A stretch of 63,932 bases of DNA, counting the filler, from an uncultured bacterium (GTDB lineage Bacteria > CAYSBA01): assembly GCA_964429075.1 (NCBI GenBank). It is 7 parts of 7 records of this genome, joined end to end, with 100 filler letters (N's around TTAATTAATTAA, not from the genome) between each part and the next. Parts side by side here need not be neighbours in the genome. Positions count along the whole stretch, not along the records: positions 1 to 9,969 come from CAYSBA010000025.1; 6 more parts are not named here. One strand, given 5' to 3'. Below are positions 1-63,932 of the stretch, piece by piece. Numbering within the stretch: position 1 is the stretch's first letter; each line of letters starts with the position of its first letter. The notes beneath the pieces are model-generated. The model was not told the DNA's origin and ran no database searches. It saw only the letters and a program-made list of their open reading frames with translations. Both the position numbers and the translations under genes were made by a program.

Positions 1-2366
1 ATCAGAAGGTTTTTACCATCCTTTGAGTATCTTATTGTTAATGCTGGTGGAGTTCTGTCTATAGTGATTTTAAAACTGAGAGGGGTTGGATCTACACTGC
101 GGGGCATCCCCTTATATCGTGATCTTATCTGAATGTAATGTTCTCCCTCTAAGGCCAAAAGTGGGCTGGTTATCTTGAGTACATCAAATGGAACATAGGG
201 ACTCCACAAAGAGTTGTCTATCCTGTAGGAGAACTCTCTGTCTTTCCCCCACATTTTGAATAATAAAATTGGAAACTTACCTGTACTATAATCTATATTT
301 TTTAAGCTTCCTTCTGTCTCTGAAGAAAGGATGATCGGGTTTTGACCCTGTGGAACAAAATCGAGCCTGGCAAAGACTCCTATAAAATCGTAAGGTCCGT
401 TTGCACTTCCATCTGTTGCAACTCCCCTTATTCTGTTGTCATCAAGAACAAGTTTCAGTCCCTGAAGGTCAGGTATTGGGATCTGTACATTTATAACACC
501 AGAAAGCATGGACATTACCGACCCGAGTAGTGTGTTGAGGCTATCCTGGATCTGTGCAGGATCCTCCTTCAACAACTCACTGTATGTGACCTGTAGGTTA
601 TTTACCGCTATAGCATTGCTTGGCATTACAGGTATTAGTACGGTCTGCCCTGTCTGGCTGTCTATGTCAGTAGCAAGACTCAATGCAATGTCTATATCTT
701 GATCTGTGCTCAGGACCCTTACCATCCTTTCTTCAACCACTGCATAAAAATCTATTGAAAGACCATGGAGCATTATAGTAATAAGTGGATCTTCTGTAAC
801 AGGTCCCTGATCTGTAAACTCTACAATACCGGATCCGATTTTGAGAACCGGGGCCTGCGATGGTCTTAGTACAATCTTCATTGGTGAGGGGTTATTGTGG
901 GTTATCTCGCCCAAAGATGGCAGGAGAGTGGATAACATTGATGTATTAAGCATATCAAAACTCGATGTATCTACCGAAAGACACAGACCACCAGATGCAT
1001 AGAAACTCCAGAGTGTATAATTTAAGAATTGCTTTGCAACAAGTATGGCTGCATCGTATCCTTCATCCTGATCAATTGTGCCATCGCCATTAAAATCCAA
1101 TGAATCTGGTAGTTGAGGTCTTTGAGGCACTCCAAAATCAGGTGTTTCTGTAACCTGAACACAGTCTGATAAATCTGGTTCAAAGCCAGATAATACCCTT
1201 ATTTCAAGGCCATCATTGACTATAATTGGATCGACTGTTGTCTGTAGTTGCTGCCCTGGTGCAATCTGATATTTGAGAGAAACATCGGTTTGAAAATCTA
1301 CATCCTGAACAGAATCTGAGATATTCATCTTGCCAACAGAACCCAGTGGTTTTGGTACACAGGTTATAGTCTGATCTACTTCGCACTGAGAATTTGGATC
1401 CATAGGATCAGATTGGTTTCTGCAGTGAGCTCCATCTTGACAGCCAAGAGAATAATAATCGCAGGGCATACATAGATTTTTGTTGATCGCATCGGTTATC
1501 TGACCCTTAGTCATATCAACAACAGCATTCCCTATGGTATCAATAAGTAGTGACTTGATTGGTCCCCAATCAAGAAAACTACAGATATTACCAAATTGAA
1601 AATCTCCAGAATCAAGAGTAAAACTGATATCCTTTATATCGAGCGTCAGAAACTTTGTAAGATATTCTTCTGTAACCAGTGCAAGTAACATCTCGACAGG
1701 CTTATTATATATACCTATATCAATACTACAGTTAAAGTTGTTCTGAAGCCAGTCGTTAACTCCAAAACAGTTATATATGTCACTACAGTCACAGGGTGAA
1801 AAAATAGAACACCCACACATTGCAAGAAGTCCAGAATTGTTAATTGTGTTTAGGGTAGATTGACTTATATCACATGACAGCTGGGGTTCAATATGTATCG
1901 GTCCAACAGAAACAATATCTGCCCATACCTTGGAGTCAACTACATTTGGTGGGCTTGTAGAAAATTGACTGCTGTTTACTGAAATCTGTATTTCACAGTC
2001 TCCTATACATAGCCATACCTCAACACTAACAAGACAGTTTATTCCTATTGAACTCAAATCTGGCACACCAACCAGATTGTCAAGACAAAGATCATAGACC
2101 TTCTGTTGAGGAATAGGAAAGCTGAAACCATAGGGCATAAACATGTTGAGGATATCTCCAAGGTGTTGCTCAACAAAATCAAATCCACTACTTGTTACGC
2201 GCATCTGTAGGCCGTCGTACATGATTTTATCCTGTGTTATAGGTTTGTCAGGCTGGGTTGAGCAACTACATCCTCCACCTCCACAACCATCACCCGAAAG
2301 GGAAAAGATTAGAATTAAAAAAAATACTGAAAACAGCTTTATAGATAGTGTACTTTTTATCTTCAT
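1..2366 (-). CDS. Large exported Cys-containing protein with BPI/LBP-like (TULIP) N- and C-domain motifs, an EF-hand-like loop and a C-terminal Ig/FN3-like segment; 3'-truncated by the window edge
   Basis: Not in the ORF track because it has no stop in the window. Read by hand from ATG at 2366: MKIKSTLSIKLFSVFFLILIFSLSGDGCGGGGCSCS...YDGLQMRVTSSGFDFVEQHL...DFNGDGTIDQDEGYDAAILVAKQFLNYTLWSFYASGGLCLSV...FSYRIDNSLWSPY...RYSKDGKNLL. Frame is consistent from 2366 to position 3. Confidence 0.8.
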   Translation of the reverse strand, partial: MKIKSTLSIKLFSVFFLILIFSLSGDGCGGGGCSCSTQPDKPITQDKIMYDGLQMRVTSSGFDFVEQHLGDILNMFMPYGFSFPIPQQKVYDLCLDNLVGVPDLSSIGINCLVSVEVWLCIGDCEIQISVNSSQFSTSPPNVVDSKVWADIVSVGPIHIEPQLSCDISQSTLNTINNSGLLAMCGCSIFSPCDCSDIYNCFGVNDWLQNNFNCSIDIGIYNKPVEMLLALVTEEYLTKFLTLDIKDISFTLDSGDFQFGNICSFLDWGPIKSLLIDTIGNAVVDMTKGQITDAINKNLCMPCDYYSLGCQDGAHCRNQSDPMDPNSQCEVDQTITCVPKPLGSVGKMNISDSVQDVDFQTDVSLKYQIAPGQQLQTTVDPIIVNDGLEIRVLSGFEPDLSDCVQVTETPDFGVPQRPQLPDSLDFNGDGTIDQDEGYDAAILVAKQFLNYTLWSFYASGGLCLSVDTSSFDMLNTSMLSTLLPSLGEITHNNPSPMKIVLRPSQAPVLKIGSGIVEFTDQGPVTEDPLITIMLHGLSIDFYAVVEERMVRVLSTDQDIDIALSLATDIDSQTGQTVLIPVMPSNAIAVNNLQVTYSELLKEDPAQIQDSLNTLLGSVMSMLSGVINVQIPIPDLQGLKLVLDDNRIRGVATDGSANGPYDFIGVFARLDFVPQGQNPIILSSETEGSLKNIDYSTGKFPILLFKMWGKDREFSYRIDNSLWSPYVPFDVLKITSPLLALEGEHYIQIRSRYKGMPRSVDPTPLSFKITIDRTPPALTIRYSKDGKNLL

Positions 2367-2454
2367 TCTTTTACCCCGTAAATGTCTGATAAAAAGCATA
2401 TCACTATTTGAATTTATTTACAATCTATATTAGAATTATTACTAAGTGAGCTAT

Positions 2455-2481
2455 TTGACAAAAACGAAACAGCCTTATAAT
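2455..2481 (+). promoter_or_regulatory. Putative sigma70 promoter for the Cys-rich lipoprotein pair
   Basis: TTGACA (2455-2460) and TATAAT (2476-2481), perfect hexamers but a short 15-nt spacer; GGAGG SD before ATG 2518. Confidence 0.45.
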
Positions 2482-2517
2482 AAATATATAATAAATATAT
2501 TTCCGGAGGATTAAAAA

Positions 2518-3480
2518 ATGAGATATCTTGCGAAGATCTTTTTATTAATCTTTTTAGTTTTTGGTCTTGTTTTTTGTGGGAAGTCAACTGGAAATAATAA
2601 AGGAAATAACGACAACAATGGATCGGGCACAAATTTCTGTGCTTCAGATTCAGAATGCCCGGATGGACAGGTGTGTAATGGTGGTGTTTGTGAGGATGAA
2701 GGCATTACAAAATGTAGCAGTGATGCAGACTGTTCAGGTGGCAAAAAGTGTAATATGGTAAGTGGAAACTGTGTGGAATGCCTTTCAGACTCAGATTGTC
2801 AGACTGATTACAGTTGTGTAAACAACGAATGCAAACCAATCTCAGCAGGTTCGTGCGATCCTCCCTGTGCAGATGGTGAAAAGTGTGTTGAGAGACTCTC
2901 TCAGTGCAAACCACAGGACTGGTGCAGTCAGGATAGTGATTGTCCTACAGGACAGGCCTGCAATATGTTGAGTAATACCTGTGAGCAGAGCGGCTGTGTT
3001 GCAGACTCAGATTGCCCTACGGGTTATTATTGCGACAATGGTGAGTGTAAACAGGATCCCTGTGGTGGCATGTGCCAGGGGGCAACTCCCTATTGCGATG
3101 AGACAACAGGTACCTGCGTAGAGTGTCTTGGTGATAGGCACTGTCAGGCCGGTGAGGTTTGTGATGCCAGTACCCATACCTGTCAACCAGAAGGTGGTGG
3201 GTCCTGCTGTCCTGGCGGAAGCTGTCCAGGTGGCTATGTATGCAACGAGACCACCTGTCAGTGTGAACCTCCTGGTGGTGGGTGTCAGGATGGTGCTCAG
3301 TGTCAAACAAACTCAGACTGTGGATCGGGTGGTACATGTAACCCACTTACAATGACCTGTAGCTGTGGTGGTGGAGGAGGTGGTAACTGTCAGCAGATCG
3401 GAGATCCCAACATGTGTATGCTTCTTTGTTCCTTTATGGGTGGCACATGTGATGCACAGGGCAACTGTTGTACTCCATAG
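2518..3480 (+). CDS. Cys-rich repeat lipoprotein
   Basis: Signal peptide ending LVFC-G; tandem C-x-x-D-x-D-C-x5-C-x4/6-C units; 51 Cys by hand count. Confidence 0.85.
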   Translation: MRYLAKIFLLIFLVFGLVFCGKSTGNNKGNNDNNGSGTNFCASDSECPDGQVCNGGVCEDEGITKCSSDADCSGGKKCNMVSGNCVECLSDSDCQTDYSCVNNECKPISAGSCDPPCADGEKCVERLSQCKPQDWCSQDSDCPTGQACNMLSNTCEQSGCVADSDCPTGYYCDNGECKQDPCGGMCQGATPYCDETTGTCVECLGDRHCQAGEVCDASTHTCQPEGGGSCCPGGSCPGGYVCNETTCQCEPPGGGCQDGAQCQTNSDCGSGGTCNPLTMTCSCGGGGGGNCQQIGDPNMCMLLCSFMGGTCDAQGNCCTP

Positions 3481-3515
3481 CTAATTCTAAAAAACTTAAT
3501 TTTGAGACATAAGCT

Positions 3516-4322
3516 ATGAGTTATGCAAGATTAACATTTATTCTTACAATCTCTTTAATCTTATACGTATCTGCATGTGGTAAAGACAACACAAACAAAT
3601 CTGACAACAGACCTGATTGCTATATAGATACAGACTGCCCTTCAGGTTATTTCTGTACTGATGGCAGCTGCAAGATAAAACAGTGTGAGAATGACTCTGA
3701 TTGCTCTTCAGATATGGTCTGTAATCTTATTACATACGAATGTGAAACACCACAGACTCACTGCAGTCCAATAGATGATTGTGTGTCTGACAATGATTGT
3801 TTTCCCACACAGTCCTGTATTGGATGTAGATGTATAGATAAAAGCAGCATTTGTGATCCAGAATGTTCAGAAAATGAGGTATGCGTACAGAATACCTGCG
3901 TTGAAGATACACCCTGTGATCCAGAATGCAATCCTGGTATGCATTGCATAGAGCAAGATTCAGAATATGTTTGCGTTGAATGTGTAACAAACGCAGATTG
4001 TACAGACGGTAAACTGTGTTATCAAAACAGCTGTCAGGATGAGTCAACTCTATGTAACTGTATGCCTGGCGATGTATGTGATACAACTGGAGATGTCCCT
4101 CACTGCAGACCAAAGGAGTGTGATACAGATGCAGACTGCATGCAGGGCGAGATCTGTGTCAACAACCTTTGTGAGTCTGACCCCAATTACAACTGTAACA
4201 TCCAGTGTCCTCTTGGATATCGATGCAACAACGATACTGCTAACTGCGAGCCAATACCCTGTAACACCGATGCAGATTGCCCACAGGACATGACATGTGT
4301 TAATGGGATCTGCGGCTTTTAA
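3516..4322 (+). CDS. Cys-rich repeat lipoprotein
   Basis: Lipobox VSAC-G; same four-Cys repeat; 43 Cys by hand count. Confidence 0.85.
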   Translation: MSYARLTFILTISLILYVSACGKDNTNKSDNRPDCYIDTDCPSGYFCTDGSCKIKQCENDSDCSSDMVCNLITYECETPQTHCSPIDDCVSDNDCFPTQSCIGCRCIDKSSICDPECSENEVCVQNTCVEDTPCDPECNPGMHCIEQDSEYVCVECVTNADCTDGKLCYQNSCQDESTLCNCMPGDVCDTTGDVPHCRPKECDTDADCMQGEICVNNLCESDPNYNCNIQCPLGYRCNNDTANCEPIPCNTDADCPQDMTCVNGICGF

Positions 4323-4402
4323 ACCAAATAGGTCGATTTACCTATATACAATACTGTGATTTTTACCCATAATAGATTTAGAACATATCAATGGAGGAGA
4401 AA

Positions 4403-4672
4403 ATGAAAAAAAGTAGTGCAAGAAGGTTATTGAAGAATAAGAAAGGTCAGGGTATGGTGGAGTACATCATAGTTATTGCCCTTGTAATGATCGCCGCAAT
4501 TGGGATCATATCGCTGTTCGGTAAAAACATCAGAGCACTATTTGCAGGCGCTGTAGATGCCCTTGGTGGGAATACAAATGTATCAGTTGAAACCCACGAA
4601 GCAGCACAGGTACAGGATAAGAATCTTAAAGATTTTGGTGAAAATCTGGGTGCGAGCGACGTTCAACAGTAA
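4403..4672 (+). CDS. Flp/Tad-type pilin
   Basis: Basic leader, then prepilin site G|QGMVEY (E5, Y6) and a hydrophobic helix; GGAGGAG SD before ATG 4403. Confidence 0.88.
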   Translation: MKKSSARRLLKNKKGQGMVEYIIVIALVMIAAIGIISLFGKNIRALFAGAVDALGGNTNVSVETHEAAQVQDKNLKDFGENLGASDVQQ

Positions 4673-4701
4673 GCATTTGTGTACAATTTAGGTTTAATTT
4701 G

Positions 4702-4727
4702 GGCCACTTTTTTAAGTGGCCTTTTTT
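4702..4727 (+). terminator. Rho-independent terminator after the pilin
   Basis: GGCCACTT-TTTT-AAGTGGCC followed by TTTTTT. Confidence 0.8.
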
Positions 4728-4743
4728 GTTTTTAAGGCACTAA

Positions 4744-4772
4744 TTGACATAATCCAAAAAAATTATTATATT
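4744..4772 (+). promoter_or_regulatory. sigma70 promoter of trxA
   Basis: TTGACA-N17-TATATT. Confidence 0.65.
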
Positions 4773-4804
4773 CTAATAATCTAATATTTTAATGGAGGAT
4801 GGAT

Positions 4805-5134
4805 ATGCCAAATGTGATGGAAGTAACAGATGGAACCTTTGAAAAAGAGGTACTTAAGTCAGATCTGCCCGTATTTGTTGATTTCTGGGCACCGTGGTGT
4901 GGCCCATGCAGGATGGTATCACCTATTGTAGAAGAGCTATCAGATGAGTATGATGGTAAGGTTAAATTCTGCAAGGTAAACACCGATGAGAATCAGATGG
5001 TGGCATCAAGTCTCGGTATTAGAAGTATCCCAACCATGATTATTTTTAAGGATGGTAAACCGGTTGATGCAGCTATAGGCGCCATGCCAAAGGAGATGTT
5101 AAAGGACTTTATTGATAGAACAATTGCCAAATAA
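4805..5134 (+). CDS. trxA: Thioredoxin
   Basis: DFWAPWCGPC active site and IPT cis-Pro motif; start 4805 or 4799. Confidence 0.96.
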   Translation: MPNVMEVTDGTFEKEVLKSDLPVFVDFWAPWCGPCRMVSPIVEELSDEYDGKVKFCKVNTDENQMVASSLGIRSIPTMIIFKDGKPVDAAIGAMPKEMLKDFIDRTIAK

Positions 5135-5158
5135 CCTGTGCTTTAAAAATAAATAAAT

Positions 5159-5189
5159 AAAAAAAAGCGGGCAAATGCCCGCTTTTTTT
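5159..5189. terminator. Bidirectional terminator between trxA and the fad operon
   Basis: A-tract, GCGGGC-AAAT-GCCCGC, T-tract. Confidence 0.85.
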
Positions 5190-5191
5190 AT

Positions 5192-7570
5192 TCAGTTTCT
5201 AAGAGGTTTGCCGGTCATCAATAGGGCCTGCATCCTTTCCTGACTCTTCTTTTCACCACAAAGGCTCACAAATGCCTCTCTCTCAAGATCAAGAAGATAT
5301 TGCTCTGTTACAGGCTTCCATCTCTTTGCCTCATCTCCACCACACAGGATATGAGCCAGCTTGGAGCCAATTAATTCATCGTGTTCACTGATAAGACCCC
5401 TTAGTCTCATACTTTTTAATGAGTCTACAAGTACTAGTTCTACTTCTTTACCCGGGAGATAGATCTCTTCTAAGGGAGTTTGTGATTTGTAATTCTCTGA
5501 CATCTTGATCGCAATCTCTTTGGCCTTTTTAATCCTGTGATCTGGATTAAATACGAATATATCATCGCTTTTTAGGTATCCTAACTTTTTGGCATTTTTT
5601 GCACTCATAGATACCTTTGCAAAGCCAATGAGTTCGAAGGCCTTTCTTATTGGAGGGAAGAAACCACCCTGAACAGACTCCTGCATCCTTATTACCATCT
5701 CTTTACAACCACCGCCAGCAGGGATGAGGCCGGCACCCACCTCAACAAGACCCATATAAAGCTCAGGGGATGCAACAACACGGTTTGAGCCAAGTATGAC
5801 TTCACAGCCTCCGCCCAGTGCCATATTGTGTGGTGCAGAGACCACTGGAATAGATGAATACTTTAACCGCATGGTAGCACTCTGGAATTGTCTGACTGCC
5901 TCATTGACTGCATCCCAATCACCGGATTGACTCAACATCAGAATCAACATCAGATTTGCACCTGCAGAAAAGTGTTCACCATCGTTTGCCACAACGAGAC
6001 CTCTACCATCCTTTTCTGCAATATCACATGCCCTGTGGATCATCTTTATGATGTCATCATCTATGGCATTCATTTTGGAATGAAATTCAAGCAGAAAGAT
6101 TCCATCATCGATATCATAGATGCTTGCAGATAGATTTTTTTCTACAAGCTTTTCTTTGCTGGATTTTAGTATGTCAAAGTAAAAGGATGATGGGTCGAGT
6201 TCTACAGGTTTATAATCTCTCTGTGTAAAATCAAAGTACAACTTTTTCATATTTTCATAGCGGTAAAGATCTTCTATATCCTTAAGGTCATCTGGAACCG
6301 GTTTGGATGTTTCAGAAAGACGTTTTGTAAAAAAGTCAAGTCCGATTGCATCAAGGCTCTCAAAAGGACCCATGTCCCAGCCAAAGCCCCATCTCATTGC
6401 TCTATCTATATCGACAATATTGTTGGCAATCTCATCTTTTATCTTCAGGGTGTAAAGAATAGTTGAGCTGAACACCTCCCATGCCATTCTGGCAGCATCA
6501 TCTTCACCTGCAAGGAGAGTCTTGAGTCTTTCTGAGGGATCGTCGATCGACTTTGCTGCACTCAGAGATGGAAATTTCCTTTTTTCTGGTTCAAAATACT
6601 CCATCTTTTTGACATCTAATGCAAGGATCTTCTTTTGTCCGTTCTTTTTGATCCTTTTGTAGAAGCCACCTCCTGCCTTTGCACCGAGTAGTTTTTGATC
6701 TATCATAGTTTTTAAGAACTCTGGTGGCCTAAAAAGATCCCTCTCTGGATCATCCGGACATCCTTCGTAAATGTTGTTTGCCACATGATAGAGTGTATCT
6801 ATTCCTACAAGATCAGCTGTTCTGAACACAGCACTCTTTGGTCTACCCATCGGTTTTCCAAAAATGTTGTCTATATCTTTGATAGTCAAGCTGGATTCAG
6901 GAAGGAGTGAGAGGACCTTCATCATTCCATATACACCGATGCGGTTGGCTATAAAATTTGGTGTATCCTTGGCCTCAACTACACCTTTACCAACCCTGTC
7001 CCTTATAAAATGATACATGAACTTGAATACATCTTCATCTGTGTCATTGGTCCTTACAAGTTCGACAAGTCTGAGATATCTAGGTGGGTTAAAGAAGTGG
7101 GTGATTAACATGTGTGCCCTCATCTCTTCATCAAGACCCTCTTTGAGGAGCCTTAGAGGAATACCGGATGTGTTGGAACTGACAATACTTTTTTTCTTTC
7201 TGTATCTTGAAATGGTCTCAAACACCTTTCGTTTGATGTCTAAGTTTTCCACGACAACCTCAATGATCCAATCTGCCTCCCTCATCTTCTCGATGTCATC
7301 CTCCAGATTACCAAGTTCTATTCTCCTTGCATCCCGTTTGTCATAGAGATGGGGTGGTTTTGCTTCGAGCATCCTTTTGAAGTTTGTTTCAACTATGTAA
7401 TTTCTTACCTTTCTATCCCGGGGACTCAGACCCTTAAGTTCAGAAGGGACATCTTTTGGAACTATGTCCAAAAGGAGTACATCTATTCCTACATTGGCAA
7501 GATGGGCAGCAATGCCTGAGCCCATAACCCCGGAACCTACTATACAGACCTTTCTTATATCATCAACCAT
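5192..7570 (-). CDS. fadN: 3-hydroxyacyl-CoA dehydrogenase / enoyl-CoA hydratase (FadN-type)
   Basis: GSGVMGSG Rossmann motif, SSNTSG, HFFNPPRY, C-terminal crotonase domain (GGGCE, PAGGGCKE), ends GKPLRN. Confidence 0.92.
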   Translation of the reverse strand: MVDDIRKVCIVGSGVMGSGIAAHLANVGIDVLLLDIVPKDVPSELKGLSPRDRKVRNYIVETNFKRMLEAKPPHLYDKRDARRIELGNLEDDIEKMREADWIIEVVVENLDIKRKVFETISRYRKKKSIVSSNTSGIPLRLLKEGLDEEMRAHMLITHFFNPPRYLRLVELVRTNDTDEDVFKFMYHFIRDRVGKGVVEAKDTPNFIANRIGVYGMMKVLSLLPESSLTIKDIDNIFGKPMGRPKSAVFRTADLVGIDTLYHVANNIYEGCPDDPERDLFRPPEFLKTMIDQKLLGAKAGGGFYKRIKKNGQKKILALDVKKMEYFEPEKRKFPSLSAAKSIDDPSERLKTLLAGEDDAARMAWEVFSSTILYTLKIKDEIANNIVDIDRAMRWGFGWDMGPFESLDAIGLDFFTKRLSETSKPVPDDLKDIEDLYRYENMKKLYFDFTQRDYKPVELDPSSFYFDILKSSKEKLVEKNLSASIYDIDDGIFLLEFHSKMNAIDDDIIKMIHRACDIAEKDGRGLVVANDGEHFSAGANLMLILMLSQSGDWDAVNEAVRQFQSATMRLKYSSIPVVSAPHNMALGGGCEVILGSNRVVASPELYMGLVEVGAGLIPAGGGCKEMVIRMQESVQGGFFPPIRKAFELIGFAKVSMSAKNAKKLGYLKSDDIFVFNPDHRIKKAKEIAIKMSENYKSQTPLEEIYLPGKEVELVLVDSLKSMRLRGLISEHDELIGSKLAHILCGGDEAKRWKPVTEQYLLDLEREAFVSLCGEKKSQERMQALLMTGKPLRN

Positions 7571-7596
7571 TATTTACCTCCATTATAAAGGTAGAA

Positions 7597-8742
7597 TCAA
7601 ACCCTCTCAATTATAGTTGCAAGACCCTGCCCACCACCTATGCACATTGTCTCAAGACCAACAGTCTTATCAAAGTCTATAAGATCATAAATCAGGGTCG
7701 ACATGATCCTTGCACCGGTACAGCCGAGGGGATGACCAATTGCAATTGCTCCACCCTTTGGATTTAGCTTTGATTCATCGATCCCGAGTTGATCAACAAC
7801 AGCAATTGATTGTGAAGCGAATGCCTCGTTTAGTTCGACTATGTCTATATCAGACAGACTCATACCTGCCCTCTTCAATGCCTTTGGCACAGCTTTCACA
7901 GGCCCGACACCCATAAATTCAGGTTCAACCCCTGCTGCTGCAAAAGCAACAATCCTTGCAAGTGGTTTTACACCATATTTCTTTACAGCAGACTCAGACA
8001 TAATAACACATGCAGCAGCACCATCATTCATAGGGCTTGAATTTCCAGCAGTTACAGTACCATCAGCCATAAATGCAGGTTTGAGTTCTGCAAGCTTTTC
8101 AAGAGATGTATCTTCTCTTGGACATTCATCCTTATCAAAGATCCGCCCATCAGATAGGGTAACAGGTACAATTTCTTTTTTAAAAAGTCCATCTTTTTGG
8201 GCCTTGATTGCCTTCTGGTGACTCTTTAATGCAAATCTGTCCTGTGCCTCCCTTGTAATGTTATATTTCTTTGCAATATTCTCTGCAGTTATACCCATTG
8301 GAATGTATGCCTGTGGAAAATCGGGGTTGAAGAATTTTTCATTAAAAGAGGGGTTAAATCCACCCATTGGTACATGAGACATACTCTCCACACCTCCAAC
8401 CACGAAGATATCCCCAAAACCTGACATTATGTATGATGCCGCAATGTTAATCGCCTCAAGACTTGAGGCACAAAATCTGTTCACTGTAAATGCCGGGACA
8501 TCTACCGGAAAGCCAGCAAGTAGCCATATCAATCTTGCCACATTAAGACCCTGTTCACCTTCCGGCATTGCACAACCAATAATTACATCATCAACATCTT
8601 CAGGCTTCAACCCTTCGACTCGCAAGACAGCCTCTTTTACTACAAGGGCACCAAGATCATCTATTCTCTCTGTTACAAGACTACCTTTGTTTGCCTTTCC
8701 AATAGGGGTCCTTACTGCAGACACAATGTAAGCCTTAGCCAT
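7597..8742 (-). CDS. fadA: Acetyl-CoA C-acyltransferase (3-ketoacyl-CoA thiolase)
   Basis: NRFCASS, NEAFA, GHPLGCTG and CIGGGQG motifs. Confidence 0.92.
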   Translation of the reverse strand: MAKAYIVSAVRTPIGKANKGSLVTERIDDLGALVVKEAVLRVEGLKPEDVDDVIIGCAMPEGEQGLNVARLIWLLAGFPVDVPAFTVNRFCASSLEAINIAASYIMSGFGDIFVVGGVESMSHVPMGGFNPSFNEKFFNPDFPQAYIPMGITAENIAKKYNITREAQDRFALKSHQKAIKAQKDGLFKKEIVPVTLSDGRIFDKDECPREDTSLEKLAELKPAFMADGTVTAGNSSPMNDGAAACVIMSESAVKKYGVKPLARIVAFAAAGVEPEFMGVGPVKAVPKALKRAGMSLSDIDIVELNEAFASQSIAVVDQLGIDESKLNPKGGAIAIGHPLGCTGARIMSTLIYDLIDFDKTVGLETMCIGGGQGLATIIERV

Positions 8743-9091
8743 TTTCTCCTCCTTCTGGTGTTAAAGATTTTGTTTTATTCATTAGATATATAATATTTGC
8801 AGGGCACATAAAAAAATCATCGATGTTTAAACTCTCTTTACCAGCTGTCTCATCGTGGTATACAACATCTATCCTGAAGGGGTAGTCACTTTTGAGAGGA
8901 TCACAAATCCCGCACTCTATACAACCCCAGCGTTGAAAACTTTTTTCGATCTTATCAATATCGAATGGATAAAGACCATCATCTTTATAAAGGTCTATAA
9001 AGACATCAGCACCCTCATCCTCAGGTGATCTGGTTAATCTCGAAACAAGATGTTTTATGAGTGCCAACCCGAGTATTATATAGCTCTTCAT
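8735..9091 (-). CDS. Small hypothetical protein with a ferredoxin-like CxxCxxC...CP motif
   Basis: GCIECGICD...MCP; overlaps the thiolase start by 8 nt. Confidence 0.6.
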   Translation of the reverse strand: MKSYIILGLALIKHLVSRLTRSPEDEGADVFIDLYKDDGLYPFDIDKIEKSFQRWGCIECGICDPLKSDYPFRIDVVYHDETAGKESLNIDDFFMCPANIIYLMNKTKSLTPEGGENG

Positions 9092-9170
9092 GATAATATA
9101 CTTTTCGTTGAATAATCCCTATCATTTATGGAACAGTGTGTCAAACATAAACAGATATTGTATGTATAAT

Positions 9171-9195
9171 AAAAAAGGACCCAAAAAGGGTCCTT
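9171..9195 (-). terminator. Terminator of sodB
   Basis: Minus strand AAGGACCC-TTTTT-GGGTCC-TTTTTT. Confidence 0.75.
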
Positions 9196-9229
9196 GATGA
9201 GTGATTATTTTAAGGGGTACTCGCTCTGC

Positions 9230-9808
9230 TTATGAATTGTAGCGCTCTAAGACTCTATCCCAGTCTACAACATTCCACCAGGCTTCAATATAATCAGGCC
9301 GTCTGTTCTGATATTTTAGATAGTATGCATGCTCCCATACATCAATTGTTAAAAGGGCCTTAAGACCATGTCTGAGTGGAGTATCTGCATTTTGTGTCTG
9401 GATTATCTTAAGGCTGTCACCATCTTTCACAAGCCATGTCCAGCCAGAACCAAATAGTGTTGCTGCCTTTTGTGAAAACTCCTCCTTGAACTTTTCAAAG
9501 CTTCCAAAGGCATTATTTATTGCAGTCAAAAGGTCGCCTTCAGGTTTTGAACCACCTGGTTTCATGGATTCGAAATAGAAGGTATGATTCCATACTTGTG
9601 CTGCATTGTTGAATATACCGCCCTCTGCATTTTTTATTATCTCTTCGAGGGTCTTGTTTTGCCATTGAGGATCCTTTTCAATTGCAGCATTGAGTTTATT
9701 TACATAGCCTGCATGGTGTTTACCATGATGAATACGAAGGGTTTGTTCATCAATAAAGGGCTCCAATGCATCATACCCATAGGGTAACTCTGGCAGTTTA
9801 AAGGCCAT
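9230..9808 (-). CDS. sodB: Superoxide dismutase, Fe-type
   Basis: HHGKHH and DVWEHAYY; Fe-type signatures FNNAAQVWNH and TQNADTP; GGAGGAG SD before ATG 9808. Confidence 0.93.
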   Translation of the reverse strand: MAFKLPELPYGYDALEPFIDEQTLRIHHGKHHAGYVNKLNAAIEKDPQWQNKTLEEIIKNAEGGIFNNAAQVWNHTFYFESMKPGGSKPEGDLLTAINNAFGSFEKFKEEFSQKAATLFGSGWTWLVKDGDSLKIIQTQNADTPLRHGLKALLTIDVWEHAYYLKYQNRRPDYIEAWWNVVDWDRVLERYNS

Positions 9809-9838
9809 TTTCTCCTCCATCCTAAGGTTTGTTGAAAA

Positions 9839-9875
9839 TTATAATTATTTTAATTATCCACAAAACCAATGTCAA
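9839..9875 (-). promoter_or_regulatory. sodB sigma70 promoter overlapped by a PerR/Fur-like box
   Basis: Minus strand TTGACA-N17-TAAAAT; TTATAATTATTTTAA at 9839-9853 is one mismatch from the Per box TTATAATNATTATAA. Confidence 0.6.
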
Positions 9876-9969
9876 GGCTTAGGCTTAAAATTGGACTAAT
9901 ATGGAAAATATTTATATAAATTATTAAGTAAAAGATCAGGATGATCTCGTCAGGTAAGAAGATCAAAAG

Positions 9970-10069
9970 NNNNNNNNNNNNNNNNNNNNNNNNNNNNNNN
10001 NNNNNNNNNNNNNTTAATTAATTAANNNNNNNNNNNNNNNNNNNNNNNNNNNNNNNNNNNNNNNNNNNN
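9970..10069. other. Artificial contig-join spacer
   Basis: N run with central TTAATTAATTAA, 100 nt. Confidence 0.98.
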
Positions 10070-10246
10070 AAAAACCTCGGTACAAGACGTTTAAGTTATT
10101 CAAAAAACGATTATATTAAGATCATTATTGGGGAAGGCAGTCAGGGTGGTGACAATATAATGATTGACAATCCAATCATAGAGTTTGTAAGAAATGCCAG
10201 TGAAATTAGAGATTATTCAAAGGAATATTTCCTCAGGGCCAGATAA
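10070..10246 (+). CDS. 3' end of an unidentified CDS cut by the contig edge
   Basis: Open frame NLGTRRLSYSKNDYIKIIIGEGSQGG...YFLRAR*. Confidence 0.4.
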   Translation, partial: KNLGTRRLSYSKNDYIKIIIGEGSQGGDNIMIDNPIIEFVRNASEIRDYSKEYFLRAR

Positions 10247-10994
10247 AAAAACCATAAGGTCTATAACAGGGATAGGTCTTTTAATCATCATATTTTTGTT
10301 ATTAAGTTGCGCCACTCAAGAGTCTTTCCGAAAAAAAAGGGCATCTGAATTCAGATATAAAGCGGGTCTTACTCTATTTATACAGAAGCAGTACCAGCAG
10401 GCCCTTGAGGAATTTAACAAAGCACTGGAAAACGATCCTGACAGTTATGAGGCCCACAATGGTAAAGGTATGACCTATCTGGCGATTGGTATGATAGATC
10501 GTGCAGAAGATGAATTCAAAAAGGCGCTCGAATTAAAAAAAGATTATACAGATGCAATGTACAATCTGGGTTATCTCTATATTATCAAAAAAAGGTATAA
10601 AGATGCATCAAAATTATTTGAAAGGATCATAAAAGATCCACTTTATAGGAATACAAATGCTGCGCTGTCCTATTTAGGATGGTGTTATCACAAGATGAAC
10701 AATGACAAAAAGGCTATAGAAACAATTAATAAAGCCATAAAAAGACTCAGAAGCTTTTGTATGGCCTATAAGTTACTTGCAAAGATATTTGTTGACAGAA
10801 AAGATCTTGACAATGCAGAAAAGAATCTCATGCTGTATAAGAAATATTGCAATCAGATTGAAGAGCCCTATCTATTACTCTACGATTTTTACAAGCGTTT
10901 TGAAAAGGGTAAAAAAGTCAATGATATCCTGAATGAATGCATTGATAATGTACCCCAAAATGATAGCTGCAGGAGGCTAATTGAACGAAAGTAA
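10194..10994 (+). CDS. TPR lipoprotein, type IV pilus pilotin Tgl/PilF/PilW-like
   Basis: Lipobox LLSC, TPR repeats, DPLY motif, C-terminal Cys residues as in Tgl, and position just upstream of a rodZ-like gene. Confidence 0.75.
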   Translation: MPVKLEIIQRNISSGPDKKTIRSITGIGLLIIIFLLLSCATQESFRKKRASEFRYKAGLTLFIQKQYQQALEEFNKALENDPDSYEAHNGKGMTYLAIGMIDRAEDEFKKALELKKDYTDAMYNLGYLYIIKKRYKDASKLFERIIKDPLYRNTNAALSYLGWCYHKMNNDKKAIETINKAIKRLRSFCMAYKLLAKIFVDRKDLDNAEKNLMLYKKYCNQIEEPYLLLYDFYKRFEKGKKVNDILNECIDNVPQNDSCRRLIERK

Positions 10995-11376
10995 AGAGGA
11001 GAAAAAGGATTTTATTGAATCACCTGGTGCCTATTTGAAGCAGGAAAGAGAGCTTCGGGGTATTAATCTACGTGATGTGGCAGATCATATGAAGCTATCA
11101 CTCGATTGTCTGAAAAATCTTGAAGCTGACAATTATAAAGAACTACCTGCACCTGTATTTCTTAAAGGCTACTTTAAGACATATGCTGAATATCTCGGTC
11201 TTGATCCAAACGAGGTGTTGCTCATTTACGAACAGTATAAAAACTATATTGAAAATGAGAATCAAACCAAAGATATCGATAATACTTTGGAAAAAAAGAA
11301 AAAAAATTTATTAATTCTCTTTTTTCTTTTTGTGATAGCAATCCTTATCCTTATTTTATTTATCACAAGACAATGA
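10981..11376 (+). CDS. RodZ-like HTH membrane protein (short form)
   Basis: PGAYLKQERE...LPAPVFLKGYFKTYAEYLGLD HTH plus one C-terminal TM; no periplasmic domain. Confidence 0.8.
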   Translation: MNESKEEKKDFIESPGAYLKQERELRGINLRDVADHMKLSLDCLKNLEADNYKELPAPVFLKGYFKTYAEYLGLDPNEVLLIYEQYKNYIENENQTKDIDNTLEKKKKNLLILFFLFVIAILILILFITRQ

Positions 11377-12032
11377 ATCTTGTGGCGCTTAATACTGCCT
11401 GTGGGCATCTTGGATTTACAGAGGTTATAGATGGTAGATTTCAGACCACCCTGATTAAAGAGAGAAAACAACTTGATTCTGCACTTGCGCCACTTTTAGA
11501 AAAGGCCCTATATCAAACAAAAAGAATTGTAATAAATATAGGCCCGGGCAATTTCACCTCTTTGAGGGTTGGACTGGCACTTTCAGAAGGCCTATCTGTT
11601 ACCGGAAATTATAGCCTCTTTTCAGTAAACACCTTTATGGTCATGTTGTTTAAATATCTTAATGAGAACAAAAAAAAGAGAAAAAGGATACTATGCACTG
11701 TGGGTCTTACCGGTGGATCTATTGCTTTTTGTCATTATAAAATTATATACAACAGAGGTAAATATAGCATACAACCTTCTGAACCGGATCTAGTTGAGAA
11801 TATTTCAAAAAATAAACTCGACTGTATCTTGGATGACACAGATATTATCTTATCTTACAACGTAAACAAAGAAGAACTAAAAGGCATAGAGACTATCCCA
11901 GATCCTGATGGTGTGGCACTCGCCTTTATACATAGTGATAATAAAATGATAAAGCCTTTTCAGCCAGGCCAGGACGATGCACTGTATCTAAGAAAGAGTG
12001 ATGCAGAATTAAAATGGGTAAATTCAAGCTGA
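11373..12032 (+). CDS. tsaB: tRNA threonylcarbamoyladenosine biosynthesis protein TsaB (divergent)
   Basis: GPGNFTSLRVGLALSEGL and C-terminal LYLRKSDAE. Confidence 0.75.
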   Translation: MNLVALNTACGHLGFTEVIDGRFQTTLIKERKQLDSALAPLLEKALYQTKRIVINIGPGNFTSLRVGLALSEGLSVTGNYSLFSVNTFMVMLFKYLNENKKKRKRILCTVGLTGGSIAFCHYKIIYNRGKYSIQPSEPDLVENISKNKLDCILDDTDIILSYNVNKEELKGIETIPDPDGVALAFIHSDNKMIKPFQPGQDDALYLRKSDAELKWVNSS

Positions 12033-13999
12033 AGGCACCATACAAGCCAACCGGTGACCAGCCACAGGCAATTGAAAAGATCACCAAACGAATCTTAAGT
12101 GGCAAGAAATATACTGTATTGCTTGGAATAACAGGCAGTGGAAAGACCTTCACAATGGCAAACATAATATACCGTCTCCAAAGACCTGCACTTGTAATTG
12201 CTCCAAATAAGACCCTCGCAGCACAACTTTTTACAGAATTCAGAGAATTTTTCCCTGAAAATGCTGTTGGGTACTTTATAAGTTACTACGATTATTATCA
12301 ACCAGAGGCATACATTCCATCACAGGATCTTTATATTGAAAAAGACACATCTATGAATGAAGACCTCGACCGTCTAAGACATGCAGCAACAACCTCACTA
12401 TTTACGAGACGAGATTGTATTATAGTGGCAAGTGTCTCCTGCATCTATGGTCTTGGAGATTCCAAAAGTTATGCAGAATCAAGAATAGTGTTGCAAAGGG
12501 GGCAGGAAATATCACCAAGGGCCCTTATGAAAAAACTTGTAGCCATTGGATACAGGAGAAATCAGGCAGTACTTGAAAGGGGCACATTTAGACTATCGGG
12601 AGATGCTCTTTTCATTTTTCCTGCCGATCAATTTGAGAAGATAATAAGGATTGATTTCTTTGATGATTATATAGAAAGAATCCTTTTTATGGATAACCTG
12701 TATCGTTCTAATAGAACAGAGCTTGAGAAGATTACAATATTCCCTGCAACTCATTATCTTTTACCCTGGGGTAGAAAAGAGATTGCTCTTGAAGCTATCA
12801 GAAAGGAACTGAATGAAAGGATAAAACACTTTGAGAAGGAACATAAATTTATTGAGGCACAAAGACTTGCACAACGAACACTCTATGATTTAGAGATGAT
12901 AGAACAGACAGGCACATGCCCTGGGATAGAAAATTATTCCCGGCACCTTACAGGGAGAAAGGAGGGTGAGCCTCCAGCAACACTTTTAGACTATTTCCCC
13001 GATGATTTTATTGTATTTATAGACGAAAGTCACATCACGATACCGCAGCTCAGGGCAATGTATAGAGGAGATAGGTCCAGGAAAGAAACCCTTGTTGAAT
13101 ATGGTTTCAGATTACCATCCTGTCTCGACAACAGACCTCTTACATTCGAAGAATTTTTGGAAAGAACGCCTCAGATTGTATTTGTCTCTGCTACTCCAGG
13201 TGATTTTGAATTGAACTGTACTCATGGAGAAGTGGTAGAACAGCTGATACGGCCAACTGGCCTTGTTGATCCAGAATGTGAGATAAGAAATTCTGAAAAT
13301 CAGATTGAAGATGTGATAAAAGAGGTAAAAAAGAGGGCCCAAAGAGATGAAAGATCTCTGATAACAACACTGACTAAAAGGATGGCAGAGGTGCTGTCTG
13401 AACATTTTCAGGAAAATGGGATTAGAGCAAGGTACCTACACTCAGAGATTGATACCCTTGAACGTTCAAAGATCCTGCGAGAGCTTAGACGTGGTGACTT
13501 TGACTGCCTTATAGGGATAAATCTTTTGAGAGAAGGACTGGATCTACCTGAGGTATCACTTGTTGCAATACTTGATGCAGATAGAGAAGGTTTTTTACGT
13601 AGCGAGCGTGCACTTATTCAGACAATGGGCAGGGCTGCAAGAAATATTAATGGTAAGGTAATACTTTATGGTGAAAGGATCACAGAAGCAATGAGAAAGG
13701 CTGTAGATGAGACCAACAGAAGGAGGAAAATACAGATAAAATACAACAAAGAACACAACATTACACCACAAACCATCAAATCTAAAATAAAGATAATGCC
13801 CTACTCAGATGGTGGTATAAAAGACATGGACGAAATTATAGGACCTTCAAACAGGTTTGATCTCGAAAAGAGCAAAAAACTAATAGAGGAGCTAACAAAA
13901 AAGATGTTTGAACATGCTCAGAATCTTGAGTTTGAAGAGGCTGCAAAATTGCGGGATAGAATAAAAAGGATCAAAGAGTTGATTTTGCGCTATGGATGA
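12014..13999 (+). CDS. uvrB: Excinuclease ABC subunit B
   Basis: GITGSGKT, YYDYYQPEAY, DESH, GINLLREGLD and C-terminal UVR domain. Confidence 0.98.
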   Translation: MGKFKLKAPYKPTGDQPQAIEKITKRILSGKKYTVLLGITGSGKTFTMANIIYRLQRPALVIAPNKTLAAQLFTEFREFFPENAVGYFISYYDYYQPEAYIPSQDLYIEKDTSMNEDLDRLRHAATTSLFTRRDCIIVASVSCIYGLGDSKSYAESRIVLQRGQEISPRALMKKLVAIGYRRNQAVLERGTFRLSGDALFIFPADQFEKIIRIDFFDDYIERILFMDNLYRSNRTELEKITIFPATHYLLPWGRKEIALEAIRKELNERIKHFEKEHKFIEAQRLAQRTLYDLEMIEQTGTCPGIENYSRHLTGRKEGEPPATLLDYFPDDFIVFIDESHITIPQLRAMYRGDRSRKETLVEYGFRLPSCLDNRPLTFEEFLERTPQIVFVSATPGDFELNCTHGEVVEQLIRPTGLVDPECEIRNSENQIEDVIKEVKKRAQRDERSLITTLTKRMAEVLSEHFQENGIRARYLHSEIDTLERSKILRELRRGDFDCLIGINLLREGLDLPEVSLVAILDADREGFLRSERALIQTMGRAARNINGKVILYGERITEAMRKAVDETNRRRKIQIKYNKEHNITPQTIKSKIKIMPYSDGGIKDMDEIIGPSNRFDLEKSKKLIEELTKKMFEHAQNLEFEEAAKLRDRIKRIKELILRYG

Positions 14000-15611
14000 A
14001 GAGCTAAAAGAAACTCTGAAAAATATCCCTCAATCATGTGGTGTGTATAAATTTTATGATCAGCAGGGCAGTCTACTCTATGTGGGCAAGGCAAAGAACC
14101 TAAGGAGTCGTATACTATCATATTTTGGTGATACAGATAAAAGACCCTATGTGGACTGGATTAAAAGACGTATAAAACATGTTGAGTTTGTTGTCACAAA
14201 GAATGTCATTGATGCAATGATACTTGAAAACGAGCTTATAAAACGTTTGTCGCCAGAATACAACATAAAATTAAAGGATGATAAGAATTTTCTTGTGCTT
14301 AGAATTGCAAAAGAGAGTAGCTTCCCAAAGATCGAGCTTACAAGAAGGATAGATAGCAAAAAGTATAGATATTTCGGACCCTTTTCGAGTGCTGCTGATG
14401 CAAGGGCTGTAAAAAAAATTGTGATGCGTCTTTTTGGATTAAGGACATGCAATGATTCAAAGTTTAAAAGACACAAAAATTCAGCCTGCATTCTAAAACA
14501 GATAAACAGATGTAGTGGACCATGTGATGGGTCAATATCAAAAGAGGACTATCAAAGGCTTGTGGAGGATGCAATAGACTTTTTAAGTGGTAAAATTGAT
14601 AAAACCCGTTCAGAAATAGAAAAGTCAATGTTTGATGCTGCAAGAAATCTTGAGTTTGAAAGGGCAGCCTATTTTCGTAACCTGCTAATCACGATTGAAA
14701 GTATGAGTTCACAGAGATCCTGTTTTGAAGGTGTAAAAGATGCCATTGCCTTTGGAATTACAAAAGATCAAGAAAACATTTTCATAGGCATTGCAAGGGT
14801 GGCAAACAGCAGGCTCTTCGAATCGAGTGTCCTCAGATTTGAAAACAACCAGATAAGTATAGAAGATACTGTTTCGCAGTTTTTATTGGACTTTTTTTCT
14901 ACTGGATTCCCGGTACCTTCCACAGTTGTAATCTCAGAAAGGCCCTCAAACCTCGATAACTTAGAAGAATATCTTTCTAAATTAAGTGGACACAGAACAA
15001 AAATAGTCATTCCAAAGAGAGGTAGATTAAAGGCCCTTATGGATTTTGCAAAAGAAAATGCAGCTATTGGATTGAACAATCTTAAGGAAAGAAAAAAACG
15101 CCTGTTTGAAGATCTCCAACATATCCAGCAAAGACTTGGATTAAACAGGCTACCATATATAATAGAAGGATTTGATGTATCAAACCTTGGAGACAGATGG
15201 ACAGTTGGTGCAATGGTCGTCTATATAAATGGTATTGAGGAGACAAAAAGATTCAGGAAGTTCAGGCTTGATGAAATAGCAAGAAACGATCAGGAGGCAA
15301 TATACAGGATGTTAAAGAAACGACTCAACAGTCTATCTATTTTCTGGCAACCCGATCTTATCCTTATAGATGGTGGTACCATACAGCTAAAAGCAGCATT
15401 AAGGGCTATCAGAGAAATTGGGAAAAATAATATTGAGGTTGTTGCAATTGCAAAGGGAGACAGGGATAGATTATTTAGGGCAGGACATAAAGATGCTATT
15501 ACAATCAAAGGTACATCTGACCCTCTTTTTTTACTGAGTAAAATTAGAGATAGGGTGCACTCATTTGTTCTTGGATATCACAAAAACATTAGAAACAGAG
15601 AGTGGTTATAG
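13992..15611 (+). CDS. uvrC: Excinuclease ABC subunit C lacking the C-terminal HhH domain
   Basis: GIY-YIG (GVY...YVGKAKNLR), four-Cys region, UVR domain, RNase H-like domain (FDVSN, LIDGG). Confidence 0.93.
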   Translation: MDEELKETLKNIPQSCGVYKFYDQQGSLLYVGKAKNLRSRILSYFGDTDKRPYVDWIKRRIKHVEFVVTKNVIDAMILENELIKRLSPEYNIKLKDDKNFLVLRIAKESSFPKIELTRRIDSKKYRYFGPFSSAADARAVKKIVMRLFGLRTCNDSKFKRHKNSACILKQINRCSGPCDGSISKEDYQRLVEDAIDFLSGKIDKTRSEIEKSMFDAARNLEFERAAYFRNLLITIESMSSQRSCFEGVKDAIAFGITKDQENIFIGIARVANSRLFESSVLRFENNQISIEDTVSQFLLDFFSTGFPVPSTVVISERPSNLDNLEEYLSKLSGHRTKIVIPKRGRLKALMDFAKENAAIGLNNLKERKKRLFEDLQHIQQRLGLNRLPYIIEGFDVSNLGDRWTVGAMVVYINGIEETKRFRKFRLDEIARNDQEAIYRMLKKRLNSLSIFWQPDLILIDGGTIQLKAALRAIREIGKNNIEVVAIAKGDRDRLFRAGHKDAITIKGTSDPLFLLSKIRDRVHSFVLGYHKNIRNREWL

Positions 15612-15615
15612 TTGA

Positions 15616-15813
15616 TCAGGATTTCTTTTTTAATTCTTCAATCTTTTCTTTCAGCTGCAATTTTTTCATCTTCATCTTCTTTACTTCTACATACTCCTCA
15701 TTTGTAAGATATACCTTTTTTTCCTTTTCCTTGATCGTTCTATCTAGTGCACGATGCTCTGCAATAAGTCTTTCAAGATCTTCTGGACTATTCAAAACAG
15801 GGCCTTTTTGCAT
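15616..15813 (-). CDS. DUF465/YdcH-like coiled-coil protein
   Basis: RLIAEHRALDRTI...KMKKLQLKEKI; GGAGGG SD. Confidence 0.7.
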   Translation of the reverse strand: MQKGPVLNSPEDLERLIAEHRALDRTIKEKEKKVYLTNEEYVEVKKMKMKKLQLKEKIEELKKKS

Positions 15814-15900
15814 AATACCCTCCAATCAAAAAGTAACCTTGACACCACTTAAATATATTAATACATTACCCTTTCTATGTCAATTTTAATTTCTGTATAA

Positions 15901-16662
15901 TTATTTTATTGAGAATCTGCCTGCCTCAAGTTCTGGGACGAGCAGATGTCTCTTTTTTAAAGAATAGAAGATATCCGCAGGTGATTTAAGATTGGAATAT
16001 ACAACCTCAGAAGCAACAACCTCTCCCTTTTTGACAACTATCTTTACAATATTCCCTGAACGATACCCTGTTAGATAGTAACTGCCTGCACCTGCATATG
16101 TAATTCCATCTCCACCTGCAATCTTAGTAGATTCATAGATCTTTATATTCTTTCTGCCATCAAAAACATAGAGGGAACCGGGATCTGTAAAGCTGATAAC
16201 GAACAAACCCTCTTTTGTTTCAAGAAGACCATTTGGTTTTGGTAAAACTGTCAGGATTGTCACCCCATTTTTTCTGCTATAATAAAAAACCTTATTTCCA
16301 AAGGTATCAGAGATTACAAGACCAGACTTATATGTGGTTATATCGTTTAAAAATTTTGGTTTTTCAGGGAAATCATTGGATGAAAGGAAGATCTTTTTCT
16401 TGCCTTTGAAATCAATCTGCCAGATTCTATCTACATCTGTCACATACAGTTTATTATTAAAGACACAGATTCCTTTTGGATCCTTTAACCCATCTGTAAG
16501 GATTGAGAATTTACCCTTTTTATAAATCAAGATCCTTCCATCATCTTTGCCGAACTGGCCAATATCAGAAACAAAGATCCTGCCCCTGTATTCCACAGCA
16601 CTCTCAGGATGCACAGGCATAAGGGAACTGGCAACCAACAACAATGCTAAAAACTTCATCAT
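15901..16662 (-). CDS. Exported SMP-30/gluconolactonase-like beta-propeller protein
   Basis: Signal peptide; PES, PKG, FLNDI, PNGL, GDGI and PADI blade motifs. Confidence 0.8.
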   Translation of the reverse strand: MMKFLALLLVASSLMPVHPESAVEYRGRIFVSDIGQFGKDDGRILIYKKGKFSILTDGLKDPKGICVFNNKLYVTDVDRIWQIDFKGKKKIFLSSNDFPEKPKFLNDITTYKSGLVISDTFGNKVFYYSRKNGVTILTVLPKPNGLLETKEGLFVISFTDPGSLYVFDGRKNIKIYESTKIAGGDGITYAGAGSYYLTGYRSGNIVKIVVKKGEVVASEVVYSNLKSPADIFYSLKKRHLLVPELEAGRFSIK

Positions 16663-16810
16663 CAGGCCTCCCAATAAAGTTTATTAAAAGATTAACAAAA
16701 TTTTCTGTCACATTCAAGGGTCAAATCAACTCTTGTATGAAATAGAGACAGAAAAATCAAAAAGTTGCAAAAAACTAAAAAGCCACTTATTTAGGATTCC
16801 TGAATATTTG

Positions 16811-16828
16811 TTTGACTAAAATGTCAAA
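16811..16828. promoter_or_regulatory. Palindromic operator over the -35 of the porin gene
   Basis: TTTGAC-TAAAAT-GTCAAA. Confidence 0.45.
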
Positions 16829-16868
16829 GATATATATTTACAAAAAAATTTATTCAGGAGGTGGTACT

Positions 16869-18245
16869 ATGAAAAGTAGAATCTTTTTTCTTATGAGCTT
16901 TATCTTTCTATCTGGAAGTGCACTCGCGGGCGTATCTAAATCCCACAATGTCTGCAACAGATCAGATCAAAAAAACAGACTGGTTGCCTGCGAAAAGGAT
17001 AACAAAAAAGATGATGGGCATCATGAGATAGATAAATCTCAATATATGAAAATGCTCGGTATGAAAAAACACATGGGTGAACACTGTAAGATGCACAATC
17101 TGAAAATCAACTTTGAATATCGCCCCAGATACGAACACAAAGAAGGAAAAGATTTTAAGGTGGGCAATGTGTCTCGAACAATAAATCACAGAGCAAGGCT
17201 CAATATTGGATACAGGTTGAGAGATGTTGGATCGATATTCCTTCAGTTTCAGGATGTTAGATACTGGGGTGAAGAGATGGATACCCTGAAAGACTATTCT
17301 GCAGATGGATTTGATCTACATCAGGCATTTGTAAAGCTTAACCTTGGTCAAAATACATCTCTAAAAGTGGGTCGTCAGGAGATTATTATTGCTAATCACA
17401 GACTTGTAGGCAATGTTGGATGGACACCCAACGCCCGTTCATTTGACGGAGTTGTCTTTGATTACCTTGGAGATCTATTTAAATTAAAGGGATTCTTCAC
17501 AAGGATAAGTGATGCTACACTATCTGGTGGATCTCCGACAGAGAATGTCGATTTTGGAGGTGTCTATCTAACAAAGAGATTCCTTGACATAATTAATACC
17601 GGCCTAATTGTCCTTGTTAGATACAATGAAGGTGCCGTAGCAGGCAATGAACCTACTGATGTTACAAACACAACTGGTGTTATTGCTGACGGCAGATATG
17701 ATGGCTTCAATTTCGGTGGTGAGTTCTACTATCAACTAAACTTTACTGAAGAAAAAGATACCTATGCATATTTTTATGCCCTAAGAGGTGGTTATACCCT
17801 TAAAAATATTGTTTACAGACCAGGTCTTAAATTATTTTTTGAAAGGGCATCTGGTGCAACAGACAAAACCTCTACATTCGACACAATGTATGCAACAAAT
17901 CACAAATTCTACGGAGAGATGGATTTCTTTTTAAATCTCCCAGTCAACACCGATAACAGGGGTCTCCAAGATCTTGGTATAACCTTAATTGCTACACCAT
18001 TTAAAAAGGCAAAGTTCTTTGCAACATTTCACAATTTCAAAGCAACCGTCAAGGTAAATGATGATCCTGTCGACTTTGGTAATGAGATCGACCTAAAACT
18101 TGTCTATCATTTTAACAGAAACATCTCCATCGACGGTCTATATGGTATCTTTCTCCCTGGTGAATTAATGAAACAACTAAAGGGTGTAACAGATAATTCA
18201 AAATCTGAGAATTACTTTTACAGCACCTTTAAAGTTAAGTTCTAA
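16869..18245 (+). CDS. Alginate-export (AlgE-like) family outer-membrane porin
   Basis: RPRYE, QDVRYWG, KVGRQE, RLVGNVGW...RSFDG, YATNHKFYGEMDFF, GNEIDL, terminal Phe; GGAGGTG SD before ATG 16869. Confidence 0.88.
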   Translation: MKSRIFFLMSFIFLSGSALAGVSKSHNVCNRSDQKNRLVACEKDNKKDDGHHEIDKSQYMKMLGMKKHMGEHCKMHNLKINFEYRPRYEHKEGKDFKVGNVSRTINHRARLNIGYRLRDVGSIFLQFQDVRYWGEEMDTLKDYSADGFDLHQAFVKLNLGQNTSLKVGRQEIIIANHRLVGNVGWTPNARSFDGVVFDYLGDLFKLKGFFTRISDATLSGGSPTENVDFGGVYLTKRFLDIINTGLIVLVRYNEGAVAGNEPTDVTNTTGVIADGRYDGFNFGGEFYYQLNFTEEKDTYAYFYALRGGYTLKNIVYRPGLKLFFERASGATDKTSTFDTMYATNHKFYGEMDFFLNLPVNTDNRGLQDLGITLIATPFKKAKFFATFHNFKATVKVNDDPVDFGNEIDLKLVYHFNRNISIDGLYGIFLPGELMKQLKGVTDNSKSENYFYSTFKVKF

Positions 18246-18271
18246 GGACTGTTGATCAAAAATTGTTCGTT

Positions 18272-18309
18272 AAAAAAATAAGGGTGCCTCTTTTGGCACC
18301 CTCTTTTTT
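18272..18309. terminator. Bidirectional terminator
   Basis: A-tract, AGGGTGCC-TCTTTT-GGCACCCT, T-tract between convergent genes. Confidence 0.8.
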
Positions 18310-18314
18310 ATTAT

Positions 18315-19799
18315 TTACTTTAACTCAACGGCTATGTAATAATACCCTCCCTTTCTATAAACCTTCAATAAAACATTGCCCTCTTTTTTTGCTCTTTTCA
18401 TTAATCTCCTGAACTCATTTATACTCCTTACAGGCCTTCTGTTAACCGAAACAATAACATCACCTTTTTCAAGCATTGTCCGTGCAAAGATGCTTCTTTT
18501 ATCTATGTGTATAACAACGAGTCCTGAAACCTTATCTGGTATTTCAAGTCTCTCTCTTAACTCTTTGTTCAGTTCTTTGACCTTAAGACCAAGTGGTACA
18601 TTCTTTGCGTGATTATTATGTCCTTTGCTTATCCTTTCTTCTTCAATTTCACCCTCTCTGCTTGCTATCTTTACATGTAATGTCTTTTTGTGGCCATTTC
18701 TGAAGACAACAATTTCTACCATTTTGCCAGGCCTTGTAAGACCCACCATTCTCCTTAGATGCTCCACATTCTTTACCACCTTACCATCGTATTTTAAGAT
18801 GATATCCCCATCTTCAAGGCCATATTTTTCTGCAGGTGTATCCGGTATCACCTGTGTAACAAGCACACCCTTTGCCTTTTTCAGACCAAAGCTTCTCGCA
18901 AGGGCCTTATTCATATTTTGTATATTTACACCAAGCCATCCCCTTGCAACCTTCTTACCCTTCACAAGATCTGGTAGTAATTCTTTCACCACATTTACAG
19001 GGATTGCAAAACCAATATTCTGAGCATTAGGATTAATGGCTGTGTTAATCCCTACCACCTCGCCCTTTATGTTAAATAGTGGACCTCCAGAGTTTCCAAA
19101 ATTTATCGGTGCATCTGTCTGAATGTAAATATCGTAACGATCATCACCAAGTATCCTGCCCTTTGCACTCACAATTCCAGCAGTAACTGTTCTTGAATAT
19201 CCAAAGGGATTACCCACTGCAATTACCCAATCACCAACTCTCAGATTGTCAGAATCACCGAGTGGAACCTCTTTTGGTACATCCTCCATATCAAGTATCT
19301 TGATTAAGGCAACATCCACCTCAGGATCACTCCCTACAATCTCTGCCTTATACTCATCGTTTTCACTATCACCAAGTTTGATCATGATCTCATCAGCCCG
19401 TGCAACAACATGATAGTTGGTAAGTGCAAGCTTCTTTTTTGAGTTGATTATAAAACCAGATCCAAGACTCATCCTTTTAAACTCTCTTGTGTCTGGCATA
19501 TTAAAGAATCGCTTTAAAAAGTTTTCAAATGGATCTTCATCCCAGAAAAAGGGTGAACCAAAATCGCGTCTGCGCATCTTAATCTTTTGCGTGGTATATA
19601 TGTTTATGACTGCAGGTTTTACCCTCTCTACCAGATCTGCAAATCCTTTTCTGATATCAACTGATGGTGCATCTTTATCGATCTCTTTCCAGATACTGCC
19701 TGCACTTGTTCTTTGAGCAACAGATAATAGCACTCCACCCAATATTAGAAGACCAGAACCTATTATCAACAAACCAATTTTTAGTCTCTTTTTTTTCAT
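18315..19799 (-). CDS. Do/DegQ (HtrA) family serine protease with two PDZ domains
   Basis: GSGF, TNYHVV, GNSGGPL and two PDZ domains; AAGGAGGTG SD. Confidence 0.94.
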   Translation of the reverse strand: MKKKRLKIGLLIIGSGLLILGGVLLSVAQRTSAGSIWKEIDKDAPSVDIRKGFADLVERVKPAVINIYTTQKIKMRRRDFGSPFFWDEDPFENFLKRFFNMPDTREFKRMSLGSGFIINSKKKLALTNYHVVARADEIMIKLGDSENDEYKAEIVGSDPEVDVALIKILDMEDVPKEVPLGDSDNLRVGDWVIAVGNPFGYSRTVTAGIVSAKGRILGDDRYDIYIQTDAPINFGNSGGPLFNIKGEVVGINTAINPNAQNIGFAIPVNVVKELLPDLVKGKKVARGWLGVNIQNMNKALARSFGLKKAKGVLVTQVIPDTPAEKYGLEDGDIILKYDGKVVKNVEHLRRMVGLTRPGKMVEIVVFRNGHKKTLHVKIASREGEIEEERISKGHNNHAKNVPLGLKVKELNKELRERLEIPDKVSGLVVIHIDKRSIFARTMLEKGDVIVSVNRRPVRSINEFRRLMKRAKKEGNVLLKVYRKGGYYYIAVELK

Positions 19800-19957
19800 A
19801 AGCACCTCCTTTTATGGTTTATGTCTATAAAAATGACACTTGAAAATTACCTTTAGTTAAGAAGTAATAACCAATATATCAATATGTCAAGCCCAAACCA
19901 CCGAGCAATGTAAAGGATAGCTTTTTTTCATAAAAAGGTGATGGATTAACCCAGAGT

Positions 19958-20057
19958 NNNNNNNNNNNNNNNNNNNNNNNNNNNNNNNNNNNNNNNNNNN
20001 NTTAATTAATTAANNNNNNNNNNNNNNNNNNNNNNNNNNNNNNNNNNNNNNNNNNNN
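19958..20057. other. Artificial contig-join spacer
   Basis: N run with central TTAATTAATTAA. Confidence 0.98.
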
Positions 20058-21103
20058 ATGATTACTCTCAATGTGAGAGTGATAACAACTGTAACAACCA
20101 GAAGACATACAAAGACATTATTTATCTGGCAACAGGAATCTCAAAGAATGAGCTTTTTAAGATAGAGGTAGACAAAGACGGAAATTCAACCATCAATAAG
20201 ATTTTTGATGACTCACAACTCGATGGTGATCATATGTTCAATCTAATGGATATAAAAGATGATAAACTCTGTCTTACCGATTCTGTGGGTGATAAGGTCT
20301 ATGTATTTGATTTATTAACCGATCAGGTAAAATATACCGTTGAGACTCCACAATACTCCAATGTCTTTGATTGCGAAATCATCCCAGATGGTATTGCGGC
20401 ATCGCTCTATATGAATGATTCGGTATTCTTGTGGAATGAAAACAATGGTAACACTTCGGAAATTCCCATTTCTCCTGGTGCAAGGCCAGAAGGGATTGTT
20501 AACCTTAATAATACATTGTATGTGGCAGCTACGTTCTCTGTATACAATCCAAATACACAGATGATGGATTATTCAGATCCAGCAATATATCTTATTGACC
20601 TGAGCAGTAAAACATTGATCGATACAGATAACGATAATTCAAACGGCACAACCCCGATATATACATCAGGCCTTAATACCCAGTTTGTAGCAACAGACGG
20701 TGAATATATATATTCCATAAGCACCGGTGATTATATGGATAATCTTTCTGCTATTGATAAGATAGATACTGCAACTAACGATATTGTAAAGTCAGAAAAC
20801 CTGGATAGCACATATGGTAGAAACTTTATCTTCGAGGACAACCTTTTTCTTGCATCGAGCGTAAGTCTAAATGTTTCTGTATTTTCAAAAGATGATCTTA
20901 GTGCAAAAAAGGACATTAATCTGCCAGGACAGGGAGATTATGTATATATCCCCGCAATCTCAGGGGGTAAAAACTGGATATACGTAGCATCATCTGCAGA
21001 CAATAGCATCTATCTACTGGATAAGACCGATCTATCGATCAGCGATAAAGTAATAAAAATAGAGGGTGGTAGCATCATGGATATGGTAACCATATGGAAA
21101 TAG
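20058..21103 (+). CDS. YncE-like beta-propeller protein, 5'-truncated, with a Cys-repeat remnant at its N-terminus
   Basis: Frame is open back to the gap (DYSQCESDNNCNNQK...); repeated LYVA/IYLID/IDKID blades. Confidence 0.7.
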
Positions 21104-21105
21104 GT

Positions 21106-21146
21106 AAAAAAGTAGGGGGGCGAAGATACAGGATCGCCCCCTTTTT
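21106..21146. terminator. Bidirectional terminator
   Basis: GGGGGCGA...TCGCCCCC flanked by A- and T-tracts. Confidence 0.75.
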
Positions 21147-21155
21147 CAATCCTTA

Positions 21156-21782
21156 TTATTCAATAGGTTGTAAAAACATCCCACAGATGGGACATCGTCC
21201 AGGCACATCCATCTTTACCTTCTTGTGCATTGAGCAGCCAAAATGTTTATGTGTTTCAAAGGTCTTTACAAGATTAACAATATCCCAGATCTCTCTCTCC
21301 TTCAGGGAAGATTCAAAAGAGGGCATCGCTGTACCTTCAACCCCCTCTTTGATAATGTGAAAAATCTCTCCATCGCTGCTTCCATGCTTAAATTTACCAT
21401 CCCTCAGATTTGCAGGTTTTGGATTCAGATTCTTTGACATCTTACCATCTCCCCTGCCAGATTTTCCATGACACATTGCGCATCTTTCTTTAAAGATACA
21501 ATATGCCTTTTTTAAGGATGAAGGTGTCAATTTCTGAGGATTTTTCATCCTGGTATACTCCATGTGTCTGTGCATACCTTTTCCATGGGCCAGAAGACTA
21601 TTGTCCATGCAGGTATGATTATTAACACCACCTGCACTGTTGGTTTCTTCCATAGAACAACCTGATTGAGCACCATATCTTTGGCATGAACAATTTTCAT
21701 GTGCCCCGGCGTAAGAATTTCTAAACAAAAGAACAGCTCCTGTTCCCAGAAAGATGGCTAATTTTAAAATACGTAGATTCTT
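21156..21782 (-). CDS. Monoheme cytochrome c fused to a C-terminal heavy-metal-binding domain; start codon anomalous
   Basis: CAMCH heme site, distal TAMPSF, C-terminal CSMH...PGRCPICGM; a signal peptide is encoded upstream of the track's TTG at 21728. Confidence 0.8.
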   Translation of the reverse strand, partial: KNLRILKLAIFLGTGAVLLFRNSYAGAHENCSCQRYGAQSGCSMEETNSAGGVNNHTCMDNSLLAHGKGMHRHMEYTRMKNPQKLTPSSLKKAYCIFKERCAMCHGKSGRGDGKMSKNLNPKPANLRDGKFKHGSSDGEIFHIIKEGVEGTAMPSFESSLKEREIWDIVNLVKTFETHKHFGCSMHKKVKMDVPGRCPICGMFLQPIE

Positions 21783-21814
21783 ACTCTCCTCCTAAAATTA
21801 TTTTATTCCTATAA

Positions 21815-21831
21815 GTCAATTTTTGTGCCAG
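21815..21831 (-). promoter_or_regulatory. Probable sigma54 promoter (variant -12)
   Basis: Minus strand CTGGCACAAAAATTGAC, i.e. GG-N10-GA. Confidence 0.45.
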
Positions 21832-22002
21832 CAAAAATAACAAATAATTACAGTAAGTTGTTATAAGTTATCACTTTTTGTTTTATATTATTGTAAATTT
21901 GTGTAGAATATTGACCAACCTGTGGTTTTTTGAGTTATTCAGCAAAGGATATGATCTGGATAAGGTTTGTCTATTTGAAAATTTTTGTGTTACTATAGGG
22001 AT

Positions 22003-23487
22003 ATGAAACAGTTTTTTATTGTTCTAACTATAATTATAATTTTTGGTATCGCCTGTTATGGTAAGAAAAAAAATACCATAACCTTTGACAGAGATTTTTT
22101 ATTCGGGGTTGCTACTTCGGCATATCAAATAGAGGGCAACAATGTAAATTCTGATTACTGGTCCTTTGAACAGATGGGAAAAACAGAAGATCTATCTAAA
22201 AAGGCCTGTAATTCCTGGGAGCTCTGGCAGGAGGATAATCAACTCGTAGAGGACCTTGGTGTAGATGTATATCGTATATCTATCGAATGGAGCAGGATAG
22301 AACCTGAAAAAGGGAGTTTTGATACAGATGCCTTAAACCATTACATAAAAATCATAGAAGATCTTACCGATCGTGGTATCCGTCCTGTGGTAACACTGCA
22401 TCACTTTACAAATCCAATATGGTTGAACGATCCAGAGGACACAGAAGAACATCCAGGCTGGAAGGATGCCGCTTCAGTTGAAGAGTTTAAAAAATATGTG
22501 GAATTTGTTGTCTCTCATCTCAAGGACCGGGTGGACCTGTGGATCACCATAAACGAACCAGTGGTATATGTACTTGGTGCATACGGTACAGGTAATTTCC
22601 CCCCTGGTGATAAGTCTATCTTTAACCTAAAAACAAAGATCGTTGGCGTATTAAAAAACCTGATAGAGGCCCATGTTGAGTCCTACAAAATTATTAAAGA
22701 TATAGATACAGAAGATGCAGATGGTGATGGTATAGCTTCAATGGTTGGCATAGCAAAAAATTCTATCTATTTTTATCCTGCGAATCCTCAGGAACCACTT
22801 GATGTGGATGCTGCAAACAGGCTCGATGATTTCTATAACCTTACATTCCCAAGGGCTGTTATTGAAGGTATGTTTGATGAAGAGATGGATGGACTTACAG
22901 ATCAGGATCTTCATAAGGATTGGGTAAACAAACTCGATTTTCTTGGTATCAACTACTATACATCAGATCCTGTAGTATACAATTCTGCTATCATGAAGCC
23001 TGTTGATGCACTTATGTGTGATGGAATGATAGAAAAGGTAACAGGTATTTCTCTTTCTGATCTTGGTTGTCCAGACGTACCATATGAAAGGTCTGACAAC
23101 GGTATGAACATTGTCCCTGAGGGACTGTACAGAATACTTCGCAAATTGAATGACAGTTTTGGACTTCCATTGATAATTACAGAAAATGGGATAGCCACAA
23201 CAGACGACAACAAGAGAATAAGATATATAATCTCACATCTTCAGATGATAGAGATGGCAATAAATGATGGTATTGATGTCTTTGGTTATATACACTGGTC
23301 ACTGATGGATAACTATGAGTGGGGAAGTTTTGATCCCCGTTTTGGACTCTATAGAACAGATTACAACACCTTTGATCGTAATCCAACCGGGGCATCCTCT
23401 TTTTACAGTGAGATGGTCAAAAAAAGAGAGATTACAGAAAAGATGCTGGAAAAATGGCCACCTTTTGAGGTACCTACCTTGCCCTGA
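22003..23487 (+). CDS. Glycoside hydrolase family 1, predicted lipoprotein
   Basis: GVATSAYQIEG, TLHHF, TINEP and ITENG catalytic motifs; signal peptide ending GIAC. Confidence 0.92.
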   Translation: MKQFFIVLTIIIIFGIACYGKKKNTITFDRDFLFGVATSAYQIEGNNVNSDYWSFEQMGKTEDLSKKACNSWELWQEDNQLVEDLGVDVYRISIEWSRIEPEKGSFDTDALNHYIKIIEDLTDRGIRPVVTLHHFTNPIWLNDPEDTEEHPGWKDAASVEEFKKYVEFVVSHLKDRVDLWITINEPVVYVLGAYGTGNFPPGDKSIFNLKTKIVGVLKNLIEAHVESYKIIKDIDTEDADGDGIASMVGIAKNSIYFYPANPQEPLDVDAANRLDDFYNLTFPRAVIEGMFDEEMDGLTDQDLHKDWVNKLDFLGINYYTSDPVVYNSAIMKPVDALMCDGMIEKVTGISLSDLGCPDVPYERSDNGMNIVPEGLYRILRKLNDSFGLPLIITENGIATTDDNKRIRYIISHLQMIEMAINDGIDVFGYIHWSLMDNYEWGSFDPRFGLYRTDYNTFDRNPTGASSFYSEMVKKREITEKMLEKWPPFEVPTLP

Positions 23488-25531
23488 TCCCATAGGGTGG
23501 TATGGTTTCAAGTAGATCTTCCATTTTGGCATCTTTTTTTATTAAAATATTTGCCAGTTGAACAAGCCACCAGTCATTAAATTCCTTATTTATTATATCA
23601 AGAAGCTCATTTGCCTTTCTCTTTTTACCTGACTTAGCAAGGGCTATTGCCATAAGGGATCTGTATGCTGTAAGTTCAAGATCACCTGATGCCTCATTAG
23701 CACCCTTAGAGAGGATATTATATGCCCTGTTGTAATTTTTGTTTAAAAATATCTCAATAGCGCCATTTAAAAATCTATCTTTGATCTTTTTAACTGTGGA
23801 ATTGAAAATTTTCTTTATCTCTTTTTTTAAGGTCCTCTCTTTTAAGATCATGCTCAAAAGGACCCATCTATCAAAGTTACTCTTCAAAAGAAGGTTTGAG
23901 TCCTTACCGGTAGCAATGTCGTAGATTGCCTCCATCTGTTCTGACAATCTATTGGATGGAAAGAAACTTACGAGTCTCTTTTCAATCTCAAGTGCGTCGT
24001 TGTACCGTCCAGATTCGATGTAGGCTTCATACTGTAAAATAAATGGATATGTCCCTGATATCAAAGGATTAAGATCCTTTTTTAGGACCCCTGGATCTGT
24101 GGATTCCTGTTTTCGTAGTGATACAAGATTCTGAATGACCCTTAGCCTCTCCTGTTCAGATTCTGATAGGTCCTTTTTGTAGACAACAGAGAGTCTTTCA
24201 AGATATTTTGATACATCTTCAGATGGGCCATAAAGTGCAAGTAATCCTTCAACAATAGACAGGGTTGCTCTCTTATCTGTATTATTTTCTTTCAAAACAA
24301 AACGTGAAAGTTCAACAGAACGATCTAGCTTAAGATTTGTGGTATAATAGATATGTAGCAGGTGCCTTGTCAGTATGTTATCTGGAGCCTTTTTATAGGA
24401 GATATCAAGATAATGCATGGCCTCTTTATATTCACCACGAAAGAGCTTATATATCGCAAATATATCTGCAATAAAGACATCTGACTTAGCTAAATCTTCA
24501 GAATTAATAGATGCAAAGATTGTATCTGCCTTAGTGAGATCCCTACCAAGTAGATACAGTAAAAGCATGCAGGATTTTTTGATCTTCTCATTTTTATCTG
24601 ATAATTTTGAAACAAGCTGGTTTAGTTTATCAATATGTTCTTTTTTTAGGCCAGCCTTTAAGAGTATTGAATCTATAAATTCAATCTTGAATTCAGCAAA
24701 TATTGTAAAATCTGTCTCACCTGTGAGTTTTTGTACTTTTTTTATATCCCCCTTGATCTTATCTATGTCATTAGTATTGAGGGAAGTTAGATGAGTATCT
24801 ATCTCTTTTTTAAGTTTGTCAGCCTCTCTTTTTATCTTTTTTTTGTACGAGGAATAATATAAAAAGCCTGCCATAATAACCAGAATAAAAACAACAACAA
24901 AAACAGGCCACCTCTTTTTCTTTAGTGCAATATCTTCCAGATCTGTCTCGGTATCTTTCGCTTCTGACCTTACCTCTGAGACCATATCTTCTTTTGCACT
25001 TGATTTTTGTTGGTCTTTTGTCTCTCTTTGATCAGGCTCTTCAGATTGTCTGTTGGGCTCTATTTGACTGGCTTCTTTTGATTTTCCCCTGGTTGGCATC
25101 ATAATCTGTTTTGTTATCTCCTTCAGGTTTGTTGCAGCCTCCTCGAGTATGGTAAGTGCCCTGTGGTTTGATGGATCTTTTTCTAAGATCTCCCGACATA
25201 GATCTGTTGCACCCTCAAAGTCAGAAGCGTAGAGCAGGATCTCAGCCATTCTTAGATCATCTTCAAGACTGTTGGCCTTAAGGAGCCTAAGTCTTTTCAG
25301 ACAGTCGAGTTCGAGTTTGTATTTCCCTTGCTTTCTGTATATTTCTGCCTGTAGACGAACAGGCTCTGGATTGTCAGGGTAGTTTCTCATACCCCGTTTA
25401 AGCACAACAATTGCTTCAATCAACCTACCTCTTTCTATGTAGGCCTTTGCAAGCCTGATATAGACATCAGATTTTGGATTTGATGTAAACTCTTGCTCTA
25501 ACTCTTCTATTTCGATGTCCCTATCCTTCAT
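23474..25531 (-). CDS. Membrane-anchored TPR protein
   Basis: N-terminal TPRs, charged linker, single TM (WPVFVVVFILVIMAGFLYY), helical C-terminal region. Confidence 0.75.
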   Translation of the reverse strand: MKDRDIEIEELEQEFTSNPKSDVYIRLAKAYIERGRLIEAIVVLKRGMRNYPDNPEPVRLQAEIYRKQGKYKLELDCLKRLRLLKANSLEDDLRMAEILLYASDFEGATDLCREILEKDPSNHRALTILEEAATNLKEITKQIMMPTRGKSKEASQIEPNRQSEEPDQRETKDQQKSSAKEDMVSEVRSEAKDTETDLEDIALKKKRWPVFVVVFILVIMAGFLYYSSYKKKIKREADKLKKEIDTHLTSLNTNDIDKIKGDIKKVQKLTGETDFTIFAEFKIEFIDSILLKAGLKKEHIDKLNQLVSKLSDKNEKIKKSCMLLLYLLGRDLTKADTIFASINSEDLAKSDVFIADIFAIYKLFRGEYKEAMHYLDISYKKAPDNILTRHLLHIYYTTNLKLDRSVELSRFVLKENNTDKRATLSIVEGLLALYGPSEDVSKYLERLSVVYKKDLSESEQERLRVIQNLVSLRKQESTDPGVLKKDLNPLISGTYPFILQYEAYIESGRYNDALEIEKRLVSFFPSNRLSEQMEAIYDIATGKDSNLLLKSNFDRWVLLSMILKERTLKKEIKKIFNSTVKKIKDRFLNGAIEIFLNKNYNRAYNILSKGANEASGDLELTAYRSLMAIALAKSGKKRKANELLDIINKEFNDWWLVQLANILIKKDAKMEDLLETIPPYGIRAR

Positions 25532-25543
25532 AGTTCATCCATG

Positions 25544-25996
25544 TCAATTCAATATGTCATTTATTCTTTTTTTTACTCTATAAAGCCAGGCTTCTGCATC
25601 CTTCCCCTCCCTGTTGTATCTTAGAAGAAGGGCAAGTAAAAGGGGTGGTGTGAGCTCCTTTTCAGGATCAAAAATCCTTTTAGATATTGCTATTTCATAC
25701 CTGTATTTGAACTCAAAGTTTTCATCGGTCATAATAAAAAAGCCTCTGTCTGACTTAACCTTTAAAGAGGTGGTAATGTCTTTCAACCAGCTTATCATAC
25801 CCTGACAGAAACACAGTACATCACTACCATTGAATAGTCTGTTTCGATTCAGATCTCTTAGAATCTTCATTGATATTGATACACTGAACCTCTTTTCGGC
25901 AGGTATCATTTTGTATTTGTTGTAGACAAGTTCGACTAAATTCCTATATTCATCCATCAGTTCAAAATCATACATAACATCTCTATACAAGAGCAT
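25544..25996 (-). CDS. Hypothetical protein
   Basis: 150-aa ORF immediately upstream of, and co-oriented with, the TPR gene. Confidence 0.55.
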   Translation of the reverse strand: MLLYRDVMYDFELMDEYRNLVELVYNKYKMIPAEKRFSVSISMKILRDLNRNRLFNGSDVLCFCQGMISWLKDITTSLKVKSDRGFFIMTDENFEFKYRYEIAISKRIFDPEKELTPPLLLALLLRYNREGKDAEAWLYRVKKRINDILN

Positions 25997-26076
25997 AGCT
26001 CTTTTTTCAACATATAGTAGATATTTTTTTGACTGCTGTTGTAAGCTGTGTTATTCTCTTTTTGACGAGGAGTGGT

Positions 26077-27498
26077 GTGAAAGACATCTTAAAAGGAAAT
26101 CAGGATCGTCTATACCATGGTATAGGTAGGTCTAAAAAGCCCAGAAAAGGCCATGGTGATAGTATTAACCCTGCCTATTTTAGGGTAATTCTGGTCCTTA
26201 TAGCCCTCTTTCTGACCTACTTTGTATTCTTTAGATACCCTATCCCCAAAGAGGTCAAAAATGTGCTTATTAAGCAAAAGAATGTAAATAAGGTTACAGC
26301 AACAAAAGAGTCAGCACAAAAAAAATCAGATAAAAATATGCCAAAGGCAGCCTATACCAGAAAGGAGGTAAAAAAATCCAAAAAAGATAAGGAGAGAAAC
26401 AGGATTATCAGGGGTAAACTCAGGAGAAACGAATTTGTATTTGAAGTACTTCTTAAAAATGGAGTTGATCCTCAAACAGCAGAACTTACTTTAAATGCAT
26501 TGAGAAACAAGTTTGATTTTAAGAATTCAAGGCCTGGGGATGAGTATATAATTGAGTTCAATCCAGAAGGGGTATTTCTCCGCTTTGAATTTATACCAGA
26601 TATTGAAACACGATACATAGTTACCCGAAAAGACAAAAACACATTCATAGGCAAAAAGGTAATAACACCCCTTGATAAAGAGGTAAAGCTAATCACAGGC
26701 TCTATAAAGGATAGCCTCTATTCTGCCCTTTTAGCGCTCAACGAAAACTACACACTGATCAATGGATTTATGGAGATATTCATGTACCAGATCGATTTCT
26801 TCAGAGAGGTGAGATCGGGTGATCGTTTCACTATCCTTGTTGAAAAATACTACAAGGATGGCAAATTTATCCATTATGGCCATATACTTGCTGCTTTTTA
26901 TGATGGTAGGATCACCGGTAAATTAAGGGCCTATAGATACAACAAAGGATACTATGATGAGAAAGGAAGATCGATGCGAAAGGCCTTCTTAAGAGCTCCT
27001 CTTGAATTCTTTAGAGTATCATCAAGGTATGGTTTTAGAAGACATCCAATCCTTGGCTATACAAAGTTTCATAATGGCATTGATTATGCTGCTCCTTATG
27101 GGACAAAGATCTATGCTGCAGCAGATGGTATTGTTGAATTTGCAGGTTTTAAAGGACCTAATGGGAATCTTGTTGTCATAAGACATCCAAATGGTATTGA
27201 AACCGCCTATGCACACATGAAGCGTATTGCAAGGGGCATCAGGCCCGGAGTGAGGGTAAAACAGAAGCAGGTTATAGGTTATGTCGGCTCTACAGGAAGA
27301 TCCACAGGGCCACATCTTCACTTTGGCATGAAGGTAAACGGTCACTTTGTCAATCCGGACAAACAACTAAAACGTATGCCAAGAGGTAAACCACTGAGGG
27401 GTCAGGATCTCAAAAAATTCAAAAAAATCGTAAAGAAGTATGATGGTATTATCACAGGAAGACTCGGCCTTTCTCAGGCTGAGAGTGCGCCCAATTAA
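26077..27498 (+). CDS. M23 family peptidoglycan DD-endopeptidase (MepM/Csd3-like)
   Basis: HNGID, YAHM and STGPHLH Zn motifs; TM anchor; GTG 26077 follows GAGGAG and TTGACT-N17-TATTCT (26029-26057). Confidence 0.92.
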   Translation: MKDILKGNQDRLYHGIGRSKKPRKGHGDSINPAYFRVILVLIALFLTYFVFFRYPIPKEVKNVLIKQKNVNKVTATKESAQKKSDKNMPKAAYTRKEVKKSKKDKERNRIIRGKLRRNEFVFEVLLKNGVDPQTAELTLNALRNKFDFKNSRPGDEYIIEFNPEGVFLRFEFIPDIETRYIVTRKDKNTFIGKKVITPLDKEVKLITGSIKDSLYSALLALNENYTLINGFMEIFMYQIDFFREVRSGDRFTILVEKYYKDGKFIHYGHILAAFYDGRITGKLRAYRYNKGYYDEKGRSMRKAFLRAPLEFFRVSSRYGFRRHPILGYTKFHNGIDYAAPYGTKIYAAADGIVEFAGFKGPNGNLVVIRHPNGIETAYAHMKRIARGIRPGVRVKQKQVIGYVGSTGRSTGPHLHFGMKVNGHFVNPDKQLKRMPRGKPLRGQDLKKFKKIVKKYDGIITGRLGLSQAESAPN

Positions 27499-28856
27499 TC
27501 TATCTTATACTTTTCGAGCCTGTGTCTTAACGATCTGAAAGTTATCCCGAGTAGTTCTGCTGCCCTTACCTTCACTCCCTTTGCCTTTCGCAATGCCTCT
27601 TTTATAAGACCCTTTTCTATACCTTCGATGTAGCTATCAAGATCTTTTGATCCCTTGTTAAAGTCAGCCCATAACTTTTTGGACTGCTCCTCTTCGAAGA
27701 CCTCACCACCTCCTATCAACTCATAAGGTAGGCTTGAAACAGAAAGATAGTTTTTATTTTCAAAGGAAACGCCCCTTTCGATAATATTTTCAAGTTCCCT
27801 TACATTACCGGGGAAATAGTAGTTGAGTAGTATTTCCATCGCCTCTTTTGATATACTATCTATCTTTTTGTTGAACAGTGCTGCATACTTTTTTAAAAAG
27901 TAGTATGCAAGTTCTGGAATATCCTCCTTTCTCTCCCTAAGAGGTTTAATATATATTCTTACTACGTTTAATCTGTAGAATAGATCTTCTCTAAAATTCC
28001 CTTTTTTTACCTCCTGTTCTAAGTCTCTGTTGGTTGCTGCAATTATCCTGACAGATATTGGGCGACTTTTATTTTCACCAACCCTTCTGATAGCCCTCTC
28101 TTCAATCACCCTCAATAGCTTTACCTGGACAGAAAGAGGAAGTTCTCCTATTTCATCAAGAAATATTATACCTCCGTTGGCCTCTTCAAACATTCCCACC
28201 TTATCCTGAGTAGCACCTGTAAAAGAGCCTTTGACATGGCCAAAAAGCTCAGACTCAAAAAGGCCTTCAGGGATTGCTGCACAGTTTACAGCAACAAAAG
28301 GGCCCTTAGAGTATCTTCCCTTTTGGTGTATAAGTCTTGCTACTAATTCCTTGCCAGTACCACTTTCTCCCTGAATCAGGACATTATTTGGCAGATCCTT
28401 TATTGTATTTATAGCAAATAGGATGTTCTTTACTGCCTCGCTTTTCCCAATGAAGGTATTATAATCCTCTGTAGTTCCAACAATATTTGTTTTTTTATAG
28501 GCATGTCGTACAACCTCAAGAAGGTTTATATTGTCAAAGGGTTTTGTAATATAGTCGTATGCACCCAGCTGTATTGACTTAATGGCGAGATCTGTTGTGC
28601 TGAATGCGGTTATCATTATGATCTCTGTCTCAGGGTACTTATCTTTGATGATCTTTAATAATTCAAGACCATCACCATCTTTCAGTTTGACATCGAGTAA
28701 CACAACAGAGGGTCTGATTTCATCGATCTTTTTCATTCCTTCGGAAAAACCGTATGCAACATCACTCTTATAACCTTCATTTGATAGCAATATCTGAATA
28801 AAATTGCAGAGATTAACGTCATCATCGATGATAAGGATCCTTTCATCAATACCCAT
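27495..28856 (-). CDS. Sigma54-dependent response regulator (NtrC family, PilR-like)
   Basis: Receiver domain, GESGTGKE, GSFTGA, C-terminal AAELLGITFRSLRHRLEKY typical of PilR. Confidence 0.9.
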   Translation of the reverse strand: MGIDERILIIDDDVNLCNFIQILLSNEGYKSDVAYGFSEGMKKIDEIRPSVVLLDVKLKDGDGLELLKIIKDKYPETEIIMITAFSTTDLAIKSIQLGAYDYITKPFDNINLLEVVRHAYKKTNIVGTTEDYNTFIGKSEAVKNILFAINTIKDLPNNVLIQGESGTGKELVARLIHQKGRYSKGPFVAVNCAAIPEGLFESELFGHVKGSFTGATQDKVGMFEEANGGIIFLDEIGELPLSVQVKLLRVIEERAIRRVGENKSRPISVRIIAATNRDLEQEVKKGNFREDLFYRLNVVRIYIKPLRERKEDIPELAYYFLKKYAALFNKKIDSISKEAMEILLNYYFPGNVRELENIIERGVSFENKNYLSVSSLPYELIGGGEVFEEEQSKKLWADFNKGSKDLDSYIEGIEKGLIKEALRKAKGVKVRAAELLGITFRSLRHRLEKYKID

Positions 28857-29761
28857 TTGTTATCCTCACAATAGTACCACTTGGCGAATTTGGTTCAACA
28901 CTTATATTCCAGTTATGATCTTTTACAACCTTTAAAGCTACAGACATACCAAGACCTGTTCCATTCTCTTTGGTAGTATAAAAAGGTTTAAAGATATTTT
29001 GAAAATCCTTTTCTTTTATACCTTCACCCTCATCCACAATACTTATCTCGAACAGCCTGCCCTCTTTTCTTGCAGATACAGTGACCATTTGTCCGCTTCT
29101 GGATGCCTCTGTGGCATTTTTTATAATATTAAACAACAGATTATAAAGTGAATCACTATGGGCAGTTATGTATGTCCCCGGTTTTATCTCGTTCTTTATC
29201 AGGACACCATCTTTGTTCAAAAGTAAAGATATATCTTCTACCATCTTGAACAGATCGCATCTTGTAGTTGGAGACGATCTTATGGATGACAACTTCAGGA
29301 AGTCTTCAAGCAGTCGATTTAATCTGTCTGTTGAATCTTTTAGTATAGAAACCAATCTCTCCCTGTCAACCTGGCTGATACCCTCTTTTTTAAAAAGCAT
29401 TGTTGCTGAGCCGGTTATACTGGCCAGAGGATTTCTGATCTCATGTGCCATCATTGCGGCAAGTTCGCCAAGGGCAGCGAATTTTTCCATTTCTGCCATC
29501 TTTCTTTTCATATCTTCAATACGGCTTTTCCATTCAAAAAGATCTTTTTTGTTCCGGTGTTCCTGCTTTGTAAGTTTATAGGTCAATATACCAAGCATTA
29601 TGAATGAAAAATTCTTTATAACAATGTCATAAAATATATATGATGCAGGCAGTCCACTTGTAATAAATGTTACCCTGTGAAAGGTCGGGATAAATCCATT
29701 GTATTGTCCTATAACCATAACTGTGTAGTATACACTGAAAAAAAGTGTTACAACTATAACA
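28846..29761 (-). CDS. Sensor histidine kinase (PilS-like), 5'-truncated
   Basis: TM segments, AHEIRNPL H-box, N/G boxes; frame open to the gap. Confidence 0.88.
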
Positions 29762-29861
29762 NNNNNNNNNNNNNNNNNNNNNNNNNNNNNNNNNNNNNNN
29801 NNNNNTTAATTAATTAANNNNNNNNNNNNNNNNNNNNNNNNNNNNNNNNNNNNNNNNNNNN
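29762..29861. other. Artificial contig-join spacer
   Basis: N run with central TTAATTAATTAA. Confidence 0.98.
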
Positions 29862-29916
29862 GGTCCATATCCCTCTTAAGAGATATTTACTAATTGTGTA
29901 GTACACCTTTTGATCA

Positions 29917-30007
29917 GACAAGCGGGACGCTTGTCCTACCTCAAACGGTTTAATAATCATTATAACAAAGAGTATATAAACAACGGTAGATCAACCGTCC
30001 CGGTTGA
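29917..30007. repeat. Pair of GTAG-type REP-like palindromes in inverted orientation
   Basis: Minus strand GTAG-GACAAGCG-TCC-CGCTTGTC (29917-29939) and plus strand GTAG-A-TCAACCG-TCC-CGGTTGA (29986-30007). Confidence 0.6.
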
Positions 30008-30179
30008 CATTATTTACTGCTAAGCCTGCTATATCCTACACTCTATCCGCTATCTCCACAGGATTGTGCCCTCCTCTTACTCCTTTTTACCCATTGTACA
30101 TGTCAATTCCCGCTTAGGTTTAAGTGTTGACATTGATCAGGCTATTGTATATTAGACAATTAAACTTTTTGTCTTTTAT

Positions 30180-30707
30180 ATGAAATACCTTTTAAGAATT
30201 ATTTTGATTAGCCTACTGCTCTTTTTAGTGGTTTATGCAGAACAAGTCCCCTTGTTTGCACAGGAAAACAAACTTGAACCAGCATCATTTACTGTATGGG
30301 GCATCCTCTTACCTTCTGGTTACTTTGGTATTGGTGGAGGGATAAGGGGGAACTGGTATATTAATAAAAAAGGTATTGCAGAGGGTGTAGCCGATGACCT
30401 TGAATTCGATTTTGGTGCAGATATAAGCATCCATTTTGTGTCAGACTGGACATATTCACTTTTGACAATCCCGGTAGGTGTTCTTTGGCGCTTTAAGCTT
30501 ACCGATAATCTCTGGCTTTATCCAAAGCTTGCCATCGGTTACGAATTTACCATCTCTAAAAGTCCTTATCACAGTGATTATGTGTTAGGTGGTATCTATT
30601 GGGAGGGTGCCATCGGTGGTTTCTTGAAGATCAATAAAAGGGTTGTTATCAGGGTAGAGGCCGGTTATCCAGGCCTCAAGGCAGGGATAGCATTTCCATT
30701 ACATTAG
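30180..30707 (+). CDS. Small outer-membrane beta-barrel-like protein
   Basis: Signal peptide, alternating aromatic/Gly strands, C-terminal RVEAGYPGLKAGIAF. Confidence 0.65.
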   Translation: MKYLLRIILISLLLFLVVYAEQVPLFAQENKLEPASFTVWGILLPSGYFGIGGGIRGNWYINKKGIAEGVADDLEFDFGADISIHFVSDWTYSLLTIPVGVLWRFKLTDNLWLYPKLAIGYEFTISKSPYHSDYVLGGIYWEGAIGGFLKINKRVVIRVEAGYPGLKAGIAFPLH

Positions 30708-31292
30708 AGTCTTTGCAAATTTTTTGAAATATAATGCGCCAGAGATAACTGAAAGTATAAGGGCTACGTAGATGAGCAACATCCCGGCATTCTGAAAATC
30801 AAGAGTTATAACAAAATCACCAAAACCAACAGGTGCAGGATAGTGGATAATCAAGCCAGATATTGCAAAGAATTGAACAAATGTCTTTGCCTTACCCATA
30901 AATCCTGCAGGAATAACAATCCCTCTTTGTGATGCCATACTACGAAGTCCATTTACAGCCATCTCCCTTGCCAAAAGAATAATAACTATCCACCCTGCAA
31001 TCCTGTTAAGCTGTACCAACATTACTAATGCACTCATCACTATTAGTTTGTCAGCAAGCGGATCAAGGAATTTACCCATTGTTGTTGTGTCTCCTCTTGT
31101 CCTTGCCAGAAGTCCATCAAGATAGTCTGTTATTGAGGCAACTATAAATATTGCTGCTGCAATAATTGAATGATCTTTTCTCCCATCAAACATATAGTAA
31201 ACAAATATAGGGATCAAGAGGATCCTTATCATGGTTAAAAAATTTGGAAGGGTGTAGATCCTTGATTCTTTTAGATTTTTTTTCTCCACCAT
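30699..31292 (-). CDS. pgsA: CDP-diacylglycerol--glycerol-3-phosphate 3-phosphatidyltransferase
   Basis: LPNFLT and TDYLDGLLAR...GKFLDPLADK motifs. Confidence 0.95.
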   Translation of the reverse strand: MVEKKNLKESRIYTLPNFLTMIRILLIPIFVYYMFDGRKDHSIIAAAIFIVASITDYLDGLLARTRGDTTTMGKFLDPLADKLIVMSALVMLVQLNRIAGWIVIILLAREMAVNGLRSMASQRGIVIPAGFMGKAKTFVQFFAISGLIIHYPAPVGFGDFVITLDFQNAGMLLIYVALILSVISGALYFKKFAKTLM

Positions 31293-31293
31293 A

Positions 31294-31941
31294 CTAATCG
31301 AGATTCATCCTCTTTTTGTAGTACTTCCAGCCTGATATAACTTTTTTAATATAGGTTATCGTTTCTGGGTAGGGGGGTACACCACTGTATCGTTCAATCA
31401 CATTAGGGCCTGCATTGTATGCTGCAAGTATTTTTCTTGCATCATTGCCAAACTTATCAATCAAGATTCTAAGATACTTTGTGCCACCTAAAATATTTTC
31501 ATTAATGTCAAAAGGGTCTTTTATTTGCAACAATTTTACTGTCTCTGGCATAAGTTGCATAAGTCCCATCGCTCCCTTAGGAGAGACTGCATATGGGTCA
31601 AATCCAGATTCAGCATTTATTACAGCCAGTATAAGGGCAACAGGAACATTATACCTTTTGGATGCCTCCTTTACAATTGATAAAATTTTTTTAGAGGGTC
31701 TTTTAAAACTAAAATATTGTATCTGATTTCTACTGCGAAAATTAACACTATCTCCTTTTATAAATACCTCACACCGAATATGAGGATACCTGTAGGGTGC
31801 ATCGGTAAAGACATTGCTACCGCATTTATAAATGGTCTTTCGTGCAGCTGCATCAAAGGTAAAAAGATAGAGTCCGGATACAACGAGACTAAGGCTTAAT
31901 AACAACCTGATCAGATATTTCAAACTTGATTTCATTTTCAA
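31294..31941 (-). CDS. Lytic transglycosylase (SLT domain)
   Basis: AES, GAMGLMQLMP, AAYNAG and PPYPET motifs; signal peptide. Confidence 0.92.
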   Translation of the reverse strand: MKMKSSLKYLIRLLLSLSLVVSGLYLFTFDAAARKTIYKCGSNVFTDAPYRYPHIRCEVFIKGDSVNFRSRNQIQYFSFKRPSKKILSIVKEASKRYNVPVALILAVINAESGFDPYAVSPKGAMGLMQLMPETVKLLQIKDPFDINENILGGTKYLRILIDKFGNDARKILAAYNAGPNVIERYSGVPPYPETITYIKKVISGWKYYKKRMNLD

Positions 31942-32050
31942 CTAAGAGTATAATTCATATTTGACTCAAGTTCAAGAAAAGTGCAAGGACTTTACAAATA
32001 TATTTTTTTGTTGTAAAGCGTGCATTCGATCATAAAAAGGAGTTTGTAAT

Positions 32051-32332
32051 ATGGCAGTAGTTATCAGACTTGCAAGACGTGGTGCCAAAAACACACCGTT
32101 TTACCATATCGTTGTGACAGATTCCAGAAATCCTGTCCAGGGAAGATTCATAGAAAAGATAGGATATCTTGACCCAAGAGACAAAAATAATGTATATATT
32201 GATCTTGATAGTCTTGAAGAGTGGGTAAAAAAAGGAGCTAAGATGAGCGACAGGGTAAAGTCGCTTGTAAAAAAGTATAAAAAGGGTGTGCCGAAACAGA
32301 ATGAAACTGAAAATCAGGCCACAAACCACTAA
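32051..32332 (+). CDS. rpsP: 30S ribosomal protein S16
   Basis: MAVVIRLARRGAKNTPFYHIVV. Confidence 0.97.
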   Translation: MAVVIRLARRGAKNTPFYHIVVTDSRNPVQGRFIEKIGYLDPRDKNNVYIDLDSLEEWVKKGAKMSDRVKSLVKKYKKGVPKQNETENQATNH

Positions 32333-32353
32333 ATTCCATACGGAGGAGCTGTT

Positions 32354-32593
32354 ATGTTGAGCTTGAGAGAATTGACTGAAGAGATTGCTAAGTTGCTTGT
32401 TGATACCCCAGAGGAGGTATCAGTTCAGGAGTTGAGCGGGGAGTTTACCACCGTGCTCGAACTCAGAGTAAAAAGAGAAGAGCTGGGCAAGGTAATAGGT
32501 AAAAGCGGTAAGACCGCAAGGGCAATCAGGACAATCCTCAATGCTGCAGCTGCCAAACGCGGCAAAAAAGTAATGCTGGAGATAATAGAGTAA
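32354..32593 (+). CDS. khpA: KH-domain RNA-binding protein KhpA
   Basis: [18 protein letters not shown]; located between rpsP and rimM. Confidence 0.93.
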
Positions 32594-33094
32594 TTAAAAA
32601 GCCCTACCTACAGATAGGAAGACTTACACGGCCCTTTGGGACAAAGGGCGAGATTCTGATAAGGCTTTATAATACTAATTCATCCGTACTTTCGGATGAT
32701 AAGGAGCTATTGTTGTCTTTTAACGAGCAGCGCTTTATACCACTTATAGTAGAAAGGATTCGATACATACAGAAAGGGCTTGTCATCAAACCGAAGGGCT
32801 ATGACTCACGTAACGATGTCGAAAGACTGAAAGGTGCCTTTGTATATGTAAATCGCAATGATCTGCCGGAGCTCAATGAAGATGAATTCTACCTTGCTGA
32901 TCTTGAAGGCCTAAAGGTTGTTGACAAAAAAAACAACCCCATAGGCAAAGTGGGTTGGTTTTTCTACAATGGAGCGCATCATATTATGGTGGTTTATAAA
33001 AAAAATAACCCCAAAAAACAGATCTGGGTACCTTTTGTAAAAGATGCGGTAATAAAGATTGATGATGATTTAATCGTTATAGATACCGATCTCT

Positions 33095-33111
<17 letters not shown>
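32593..33111 (+). CDS. rimM: Ribosome maturation factor RimM (probable ATT start)
   Basis: Conserved N-terminus IGRLTRPFGTKGE lies upstream of the track's TTG at 32710; LPELNEDEFYLADLEG. Confidence 0.9.
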
Positions 33112-34922
<1,811 letters not shown>

Positions 34923-34953
34923 GGGATGAGAGCAGTAGAGAGGGGGTAAGTTT

Positions 34954-36732
34954 TTAGTTACAGTTGAATTGATACACCACTGTTCTTGTTACAATCAATG
35001 CTTCACGCGCATTAATCAGATTCCCAGAAAAAATATTACCATACCCAAGATTCATTGCATTTACCATTATGTAGTACTGTCCTGATTGAGTGAATGTTGT
35101 CTCATCAACAGTAAGCTCTGTAGTATTGGCAGGTAAAATTGCATCCAGCTCATTCTGGGTTGGATATACTGTATTACCGTTATGATCGAGTATTAATACA
35201 TAAAAGAGATCAGCATTATCAACATTTCCCCAACTGAATGTCACAGGTTGATTAACATGACATTCCCCGTTGATATCGACGGCAAATGAAGCTGGCATTG
35301 TCTGAGGCTTTATATTTGTTATTGTGGTATTATTGACATTGATGTTGAGACTGTATGTCGTTCCTGCCGAATACTGGATCTGGTTGTTGGTATCTACGTA
35401 TTTTCCCGGACAATGCGGGTCTGTACAATCAGGATTATCATAGACATAATCCAGCTGTACATCGTTTACCTTTACAGTAGCATCGCTTACATAATTGTTA
35501 TACTGAGTTTCTTCCAGCACAATCTCGGTTTTGTTACCCATTGTGCTTGCAACAATAGCAGGATCTCCTCCAACCTTATATAACCCATCACCAAATTTCG
35601 GGGTATACAATGTAATTGTTTCTCCAGTTACAGGATCCTGATCAACAATAATAAACTTAAAAACTCGATCAGCATTAAAACCTATTGCATCTTTAGAATC
35701 ACCTTCCATCGTAATCTGACCATCTCCGTCTGCATCTGCCATACCCATGAGGGTATATCTTCCAGGTGCTACCCAGGGAATACGAAAGGTACCATCTTGG
35801 TTTGTAAAAACCACAGCAGTTGGGCCATCTTGATCAAGATCCTGAAAACTTTTAATGAGAATCACAACAGAATTTGCAACGCTATAACCAGACTCCTCTG
35901 AACCAAGCACAACCTTACCTGAAATATATGCAGAAGGTGGATTGTCTCCTGTATAAAAATAGCTTACATATGGCTCATCAAGTACATCACCATCTGCACT
36001 CCTCATATAGAGAGTACCAAATCCATAAGTCTTGTCTTGATCTAAATTAACTGAGATCGATATTACTGTATCATTCTCTTCAAAATTGATATTTGTGTTA
36101 TTTTCCCACTTGGGGAATAAAAATAAGACTGGTGAATCTGTATTGTTGAGTACATACTGTCTGTCAACAGGCTTGTTGAACTTTAGCTTTAAGGTGACGT
36201 TTGTGCCTACACCGGTTGTTCCATTTTCTGGATATGCCGATATCACTCTGAATGATGTATCATCTATACATTCACCCCTATTCTGATCACAAACCTTACC
36301 GTTTGAGCAATCTGAATCAGAAGTGCAGCCGGCTGTGTTACATTTGTAGTCTATACATACCTTTCCAGTGCCACAGTCTGAGTCAAAATTACATTCAACA
36401 GACTTCTCACACTTACCGGTATCTTTGTTGCAAACCTCATCGTCATTGCAATCTGCATCACTCTGGCAGCTCGTTGTCTCTTTGTCTCTACAGTAACCAT
36501 CTGTGCATACCTGATTGGCATCACAATCTTCATCACTCTGACATGAAAGCTGTTCTTTATCTTGACATGTACCACCGCTGCAGATCTGATTTCCTGAACA
36601 GTCTGCGTCAGTGTTGCAGCTTTCCTTTTTTGCAGAACCAACCTCCTTTTTGCATCCAGAAAATACACCCATTGTCGCAAAAACAATTAAAAGTATTGGT
36701 AGATAGTAAAAAATTCCTTGTTTATTCATCAC
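34954..36732 (-). CDS. Lipoprotein with five Cys repeats, a Big_5/SbsA-like Ig domain and further beta-sandwich domains
   Basis: Lipobox FSGC; five C-x-x-D-x-D-C units; YPENGTTGVGTNVTLKLKFNKPVD; DGTFRIPWVAPGRY; DADGDG. Confidence 0.85.
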   Translation of the reverse strand: MMNKQGIFYYLPILLIVFATMGVFSGCKKEVGSAKKESCNTDADCSGNQICSGGTCQDKEQLSCQSDEDCDANQVCTDGYCRDKETTSCQSDADCNDDEVCNKDTGKCEKSVECNFDSDCGTGKVCIDYKCNTAGCTSDSDCSNGKVCDQNRGECIDDTSFRVISAYPENGTTGVGTNVTLKLKFNKPVDRQYVLNNTDSPVLFLFPKWENNTNINFEENDTVISISVNLDQDKTYGFGTLYMRSADGDVLDEPYVSYFYTGDNPPSAYISGKVVLGSEESGYSVANSVVILIKSFQDLDQDGPTAVVFTNQDGTFRIPWVAPGRYTLMGMADADGDGQITMEGDSKDAIGFNADRVFKFIIVDQDPVTGETITLYTPKFGDGLYKVGGDPAIVASTMGNKTEIVLEETQYNNYVSDATVKVNDVQLDYVYDNPDCTDPHCPGKYVDTNNQIQYSAGTTYSLNINVNNTTITNIKPQTMPASFAVDINGECHVNQPVTFSWGNVDNADLFYVLILDHNGNTVYPTQNELDAILPANTTELTVDETTFTQSGQYYIMVNAMNLGYGNIFSGNLINAREALIVTRTVVYQFNCN

Positions 36733-36762
36733 TTTCCTCCACTTACAGTTTTAGTTGCTAAA

Positions 36763-36778
36763 AGCAAATTTTATACCA
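36763..36778 (-). promoter_or_regulatory. sigma54 (-24/-12) promoter
   Basis: Minus strand TGGTATAAAATTTGCT, exact GG-N10-GC, 30 nt upstream of the start. Confidence 0.7.
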
Positions 36779-36875
36779 TCCTGTCATTGGTATACCATTA
36801 TTAATGTTGTGTCAAATATATCTATATTCTTCCAGTTAATGGATCTTAAAAACATAATTTAAATTCACTAAAAAT

Positions 36876-36921
36876 TTACATCTGTGTAAGATTTATTTGC
36901 TCAATATGACATCTTTGTCAT
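36876..36921. promoter_or_regulatory. Two palindromic candidate enhancer (UAS) sites
   Basis: TTACA-TCTG-TGTAA and ATGACA-TCTT-TGTCAT, 31 nt apart. Confidence 0.5.
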
Positions 36922-36963
36922 GCTGGGTTGATAAAAGCAATATGAATTGTTATTTTTCCACTC

Positions 36964-37998
36964 ATGAAAAACAAAGATGGTTTGAAAAAGGCTGTAGGAT
37001 TGATATCCGGTGGTCTTGATAGCACATTATCTGCCAGAATTGTAAAGGATCTTGGTTTTTACGTAGTTGGATTACACTTCTATACAGGTTTTTGCATAAC
37101 AGGTACTAAACGCCGCATAGGAATGTCCTCAAAGATGCACCCTGCCCTTGTATCAGCAAAAGAGGTAGGCATTGAACTAAGAATGATCGACGTATCCGAG
37201 GAATACATAGATGTTGTAACAAGACCTGCTCATGGATATGGTAAAAATGTAAATCCCTGTATAGATTGCAGAATAATGATGCTAAAGAAGGCAAAACAGA
37301 TAATGGAAGAGGAAGGTGCACTCTTTGTGTTTACGGGTGAAGTAGTGGGACAGAGACCAATGAGTCAGTTTAAAAATACATTAAGACACATTGAAAAAGA
37401 GGCAGGACTACAGAACAGAATTTTGAGACCTCTTTGTGCAAAGGTCCTGCCCCCCACAGAGATGGAAAAGGCTGGAATCATTGAAAGAGAAATGCTCTTT
37501 GACATCACCGGTCGCTCAAGGAAGAGGCAGCTTGAGCTGGTTAAGGAATTTGGTATAGAAAATTTTCAATCCCCTGCAGGTGGATGTTGCTATCTTACCG
37601 ATCAAAACTATGCAAAAAAATTCAGAGACCTTCTTACTCATACAAAAAAAAGGCCATGCATCGATGATTTTATAACCCTCAGTGTAGGTAGGCACTTCAG
37701 GATTTCTGAGGACGCCAAGGTCATTGTAGGTAGGAATAAAGGTGAAAACGCCTATCTCGAAAGGAGTCTCAGAGGCTGTCCACAGCTTCGTGTAAAAAAC
37801 GCAATTGGAGCTACCGCTGTACTTGAAGGGTTTATATCTGATGAAAATCTTAAAAAGGCTGCTTCTATTGTTCTTCGTTATTCAAAAGCCCGCTATTCGA
37901 GTTCTGCATCGGTCTCTATCACCTTTCCAGATGGCAAAGAGACTGAAATAACTGCAACACCTGCAGATGACGACTATCTGGAGGAGATCAGGATATGA
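36964..37998 (+). CDS. ThiI/MnmA-like PP-loop tRNA thiouridylase
   Basis: SGGLDS, NPCIDC, GEVVGQRPMSQ, AGGCC, GRHFR. Confidence 0.85.
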   Translation: MKNKDGLKKAVGLISGGLDSTLSARIVKDLGFYVVGLHFYTGFCITGTKRRIGMSSKMHPALVSAKEVGIELRMIDVSEEYIDVVTRPAHGYGKNVNPCIDCRIMMLKKAKQIMEEEGALFVFTGEVVGQRPMSQFKNTLRHIEKEAGLQNRILRPLCAKVLPPTEMEKAGIIEREMLFDITGRSRKRQLELVKEFGIENFQSPAGGCCYLTDQNYAKKFRDLLTHTKKRPCIDDFITLSVGRHFRISEDAKVIVGRNKGENAYLERSLRGCPQLRVKNAIGATAVLEGFISDENLKKAASIVLRYSKARYSSSASVSITFPDGKETEITATPADDDYLEEIRI

Positions 37999-38393
37999 GC
38001 GAATCTTTGATCTTTTTTGTAACCCGATCTATTTCTTTTTCCTCTGCACATTTTCTACGAGATTACAACGGAAAGTGTGAGAATCTACATGGACACAACT
38101 GGAGGGTTGAAGCCACAATCTTTAACAAAAAACTCGATGACTCAGGAATGGTTGTGGATTTTCACCTCATCGATAGTGTCTTAAAAGAGATAGTATCTGA
38201 TCTTGACCATAGGGTTTTGAACGATCTTGATTTCTTTAAAAAAAATAATCCTACAGCAGAAAATATAGCACTGTATATCTTTAACAGGCTATCAGATAGA
38301 TTTGGTGATAAGGTTTATAGTGTGAGGGTATTTGAAACAGAAAAATCTGTCGCAGAGGTGGTTAGATTTGAAAGATTCTCTGTTGGTATCTGA
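37995..38393 (+). CDS. queD: 6-carboxytetrahydropterin synthase
   Basis: AHFL...CENLHGHNW, LDH, PTAENIA. Confidence 0.94.
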   Translation: MSESLIFFVTRSISFSSAHFLRDYNGKCENLHGHNWRVEATIFNKKLDDSGMVVDFHLIDSVLKEIVSDLDHRVLNDLDFFKKNNPTAENIALYIFNRLSDRFGDKVYSVRVFETEKSVAEVVRFERFSVGI

Positions 38394-39006
38394 GATATTT
38401 GAAAGTATAATTGGAGAGTCGAGCTTTTCTGGCTACCCTGCACTATTTATCAGGCTTTCGGGTTGCAATTTAAGGTGCAGATGGTGTGACACGGATTATG
38501 CCTGGGAAGGTGGTCAAAGATTTACTTTTGATGATATTTTTAACAGGGTGCATAATTCATTAAAAAAATATATCCTCATAACTGGAGGTGAGCCCCTTTT
38601 ACAGGAAGCAACAGTTGATCTGGTGTTGTCATTGAATAACAAAAGGGTGATAATTGAGACAAACGGTACCATAGCTGTCCCTGAAAAACTTTTAGATCAG
38701 GATGTATATTTTGTTGTTGACGTAAAGACACCCTCGAGTGGTTATCAAGGTGACTTTAATCTAAAAAACATTGACCTTATAAGAATCTCACAAAAAGGTG
38801 AGTTTAAGTTTGTCATAAAAGATAAAAACGATTTTGATTGGTCAGTAAAATTCATAAAAGAGCACGACATGGGAGATCTTAAAATGCTGTTTTCACCATG
38901 CACCCCTTATTTAGACCCACGCTTGCTTGTTGACTGGATCCTTGCTCTTAATAGCTATAATATCAGATTGAATCTTCAGATCCACAGGATCATCGGTATC
39001 AAATAA
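38368..39006 (+). CDS. queE: 7-carboxy-7-deazaguanine synthase (radical SAM)
   Basis: GCNLRCRWCDT, TGGEP, ETNG, LQIH; TTG 38368 after GAGGTGG. Confidence 0.92.
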   Translation: MKDSLLVSEIFESIIGESSFSGYPALFIRLSGCNLRCRWCDTDYAWEGGQRFTFDDIFNRVHNSLKKYILITGGEPLLQEATVDLVLSLNNKRVIIETNGTIAVPEKLLDQDVYFVVDVKTPSSGYQGDFNLKNIDLIRISQKGEFKFVIKDKNDFDWSVKFIKEHDMGDLKMLFSPCTPYLDPRLLVDWILALNSYNIRLNLQIHRIIGIK

Positions 39007-39040
39007 CAACAATTAAAACCTTTAAATAGGCTTTCATATT

Positions 39041-39241
39041 CTATTGTGTACTCTCTTTTGTCTTACAGGTATTTAATCCTATCAGGGAATATAGCCCGCA
39101 CCGGCCCAAAAGACCTGTTCCAAGTGGGATAATGCCAAGCAGTGCCCAATAAGACTTTGGCCCCCAGAACATTAATGAAAGAATGAAAATACCAATAATA
39201 ATCCTGAATGCTCTATCAATTCTTCCAACGTTACAGCTCAT
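39041..39241 (-). CDS. DUF2892 (YgaP-like) small membrane protein
   Basis: NVGRIDRAFRIIIG...CGLYSLIGLNTC. Confidence 0.88.
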   Translation of the reverse strand: MSCNVGRIDRAFRIIIGIFILSLMFWGPKSYWALLGIIPLGTGLLGRCGLYSLIGLNTCKTKESTQ

Positions 39242-39366
39242 CTTACACCTCCATAATTAGTCATATTATAATATAATAATCTTTTTCTGTATGTAAACCC
39301 TTGATGTAGATATTTTTAACACTTTTAGTTCTAAGAATGCTTCAAAATTTATAAATTTCTCAGCAG

Positions 39367-39466
39367 NNNNNNNNNNNNNNNNNNNNNNNNNNNNNNNNNN
39401 NNNNNNNNNNTTAATTAATTAANNNNNNNNNNNNNNNNNNNNNNNNNNNNNNNNNNNNNNNNNNNN
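39367..39466. other. Artificial contig-join spacer
   Basis: N run with central TTAATTAATTAA. Confidence 0.98.
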
Positions 39467-40127
39467 CCTTAAATTTGATCCAGATAAGGAGAAAAAATTT
39501 CTATCCATGCTTGATGACTACAACAGGGAACTGAGAGGTTACTTTTTTAGGTTAAAGGACCTTGAGAAATTAGTAAATGCAACCAAGGTCAAGGCAAAGA
39601 TGGAGGGCATCTATCTGGAGCAGTATGAGCTCAGAAAAAGTTATGATGAACTATTGAAAGAAGAAAAGAGGTTGATGAAGAAGGCACAGGCTGAAGTCTC
39701 GCCCAGAAGAAAGTCACTTTTGATCAAGACATCTGAGCTTTCCAAATCGGTAGATAGCATGATGAAAAGGGTGGCAGAGTTCAACAATGAACTTGAAAGG
39801 GAGGCAGATAAATTAAGCGGAAGTGTTGTTGTAACAATTGAAAAAGAGGAAAAAAGACTGAAAGAGTATGACATACTGTTAATGCGTTTAAAAAAGGAAA
39901 CCGAATCATTGACCGGCCAGATAGCAAAGAATGCCTTTGATATAGCCTTTAAGAAGTTGGATAAGCTCATAATGGATGCTGATGTGGGTATAATTGATGT
40001 TGCATGGACAATGAAACAAAAGGTGACAGATGAGATAGTTAATATGAGTAAAAAAGAGTCCAAGGAGATCAAACAGGTATCAAAGAGTCTGGGAGTTATG
40101 CTTGAGGAGGGAGAAAAGAAGAAATGA
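39467..40127 (+). CDS. C-terminal coiled-coil part of a GltC-like protein, 5'-truncated
   Basis: Frame open to the gap; ADVGIIDVAW motif; position directly before the gltD-like gene. Confidence 0.6.
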
Positions 40128-43100
40128 GGAGGTTATTATTATACCTTTTTATTCTTGTATTTTTTATAGGCTTACACAACGTTGTCTCTGCAAAAGGGGC
40201 TAATAAAGATTCAACTACCAAGAAGAATCCCGAATCTAAGGACAAAATTAAGACTGCAACAGAATTCCAGGGTAAGGTAGAAAAAAATATCGTTACAAAA
40301 AAGAAAAAAAAGAAGGATGAGCTTGCAATCATAAGAGACACTATCAATCTTTACATGCAGCGCAGTCAGGATTTTACAAAGGAGGTCAGACTTACCTTAG
40401 AGAGAAAGTTTCAAGAGAAAAAACAGGAGGTTCTAAAAAAGTACGAAAAAAAGATAAATAGACTGACAGATATAGAGAGAACGAGAAGGCTTGAAGCTAT
40501 AGAGCTTTTTGAACGATTCATTAAGAGACATCCAGATGATCCACAGTATACACCTTTTGCTATGTACAGGCTTGCCGAGCTATACTATGGAAAAATAGAA
40601 GATGAATATTTGAGAAAACAGGAAGAGTATGAAAAAAAGATGGACGAATATGAACAACACAGGCTTGCTGTTATGCCTGTTGAACCTAAGAAGGATTTCT
40701 CAAAATCTATAGAGCTTTATAAAACAATTATTAAGAAATTTCCGAACTTCAGACATGTAGATGCCTGTTATTATCTCTATGGTTACTGTTTGCAGGAGCA
40801 GGGCGAGGCCAAAAAGGGGCATAAGATCTTTATGGAACTTGTATCAAAGTTTCCAGATAGCTCCTTTGTACCTGAGGTCTGGTTGCGGATAGGAGAATAT
40901 TATTTTGATCAGGGTGGTGAAGAGAATCTGAAAAGGGCAATTGATGCTTATAAAAAACTACTTAAATATCCAAATCATCCATTGTATGATAAGGCACTGT
41001 ACAAACTTGCATGGAGCTATTACAGGATCGACGATTTTCAGAATGCTGTGGATTATTTTGTAAAGCTTGTAGATTATGCAGATTCTCAGCTTAAGAAAAA
41101 GGGTAAAACCGGTAGTGAACTGAGAAAAGAGGCTATAGAGTACATTGCTATTTCCTATGCGGATGAAAATTGGGGCGGTCTCGACGCGATGATTGACTAT
41201 TTTAAGAGGATTGGTGGTCGTCCATATGAGAGGGAGGTCTTTGAGAAATTTGCAGATGTATTATTTGAACAGACCCGTTACGATGAGGCAATACGAACAT
41301 ACAGAATTGCAATTCAGAAAGACCCGTTAAATCCGGGCAATCCAAGACTGCAGGAGCGTATCATTGCTTCCTATGAGAGATTGCGTGACTTTAATAACGC
41401 ATCAAAGGCGAGGGAGGAGCTGGTTAAGAATTATTCAGAGGGTTCAAAGTGGTATGAGGCCAACAAAGACAATATAGAGGTAATAGAAAATGCCAGAAAA
41501 TTAGCAAGGACATCGCTCTATTCTTCTGCTATCTTTCATCATCAGCAGGCACAGATCTTGAAACAGAAGGGTGAGCTTGAAAAGGCAAAGGAGGAGTATG
41601 CTAAGGCTGCACAGATTTATCAGGAGTATCTGAAGAGATATCCAGGTACTGAAGACTCTTATGAGTTGAATTTCAACCTTGCTGAAGCCCTCTTCTGGTC
41701 TTTTAACTTCCTGCCTGCAGCCGAGCAGTATAAAAAGGTCAGGGATTCTAATCTAAATAATAAACACCTTGAAGAGAGTGCCTATTCTGTAATACTTGCC
41801 TATGAGGGAGAAATAAAGAGGCTTGAACAGGAAGGCAAGCTTGAAAAATTGCCATTGATCAAGAGAGGACAGAAAAATCTAAAGCCTCTCAAGATCCCTG
41901 AGATAAAAAAGAAACTCGTAGAGGCATGTGATGCCTATCTCAAAAAAATAAAGCCAAACGACAAGTTTCCAGATATCAAGTATAAGATCCTCGAGGTATT
42001 ATTTACTTACAACCATTTTGATGAAGCAAGAAAGTGGGCACTCGATATAGTTGAGAACTATCCAAACAACCCGCATGTTGAGGATGCTGCAAATCTGATA
42101 ATTGAAAGTTATAATGTTAAAAAGAACTGGCGTAAGGTTGAGGAGTGGACAAAGAAGTTAATGGCCATGGGAGTGATGAAGGGTAAAGAGAAGGCTCCTA
42201 TGATAGCAGAGCTAAAAAAGTTGAGCGGACTTGCTATATTTAAGCAGGCAGAGGAGTATGAAAAAAAGGGAGATTATGAGAAGGCAGTCAAGGAGTATCT
42301 GAGACTGGTCAAAGAAAATCCGAATGCAGAATATGCAGATGATGCCCTTAATAATGCTGCACTTTTGTACAAAAATAATCTTAAAAAATATAGATCTGCA
42401 GCAAGGATGTATGAGCGTCTTGTCAGGGAATATCCAAGATCCAAGATTGCCGATAAGGCGCTATTTAACAGGGCACTCCTTGCTGAAAAGAGCTTTGAAT
42501 TTAATACAGCCATAAAGAGTTATATAGAGCTTTTTAAAAAGTATAGGCAATCAAAACTTGCAGTAAATGCACTTTACAATGCGGCTGTTGATGCTGAGTA
42601 CCTGCAGGACTATAAGANNNNNNNNNNGTATTACAGGATGTATATCAAAAATTTTCCAGATCGAGAGGATATACCGAAGGTATATTTTAAGATAGCCCTC
42701 ATTTATAAAAAGATGAAGGACTATCGTGCAATGATCAGGCAGTTTCAAAGATACATCCAGCGTTATAAAAAGAATGATTTAGAGGTCATGACAGCACTAC
42801 TTGAGATTGCTGATGCATACTATTTCAAGCTTAAAAAGGTAAAACAGGCTGTAAAATACTATAAAACAATCTTGAAAGAGGTAAAACGGAGAAAGATTGA
42901 AGATGAGGATTATGCAAGGGAGGCTGCTGCAAAATCAAGTTTCATACTGGCCGAACTACGGTTTAAGGAGTATGAACGAATAAAGATTGCCGGAAATCTT
43001 AAAAAGGCCCTGTTGAGAAAAACAAAGGCAATGAAAGAGATGATAAAGACCTTTAAAGAGATCCTGAAGTATGGTAGACCTACCTGGAGTATTGCTGCAC

Positions 43101-43603
43101 TCTACAGGATAGGAAGTTGTTTTGACGCCTTTGCAAGGTCACTTCTTGAGGCACCTGCTCCCAAAGGACTTACAGAAGAGGAGGTGGAGGAGTATATGGC
43201 GATGCTTGAAGAAAAATCATACCCCTTTGAAGACAAGGCTGTGGAAAATTATGAGATTGCTCTGAATAAGGCAAAAGAGCTCGGAATTAAAAACGAATGG
43301 ACAACAAAGATAATGTTGAGTCTTAATGAAAAAAGACCTACCGATTATCCACTTGAAAAGCCACCACTTGAATTTGAAGATAACTATGGTTTTACAGGTA
43401 TGGGTGTTTATGTATCTAAGGACATTGAAAAGCTTGTGAAACAGAAAGAACAAAATCAGGATATACAGAACAATAGCTCTGATTCAGAAACTGAGCCTGG
43501 AAATGCTACGGAGTCTGAAGATATAAACAGTAATCAGTCAACACAGAAGGTGAATGAATCAGGGGGCCAAGATTCAAAATCAGAAGGAGGCACAGCACGG
43601 TGA
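40124..43603 (+). CDS. Large exported TPR protein, GltD/AgmU-like
   Basis: Signal peptide, many TPRs (LYKLAWSYY), C-terminal WSIAALYRIG...APAPKGL...PFEDKA...NEWT; 10-N scaffold gap at 42618-42627. Confidence 0.82.
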   Translation: MRRLLLYLFILVFFIGLHNVVSAKGANKDSTTKKNPESKDKIKTATEFQGKVEKNIVTKKKKKKDELAIIRDTINLYMQRSQDFTKEVRLTLERKFQEKKQEVLKKYEKKINRLTDIERTRRLEAIELFERFIKRHPDDPQYTPFAMYRLAELYYGKIEDEYLRKQEEYEKKMDEYEQHRLAVMPVEPKKDFSKSIELYKTIIKKFPNFRHVDACYYLYGYCLQEQGEAKKGHKIFMELVSKFPDSSFVPEVWLRIGEYYFDQGGEENLKRAIDAYKKLLKYPNHPLYDKALYKLAWSYYRIDDFQNAVDYFVKLVDYADSQLKKKGKTGSELRKEAIEYIAISYADENWGGLDAMIDYFKRIGGRPYEREVFEKFADVLFEQTRYDEAIRTYRIAIQKDPLNPGNPRLQERIIASYERLRDFNNASKAREELVKNYSEGSKWYEANKDNIEVIENARKLARTSLYSSAIFHHQQAQILKQKGELEKAKEEYAKAAQIYQEYLKRYPGTEDSYELNFNLAEALFWSFNFLPAAEQYKKVRDSNLNNKHLEESAYSVILAYEGEIKRLEQEGKLEKLPLIKRGQKNLKPLKIPEIKKKLVEACDAYLKKIKPNDKFPDIKYKILEVLFTYNHFDEARKWALDIVENYPNNPHVEDAANLIIESYNVKKNWRKVEEWTKKLMAMGVMKGKEKAPMIAELKKLSGLAIFKQAEEYEKKGDYEKAVKEYLRLVKENPNAEYADDALNNAALLYKNNLKKYRSAARMYERLVREYPRSKIADKALFNRALLAEKSFEFNTAIKSYIELFKKYRQSKLAVNALYNAAVDAEYLQDYKXXXXYYRMYIKNFPDREDIPKVYFKIALIYKKMKDYRAMIRQFQRYIQRYKKNDLEVMTALLEIADAYYFKLKKVKQAVKYYKTILKEVKRRKIEDEDYAREAAAKSSFILAELRFKEYERIKIAGNLKKALLRKTKAMKEMIKTFKEILKYGRPTWSIAALYRIGSCFDAFARSLLEAPAPKGLTEEEVEEYMAMLEEKSYPFEDKAVENYEIALNKAKELGIKNEWTTKIMLSLNEKRPTDYPLEKPPLEFEDNYGFTGMGVYVSKDIEKLVKQKEQNQDIQNNSSDSETEPGNATESEDINSNQSTQKVNESGGQDSKSEGGTAR

Positions 43604-45165
43604 TAGAAAAGAATTGGTGTAAAAAGGCTATAGCTCTTTTTGCTTTTGTTGTTTTTATTGCAAGCTGTGCAACTACAAAAGAGGCGACAAAGGAGTTGCC
43701 ACAAGAAGAGGAAAAACAGCAGCAAGAAGGGCAAGAGACAAAAGAAGAGGTGTCACAAAAAGGCCAGGAAGAGGGCCAAAGAGAAACTCAAAACAAGGCA
43801 ACTGTATCGTCAGAAAACCTTGGAAAAGAAAAGATGTCTGATCAGGATCTTAGGCTATATGCACAGGTCATATCAAAGGCAAAAAAAGGTGGTATTGAGG
43901 AGGCAGCAGGATACATAAATCAACTATATCAGGTGTATTCAAAAAATCCTGGTGTTCTGTATCACAGGGGACTCCTTTTGGAAGAAGAGGCAGACATTGA
44001 TGGTGCAATCGATATGTATCGAAGGGCTATAGAGATAGATCCCACCTATGAACCTGCTGCTGTTAACCTTGCTGAGATATACATAAGAGAAGGACAGCTT
44101 GATCGTGCAAAAGAGCTGCTTCAAAAGATAGCTTCATCAAAGAAGGATGCCTATCTTGTAAAAAGTGAGCTGGCAAGAATAAAGTTATTGATGGGAGATT
44201 TTGAGGGAGCTAAAAAGGACAGCCTTGATATACTTGTATATGACGAAAAAAATTCTCGTGCAATAACAAATCTTGCTGTTATTTTTTTGAAACAAAAGAA
44301 GTATGAATTGGCGTCTGATACTCTAATGAACGCAAAGGATATAGATCCATACAATCCGGATATATATTACTGGCTTGCTGTTTTGAATTCTGAAAAGAAA
44401 AACTATACTGTAGCGATAAATTTTTTAAAAAAGGCAATCCAGCTGAGAAAAGACTTTCCGCAGGCCTACAATCTGATGGGTCTTTTGTATGAAAAGAAAA
44501 ATAATTATCAGGCAGCAATTGATGCATTTAATAATGCGTTGAAATACAAATCAGATGATTACAGGTATCTTGTTAATCTTGGAAATGCCTATAAATCGTC
44601 AGGAATGTTTAAGGAGGCACTGGAAAGTTATAAAAAGGCGATAGAAATCAAGAAAGATCTTCCAGAGGCCTATTATAATATGGGAATTGTATATCTAGAT
44701 GGTGATTTAGAGGGTATGGATAAGATAGAGAGGTGGGAGAGGTCAAAGAGCATGTTTGATAAGTATCTTTCTCTTAAGCAAGAGGTACCCAAGAATATTA
44801 AAGATACCATTGAAAAGTATAAAAAAGAGGCAGATGCCAAGATAAAGAATGAAAAAATGAGGCTTAAATTTCTTGAACAACAGAAAAAGATGCAGGAACA
44901 GATGAAACAACAGAAAAAGATAAATCAGCAAGAGGACAACCAAGAAGAACAGAAACAGGATAAAAAAGAAAATGTAGCCCCACAGAACCAGCCGCAATCA
45001 AATAATGAGACCAAGACAACACCTGAGCAGGAGAAGCAGAAAAATAGCGATTCAGAGTCTGTACAACAAGAGGGTGGAGGAATAGATAATAGTGGTAAGG
45101 GAACAGAAAACGAGAATGATCAACAGAACAATCCAGAAGATACAACCAATCAAAAGGAGAAGTAG
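43600..45165 (+). CDS. TPR lipoprotein, GltE/AglT-like
   Basis: Lipobox IASC, TPRs, Q/E/N-rich tail; operon position. Confidence 0.8.
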   Translation: MIEKNWCKKAIALFAFVVFIASCATTKEATKELPQEEEKQQQEGQETKEEVSQKGQEEGQRETQNKATVSSENLGKEKMSDQDLRLYAQVISKAKKGGIEEAAGYINQLYQVYSKNPGVLYHRGLLLEEEADIDGAIDMYRRAIEIDPTYEPAAVNLAEIYIREGQLDRAKELLQKIASSKKDAYLVKSELARIKLLMGDFEGAKKDSLDILVYDEKNSRAITNLAVIFLKQKKYELASDTLMNAKDIDPYNPDIYYWLAVLNSEKKNYTVAINFLKKAIQLRKDFPQAYNLMGLLYEKKNNYQAAIDAFNNALKYKSDDYRYLVNLGNAYKSSGMFKEALESYKKAIEIKKDLPEAYYNMGIVYLDGDLEGMDKIERWERSKSMFDKYLSLKQEVPKNIKDTIEKYKKEADAKIKNEKMRLKFLEQQKKMQEQMKQQKKINQQEDNQEEQKQDKKENVAPQNQPQSNNETKTTPEQEKQKNSDSESVQQEGGGIDNSGKGTENENDQQNNPEDTTNQKEK

Positions 45166-45221
45166 GTGCTTTTAAAACTAAAAGACTTGAAAATTAAAAT
45201 TGATTGATGTATAGTTTTGTG

Positions 45222-45494
45222 ATGATGTATGGAAGAAAGACAATCCGTGCGTTACTTTTTGTGATAGTATGCCTATGGAGCATACCTTCATTTTCCAAGG
45301 CACCTGCAAAGCAAATCATAGTATTAAATGCGATAAAGGTAGAAGGGAAGATTCAAAAGCCGCAGGCATTCTACATACTACATAGATCAAACCTGAAATT
45401 TGATGAACTAAAGCTGGACCAGGACCTTGTTAAAAATATAGTGGTGGATGCCGATTCTGATATTTTTAAGGATGTTGACCTTTCGGTAAAATAA
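45222..45494 (+). CDS. GltF/CglF-like small exported protein
   Basis: Signal peptide, then VEGKIQKPQAFYILHRSNLKF; TTGAAA-N17-TATAGT (45187-45215) lies 6 nt before ATG 45222. Confidence 0.75.
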   Translation: MMYGRKTIRALLFVIVCLWSIPSFSKAPAKQIIVLNAIKVEGKIQKPQAFYILHRSNLKFDELKLDQDLVKNIVVDADSDIFKDVDLSVK

Positions 45495-45555
45495 TGGTTT
45501 ATAGTATAGAAAATTTTCATTTAAAAAGGATTAACTCAAAGAAAAGGAGGTAGTT

Positions 45556-46212
45556 ATGGCAGCTGCAGCAAAGTTCTTTCAGGAAGGCGGTATTTTTATG
45601 TATCCTATCGCCCTGATGTCGATCATTGGTATCGCTATCATTATTGAGAGAGGTTTTTTTCTGTATCTCAGGTACAACATTAATGGTAGTGCATTTATGG
45701 CACAGATCCAGAAGCTTATCCTTGCAAACAACATAGATAGAGCGATCAAGCTCTGTAATACCGCACCAAATGCAGCCCTCCCAAGGGTTTTAAAGGCCGG
45801 TTTAACAAGAGCGAATAAAGGAGTTATTGAGATACAAAATGCTGTTGAAGAGGAGACATTAGATGTACTTCCAATGATTCAGAAGAGGATAAGTGGACTA
45901 CAGATTATTGCAAACGTAGCAACCCTGCTTGGATTGCTTGGAACGATCTTTGGACTTATATCAGCATTTGAAGCAGTGGCAAATGCTGCTCCAGATCAAA
46001 AACAGGCAATGCTTGCATCTTCAATCTCGATTGCAATGAACACCACTGCTTTTGGATTGATTGTTGCTATCCCCTGTCTTCTGGCTTATGGTGTCCTTTC
46101 AGGACTTACCAAAAAAATAATGGACGAGATAGACCTCTATTCAGTACGTCTTATTAATCTGCTTGCTGCAAGATCAAAGGGTGGTGCAAGTGCGCTTGAG
46201 AGACAGGGTTAA
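45556..46212 (+). CDS. MotA/TolQ/ExbB proton channel subunit, AglR-like
   Basis: GGIFMYPI, ATLLGLLGTIFGLI, AMNTTAFGLIVAIP. Confidence 0.92.
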   Translation: MAAAAKFFQEGGIFMYPIALMSIIGIAIIIERGFFLYLRYNINGSAFMAQIQKLILANNIDRAIKLCNTAPNAALPRVLKAGLTRANKGVIEIQNAVEEETLDVLPMIQKRISGLQIIANVATLLGLLGTIFGLISAFEAVANAAPDQKQAMLASSISIAMNTTAFGLIVAIPCLLAYGVLSGLTKKIMDEIDLYSVRLINLLAARSKGGASALERQG

Positions 46213-46253
46213 TTTAAGCATATAGTTTTATTAAATCTATTTGAGGTGAAAAG

Positions 46254-46802
46254 ATGGCCAGAAAACCATCCGAAAGAATGAGCGCTAAGGAATCTGGAAG
46301 CTGGGATATGAGTAAATCTCTGATCCCTGTCATGAACCTGATGATAATTCTTATTCCTGCACTTCTAATGGCAACATCCTTTATCAGTATTGCAGTCATA
46401 AATGTATCTACGCCAAAGATTGGCTCAGCTATGCAACAACAACAGCAAAAAAAGAAGAAAGAAGAAAAAAAGAAGTTACAGTTAACTATTGCTATTACAG
46501 AGGAGTGCTTTATTATTGCAGGTGCTGGTGGGCAGCTGCCTGGTGAAGAGCCAAAAGAGAAGGGTGAGGAGGATAAGGAAAATTGTACTATACCAAAGAA
46601 AGATGGGAAGTATGATTATGAGGCTCTGACAGAGAAGCTTAAGCAGATTAAAGATCAATTCCCAGATGAGACAAATGTAATAATAAGTGCAGAGCCAAAG
46701 ATTCCATATAAAGTACTGGTTAAGGTAATGGATGCTTCAAGAGAGACTCGTGATGGAGTTATACTTTTCCCTGATGTATCATTGAGTGCTGGCGCAGGGT
46801 AG
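46254..46802 (+). CDS. ExbD/TolR family subunit, AglQ-like (Asn at the channel Asp position)
   Basis: TM LIPVMNLMIILIPALL; IPYKVLVKVMDASRE...LFPDV. Confidence 0.88.
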   Translation: MARKPSERMSAKESGSWDMSKSLIPVMNLMIILIPALLMATSFISIAVINVSTPKIGSAMQQQQQKKKKEEKKKLQLTIAITEECFIIAGAGGQLPGEEPKEKGEEDKENCTIPKKDGKYDYEALTEKLKQIKDQFPDETNVIISAEPKIPYKVLVKVMDASRETRDGVILFPDVSLSAGAG

Positions 46803-46848
46803 TTTTATTTTATGAAAAGGGATTATTAATTGATGGGGAGTCCAGATT

Positions 46849-47394
46849 ATGGTAGATCAAATTAAAAATGGTTCATCGGAAGAGGAAATTAGACCAAAGA
46901 GAATTAAGAAAGAAGGTCCTAAAGAGGAGCCCTTTTCAATTACTTCATTGATGGATATAATGACAATCATTCTGGTATTTTTGTTAAAGAGTTATTCAGT
47001 CAGCCCTGTAAATGTGACACCCACAGAAGACCTCCAGCTGCCTATTTCAAATGCAAAACTTGATCCTGTTGAAGCTGTACCGATTACAATATCAAAAAAT
47101 TATATACTTGTAGATGACAAACCGGTGGTAGAAGTAAAGAATGGTAAGGTTGATGCCAGTGAAAAGAGTGATGGAGAATCCGGCTTTCTGATAGATAAGG
47201 TTTATAACGCACTTAAGGAAAATGCTGAAAAGCAAAAGACAATCGCACAATATAATGATGCGCAGCAATTTAAAGGTATGGCCCTTTTGATTGCAGATGA
47301 ATCAACACCATACAGATTGTTAACAGAAGTACTATACAGTGCTGGTCAGGCAGAATTTGGTAATTTTAAATTCGTAGTTTTGAAGAAGGAGTAA
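46849..47394 (+). CDS. ExbD/TolR family subunit, AglS-like
   Basis: ITSLMDIMTIILVFLLKSY; ADESTPYRLLTEVLYSAGQAEF. Confidence 0.9.
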   Translation: MVDQIKNGSSEEEIRPKRIKKEGPKEEPFSITSLMDIMTIILVFLLKSYSVSPVNVTPTEDLQLPISNAKLDPVEAVPITISKNYILVDDKPVVEVKNGKVDASEKSDGESGFLIDKVYNALKENAEKQKTIAQYNDAQQFKGMALLIADESTPYRLLTEVLYSAGQAEFGNFKFVVLKKE

Positions 47395-47401
47395 TTGATA
47401 A

Positions 47402-48751
47402 ATGGCAACTACATTACCAAAAATATTACGTATTGGTATTATACAGTCAGGTAAGATTATTGAAGAACAGTTGATTAGAAAGTCAAAGACTCTATATTTT
47501 GGAAATTCACCAAAATCAGATTTTATAGTAACCTCTCCTGCGTTTCCTTCTAAGTATCCCCTTTTTATTTATAAAGGTAATCAATACTTCTTGAATTTTA
47601 CTGATCAAATGAAGGGTAAGGTCGATGTAAAAGGAGGGGGTGGAGCAGATTTTCAGGCAATAAAACAGCAGGGATTATGTAAAAAACATGGCAAAGGATA
47701 TCTTTTACCACTTACGACAGAGTCGAGAGGCAGGGTAACAATCGGTGATACAACAATACTCTTTCAATTTATTGTGGCACCTCCGGCTCCTATAAAGCCA
47801 AAGTTGCCAAAAGAGGCAAGAGGTGGCTGGTTAAAGAGTATTGATTTACCCTTTGCAGCTATTACTGCTACATCGTTTATTCTTCAGAGTGTATTTATAA
47901 TTTATTTAAATTCAGTAGAGATTCCTAAGGAGATAAGTATAGATAAGATACCTGACAGATTTGCAAAACTAATTGTCCCAAAATATAAACCAGAGAGGAA
48001 AAAAGTAAATAAGGTTAAAAGTAAGAAGGGCAAAGGTACTTCAAAGAAGAAAGCAAAGAAAGCAGCTGCAAAAAAAACAGAAAAAAAAGCACCAAAGAAG
48101 AATATAGACGAAGCAAGGCAAAAGGCATTACATAAGGCAAAGATAAGAGAGAAGGTTAAGAAAAAGGGTCTTTTAAAACTCTTAGGATCAAAAGGTCCTG
48201 GGACTACAAATACTATGATTGAAGATGTATTAGCAGATGGTTCAGTTGATGGTGATTTAAAGAATGCTTTTAAGGGTGGTGTAGAGGTAGCTTCAGCAGA
48301 ATCACTTGCAAAGGCAGGAAGAAAGACTGGAGGCGCAGAAGTAGGAAAGACAAAGATCGGTGATCTTGCCACAAGTGGAGCAAAAAGGGGGAGTTTAAAA
48401 GGAAGATCAGAAGCACGAATTGTCGGTTCAGTATCAGCAAGTACACCAGAAGTAGATGGAAATCTTGATCAGAAGGCTGTTGCAAGAAGCATAAAGAGAA
48501 GACTTGGTGCAATAAAAGCATGTTATAATAGAGAACTAAAACGTAATCCAGATTTAAAGGGAAAGATTGTCGTAAGATTTACAATTGAGACAAATGGAAG
48601 GGTAGGGCAGATTTTTGTGGTTAGTAACACAATGGGTAACGATAAGGTTGCAAATTGTATTATCAATAAGATGAGAAGATGGCGTTTTCCAAGACCAAGT
48701 GGGGGTCCTGTTGGGGTATCTTTCCCCTTCGTATTTTCTGCATCATCATAA
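47402..48751 (+). CDS. GltG/PglI-like TonB-family energy transducer
   Basis: N-terminal LRIGIIQSGKIIEE domain, one TM, Lys-rich linker, C-terminal IKACYNRELKRNPDLKGKIVVRFTI...WRFPRP...FPFVF. Confidence 0.88.
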   Translation: MATTLPKILRIGIIQSGKIIEEQLIRKSKTLYFGNSPKSDFIVTSPAFPSKYPLFIYKGNQYFLNFTDQMKGKVDVKGGGGADFQAIKQQGLCKKHGKGYLLPLTTESRGRVTIGDTTILFQFIVAPPAPIKPKLPKEARGGWLKSIDLPFAAITATSFILQSVFIIYLNSVEIPKEISIDKIPDRFAKLIVPKYKPERKKVNKVKSKKGKGTSKKKAKKAAAKKTEKKAPKKNIDEARQKALHKAKIREKVKKKGLLKLLGSKGPGTTNTMIEDVLADGSVDGDLKNAFKGGVEVASAESLAKAGRKTGGAEVGKTKIGDLATSGAKRGSLKGRSEARIVGSVSASTPEVDGNLDQKAVARSIKRRLGAIKACYNRELKRNPDLKGKIVVRFTIETNGRVGQIFVVSNTMGNDKVANCIINKMRRWRFPRPSGGPVGVSFPFVFSASS

Positions 48752-48759
48752 CATAAAAA

Positions 48760-48952
48760 GTGAAGAGATATTCTGAAGAAAAGCTAAGAAAGCTATTGTC
48801 TTCTTCTGACTTCAATCATTTTTTAAATGAAGTCAAGACAAAAAAGCATGAGATCTCATTGTTAGAACAGCATAACAATGAGTTGCTTTTTCAGAAAGAA
48901 CTACTTATTAATAAAATAGAGGTTCAGCAGAGGAATTCTACCGAATTTATGT
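48760..48952 (+). CDS. Hypothetical coiled-coil protein, 3'-truncated
   Basis: GTG start 8 nt after the gltG-like stop; frame runs into the gap. Confidence 0.4.
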
Positions 48953-49052
48953 NNNNNNNNNNNNNNNNNNNNNNNNNNNNNNNNNNNNNNNNNNNNTTAA
49001 TTAATTAANNNNNNNNNNNNNNNNNNNNNNNNNNNNNNNNNNNNNNNNNNNN
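48953..49052. other. Artificial contig-join spacer
   Basis: N run with central TTAATTAATTAA. Confidence 0.98.
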
Positions 49053-49324
49053 CGGTTGTTGCACCTAAGGTCCTTTCTGAATATGCCAAAAAGATGGAAA
49101 ATATTGTAATAAAAGGTGGGATACTCGATAATAATCCTGTCTCAAGTAAACAGATAGAGGCAATTTCTAAATTGCCGAGCAAAGAGGTAATTTATGCTCA
49201 AGTTCTTGGTGTTATGAGTGCAGTCCCATCTAAATTTCTTTCATTGTTAAATGCGGTCCCTCAAAAATTTGTGATGTTGTTGAATGCAATTGTGGAAAAG
49301 AGGAAGGAAGAGGGGGAAGAATAA
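49053..49324 (+). CDS. rplJ: 50S ribosomal protein L10, 5'-truncated
   Basis: VVAPKVLSEYAK...IKGG...ISKLPSKEVIYAQVLG; precedes rplL. Confidence 0.92.
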
Positions 49325-49369
49325 GATTTTAATCAAACATAAAATATTAACCTATTGATGGAGTGAAAG

Positions 49370-49750
49370 ATGGCCACCATTACTAAAGAACAGGTAAAAG
49401 AATACATCAAAAATGCTACTGTTCTGGAGCTTTCAGAATTGATTAAAGAACTTGAGGATGAGCTGGGTGTAACAGCCCAAGCAGCTGTTGCGATGGCACC
49501 GGTAGCTGCTGCTGGTGGTGAAGAAAAAGAACAGGAAAAGACAGAATTTGATGTAGTCCTCACTGCAGCAGGAGATCAAAAGATTAAGGTTATCAAGGTG
49601 GTCAAGGATCTACTCGGTCTCGGTCTTAAAGAGGCAAAGGCCCTTGTTGATGCCGCTCCAAAGCCAATAAAGACTGGAGTGAGCAAAGAAGAGGCCGAAC
49701 AGATAAAAGAGAAGATAACCGAAGTCGGTGGGCTTGTAGACATAAAGTAA
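49370..49750 (+). CDS. rplL: 50S ribosomal protein L7/L12
   Basis: EKTEFDVVL...[11 protein letters not shown]. Confidence 0.98.
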
Positions 49751-49839
49751 TGATAGGGTAGGACTATTTTGCCCTTAAATCCCTTTTAATCTGCTTCCCA
49801 GAAGCTATTGGGGAGCTTTAACTTATTGTAAGAGGTGCC

Positions 49840-52800
49840 ATGAAGGTACAAGAGAATTTTCTGATTCGTAGAGATTTTTCTAAGATTGATGTAATGGTTA
49901 AGATCTCTGATCTGATAGAGCTTCAAAAGAGATCTTATGAGGCTTTTTTACAGAAGGATGTCCCACCTGAGAAGAGGAAGAGAGAAGGACTACAAAAGGT
50001 ATTTATGGACCTGTTCCCTGTGGAAAACTACAACCGTACCGCAAGCCTTGACTTTGTTAAGTACCGAATTGAAGACCCTGTAATGACACCGGATGAGTGT
50101 AAGGATCGTGGAGAAACCTACTCTGTTTCACTATGGGTTACTCTGGCACTTGCTATTATGATAAGGGATGAGGATGATGAGGAGGGTCAGTTTCAGATCA
50201 AAGATGTAAAAGAGAGGGAGGTATATTTTGGTGAAATACCTATGATGACCGAAGATGGTCATTTTATTATAAATGGAATGGAGAGGGTAGTGGTCAGCCA
50301 GCTACATCGATCTCCGGGTGTATTCTTTGAAAAGAAGATTGCAAAGACAAAATCAAGAAAGATCCTATATTCTGGACGAATAATCCCTGAAAGGGGTTCA
50401 TGGCTCGAGATAGAATTTGATTCAAGAGATATCCTTCATGCAAGAATAGATAAACGTAAAAAGATTCCTGTAACAATTCTTCTTCATGCATTTGGATATT
50501 CAACTGAAGAGATTCTGGATTTTTACTATCCCCAACAGCTGTTTAAACTGAATAAGGATGGAAGTGTACAGACTGAATTCTCTCTATCGCAATGGGAGGG
50601 GAAGAAATTACAGGGTCCTATGAGAGATGCTGAAAATGGTGAGGTGCTTATTGATGAAGGGGAGCAGGTAACAAAGGAGAATGCTCCAGAGGATGGTAAG
50701 CAGATCCTGTTAAATTCGAGTGAGATATTCGACAAGGTTGTATCCAGGGATGTCTATGAACCCTCCACAGGAGAGATGCTTGTTGCAGCTGGTGAAAAGC
50801 TTACACAGTCTATTTACCTTAAGTTATTCAATCATAATATAGATGAGGTATATCTTGCAGAGATTGAGAATTCCAACGCAGGTCCTTTTGTATACAATAC
50901 AATGTGTAAACATCAACCGATGTCAGATATTGAGGCCAAGGTTGAGATATACAAGGCGTTAAGACCGGGGGAACACCCTCTTGAAGATGTGGCTGAGAGT
51001 TTCTTTTACCATCTTTTTTTGGATCCCAAAAGATACGACCTGATGAAGGTGGGGAGAAAAAAGATAAATGATAGATTTGGCTTAAATTATGATATCTATA
51101 ATGATACAACCCTTAAAGGTGAAGATATTCTTCACACCATCAGGTATCTATGTGAGATAAAACTCCAGAAACATGATATTGACGACATTGATCATCTGGG
51201 AAACAGAAGGGTAAGACCGGTAGGTGAACTCCTTGAAAATCAGTTTAGGATAGGTCTTACAAGGTTAGAATCCAACTTAAGAGAGAGGATGAGTGTCCAG
51301 GATATAGATTCAATGCTACCTACCGATCTAATAAATGTAAAGCCGCTATCTGCAATAATCAAGAAATTTTTTGCATCCGGTCAGCTTTCTCAATACATGG
51401 ATCAGACAAACCCTCTGGCAGAAACCACACATAAAAGAAGATTGAGTGCCCTTGGACCGGGTGGATTAACAAGGGAAAGGGCAGGATTTGAGGTAAGGGA
51501 TGTTCATCCAAGCCACTACGGGAGGATCTGCCCAATAGAGACCCCGGAAGGTCCTAACATTGGACTTATATCCTCACTTGCCATCTATGCAAAGGTGAAT
51601 GAATTTGGTTTCATAGAAACACCCTATATCCCTGTTAAAAATGGGAAGCCTCTAAATAAAGTAGAATACTTAGATGCCTTTCAGGAACAGGGGAAAAAGA
51701 TTACCGAAAGTTTGCAGCTCTTTATTGGGAGTTCTAACGGAAAAAAAGAGCTTCCAAAGTTCTGTGATGCAAGATATAATGGAGAATTTGTTTTTGTTCC
51801 ATCAAAGGAGGTGGATTATATTGATGTTGCCTCAAATCAGATGTTGAGTGTTGCTGCAAGCCTTATCCCATTTCTTGAACATGATGACGCAAACCGAGCC
51901 CTTATGGGTTCAAACATGCAGAGACAGGCGGTGCCACTTCATAAGACAGAACCTCCCTTTGTTGGTACAGGCATGGAAAAGGAGGTGGCAAAATACTCGA
52001 GGGCCACAGTTACTGCAAAAAGAGATGGGGTTGTTGTATCTGCTGATGCAAACAGGATTATTGTAAAGACAGATGACAGTGAAAATCCTATTGATATATA
52101 TTATCTTAAAAAGTTTGAGAAATCCAATCAGGATACATGTAAGAATCAGAGACCTATTGTAAATGTTGGTGATAGGGTAAAGAGAGGTGATGTTATAGCT
52201 GATGGCATGGCAACAGCCTGTGGAGAGCTTGCCCTTGGCAAAAATCTGTTAGTTGCGTTCATGCCGTGGGAAGGCTACAATTTTGAAGATGCCATCCTGA
52301 TAAGCGAAAGACTGGTAAGGGACAATGTTTTTGATTCAATACATATTAAAGAGTTTGAGGTGGTGGCAAGAGAGACCCATATGGGCAAGGAGGAGATTAC
52401 AAGGGATATACCGAATGTAAGTGAAGAGGCACTTAAAAATCTGGATGAGAGTGGAATAATAAGGATAGGTGCGAAGGTAAAACCTGGAGATATACTTGTA
52501 GGTAAGATTACACCAAGGGGAGAGACACAGCTATCTCCTGAAGAAAAGCTATTGCGGGCTATCTTCGGTAAAAAGGCTGCGTCAGTCAAAGATTCTTCCT
52601 TTAGGGTTCCAAACGGTGTTGAAGGTACTGTAATAGATGTAAAGGTTTACTTGAGAAGAGGAACAAAGAAAAATAAAAGAGAACAGGAAATCGAAAGAGA
52701 ACAGGAGAGATTGCTTGTACAGGAAGAGAGTGATAGAATCTCAATCCTGACAGAGATTTTTAGACACAAAGTTGCAGAAATTACACAGGGCAAAAAGCTA

Positions 52801-53955
52801 AAAAAATCAATTAAAAATAAGAAAGGAGAAATACTTCTTGAGGCAGGGACAAAACTCTCATATGAAAAATTAATACATTTGAACGGTCAGCAGCTAAAAA
52901 GGATAGAGGTTGTGGATAAGGATGAATCAGCTATTGCAGAAGATATCAAAAAAGCTGGCCTGTGGTACGAAAAGGCAGTCGCAGACACCAGAGAAGATAT
53001 TAAAAACAGGCTGACTAAATTGAAAGGAGGTTACAATCTACAACCAGGTGTTCTTAAAAAGGTAAAAGTAAAGGTTGCAACAAAACGCCGTATATCAATT
53101 GGTGACAAACTTGCTGGACGACATGGTAACAAGGGAGTTATCTCAAAGATATTGCCGGTTGAAGATATGCCTCATCTTGAGGATGGTACTCCAGTTGATA
53201 TCGTTCTCAGTCCACTCGGTGTTCCAAGTCGTATGAATGTTGGACAGCTGTTTGAGCTACACCTTGGACTGTGCAGCTACATGATCGGCAAAAAGATACA
53301 AGAGATGCTGGCAAACAATGCAAGCGTTGCAGAATTGAGAGAATTTTTGAAAAAGGTACTGGCTGTTAAAAAGCTTCAAGAATTTGTAGATACACTTGAT
53401 GATGATGATGTGATTGCCTTAGCAGAGAAGTTCAAAGATGGTCTATACATGAACAGTCCCTCCTTTCAGGGCGCTTCTGAGGAGGATATAAAAAGGCTAC
53501 TTAAAGAATTGGATCTTCCTGAAGATGGAAGGCTCACTCTATATGATGGTAGAACTGGAGAGCCCTTTGATTCCCCTATCGCAGTAGGCAGCATGTACAT
53601 AATGAAACTCATACATATGGTCGAGGATAAAGTACATGCTCGTTCAACTGGCCCATATTCACTGATTACGCAACAACCTCTGGGTGGTAAGGCTCAATTT
53701 GGAGGACAGAGGTTGGGAGAGATGGAGGTTTGGGCACTTGAGGCCTATGGTGCTGCATATACTCTTCAGGAGTTTTTGACCGTAAAATCCGATGATGTTC
53801 AGGGAAGAATAAAGATGTATGAATCTATTGTAAAGGGTGATAACACCTTAAAGGCAGGTATTCCTGAGCCGTTTAAGGTGTTAATCAAGGAATTAAGGGG
53901 ACTATGCCTTGATGTACAATTACTCAAGGTGGATAAAAAGAAAATGGAGGAGTAG
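49840..53955 (+). CDS. rpoB: RNA polymerase beta subunit
   Basis: SQLHRSPG, THKRRLSALGPGG, GDKLAGRHGNKG, GEMEVWALEAYG. Confidence 0.99.
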   Translation: MKVQENFLIRRDFSKIDVMVKISDLIELQKRSYEAFLQKDVPPEKRKREGLQKVFMDLFPVENYNRTASLDFVKYRIEDPVMTPDECKDRGETYSVSLWVTLALAIMIRDEDDEEGQFQIKDVKEREVYFGEIPMMTEDGHFIINGMERVVVSQLHRSPGVFFEKKIAKTKSRKILYSGRIIPERGSWLEIEFDSRDILHARIDKRKKIPVTILLHAFGYSTEEILDFYYPQQLFKLNKDGSVQTEFSLSQWEGKKLQGPMRDAENGEVLIDEGEQVTKENAPEDGKQILLNSSEIFDKVVSRDVYEPSTGEMLVAAGEKLTQSIYLKLFNHNIDEVYLAEIENSNAGPFVYNTMCKHQPMSDIEAKVEIYKALRPGEHPLEDVAESFFYHLFLDPKRYDLMKVGRKKINDRFGLNYDIYNDTTLKGEDILHTIRYLCEIKLQKHDIDDIDHLGNRRVRPVGELLENQFRIGLTRLESNLRERMSVQDIDSMLPTDLINVKPLSAIIKKFFASGQLSQYMDQTNPLAETTHKRRLSALGPGGLTRERAGFEVRDVHPSHYGRICPIETPEGPNIGLISSLAIYAKVNEFGFIETPYIPVKNGKPLNKVEYLDAFQEQGKKITESLQLFIGSSNGKKELPKFCDARYNGEFVFVPSKEVDYIDVASNQMLSVAASLIPFLEHDDANRALMGSNMQRQAVPLHKTEPPFVGTGMEKEVAKYSRATVTAKRDGVVVSADANRIIVKTDDSENPIDIYYLKKFEKSNQDTCKNQRPIVNVGDRVKRGDVIADGMATACGELALGKNLLVAFMPWEGYNFEDAILISERLVRDNVFDSIHIKEFEVVARETHMGKEEITRDIPNVSEEALKNLDESGIIRIGAKVKPGDILVGKITPRGETQLSPEEKLLRAIFGKKAASVKDSSFRVPNGVEGTVIDVKVYLRRGTKKNKREQEIEREQERLLVQEESDRISILTEIFRHKVAEITQGKKLKKSIKNKKGEILLEAGTKLSYEKLIHLNGQQLKRIEVVDKDESAIAEDIKKAGLWYEKAVADTREDIKNRLTKLKGGYNLQPGVLKKVKVKVATKRRISIGDKLAGRHGNKGVISKILPVEDMPHLEDGTPVDIVLSPLGVPSRMNVGQLFELHLGLCSYMIGKKIQEMLANNASVAELREFLKKVLAVKKLQEFVDTLDDDDVIALAEKFKDGLYMNSPSFQGASEEDIKRLLKELDLPEDGRLTLYDGRTGEPFDSPIAVGSMYIMKLIHMVEDKVHARSTGPYSLITQQPLGGKAQFGGQRLGEMEVWALEAYGAAYTLQEFLTVKSDDVQGRIKMYESIVKGDNTLKAGIPEPFKVLIKELRGLCLDVQLLKVDKKKMEE

Positions 53956-53958
53956 ATC

Positions 53959-56900
53959 ATGAGAGATGTCTTTAAATATCAATTACAACCAAAGCAGACT
54001 ACCGATTTTAATGCAATAAGACTCTCTCTATTGCCACCAGAAAAGATCCTTGAAGAATCATATGGAGAGGTCAAAAAGGCTGAGACATTGAACTACAGAA
54101 CCTTCAAACCAGAGCAGGATGGTCTATTCTGCGCAAAGATTTTTGGTCCGGTTAAGGATTATGAATGTAACTGTGGTAAATATAAGAGAAGAAAACATCA
54201 GGGTATCGTCTGCGAAAAATGTGGAGTTGAGGTGATAGAGTCTAAGGTGCGCAGGGAGAGAATGGGTCACATCACCCTTACAACACCTGTTGCTCATCCA
54301 TGGTTTTTAAAATCTCTTCCAAGTCGTATCGGTACACTTCTTGGTCTTACACTTAAAGATGCTGAAAAATTGATTTACTATGAATCCTATCTTGTCCTTG
54401 ACCCCAAAGATACTCCCCTAAGGTATGGACAATACCTCGATGAGGAGCAGTATAAAGAGGCGGTATTAAAATATGGTGAAGGGTCATTTGTTGCAAAGAT
54501 GGGGGCTGAGGCGGTCTATGAGTATTTTAAGAATATGGATCTTGAGGTTCTCGCTGCGGATCTTCATAAAAAGCTAAAAGAGGTAAAAAGCCAGGCGCAA
54601 AAGGAAAGGATAATAAAAAGATTAAGCATAGTGGATGCCCTGCTTAAATCTGGTAATAGGCCAGAATGGATGATACTTAAAGTGATACCAGTTATTCCGC
54701 CAGACCTGAGACCGCTGGTTCATCTGGAAGGAGGAAGGTTTGCAACGAGTGATCTTAATGATCTCTACAGGAGGGTAATAAACAGGAACAACAGACTGAA
54801 GAGGTTGATAGAGATTGGAGCACCAGAGATAATAGTAAGAAACGAAAAGAGGATGCTTCAGGAGGCAATAGATGCCCTCTTTGATAACAGTCGAAAACTG
54901 CGTGCAGTTACAGGTACAAATGGTCTTCCACTCAAATCACTAAGTGATATAATAAAGGGGAAATCGGGTAGGTTCAGACAGAATCTTCTTGGAAAGAGGG
55001 TGGACTATTCAGGTCGTTCTGCAATCGTAGTGGGTCCTGAGCTCAAGCTTCATCAGTGTGGTTTGCCAAAGATTATGGCACTTGAGCTTTTTAAACCATT
55101 TATTTTCAGAAAGCTACTGGAGAAGGGTTTTGTAAATACGATAAAGGCTGCCAAAAAGATGGTAGATGAAAAGCGTCCTGAAGTGTGGGAGATTTTAGAG
55201 GATGTAATCAGAGAACATCCTGTTTTATTGAACAGGGCCCCAACCCTGCATAGACTTGGCATTCAGGCATTTGAACCTATACTGGTAGAAGGAAAGGCAA
55301 TAGTGTTACATCCTCTCGTTTGTGTTGCGTACAACGCCGACTTCGATGGGGATCAGATGGCCGTTCATATACCACTTTCTCTTGAGGCACAGATAGAATC
55401 GAGAGTTCTTTTAATGTCAACTAATAACATCCTTAAACCGGCAAATGGAAAACCTATTATAGGTCCTACTCAGGATATGGTACTTGGGTTGAACTATATC
55501 ACCATAGAGAAGCCCTTTGTAAAAGGAGAGGGTAAGGTATTCTCTTCGCTCGAAGAGGTAAGGATGGCCTATGAGACAGGTAAGGTGGATATTCATGCAA
55601 GGATTGAGGTAAGGTTAAGAGGTAGGATGTATAAGACTACTGTAGGTAGAGTTCTCCTTGCTGACAGCATTCCCTCAAAGATACCATTTTCAGTCATAAA
55701 TAAACCATTAAAGAAGGGTGATATAAATAAACTTCTTGAGATGGTTTATAATGAACTTGGTGAGAAAGAGACTGTCCTGCTTGCTGATCGTTTAATGAGG
55801 CTTGGGTTTAAATATGCAACAAAGTCTGGAATATCAATTTGCGTTGATGACATGAGTGTCCCTGAAAAGAAGGCGAAGATTATAGAGCAGGCAAGAAAGA
55901 AGGTAAAAAGTATCGAAAAACAGTGGAAAGATGGAATATTAACAGAAGATGAAAAGATTAACAACATAATTGACATCTGGTCTGATGCAACTAACAAGGT
56001 AACAGAGGCACTGGAAAAATGTGTGAGCGAGAAGGAGTATGTAGATCCAAAGACTGGTAAAAAGAAGAAAGGTCACAGTTTTAATTCCATTTTTATGATG
56101 AAGGATTCTGGTGCAAGGGGCAGTATACATCAGGTAAGGCAGCTTGCAGGTATGAGAGGTTTGATGGCAAAACCGTCTGGAGAGATAATTCAGAATCCTA
56201 TTATATCAAACTTTAGAGAAGGGCTGGGAGTGCTCGAATATTTTATTTCAACTCATGGTGCAAGAAAAGGTCTGGCAGATACTGCGTTGAAAACAGCAAA
56301 TTCCGGTTATCTTACAAGGAAACTTGTAGATGTTGCTCACAATTGCACAATAACCATGAAAGATTGTGGTACCATAAATGGTATTGAAATAAGTGCACTG
56401 GTTGATAGTGGTGAGATAATTGAGCCACTAGCTGATAGGATACTTGGGAGGGTTGCTGCAGAACCAATTATTGAACCTATAACCGAAAAGGTTATTGTTG
56501 AGGCAAATCAGGAGATAGATGAAAAGGCGGTTGAGAGGATTGTGAATTCCGGAATTACTAAAGTTATGATAAGATCGGTACTCACATGTGAGGCAACTGA
56601 AGGTGTGTGCCAGCTATGTTACGGTAGAGACCTCGGAAGGGGCAGGATGGTAAATATTGGAGAAGCGGTAGGAGTAATTGCTGCGCAATCTATTGGAGAA
56701 CCTGGCACACAGCTTACAATGAGGACTTTCCACATCGGTGGTACAGCAAGCAGTCAGGTAGAACAGAGTAGTATTGAGACAAAATTTAGTGGTAAGGTTA
56801 AGCTTGTGAATGTCAAGACTGTTACAAAGAAAGATGGAACTACCATTGTAATGAATAGAAATGGACAGTTTATACTTATTGACAAAGATGGCAGAGAAAA

Positions 56901-58086
56901 AGAAAAGTACGATCTTGTCTATGGAGCAGAATTAAAGGTAAAAGATGGACAAAATATTAAGGCCGGTACACTTATAGCAAAATGGGATCCCTATGCAAGG
57001 ACTATACTTACAGAGGTATCTGGTTATGTTAAGTATGGAGATCTTATTGATAATGTTACCATAAAGGGTAAAATCGATGAGATCACCGGTAAGACAACAA
57101 AATCTGTAATAAAGACAACAAAGACAGAGCTGAGGCCAAGAATTTCTATTAAAGACAAGCTTGGTGAAGGGGCTGAGACACTGCAGATACCAGGTACTGA
57201 TCGTAGTGCAAGGTATGATTTACCTGTTGGTGCAATTATAACTGTAGATGAAGGTGACTATGTAGAGGCCGGTGATGTAATCGCAAAGATACCAAGAGAG
57301 CTAACAAAGACCAAAGACATAACTGGTGGTCTACCCAGAGTACAGGAGTTGTTTGAGGCAAGACGGCCGAAGGATGCTGCAATTGTCTCTGAGATAGATG
57401 GTGTTGTTAAAATTAGCAGGAATCTAATCAGAGGAACAAAGAGAAAGGTTGAGGTAATACCTGAGGTGGGTGAAAAAAAGGTATATTTCATTCCGAGAGA
57501 AAAGCATATACTTGTTCAGGATGGTGACACAATTAAGGCAGGCGAACAGATATGTGATGGGCAGGTTGATCCACACGATATCCTAAGGATTCTTGGTCTC
57601 AAAGAACTTGCTCGTTATTTGGTTGATGAGATACAGAAGGTCTACAAACTTCAGGGTGTTTCCATCAATGATAAACATATTGAGGTCATTATTAGGCAGA
57701 TGATAACAAAGGTGAAAATAGTTGATTCTGGTGACAGCAGGTTTTTACAAAATGAGGAGGTCGATCGTCGTACCTTTGAAAAGGTAAATCAAAAATTGAT
57801 AAAAGAGGGCAAAAAACCAGCATCTGCTGAACCGATTCTTGTAGGAATTACCAAGGCATCTCTAACTACAGACAGCTTTATATCTGCAGCATCATTCCAG
57901 GAAACCACAAGAGTATTAACTAAGGCAGCCTTAGAAGGACAGATAGACTATCTGAAAGGTCTAAAAGAGAATATAATTATTGGTGGTAGAATACCGGCTG
58001 GTACAGGTCTTGATGTCTATAGAAACTTTACAATGGAGATCAAAGAGCCAAAAGAAGAGGTGGATAGAGAGCATGCTGTGAGCTGA
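53959..58086 (+). CDS. rpoC: RNA polymerase beta' subunit
   Basis: NADFDGDQM active site, Zn ribbon, [13 protein letters not shown]. Confidence 0.99.
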
Positions 58087-58089
58087 TCG

Positions 58090-58524
58090 GTGCCTGTTGG
58101 AGTATCATTAAAGAGATTAATTGCCTCTGTTGTTGATGGAGTGTTAGTCGCACTCCCGTGTATAGCACTGAATCTTATAACTGTAGATTTATATTCCCCC
58201 TATAGGTTATGGGCAATAAAGGAGTCGTTCCCAAACTGGATCGCAGCATATCTTCTTGAATTTGGGTATCCTCTGGTATTTTTTACATCTATTTTCTTTC
58301 TTATTTTACTGTTTACATATCAATACTACTTTTTTGTAACAAAAGCTCAGACCCCGGGAATGCAATTGGTTCGTTTAAAAATAGGTACAATAGATAAAAA
58401 ACGGGTCATGCTCAGGATTTTTGGTAATCTTCTCTCATTTTTAACCCTTGGATTTTTATTTTTTATTACTTTTTGTAAGGTAAATAAAACTTTATTATAT
58501 CATTTTTTAAACTTTGATAAATAT
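58090..58524 (+). CDS. RDD family membrane protein, 3'-truncated
   Basis: KRLIASVVDG...QTPGMQLVRLKI. Confidence 0.75.
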
Positions 58525-58624
58525 NNNNNNNNNNNNNNNNNNNNNNNNNNNNNNNNNNNNNNNNNNNNTTAATTAATTAANNNNNNNNNNNNNNNNNNNN
58601 NNNNNNNNNNNNNNNNNNNNNNNN
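58525..58624. other. Artificial contig-join spacer
   Basis: N run with central TTAATTAATTAA. Confidence 0.98.
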
Positions 58625-58735
58625 CATCTAACCTATGTTACTTCTAAAGAAATTTTGTTACTTAATTCTGCAAAATCACCTTTTCATCTATGTCTATTTG
58701 ACTTGATATATAAAGAGTAATATATTGACTGTACT

Positions 58736-59512
58736 ATGAAGATACTGCTAACAAACGATGATGGCCCAAATTCTGAACATCTCTGGCTGATGCGTGATTT
58801 TCTAATAAGGCTTGGAGATGTAACAACAGTAATCCCCGAACTTGAAAGAAGCGGAAGTTCGCAGGCAATATCTTTAAGAAACCCACTGAGAATAAATCAA
58901 CTTATTGGCAGAGGCAAGAATGTCTACACTGTAGATGGAAATCCTGTCGATTGTGTTTATATTGCACTCGGATTTCTGTTCTCCAGTCCTCCTGATCTTA
59001 TTGTATCTGGCCTTAATCCAGGTCCAAACATAGGTATTGATGTTAATTATTCAGGGACAGTTGGAGCAGCTCTTGAGGGAGCAATCCATGATATCCCCTC
59101 ATTTTCAGTCTCCTATGCAACCAACAGGAATATTAGTGAGATTTCGCAAAATGTATTAAACGAATGTATATCTATTATAAAACTGCTGTACAACAAATAC
59201 AAAAAAAAAGGAATTGCGTTCAACATCAATCTCCCTGACATCAAAGCACCCAAGGGGATTAAATTTACAAGACTCGGTGGTAAGAGATACAGAACAACTG
59301 TAGTAGAAAAGAAGGATCCAAGAGGTAGAAAATATTACTGGATAGATGGTCAGGAAATTGGTCACAGAATCTACCCTGACGCAGATGACGCCCTTCTTTT
59401 TGATGGCTATATCACCATAACCCCACTGAGCATAAACAGAACCGATACAGAAACATTAAAAAGACTCAAAGATATGAATACAGGGACTCTGCTTAATGAA
59501 CAACTTAATTGA
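58736..59512 (+). CDS. surE: 5'/3'-nucleotidase SurE
   Basis: ILLTNDDG, SGLNPGPN, YSGTVGAALEG, DPRGRKYYW; promoter TTGACT-N17-TATATT at 58698-58726. Confidence 0.94.
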   Translation: MKILLTNDDGPNSEHLWLMRDFLIRLGDVTTVIPELERSGSSQAISLRNPLRINQLIGRGKNVYTVDGNPVDCVYIALGFLFSSPPDLIVSGLNPGPNIGIDVNYSGTVGAALEGAIHDIPSFSVSYATNRNISEISQNVLNECISIIKLLYNKYKKKGIAFNINLPDIKAPKGIKFTRLGGKRYRTTVVEKKDPRGRKYYWIDGQEIGHRIYPDADDALLFDGYITITPLSINRTDTETLKRLKDMNTGTLLNEQLN

Positions 59513-60107
59513 TCGTTTAAAGAGACTATACCACTGGACAATCTCCCTTGCCAAAAGTCGATATGCATCCTTAGCTCTGGCCGTTGTGGCCTTCTCAGAG
59601 GCCTCTTTTTTTATAATTCCGCCTGACGTTGTACTCCTTCCAATGTGTATAGCAAGACCAAAAAGATCACTCCTCTACGCATCTGTTGCCACACTTTTTT
59701 CTACACTTGGTGGTGTGGTTGGTTATTTTATCGGTGCCTACCTTTTTAACTCAGTGGGACAATGGTTACTCGATGTATATCATCTACAGGATCATTTTGA
59801 TACTGCAAAGGAAGTACTGTTACACTATCAATTTTTTGCTATCTTTTTTGCTGCCCTTACCCCGATTCCCTATAAATTGCTGACAATCACTTCGGGCATC
59901 TTAGAATTTAATATACTAACAGTAATATTTGCATCTTTGAGTGGCAGAGGGCTAAGATTCTTTACTATATCTGGTGTTGTCATGATACTTGGAGATGATG
60001 CAGAAGATTTTATAGATCGCAACTTTGAGAAGATAACCATTGCCCTTTTTGTCCTGTTAGTTGTCTTATATCTGTTTTTTAAAAAACTGCAGCTTTTCAA
60101 TATTTGA
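59496..60107 (+). CDS. YqaA/DedA family membrane protein
   Basis: FSEASFFIIPPDVVL, TPIPYK, GRGLRFF. Confidence 0.9.
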   Translation: MNNLIDRLKRLYHWTISLAKSRYASLALAVVAFSEASFFIIPPDVVLLPMCIARPKRSLLYASVATLFSTLGGVVGYFIGAYLFNSVGQWLLDVYHLQDHFDTAKEVLLHYQFFAIFFAALTPIPYKLLTITSGILEFNILTVIFASLSGRGLRFFTISGVVMILGDDAEDFIDRNFEKITIALFVLLVVLYLFFKKLQLFNI

Positions 60108-60165
60108 CACCAACTCTTTTTTTGTGTTAGCAATAGCTATAATCTTTTGTTGGGAGGGTAAGATC

Positions 60166-61341
60166 ATGACAAAATCAGTAATAGTTGGAGCAGCAAGAAC
60201 ACCAATAGGAAGTTTTGGTGGAGCTCTCAGTAAAATTCCTGCCCCCAAGCTTGGATCAATCGCAATAAAGGCAGCAATTGAGAGGGCCGGGATCTCCAAA
60301 GATCAGGTTGATCAGGTCATAATGGGAAATGTGCTTACAGCTGGCGAAGGTCAGGCACCTGCAAGACAGGCTACAATCTTTGCTGGCCTCCCTGAATCAA
60401 CCGGTGCTGTAACAATTAACAAGGTCTGTGGATCAGGTCTCTTCTCTGTCATGATGGCAGATATGATGATAAGGTGTGGTGAGGCTACTGTTGTTGTTGC
60501 AGGAGGTATGGAAAACATGAGTCAGGCTCCATATCTACTGGATAAGGCAAGATCAGGCTATCGCCTTGGACATGGTACCCTTGTAGACTCAATGATCAAA
60601 GATGGACTATGGGACGTCTATAACGACTTTCACATGGGCAACGCAGCAGAATTGTGTAGCAGAGAGATGAATATCTCAAGACAGGAGCAGGATGAATTTG
60701 CCAAAGAGAGCTATTTAAGGTCTCAGAAGGCAATCAAAGAGGGACTTTTTGTTGACGAAATTGTCCCTGTAGAGGTCCCTCAGAAAAAGGGCGATCCTGT
60801 TGTAGTAGATACTGATGAAGAACCTATGAGAGGTAAGATTGAAAAGCTCCCGGCATTAAGACCTGCATTTGAAAAAGATGGCACTGTTACTGCAGGTAAC
60901 GCATCAAGCATAAACGACGGAGCAGCTGCTGTGGTGGTGGTCTCTGAAGAGTTTGCAAAACAACATAATCTCCCTATACTTGCTACTATAGTTGGACACA
61001 CAACACATTCTCAAAAGCCAGAATGGTTCACAATAGCACCTGCTGGCGCTATCGAAAAACTTTTAAAAAGATTCAATCTATCAAAAGAAGAGATAGATCT
61101 ATATGAGATCAATGAGGCCTTTAGCGTGGTCTCCTGCGCAGTAAATAAAAAGCTCGACCTCGATCCTTCAAAGGTAAATGTCCACGGTGGAGCAGTATCC
61201 CTTGGTCACCCAATTGGTGCAAGCGGGACGAGGATACTTGTAACACTCCTTTATGCCATGAAACGCTATGATAAGAAACGGGGCATTGCAAGCCTATGCA
61301 TAGGAGGTGGAGAGGCAGTGGCAATGCTTGTAGAAAGATAG
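60166..61341 (+). CDS. Acetyl-CoA C-acetyltransferase (thiolase II)
   Basis: NKVCGSG, NEAF, GHPIGASG, CIGGGE; GGAGGG SD before ATG 60166. Confidence 0.94.
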   Translation: MTKSVIVGAARTPIGSFGGALSKIPAPKLGSIAIKAAIERAGISKDQVDQVIMGNVLTAGEGQAPARQATIFAGLPESTGAVTINKVCGSGLFSVMMADMMIRCGEATVVVAGGMENMSQAPYLLDKARSGYRLGHGTLVDSMIKDGLWDVYNDFHMGNAAELCSREMNISRQEQDEFAKESYLRSQKAIKEGLFVDEIVPVEVPQKKGDPVVVDTDEEPMRGKIEKLPALRPAFEKDGTVTAGNASSINDGAAAVVVVSEEFAKQHNLPILATIVGHTTHSQKPEWFTIAPAGAIEKLLKRFNLSKEEIDLYEINEAFSVVSCAVNKKLDLDPSKVNVHGGAVSLGHPIGASGTRILVTLLYAMKRYDKKRGIASLCIGGGEAVAMLVER

Positions 61342-61357
61342 AGTAGGAGGATAAAAC

Positions 61358-62056
61358 ATGAATAAGGTATTCAAAGATGCAAAAGAGGCCATCTTCGATG
61401 TAACAGATGGGGCAACTATTATGGTTGGTGGATTTGGCCTCTGTGGTAATCCAGAAAATCTAATTAAGGCTGTAAGAGATAAGGGAATCAAGAACCTTAC
61501 GATAATCAGCAACAACTGTGGCATCGATGACAAAGGTCTTGGTATACTGCTTCAGAGCAAGCAGGTAAAAAAGATGATATCTACATATGTCGGTGAAAAC
61601 AAGGAATTTGAAAGGCAATTTTTGGCTGGCGAGCTTGAAGTTGAACTGATACCCCAGGGAACATTTGCAGAAAAGATCAGGGCAGGTGGTGCAGGTATTG
61701 GAGGATTCTATACCCCTACAGGTGTTGGCACAGTAAGGGAGGAAGTATGTGAAAAGAGGATAATCAACGGTAAAGAATACCTTCTTGAATATCCACTAAC
61801 TGCCGATTTTGCCTTTGTTAAGGCATACATTGGAGATAAAATGGGGAATCTCGTATATAGAAAGACTGCAAGGAATTTTAATCCAATGATGGCCATGGCC
61901 GGTAAGATAACAATTGCAGAGGTAGAGATCCTTGTAGAACCAGGAGAGATAGATCCAGATCACATACACACACCAGGTATTTTTGTTCAAAGGATATTTC
62001 AAGGAACTGACTATGAAAAACCTATAGAACAACTTACAACAAGGCCAAGACCCTGA
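61358..62056 (+). CDS. scoA: 3-oxoacid CoA-transferase subunit A
   Basis: [38 protein letters not shown]. Confidence 0.9.
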
Positions 62057-62076
62057 ATAGTAAGGTGGAGGATACA

Positions 62077-62733
62077 ATGCCATTAAGTAGAGAACAGATC
62101 GTAAAAAGGGCTGCTAAGGAACTTAAAGATGGCTACTATGTAAACCTTGGAATAGGGATGCCTACCCTTGTGTCAAATTACATCCCGGAAGGTATGACCG
62201 TCATCTTGCATTCAGAAAATGGTATGCTTGGTGTAGGACCCTTCCCTTATGAAGGCGATGAGGATCCGGATCTGATCAACGCCGGTAAGCAGACCGTTAC
62301 AGAACTACCTGGTGCCTGTTATTTCTCCAGTGCTGACTCCTTTGCAATGATACGTGGTGGACATATCGATGTATCAATCCTTGGTGCAATGCAGGTATCA
62401 GAAAAGGGAGACATTGCCAACTGGATGATCCCTGGCAAGATGGTAAAGGGGATGGGTGGCGCTATGGACCTTGTGAGTGGTGCAAAACGTGTTATAGTAA
62501 CAATGACACATGTATCAAAGAAGGGCGATAAAAAGATACTCAAAGAATGCACACTGCCACTAACAGGTAAAGGAGTTGTAGATCTGATCATAACAGATTA
62601 TGCTGTGATTAAGGTCACAGAAAAAGGACTACTTCTACTCGAAAAGGCTCCGGACCTTACCGTAGAGGATATCCAGAAGGCAACAGAACCACATCTTATG
62701 GTAGCAGAAGATCTCAAGGATATAGAGGTCTGA
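62077..62733 (+). CDS. scoB: 3-oxoacid CoA-transferase subunit B
   Basis: [13 protein letters not shown] active-site Glu, GMGGAMDLV. Confidence 0.9.
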
Positions 62734-62744
62734 ACCTACAGCAC

Positions 62745-63461
62745 TTGCAGCTCAACAAATATATAAATATTTTTATCGAGGGAGAGTTAGATTGTTTGAG
62801 TTCTCTCTCCCTCATCTTTAAAAAAAATGGATTTGATTTAACTGTAACACATCTTAGAGATTGCATTAAACCTTCTTACGAAACTCTCCTCTTTTTTTCT
62901 AAAAATCGCATAATCGATCCCATAAAAGGCAGATTAAACAAAAAACCCTTCCCAGTAGAGATTGAAATAGAAAAGGATATCTTTATTGGAAATCTTGAGG
63001 ATACAGCACTTTATGATGGCTCTGGACTTATGGTCCTTTACTCTGAGCTGCTGGAAAAGATCGATCATGCAGATTCTATAAAGGTAATAATTACAAATAG
63101 ATATTTAGCCACACCAGATCCTTCTGGTAAATACCACATAAGATACGGGGTATACGGTGATATTGGCATAATATCTACAAAGGGTATTATCTACGGGCCT
63201 GCAAGACCAAGAGAGTATTATACAGGCAAGATTACACAGGATATAGACTTTCTAAGAGAAAAAGATCCAAGACTGCCGATTGCACTCTTTTGGTTCGTAC
63301 TTATGCAACAGCGTTTTGTTGTTCTCGGTCATCCTTTTTGCAGGACAAAAGGTTGTGTATTCTTCAATCCGCACTGGCAGATTGATCTTATTAAATCACA
63401 GATCAATGGAAAACCCTGCAGGAGCTGCTCTTTATCTTTAAATCTTGATGTAACTATTTAA
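62745..63461 (+). CDS. Putative DUF6775-like metallopeptidase
   Basis: YDG, TNR, YHIR, GPARPREYY, DPR, PFC-x4-C-x2-NPHWQ, C-x2-C. Confidence 0.6.
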   Translation: MQLNKYINIFIEGELDCLSSLSLIFKKNGFDLTVTHLRDCIKPSYETLLFFSKNRIIDPIKGRLNKKPFPVEIEIEKDIFIGNLEDTALYDGSGLMVLYSELLEKIDHADSIKVIITNRYLATPDPSGKYHIRYGVYGDIGIISTKGIIYGPARPREYYTGKITQDIDFLREKDPRLPIALFWFVLMQQRFVVLGHPFCRTKGCVFFNPHWQIDLIKSQINGKPCRSCSLSLNLDVTI

Positions 63462-63932
63462 ATAATGCCTGCAGAGCTTGACTTTACCCAGCCAACCAGA
63501 CCTGAATAGAGCTTTACCTTTATCCAGCCATCCTTTGTTCGTTGCACAACAAAACCTGTGCCATCGTGTAAGACATGGATTGTCCTGGATACACTGTCTG
63601 GCCCCTCTTTAAGATCGGCCATCTTCTCAATTATAAATCCTTTTTTCGTAGAATCAACGAAACGAAACCTCATATAAATCATACTACCCATAAAAAGAGA
63701 AATTACTATTAAAATTACTACAGGTATGTTCAGCTGAGAAAGCTCCCTTTTTAAGATTATTTTTATTGACAACAAAAGAAAGATACCACAGAATGCTATA
63801 ATAAATATGATGTTAAAAAAGACTGTACCTGCTGGTTTGAGAAATTTCTTTAAAAGACTTACATCTTCTTGTTCTATTTTCTGAGAGGTCTCATCAAGAT
63901 CTTTGATCCTGAGCTCTTCCGCTACTCTGTAG
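63458..63932 (-). CDS. BatE-like membrane protein with a C-terminal SH3b domain, 5'-truncated by the window edge
   Basis: Frame open to the window end; two TM helices, then GPD...LHDGT...GWIKV...GLVGWV. Confidence 0.75.
   Translation of the reverse strand, partial: YRVAEELRIKDLDETSQKIEQEDVSLLKKFLKPAGTVFFNIIFIIAFCGIFLLLSIKIILKRELSQLNIPVVILIVISLFMGSMIYMRFRFVDSTKKGFIIEKMADLKEGPDSVSRTIHVLHDGTGFVVQRTKDGWIKVKLYSGLVGWVKSSSAGII

Follow-up and report, generated by a model that had tools for sequence, protein, structure and literature searches.

A bacterial protein with a predicted BPI-like double-TULIP fold belongs to a large uncharacterised family

Main

P0001, encoded at one edge of the stretch of DNA that we analysed (the window, 63,932 nucleotides including filler), is a member of a large uncharacterised bacterial family, and its core is predicted to have the double-TULIP fold of BPI, LBP and CETP. 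It is not the first bacterial protein of this fold. We favour, with a probability of roughly 70%, the reading that P0001 is a secreted, disulfide-rich double-TULIP protein, probably lipid-anchored at the cell surface, that acts in a carrier-like manner on membrane lipids.

BPI, LBP and CETP are the textbook animal proteins for LPS sensing and lipid movement. The study of their bacterial relatives is only beginning, with one structure (TipA, in a 2025–26 preprint) and predicted structures from 2023. With P0001 comes a large family of proteins, counting at least 852 sequence clusters, for which there is no Pfam or NCBIfam model; for annotation, hundreds of 'hypothetical proteins' can now be assigned to a named fold.

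An uninterrupted but truncated gene

An ORF finder identified a 3'-open reading frame at 3..2399 on the minus strand (799 aa). Translation from the ATG at 2366 gave 788 residues and no in-frame stop across window positions 3–2366, as the preliminary description had claimed, and the four motifs that it had singled out all map to the positions it assigned. We estimate that DNA of ~40% GC would contain 788 consecutive codons without a stop by chance with a probability of roughly 1e-22. The purine-rich GGGGTAAAAGA lies immediately upstream of the 2366 ATG. An in-frame alternative ATG is present at 2399.

Contig C25 begins at window position 1, and the gene is therefore cut at its 3' end. Scanning all stop-to-stop ORFs of the assembly (282 contigs, 1.54 Mb assembled, 70.8% completeness) with the family HMM recovered no remainder of the gene; the only matches were the P0001 gene, its paralogue and a PKD protein on contig C32, the last of which is unrelated. 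An exact 50-base scan of metagenome contigs for a continuation gave 0 matches, and the Logan contigs of one DNA sample span 113–2520, none extending beyond the window start. Of the gene's sequence words, 92% occur in one run of the source community (X1), and no RNA data set containing the gene was listed. On the other side of the gene, the intergenic region contains one weak sigma-70-like match (2408–2436, plus strand), with promoter-like sites in numbers not above those in shuffles.

The features of the gene and its product, with the basis of each assignment, are as follows.

3..2366, minus strand: BPI-like protein gene, 3'-truncated (P0001, 788 aa present); translation
2367..2517: AT-rich divergent intergenic region between the BPI-like gene and a cysteine-rich lipoprotein gene at 2518
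2286..2366, minus strand: putative signal peptide, residues 1–27, with basic n-region and hydrophobic core, N terminus MKIKSTLSIKLFSVFFLILIFSLSG; by inspection
2262..2288, minus strand: GCGGGGCSC cysteine cluster, residues 27–35; motif mapping
1467..2222, minus strand: predicted N-terminal TULIP barrel, residues 49–300; AF2 model, VIA-align to BPI 1bp1, profile
2213–2160, minus strand: GLQMRVTSSGFDFVEQHL segment, residues 52–69; motif mapping
1728..1874, minus strand: cysteine-rich insertion inside the N-barrel, residues 165–213, 8 Cys; alignment and model
1359..1472, minus strand: conserved six-cysteine knot after helix B, residues 299–336; two family alignments
1176..1346, minus strand: predicted central sheet, first half, residues 341–397; AF2 model
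1053..1175, minus strand: variable inter-barrel linker, residues 398–438; alignment, model, profile
1062..1097, minus strand: EF-hand-like loop DFNGDGTIDQDE, residues 424–435; motif mapping
354..1052, minus strand: predicted C-terminal TULIP barrel together with the rest of the central sheet, residues 439–671; model, profile, VIA-align
1052–972, minus strand: AAILVAKQFLNYTLWSFYASGGLCLSV segment, residues 439–465; motif mapping
48..335, minus strand: FN3/Ig-like beta-sandwich, residues 678–773
3..47, minus strand: residues 774–788, the beginning of the missing C-terminal part

Predicted fold and remote homology to BPI

In the AF2 model, residues 49–671 form two beta-barrels, each wrapped by helices, with a central sheet connecting them. 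The N-barrel comprises a strand (48–57), a helix (59–76), long strands (124–154 and 213–248) and a second helix (268–298); the C-barrel comprises a helix (445–457), strands (495–595), a helix (603–625) and further strands (637–670). VIA-align matched model residues 49–671 to BPI 1bp1, covering 438 of 456 BPI residues, and the linker at 398–438 is the counterpart of the proline-rich linker of BPI. BPI was the best match by both structure and sequence.

A family profile built from 92 sequences matched BPI with an E-value of 2.8e-8 (35.7 bits) in two stretches, one per barrel, with per-stretch E-values of 1.6e-4 and 1.2; profile positions 47–223 align with BPI residues 2–179. Against LBP, the same profile gave an E-value of 0.013. 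The homology passes through both segments singled out beforehand, GLQMRVTSSGFDFVEQHL and AAILVAKQFLNYTLWSFYASGGLCLSV, and together with the predicted fold it upholds the earlier proposal of a two-domain BPI/LBP/CETP-like protein. P0001 gave no match to Pfam PF01273 or PF02886 at E ≤ 1 and none in an NCBIfam scan; a six-frame search of the genome with PF02886 found no match, and phmmer of P0001 against PDB sequences found nothing significant (best E 1.2). The claim of homology rests on the profile and the predicted structure, because the Pfam models and direct phmmer find nothing. Among 48 homologues, PF02886 scored 17.2–19.5 bits in three, under its cut-off of 23 and in the equivalent C-barrel region, and PF01273 matched none. 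In one Atlas cluster of Myxococcota proteins, 30% of the members carry PF01273; this cluster, with a score of 0.81, is a lead only. The sole Pfam match of P0001 itself, Pox_A8 (E 0.19), was not useful. The profile evidence argues that P0001 is a remote homologue of BPI, LBP and CETP, more than a look-alike, and that the BPI fold in bacteria and animals is homologous rather than convergent.

Sequence identity to human BPI, LBP and CETP (1bp1/1ewf, 4m4d and 2obd; PF01273 and PF02886) is about 10–12%, below Pfam thresholds. Unlike these proteins, P0001 is bacterial and strongly acidic, and has ~170 extra insert residues, at least 11 conserved cysteines, a six-cysteine linker knot and added FN3/Ig domains, while its relatives carry a MYXO-CTERM-like tail and a lipoprotein-like N terminus.

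The preliminary description knew of no characterised bacterial protein with this architecture, a statement now overtaken by two sources. A 2023 report describes predicted bacterial structures that cluster with human BPI (PMC10584675), and a preprint describes TipA (Bd2538) of Bdellovibrio bacteriovorus, a BPI-like double-TULIP protein characterised structurally and biophysically (10.1101/2025.09.09.675085). In the preprint's account, TipA of this predator destabilises bilayers and dimerises with itself through a hairpin; its chain is traced to residue 566, and it acts together with TipB, a separate adapter that is a C2-like sandwich. By that description, on which the comparison rests, TipA differs from the P0001 family in that neither a sorting tail nor cysteine knots are mentioned. 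TipA was absent among the PDB matches of the family.

Cysteines and the N terminus

P0001 contains 23 cysteines, and 11 positions are at least 90% conserved across 92 homologues. C28 and C33 of the GCGGGGCSC cluster are nearly invariant across the family, and the knot cysteines C299, C302, C309, C315, C328 and C336 are invariant or nearly so in the family alignments. The insertion at 165–213 does not occur in the 13 aligned relatives and was modelled with lower confidence (pLDDT 57–78). With a putative signal peptide, judged by inspection, the cysteine-rich, secreted character proposed earlier is supported. Residues 1–34 have a pLDDT below 50 in the AF2 model. The predicted signal peptide ends at Cys28, which is preceded by 'GDG', a departure from the lipobox-like x-x-[GA]-C of the relatives; 100 of 149 relatives pass a strict lipobox regular expression.

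A family with sorting tails and propeller fusions

The family contains at least 852 cluster representatives at E ≤ 1e-3, 279 of them at E ≤ 1e-30. Among the relatives, Myxococcota predominate. P0001 spans positions 1–711 of the 832-position family profile. Beyond its cut end, relatives continue with a further Ig-like domain and then a Cys/TM/Arg-rich sorting tail. Two paralogues are present in the genome, the P0001 gene and a copy on contig C204 whose product terminates in GC...FLLFTLLILS...RRRWKGN, and a tail of this kind, detected by regular expression, closes 59 of 86 short-form relatives. TIGR03901 (MYXO-CTERM) scored 16.2–18.6 bits in 5 of 11 scanned relatives, all below the cut-off of 20. 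The MYXO-CTERM-like tail anticipated for P0001 is found in its paralogue and in most homologues, while its own C terminus is missing and was not recovered from the assembly.

In Myxococcus xanthus, MYXO-CTERM tails are reported to direct proteins to the cell surface, and TraA-like surface proteins of this class to be sorted by the myxosortase MrtX (PMC11980579). The relatives and the paralogue of P0001 share with proteins such as TraA the tripartite tail of cysteine, membrane helix and Arg-rich segment. Genes near P0001 carry the TIGR04201 cysteine-rich repeat, which is common to them and to TraA-type proteins. A candidate MrtX-like CPBP protease is encoded at C34:1519–2148; it matches NF040593 over positions 17–238 of 238 with 108 bits, against a cut-off of 180, and also matches the Pfam Rce1-like family (E 3.3e-14). 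The MYXO-CTERM tag is described as universal within Myxococcota (PMC11980579), whereas the phylum of the host genome is represented by no other genome among those compared.

In 64 of 150 relatives, an internal sorting signal links the protein to a seven-bladed beta-propeller lipoprotein in one fused chain. These long forms start with TULIP–FN3, followed by a MYXO-CTERM helix inside the chain and its Arg-rich turn; next come a second signal peptide of lipoprotein type, which has a lipobox cysteine, and the propeller, which looks most like bacterial sugar-binding lectins. The genome of P0001 has its own copy of the propeller lipoprotein, at C34:4071–6119. The family is distinguished by its acidic barrels, conserved cysteine knots, FN3/Ig stalks, MYXO-CTERM-type anchoring and frequent fusion to a lectin-like propeller. 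Literature searches, judged by titles and abstract openings, found no published description of it.

A surface carrier for membrane lipids and alternative readings

In the reading that we favour, the double-TULIP core would be followed by an FN3-like stalk domain and, if P0001 resembles its paralogue and most relatives, the missing part would supply one more Ig-like domain and a tail of the MYXO-CTERM type (Cys, membrane helix, Arg-rich), which a myxosortase-like CPBP protease may cleave. The tubular cavity would take up the acyl chains of membrane lipids, either phospholipid or a glycolipid such as LPS, and would hold the bound lipid at the envelope's outer face or pass it on there, in the carrier-like manner of CETP or TipA. 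We infer the lipid binding, surface location and lipid identity of P0001; a shared fold does not prove a shared function. Surface anchoring of P0001 itself is likewise something that we infer, because its C terminus is missing and its N-terminal lipobox is also non-canonical. If lipid is carried at the cell surface, the family would offer a candidate route by which Myxococcota-like bacteria acquire, donate or sense the membrane lipids that pass between cells, in settings such as predation, outer-membrane exchange or vesicle traffic.

A more speculative extension, which we hold to be doubtful, would pair the double-TULIP protein with a second part in a surface machine that handles glycolipids. 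Myxosortase and lipoprotein signal peptidase would cut one precursor into two lipid-anchored surface proteins; the propeller would grip the glycan, leaving to the TULIP the acyl chains, such as those of LPS from other cells or vesicles. Such a system would not be confined to Myxococcota but would also occur in a genome that is alone in its phylum.

Alternatively, P0001 could be a housekeeping shuttle, periplasmic or tethered to the outer membrane, that transports phospholipids, LPS or lipoprotein acyl chains of the cell itself from one membrane to another or to the surface, with no action on other cells. The very large family (852 clusters), the lipoprotein-like N terminus, the retention of two paralogues in a small genome (1.54 Mb assembled, 70.8% completeness) and the occurrence of intracellular lipid shuttles among known TULIPs (as reported in PMC5507252) are consistent with such a role. 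It is made improbable by the surface targeting of MYXO-CTERM tails reported in M. xanthus (PMC11980579) and by a patchy distribution, with any match in only 8 of 31 distant genomes and mostly to the Ig-like part only. Nor were envelope-biogenesis genes seen among the neighbours. No neighbouring gene is conserved, bar the propeller partner in two distant genomes, and the locus of a homologue in a Myxococcales MAG has unrelated flanks, judged from the ORF listing alone.

A BPI/LBP-like weapon or sensor would bind the LPS of prey or competitor Gram-negatives and permeabilise or extract their outer membrane, possibly in a Ca2+-dependent manner through the EF-like loop. BPI being the best structural and sequence match speaks for this reading, as do relatives largely from Myxococcota, many of which are predators. 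Further points in its favour are the bilayer destabilisation that the preprint describes for TipA of predatory Bdellovibrio and the presence of a canonical Ca-loop pattern. Charge bears against it. BPI is cationic, and its LPS binding is attributed to its cationic N-terminal domain, which binds anionic lipid A. An affinity of BPI for negatively charged LPS is also reported in PMC10584675. P0001, by comparison, has a net charge of −49, of which its N-barrel contributes −20 (pI 4.05); the family median for the N-barrel is −12.5, and it is basic (pI > 8) in only 4 of 88 homologues. The BPI-style LPS binding proposed earlier is thereby weakened, and the strong acidity of the barrels makes a BPI-like cationic membrane attack less likely, although an acidic protein might bridge to lipid A phosphates via divalent cations.

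The EF-hand proposed in the preliminary description survives only as a pattern. DFNGDGTIDQDE has the 12-residue signature (ligand residues at 1, 3, 5 and 12, a glycine at position 6, a hydrophobic side chain at 8), but helix–loop–helix geometry, a family-model match and conservation are all absent. DSSP assigned coil to residues 398–432, with no helices flanking the loop, and pLDDT is 51 for residues 411–420 and 56 for 421–430. No Pfam EF-hand family model matched P0001 at E ≤ 1. The loop falls in a variable insertion of the alignment; among 163 family proteins, P0001 alone has the pattern at this site, and the only two others that contain it do so at unrelated sites. The pattern is a common local motif in this genome, since it occurs 23 times in its ORFs. 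With the acidic N-barrel, these features leave a weapon or sensor quite improbable, and surface lipid carriage by P0001 is the reading that we retain.

That P0001 is only a scaffold without lipid cargo, whether an adhesin, a structural surface protein or a helper of another secreted factor (as proposed for OrfX and P47), fits FN3/Ig-like domains and cysteine knots typical of adhesins, the frequent fusion to a lectin-like propeller and the weaker structural matches to the OrfX and P47 TULIPs, but is very improbable given that both barrels are conserved at full length across hundreds of clusters, that the alignment covers 438 of 456 BPI residues and that every double-TULIP protein studied binds lipid (BPI, LBP and CETP, and TipA as its preprint describes). 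OrfX1, OrfX2, OrfX3 and P47, from clostridial neurotoxin gene clusters, and YceB are bacterial TULIPs that match the P0001 model much more weakly than do BPI and CETP, and their domain arrangements differ from that of P0001.

A truncated frame on the minus strand

The preliminary description had proposed a hidden open reading frame with four sequence motifs near the start of the window, and all four lie where they had been placed. An ORF finder returned a minus-strand frame at 3..2399, open at its 3′ end (799 aa), and translation from the ATG at 2366 yields 788 residues of the protein, P0001, with zero stops. The start at 2366 is the likelier one because purine-rich GGGGTAAAAGA lies immediately 5′ of it and homologues start at the equivalent point. 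Contig C25 begins at window base 1, which truncates the gene; the assembly (G000) comprises 282 contigs totalling 1.54 Mb, with a completeness of 70.8%, and the window chains contigs through 13 N runs, the first contig occupying 1–9969. One DNA run, labelled hot springs metagenome, carries the gene and may represent its source sample. At window 878, the window has T and this sole public run has G (one Logan contig, depth 11.2).

Predicted fold and homology to BPI

We modelled P0001 with AlphaFold2, using as input an alignment of 92 family members (A2; rows mostly <1000 aa, from the 150 matches listed and earlier matches). The model reached a mean pLDDT of 86.1 and a pTM of 0.83, with pLDDT <50 confined to residues 1–34 and 415–419. 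Its secondary-structure order is predicted to be that of two TULIP barrels.

Domain layout of P0001 in the AlphaFold2 model, with cysteine-rich additions from A2 and a 14-sequence alignment, A1
First barrel: strand 48–57, helix 59–76, long strands, helix 268–298
Eight-cysteine insertion: residues 165–213, in P0001 alone among the 14 sequences of A1
Six-cysteine knot: residues 299–336, between helix B and the central sheet (A1, A2)
Central strands: between the first and second barrels
Second barrel: strand 439–444, helix 445–457, long strands 495–595, helix 603–625
Further central strands: after the second barrel
Separate FN3-like beta-sandwich: about residues 678–772 (sandwich 685–769; model and chain search)

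All structure matches concern this predicted model and none an experimental structure of P0001. Foldseek against the PDB placed BPI (E 5.4e-17), LBP (2.1e-15) and CETP (3.9e-14) at the top, followed by the bacterial TULIPs OrfX and P47 (E 1e-6 to 1e-4). A Foldseek-independent search of 48,161 representative chains was again headed by BPI (13.7) and CETP (12.9), the next row (9.0) covering the FN3-like domain 678–772 alone. The TULIP barrels for which an AlphaFold and Foldseek comparison with BPI and CETP had been suggested are thus present in the model, with both proteins among the top matches.

VIA-align comparisons of the model, values in the order reported
BPI (1bp1): 14.1; 5.9; 438/456 (model 49–671)
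CETP (2obd): 12.9; 4.2; 431/472
LBP (4m4d): 12.6; 8.9; 423/442

At the sequence level, a profile of the 92 sequences matched BPI among PDB sequences with E 2.8e-8 (35.7 bits) and LBP with E 0.013. Two stretches aligned, the same two segments that had been singled out from the sequence: 'dnavqvrltssGldfleqn' of the family on BPI 'NPGVVVRISQKGLDYASQQ', and 'ymvGigvsdqfLdkalwdaynsGlLClni' on a 28-residue BPI segment. The second stretch is weak alone (E 1.2), and significance therefore rests on the total BPI score. As judged by profile comparison, the family is homologous to BPI, beyond mere likeness. The central inference of a BPI/LBP-like protein was correct because the profile matches BPI in those two segments, and the predicted fold agrees with it.

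Cysteines and the N-terminus

The putative signal peptide of P0001 runs into a cysteine cluster in which C28 and C33 show ≥90% conservation (A2), and the family has 11 or more nearly invariant cysteine positions, among them those of the six-cysteine knot (A1, A2). A strict lipobox expression, with a Cys right after the hydrophobic core as in lipoproteins, was passed by 100 of 149 relatives; P0001 itself has an odd 'GDGC' at this position. P0001 spans positions 1–711 of the 832-position family profile, and the part absent from it comprises, in relatives, a second Ig-like domain and the sorting tail.

The EF-hand-like loop

DFNGDGTIDQDE has canonical EF-hand ligand positions and had been read as an EF-hand-type loop. 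It falls within the inter-barrel linker, the counterpart of the proline-rich linker of BPI, which varies in length and sequence among relatives (A1). Blocks 411–420 (pLDDT 51) and 421–430 (pLDDT 56) are modelled as coil, without a preceding helix. No EF-hand family matched P0001 in Pfam at E≤1, and an EF-loop expression hit 3 of 163 family proteins, P0001 alone at this site. Across the G000 ORFs with a length of ≥100 aa (623,187 residues), the same expression found 23 loops, most of them in large ORFs with repeats, and DFNGDGTIDQDE looks like a DxDxDG-type motif common in this genome. It is neither a family feature nor an EF-hand in the structural sense, and Ca2+ binding by the loop is unlikely.

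Sorting tail and propeller partner

A complete 733-aa paralogue of P0001 (29% identity) on contig C204 terminates with a Cys followed by a hydrophobic helix and RRRWKGN. By an ad hoc expression, such a tail closes 59 of 86 relatives of the short form (without a C-terminal propeller extension); some of the other 27 are clear fragments. The MYXO-CTERM model TIGR03901 scored 16.2–18.6 bits in 5 of 11 scanned relatives, just below its cut-off of 20. A MYXO-CTERM-like tail, as had been suggested, is thus present in the paralogue and these 59 short forms; for P0001 itself we infer it. Similar tails occur in at least four further G000 ORFs, two of the six expression matches looking spurious. On C32 (2153–3100, +), a PKD-domain protein whose C-terminus combines GGCSC, a hydrophobic helix and a final stretch with Arg (RCRR) is another candidate substrate of a MYXO-CTERM-like sorting system.

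Features of contig C34
1471–2154, +: MrtX-like (myxosortase-like) CPBP protease, 108 bits over 222/238 positions of NF040593 (cut-off 180); also matches Rce1-like, E 3.3e-14
4071–6119: stand-alone propeller lipoprotein, 682 aa, extension HMM E 1.3e-73

The MrtX-like gene directly follows an ATP synthase A-chain gene (Pfam) and a small ORF, putatively the c subunit by its position; the propeller lipoprotein lies 2 kb beyond.

Many relatives are 1,200–1,600 aa long. An HMM built from the C-terminal extension of four such forms matched 64 of 150 representatives among the matches listed, in whose predicted proteins the TULIP protein is followed, as an in-frame fusion, by a seven-bladed-propeller lipoprotein. 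The junction combines a Cys with a membrane helix and a stretch rich in Arg in 61/64, with a second hydrophobic stretch and a lipobox-like Cys no more than 70 residues on in 53/64 (strict expression; several others by eye). From its sequence, this topology looks like a helical hairpin that could be cut by two enzymes, one precursor giving two lipid-anchored proteins. Guo et al. (PMC11980579) note that MYXO-CTERM motifs are rarely internal and give MXAN_5598 as the example. In two distant genomes the extension is encoded on its own close to the TULIP gene, two genes downstream in G010 and directly downstream in G024. On G024:C118, the TULIP homologue (8015–11260, −) shares its last 8 bases with the start, as listed, of a lipoprotein-like ORF (5155–8022, −; 955 aa, without a Pfam match), which suggests translational coupling.

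Charge and function

Mature P0001 has a net charge of −49 (pI 4.2), of which −20 lies in the N-barrel (pI 4.05) and −14 in the C-barrel. The family-wide median for the N-barrel is −12.5, with pI >8 in 4 of 88. The LPS affinity of BPI depends on its cationic N-terminal domain. Because the N-barrel of P0001 is acidic, the BPI-style LPS binding proposed earlier is disfavoured, and an acidic barrel fits a CETP-type carrier, or one like TipA of Bdellovibrio, better. Lipid carriage at the cell surface is the best supported of the proposed functions.

BPI is described in PMC10584675 as having strong affinity for negatively charged LPS, and there human BPI clusters with bacterial AlphaFold models (for example A0A2D5ZNG0, TM 0.81), the figure legend giving one Deltaproteobacteria and one Planctomycetes bacterium. 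Fusions to beta-rich domains occur in AFDB homologues, as the TipA authors noted (preprint 10.1101/2025.09.09.675085). These bacterial models and the TipA preprint precede the claim that no characterised bacterial protein of such architecture was known. Our literature search found no published account of the P0001 family itself, an acidic, cysteine-knotted, FN3-bearing double-TULIP family whose relatives are of MYXO-CTERM type and frequently paired with a lectin-like propeller.

Distribution and gene surroundings

P0001 is no orphan. A word-indexed search returned 12 relatives at 23–32% identity, one named Kofleriaceae bacterium and one 'MYXO-CTERM domain-containing protein', and an exhaustive comparison with 1.84 billion cluster representatives gave 852 matches at E≤1e-3, of which 608 reached E≤1e-10 and 279 reached E≤1e-30 (best match 34% identity). 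No Pfam or NCBIfam model detects P0001; among 48 homologues PF01273 matched none and PF02886 (LBP_BPI_CETP_C) three, at 17.2–19.5 bits (cut-off 23). The named relatives are Myxococcota. A phylum-wide genome search returned G000 alone, all 30 'relatives' sharing only the domain level. G000, the sole genome of its phylum found, has MYXO-CTERM-like tails and Myxococcota-type cysteine repeats.

No operon partner was seen in the window, the downstream side of the gene lying off C25. Divergent from it and upstream are two adjacent cysteine-rich genes and a small ORF.

Window features upstream of the TULIP gene
2518–3480, +: cysteine-rich repeat lipoprotein-like protein, TIGR04201 (Myxo_Cys_RPT) 39.7 bits, cut-off 25
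3516–4322, +: second such protein, TIGR04201 15.6 bits (below cut-off), Dumpy_DPY 29.7, cut-off 27
4391–4672, +: small ORF, weak Flp/Fap pilin-like N-terminus, Pfam E 0.0026, 18 bits, cut-off 32.2

The repeats of the two cysteine-rich proteins resemble the N-terminal region of the propeller lipoprotein (31% identity; E 1e-8 over 142 residues and E 2e-7 over 120), a similarity between repeats. The 2518–3480 protein also shows slight similarity to TraA (17.9 bits, cut-off 750). Beyond the pilin-like ORF come a terminator-like hairpin (4701–4722), a thioredoxin and a FadB-type 3-hydroxyacyl-CoA dehydrogenase/enoyl-CoA hydratase. Between the thioredoxin and the convergent FadB-type gene lies a strong bidirectional terminator-like hairpin (5160–5189, 13 pairs).
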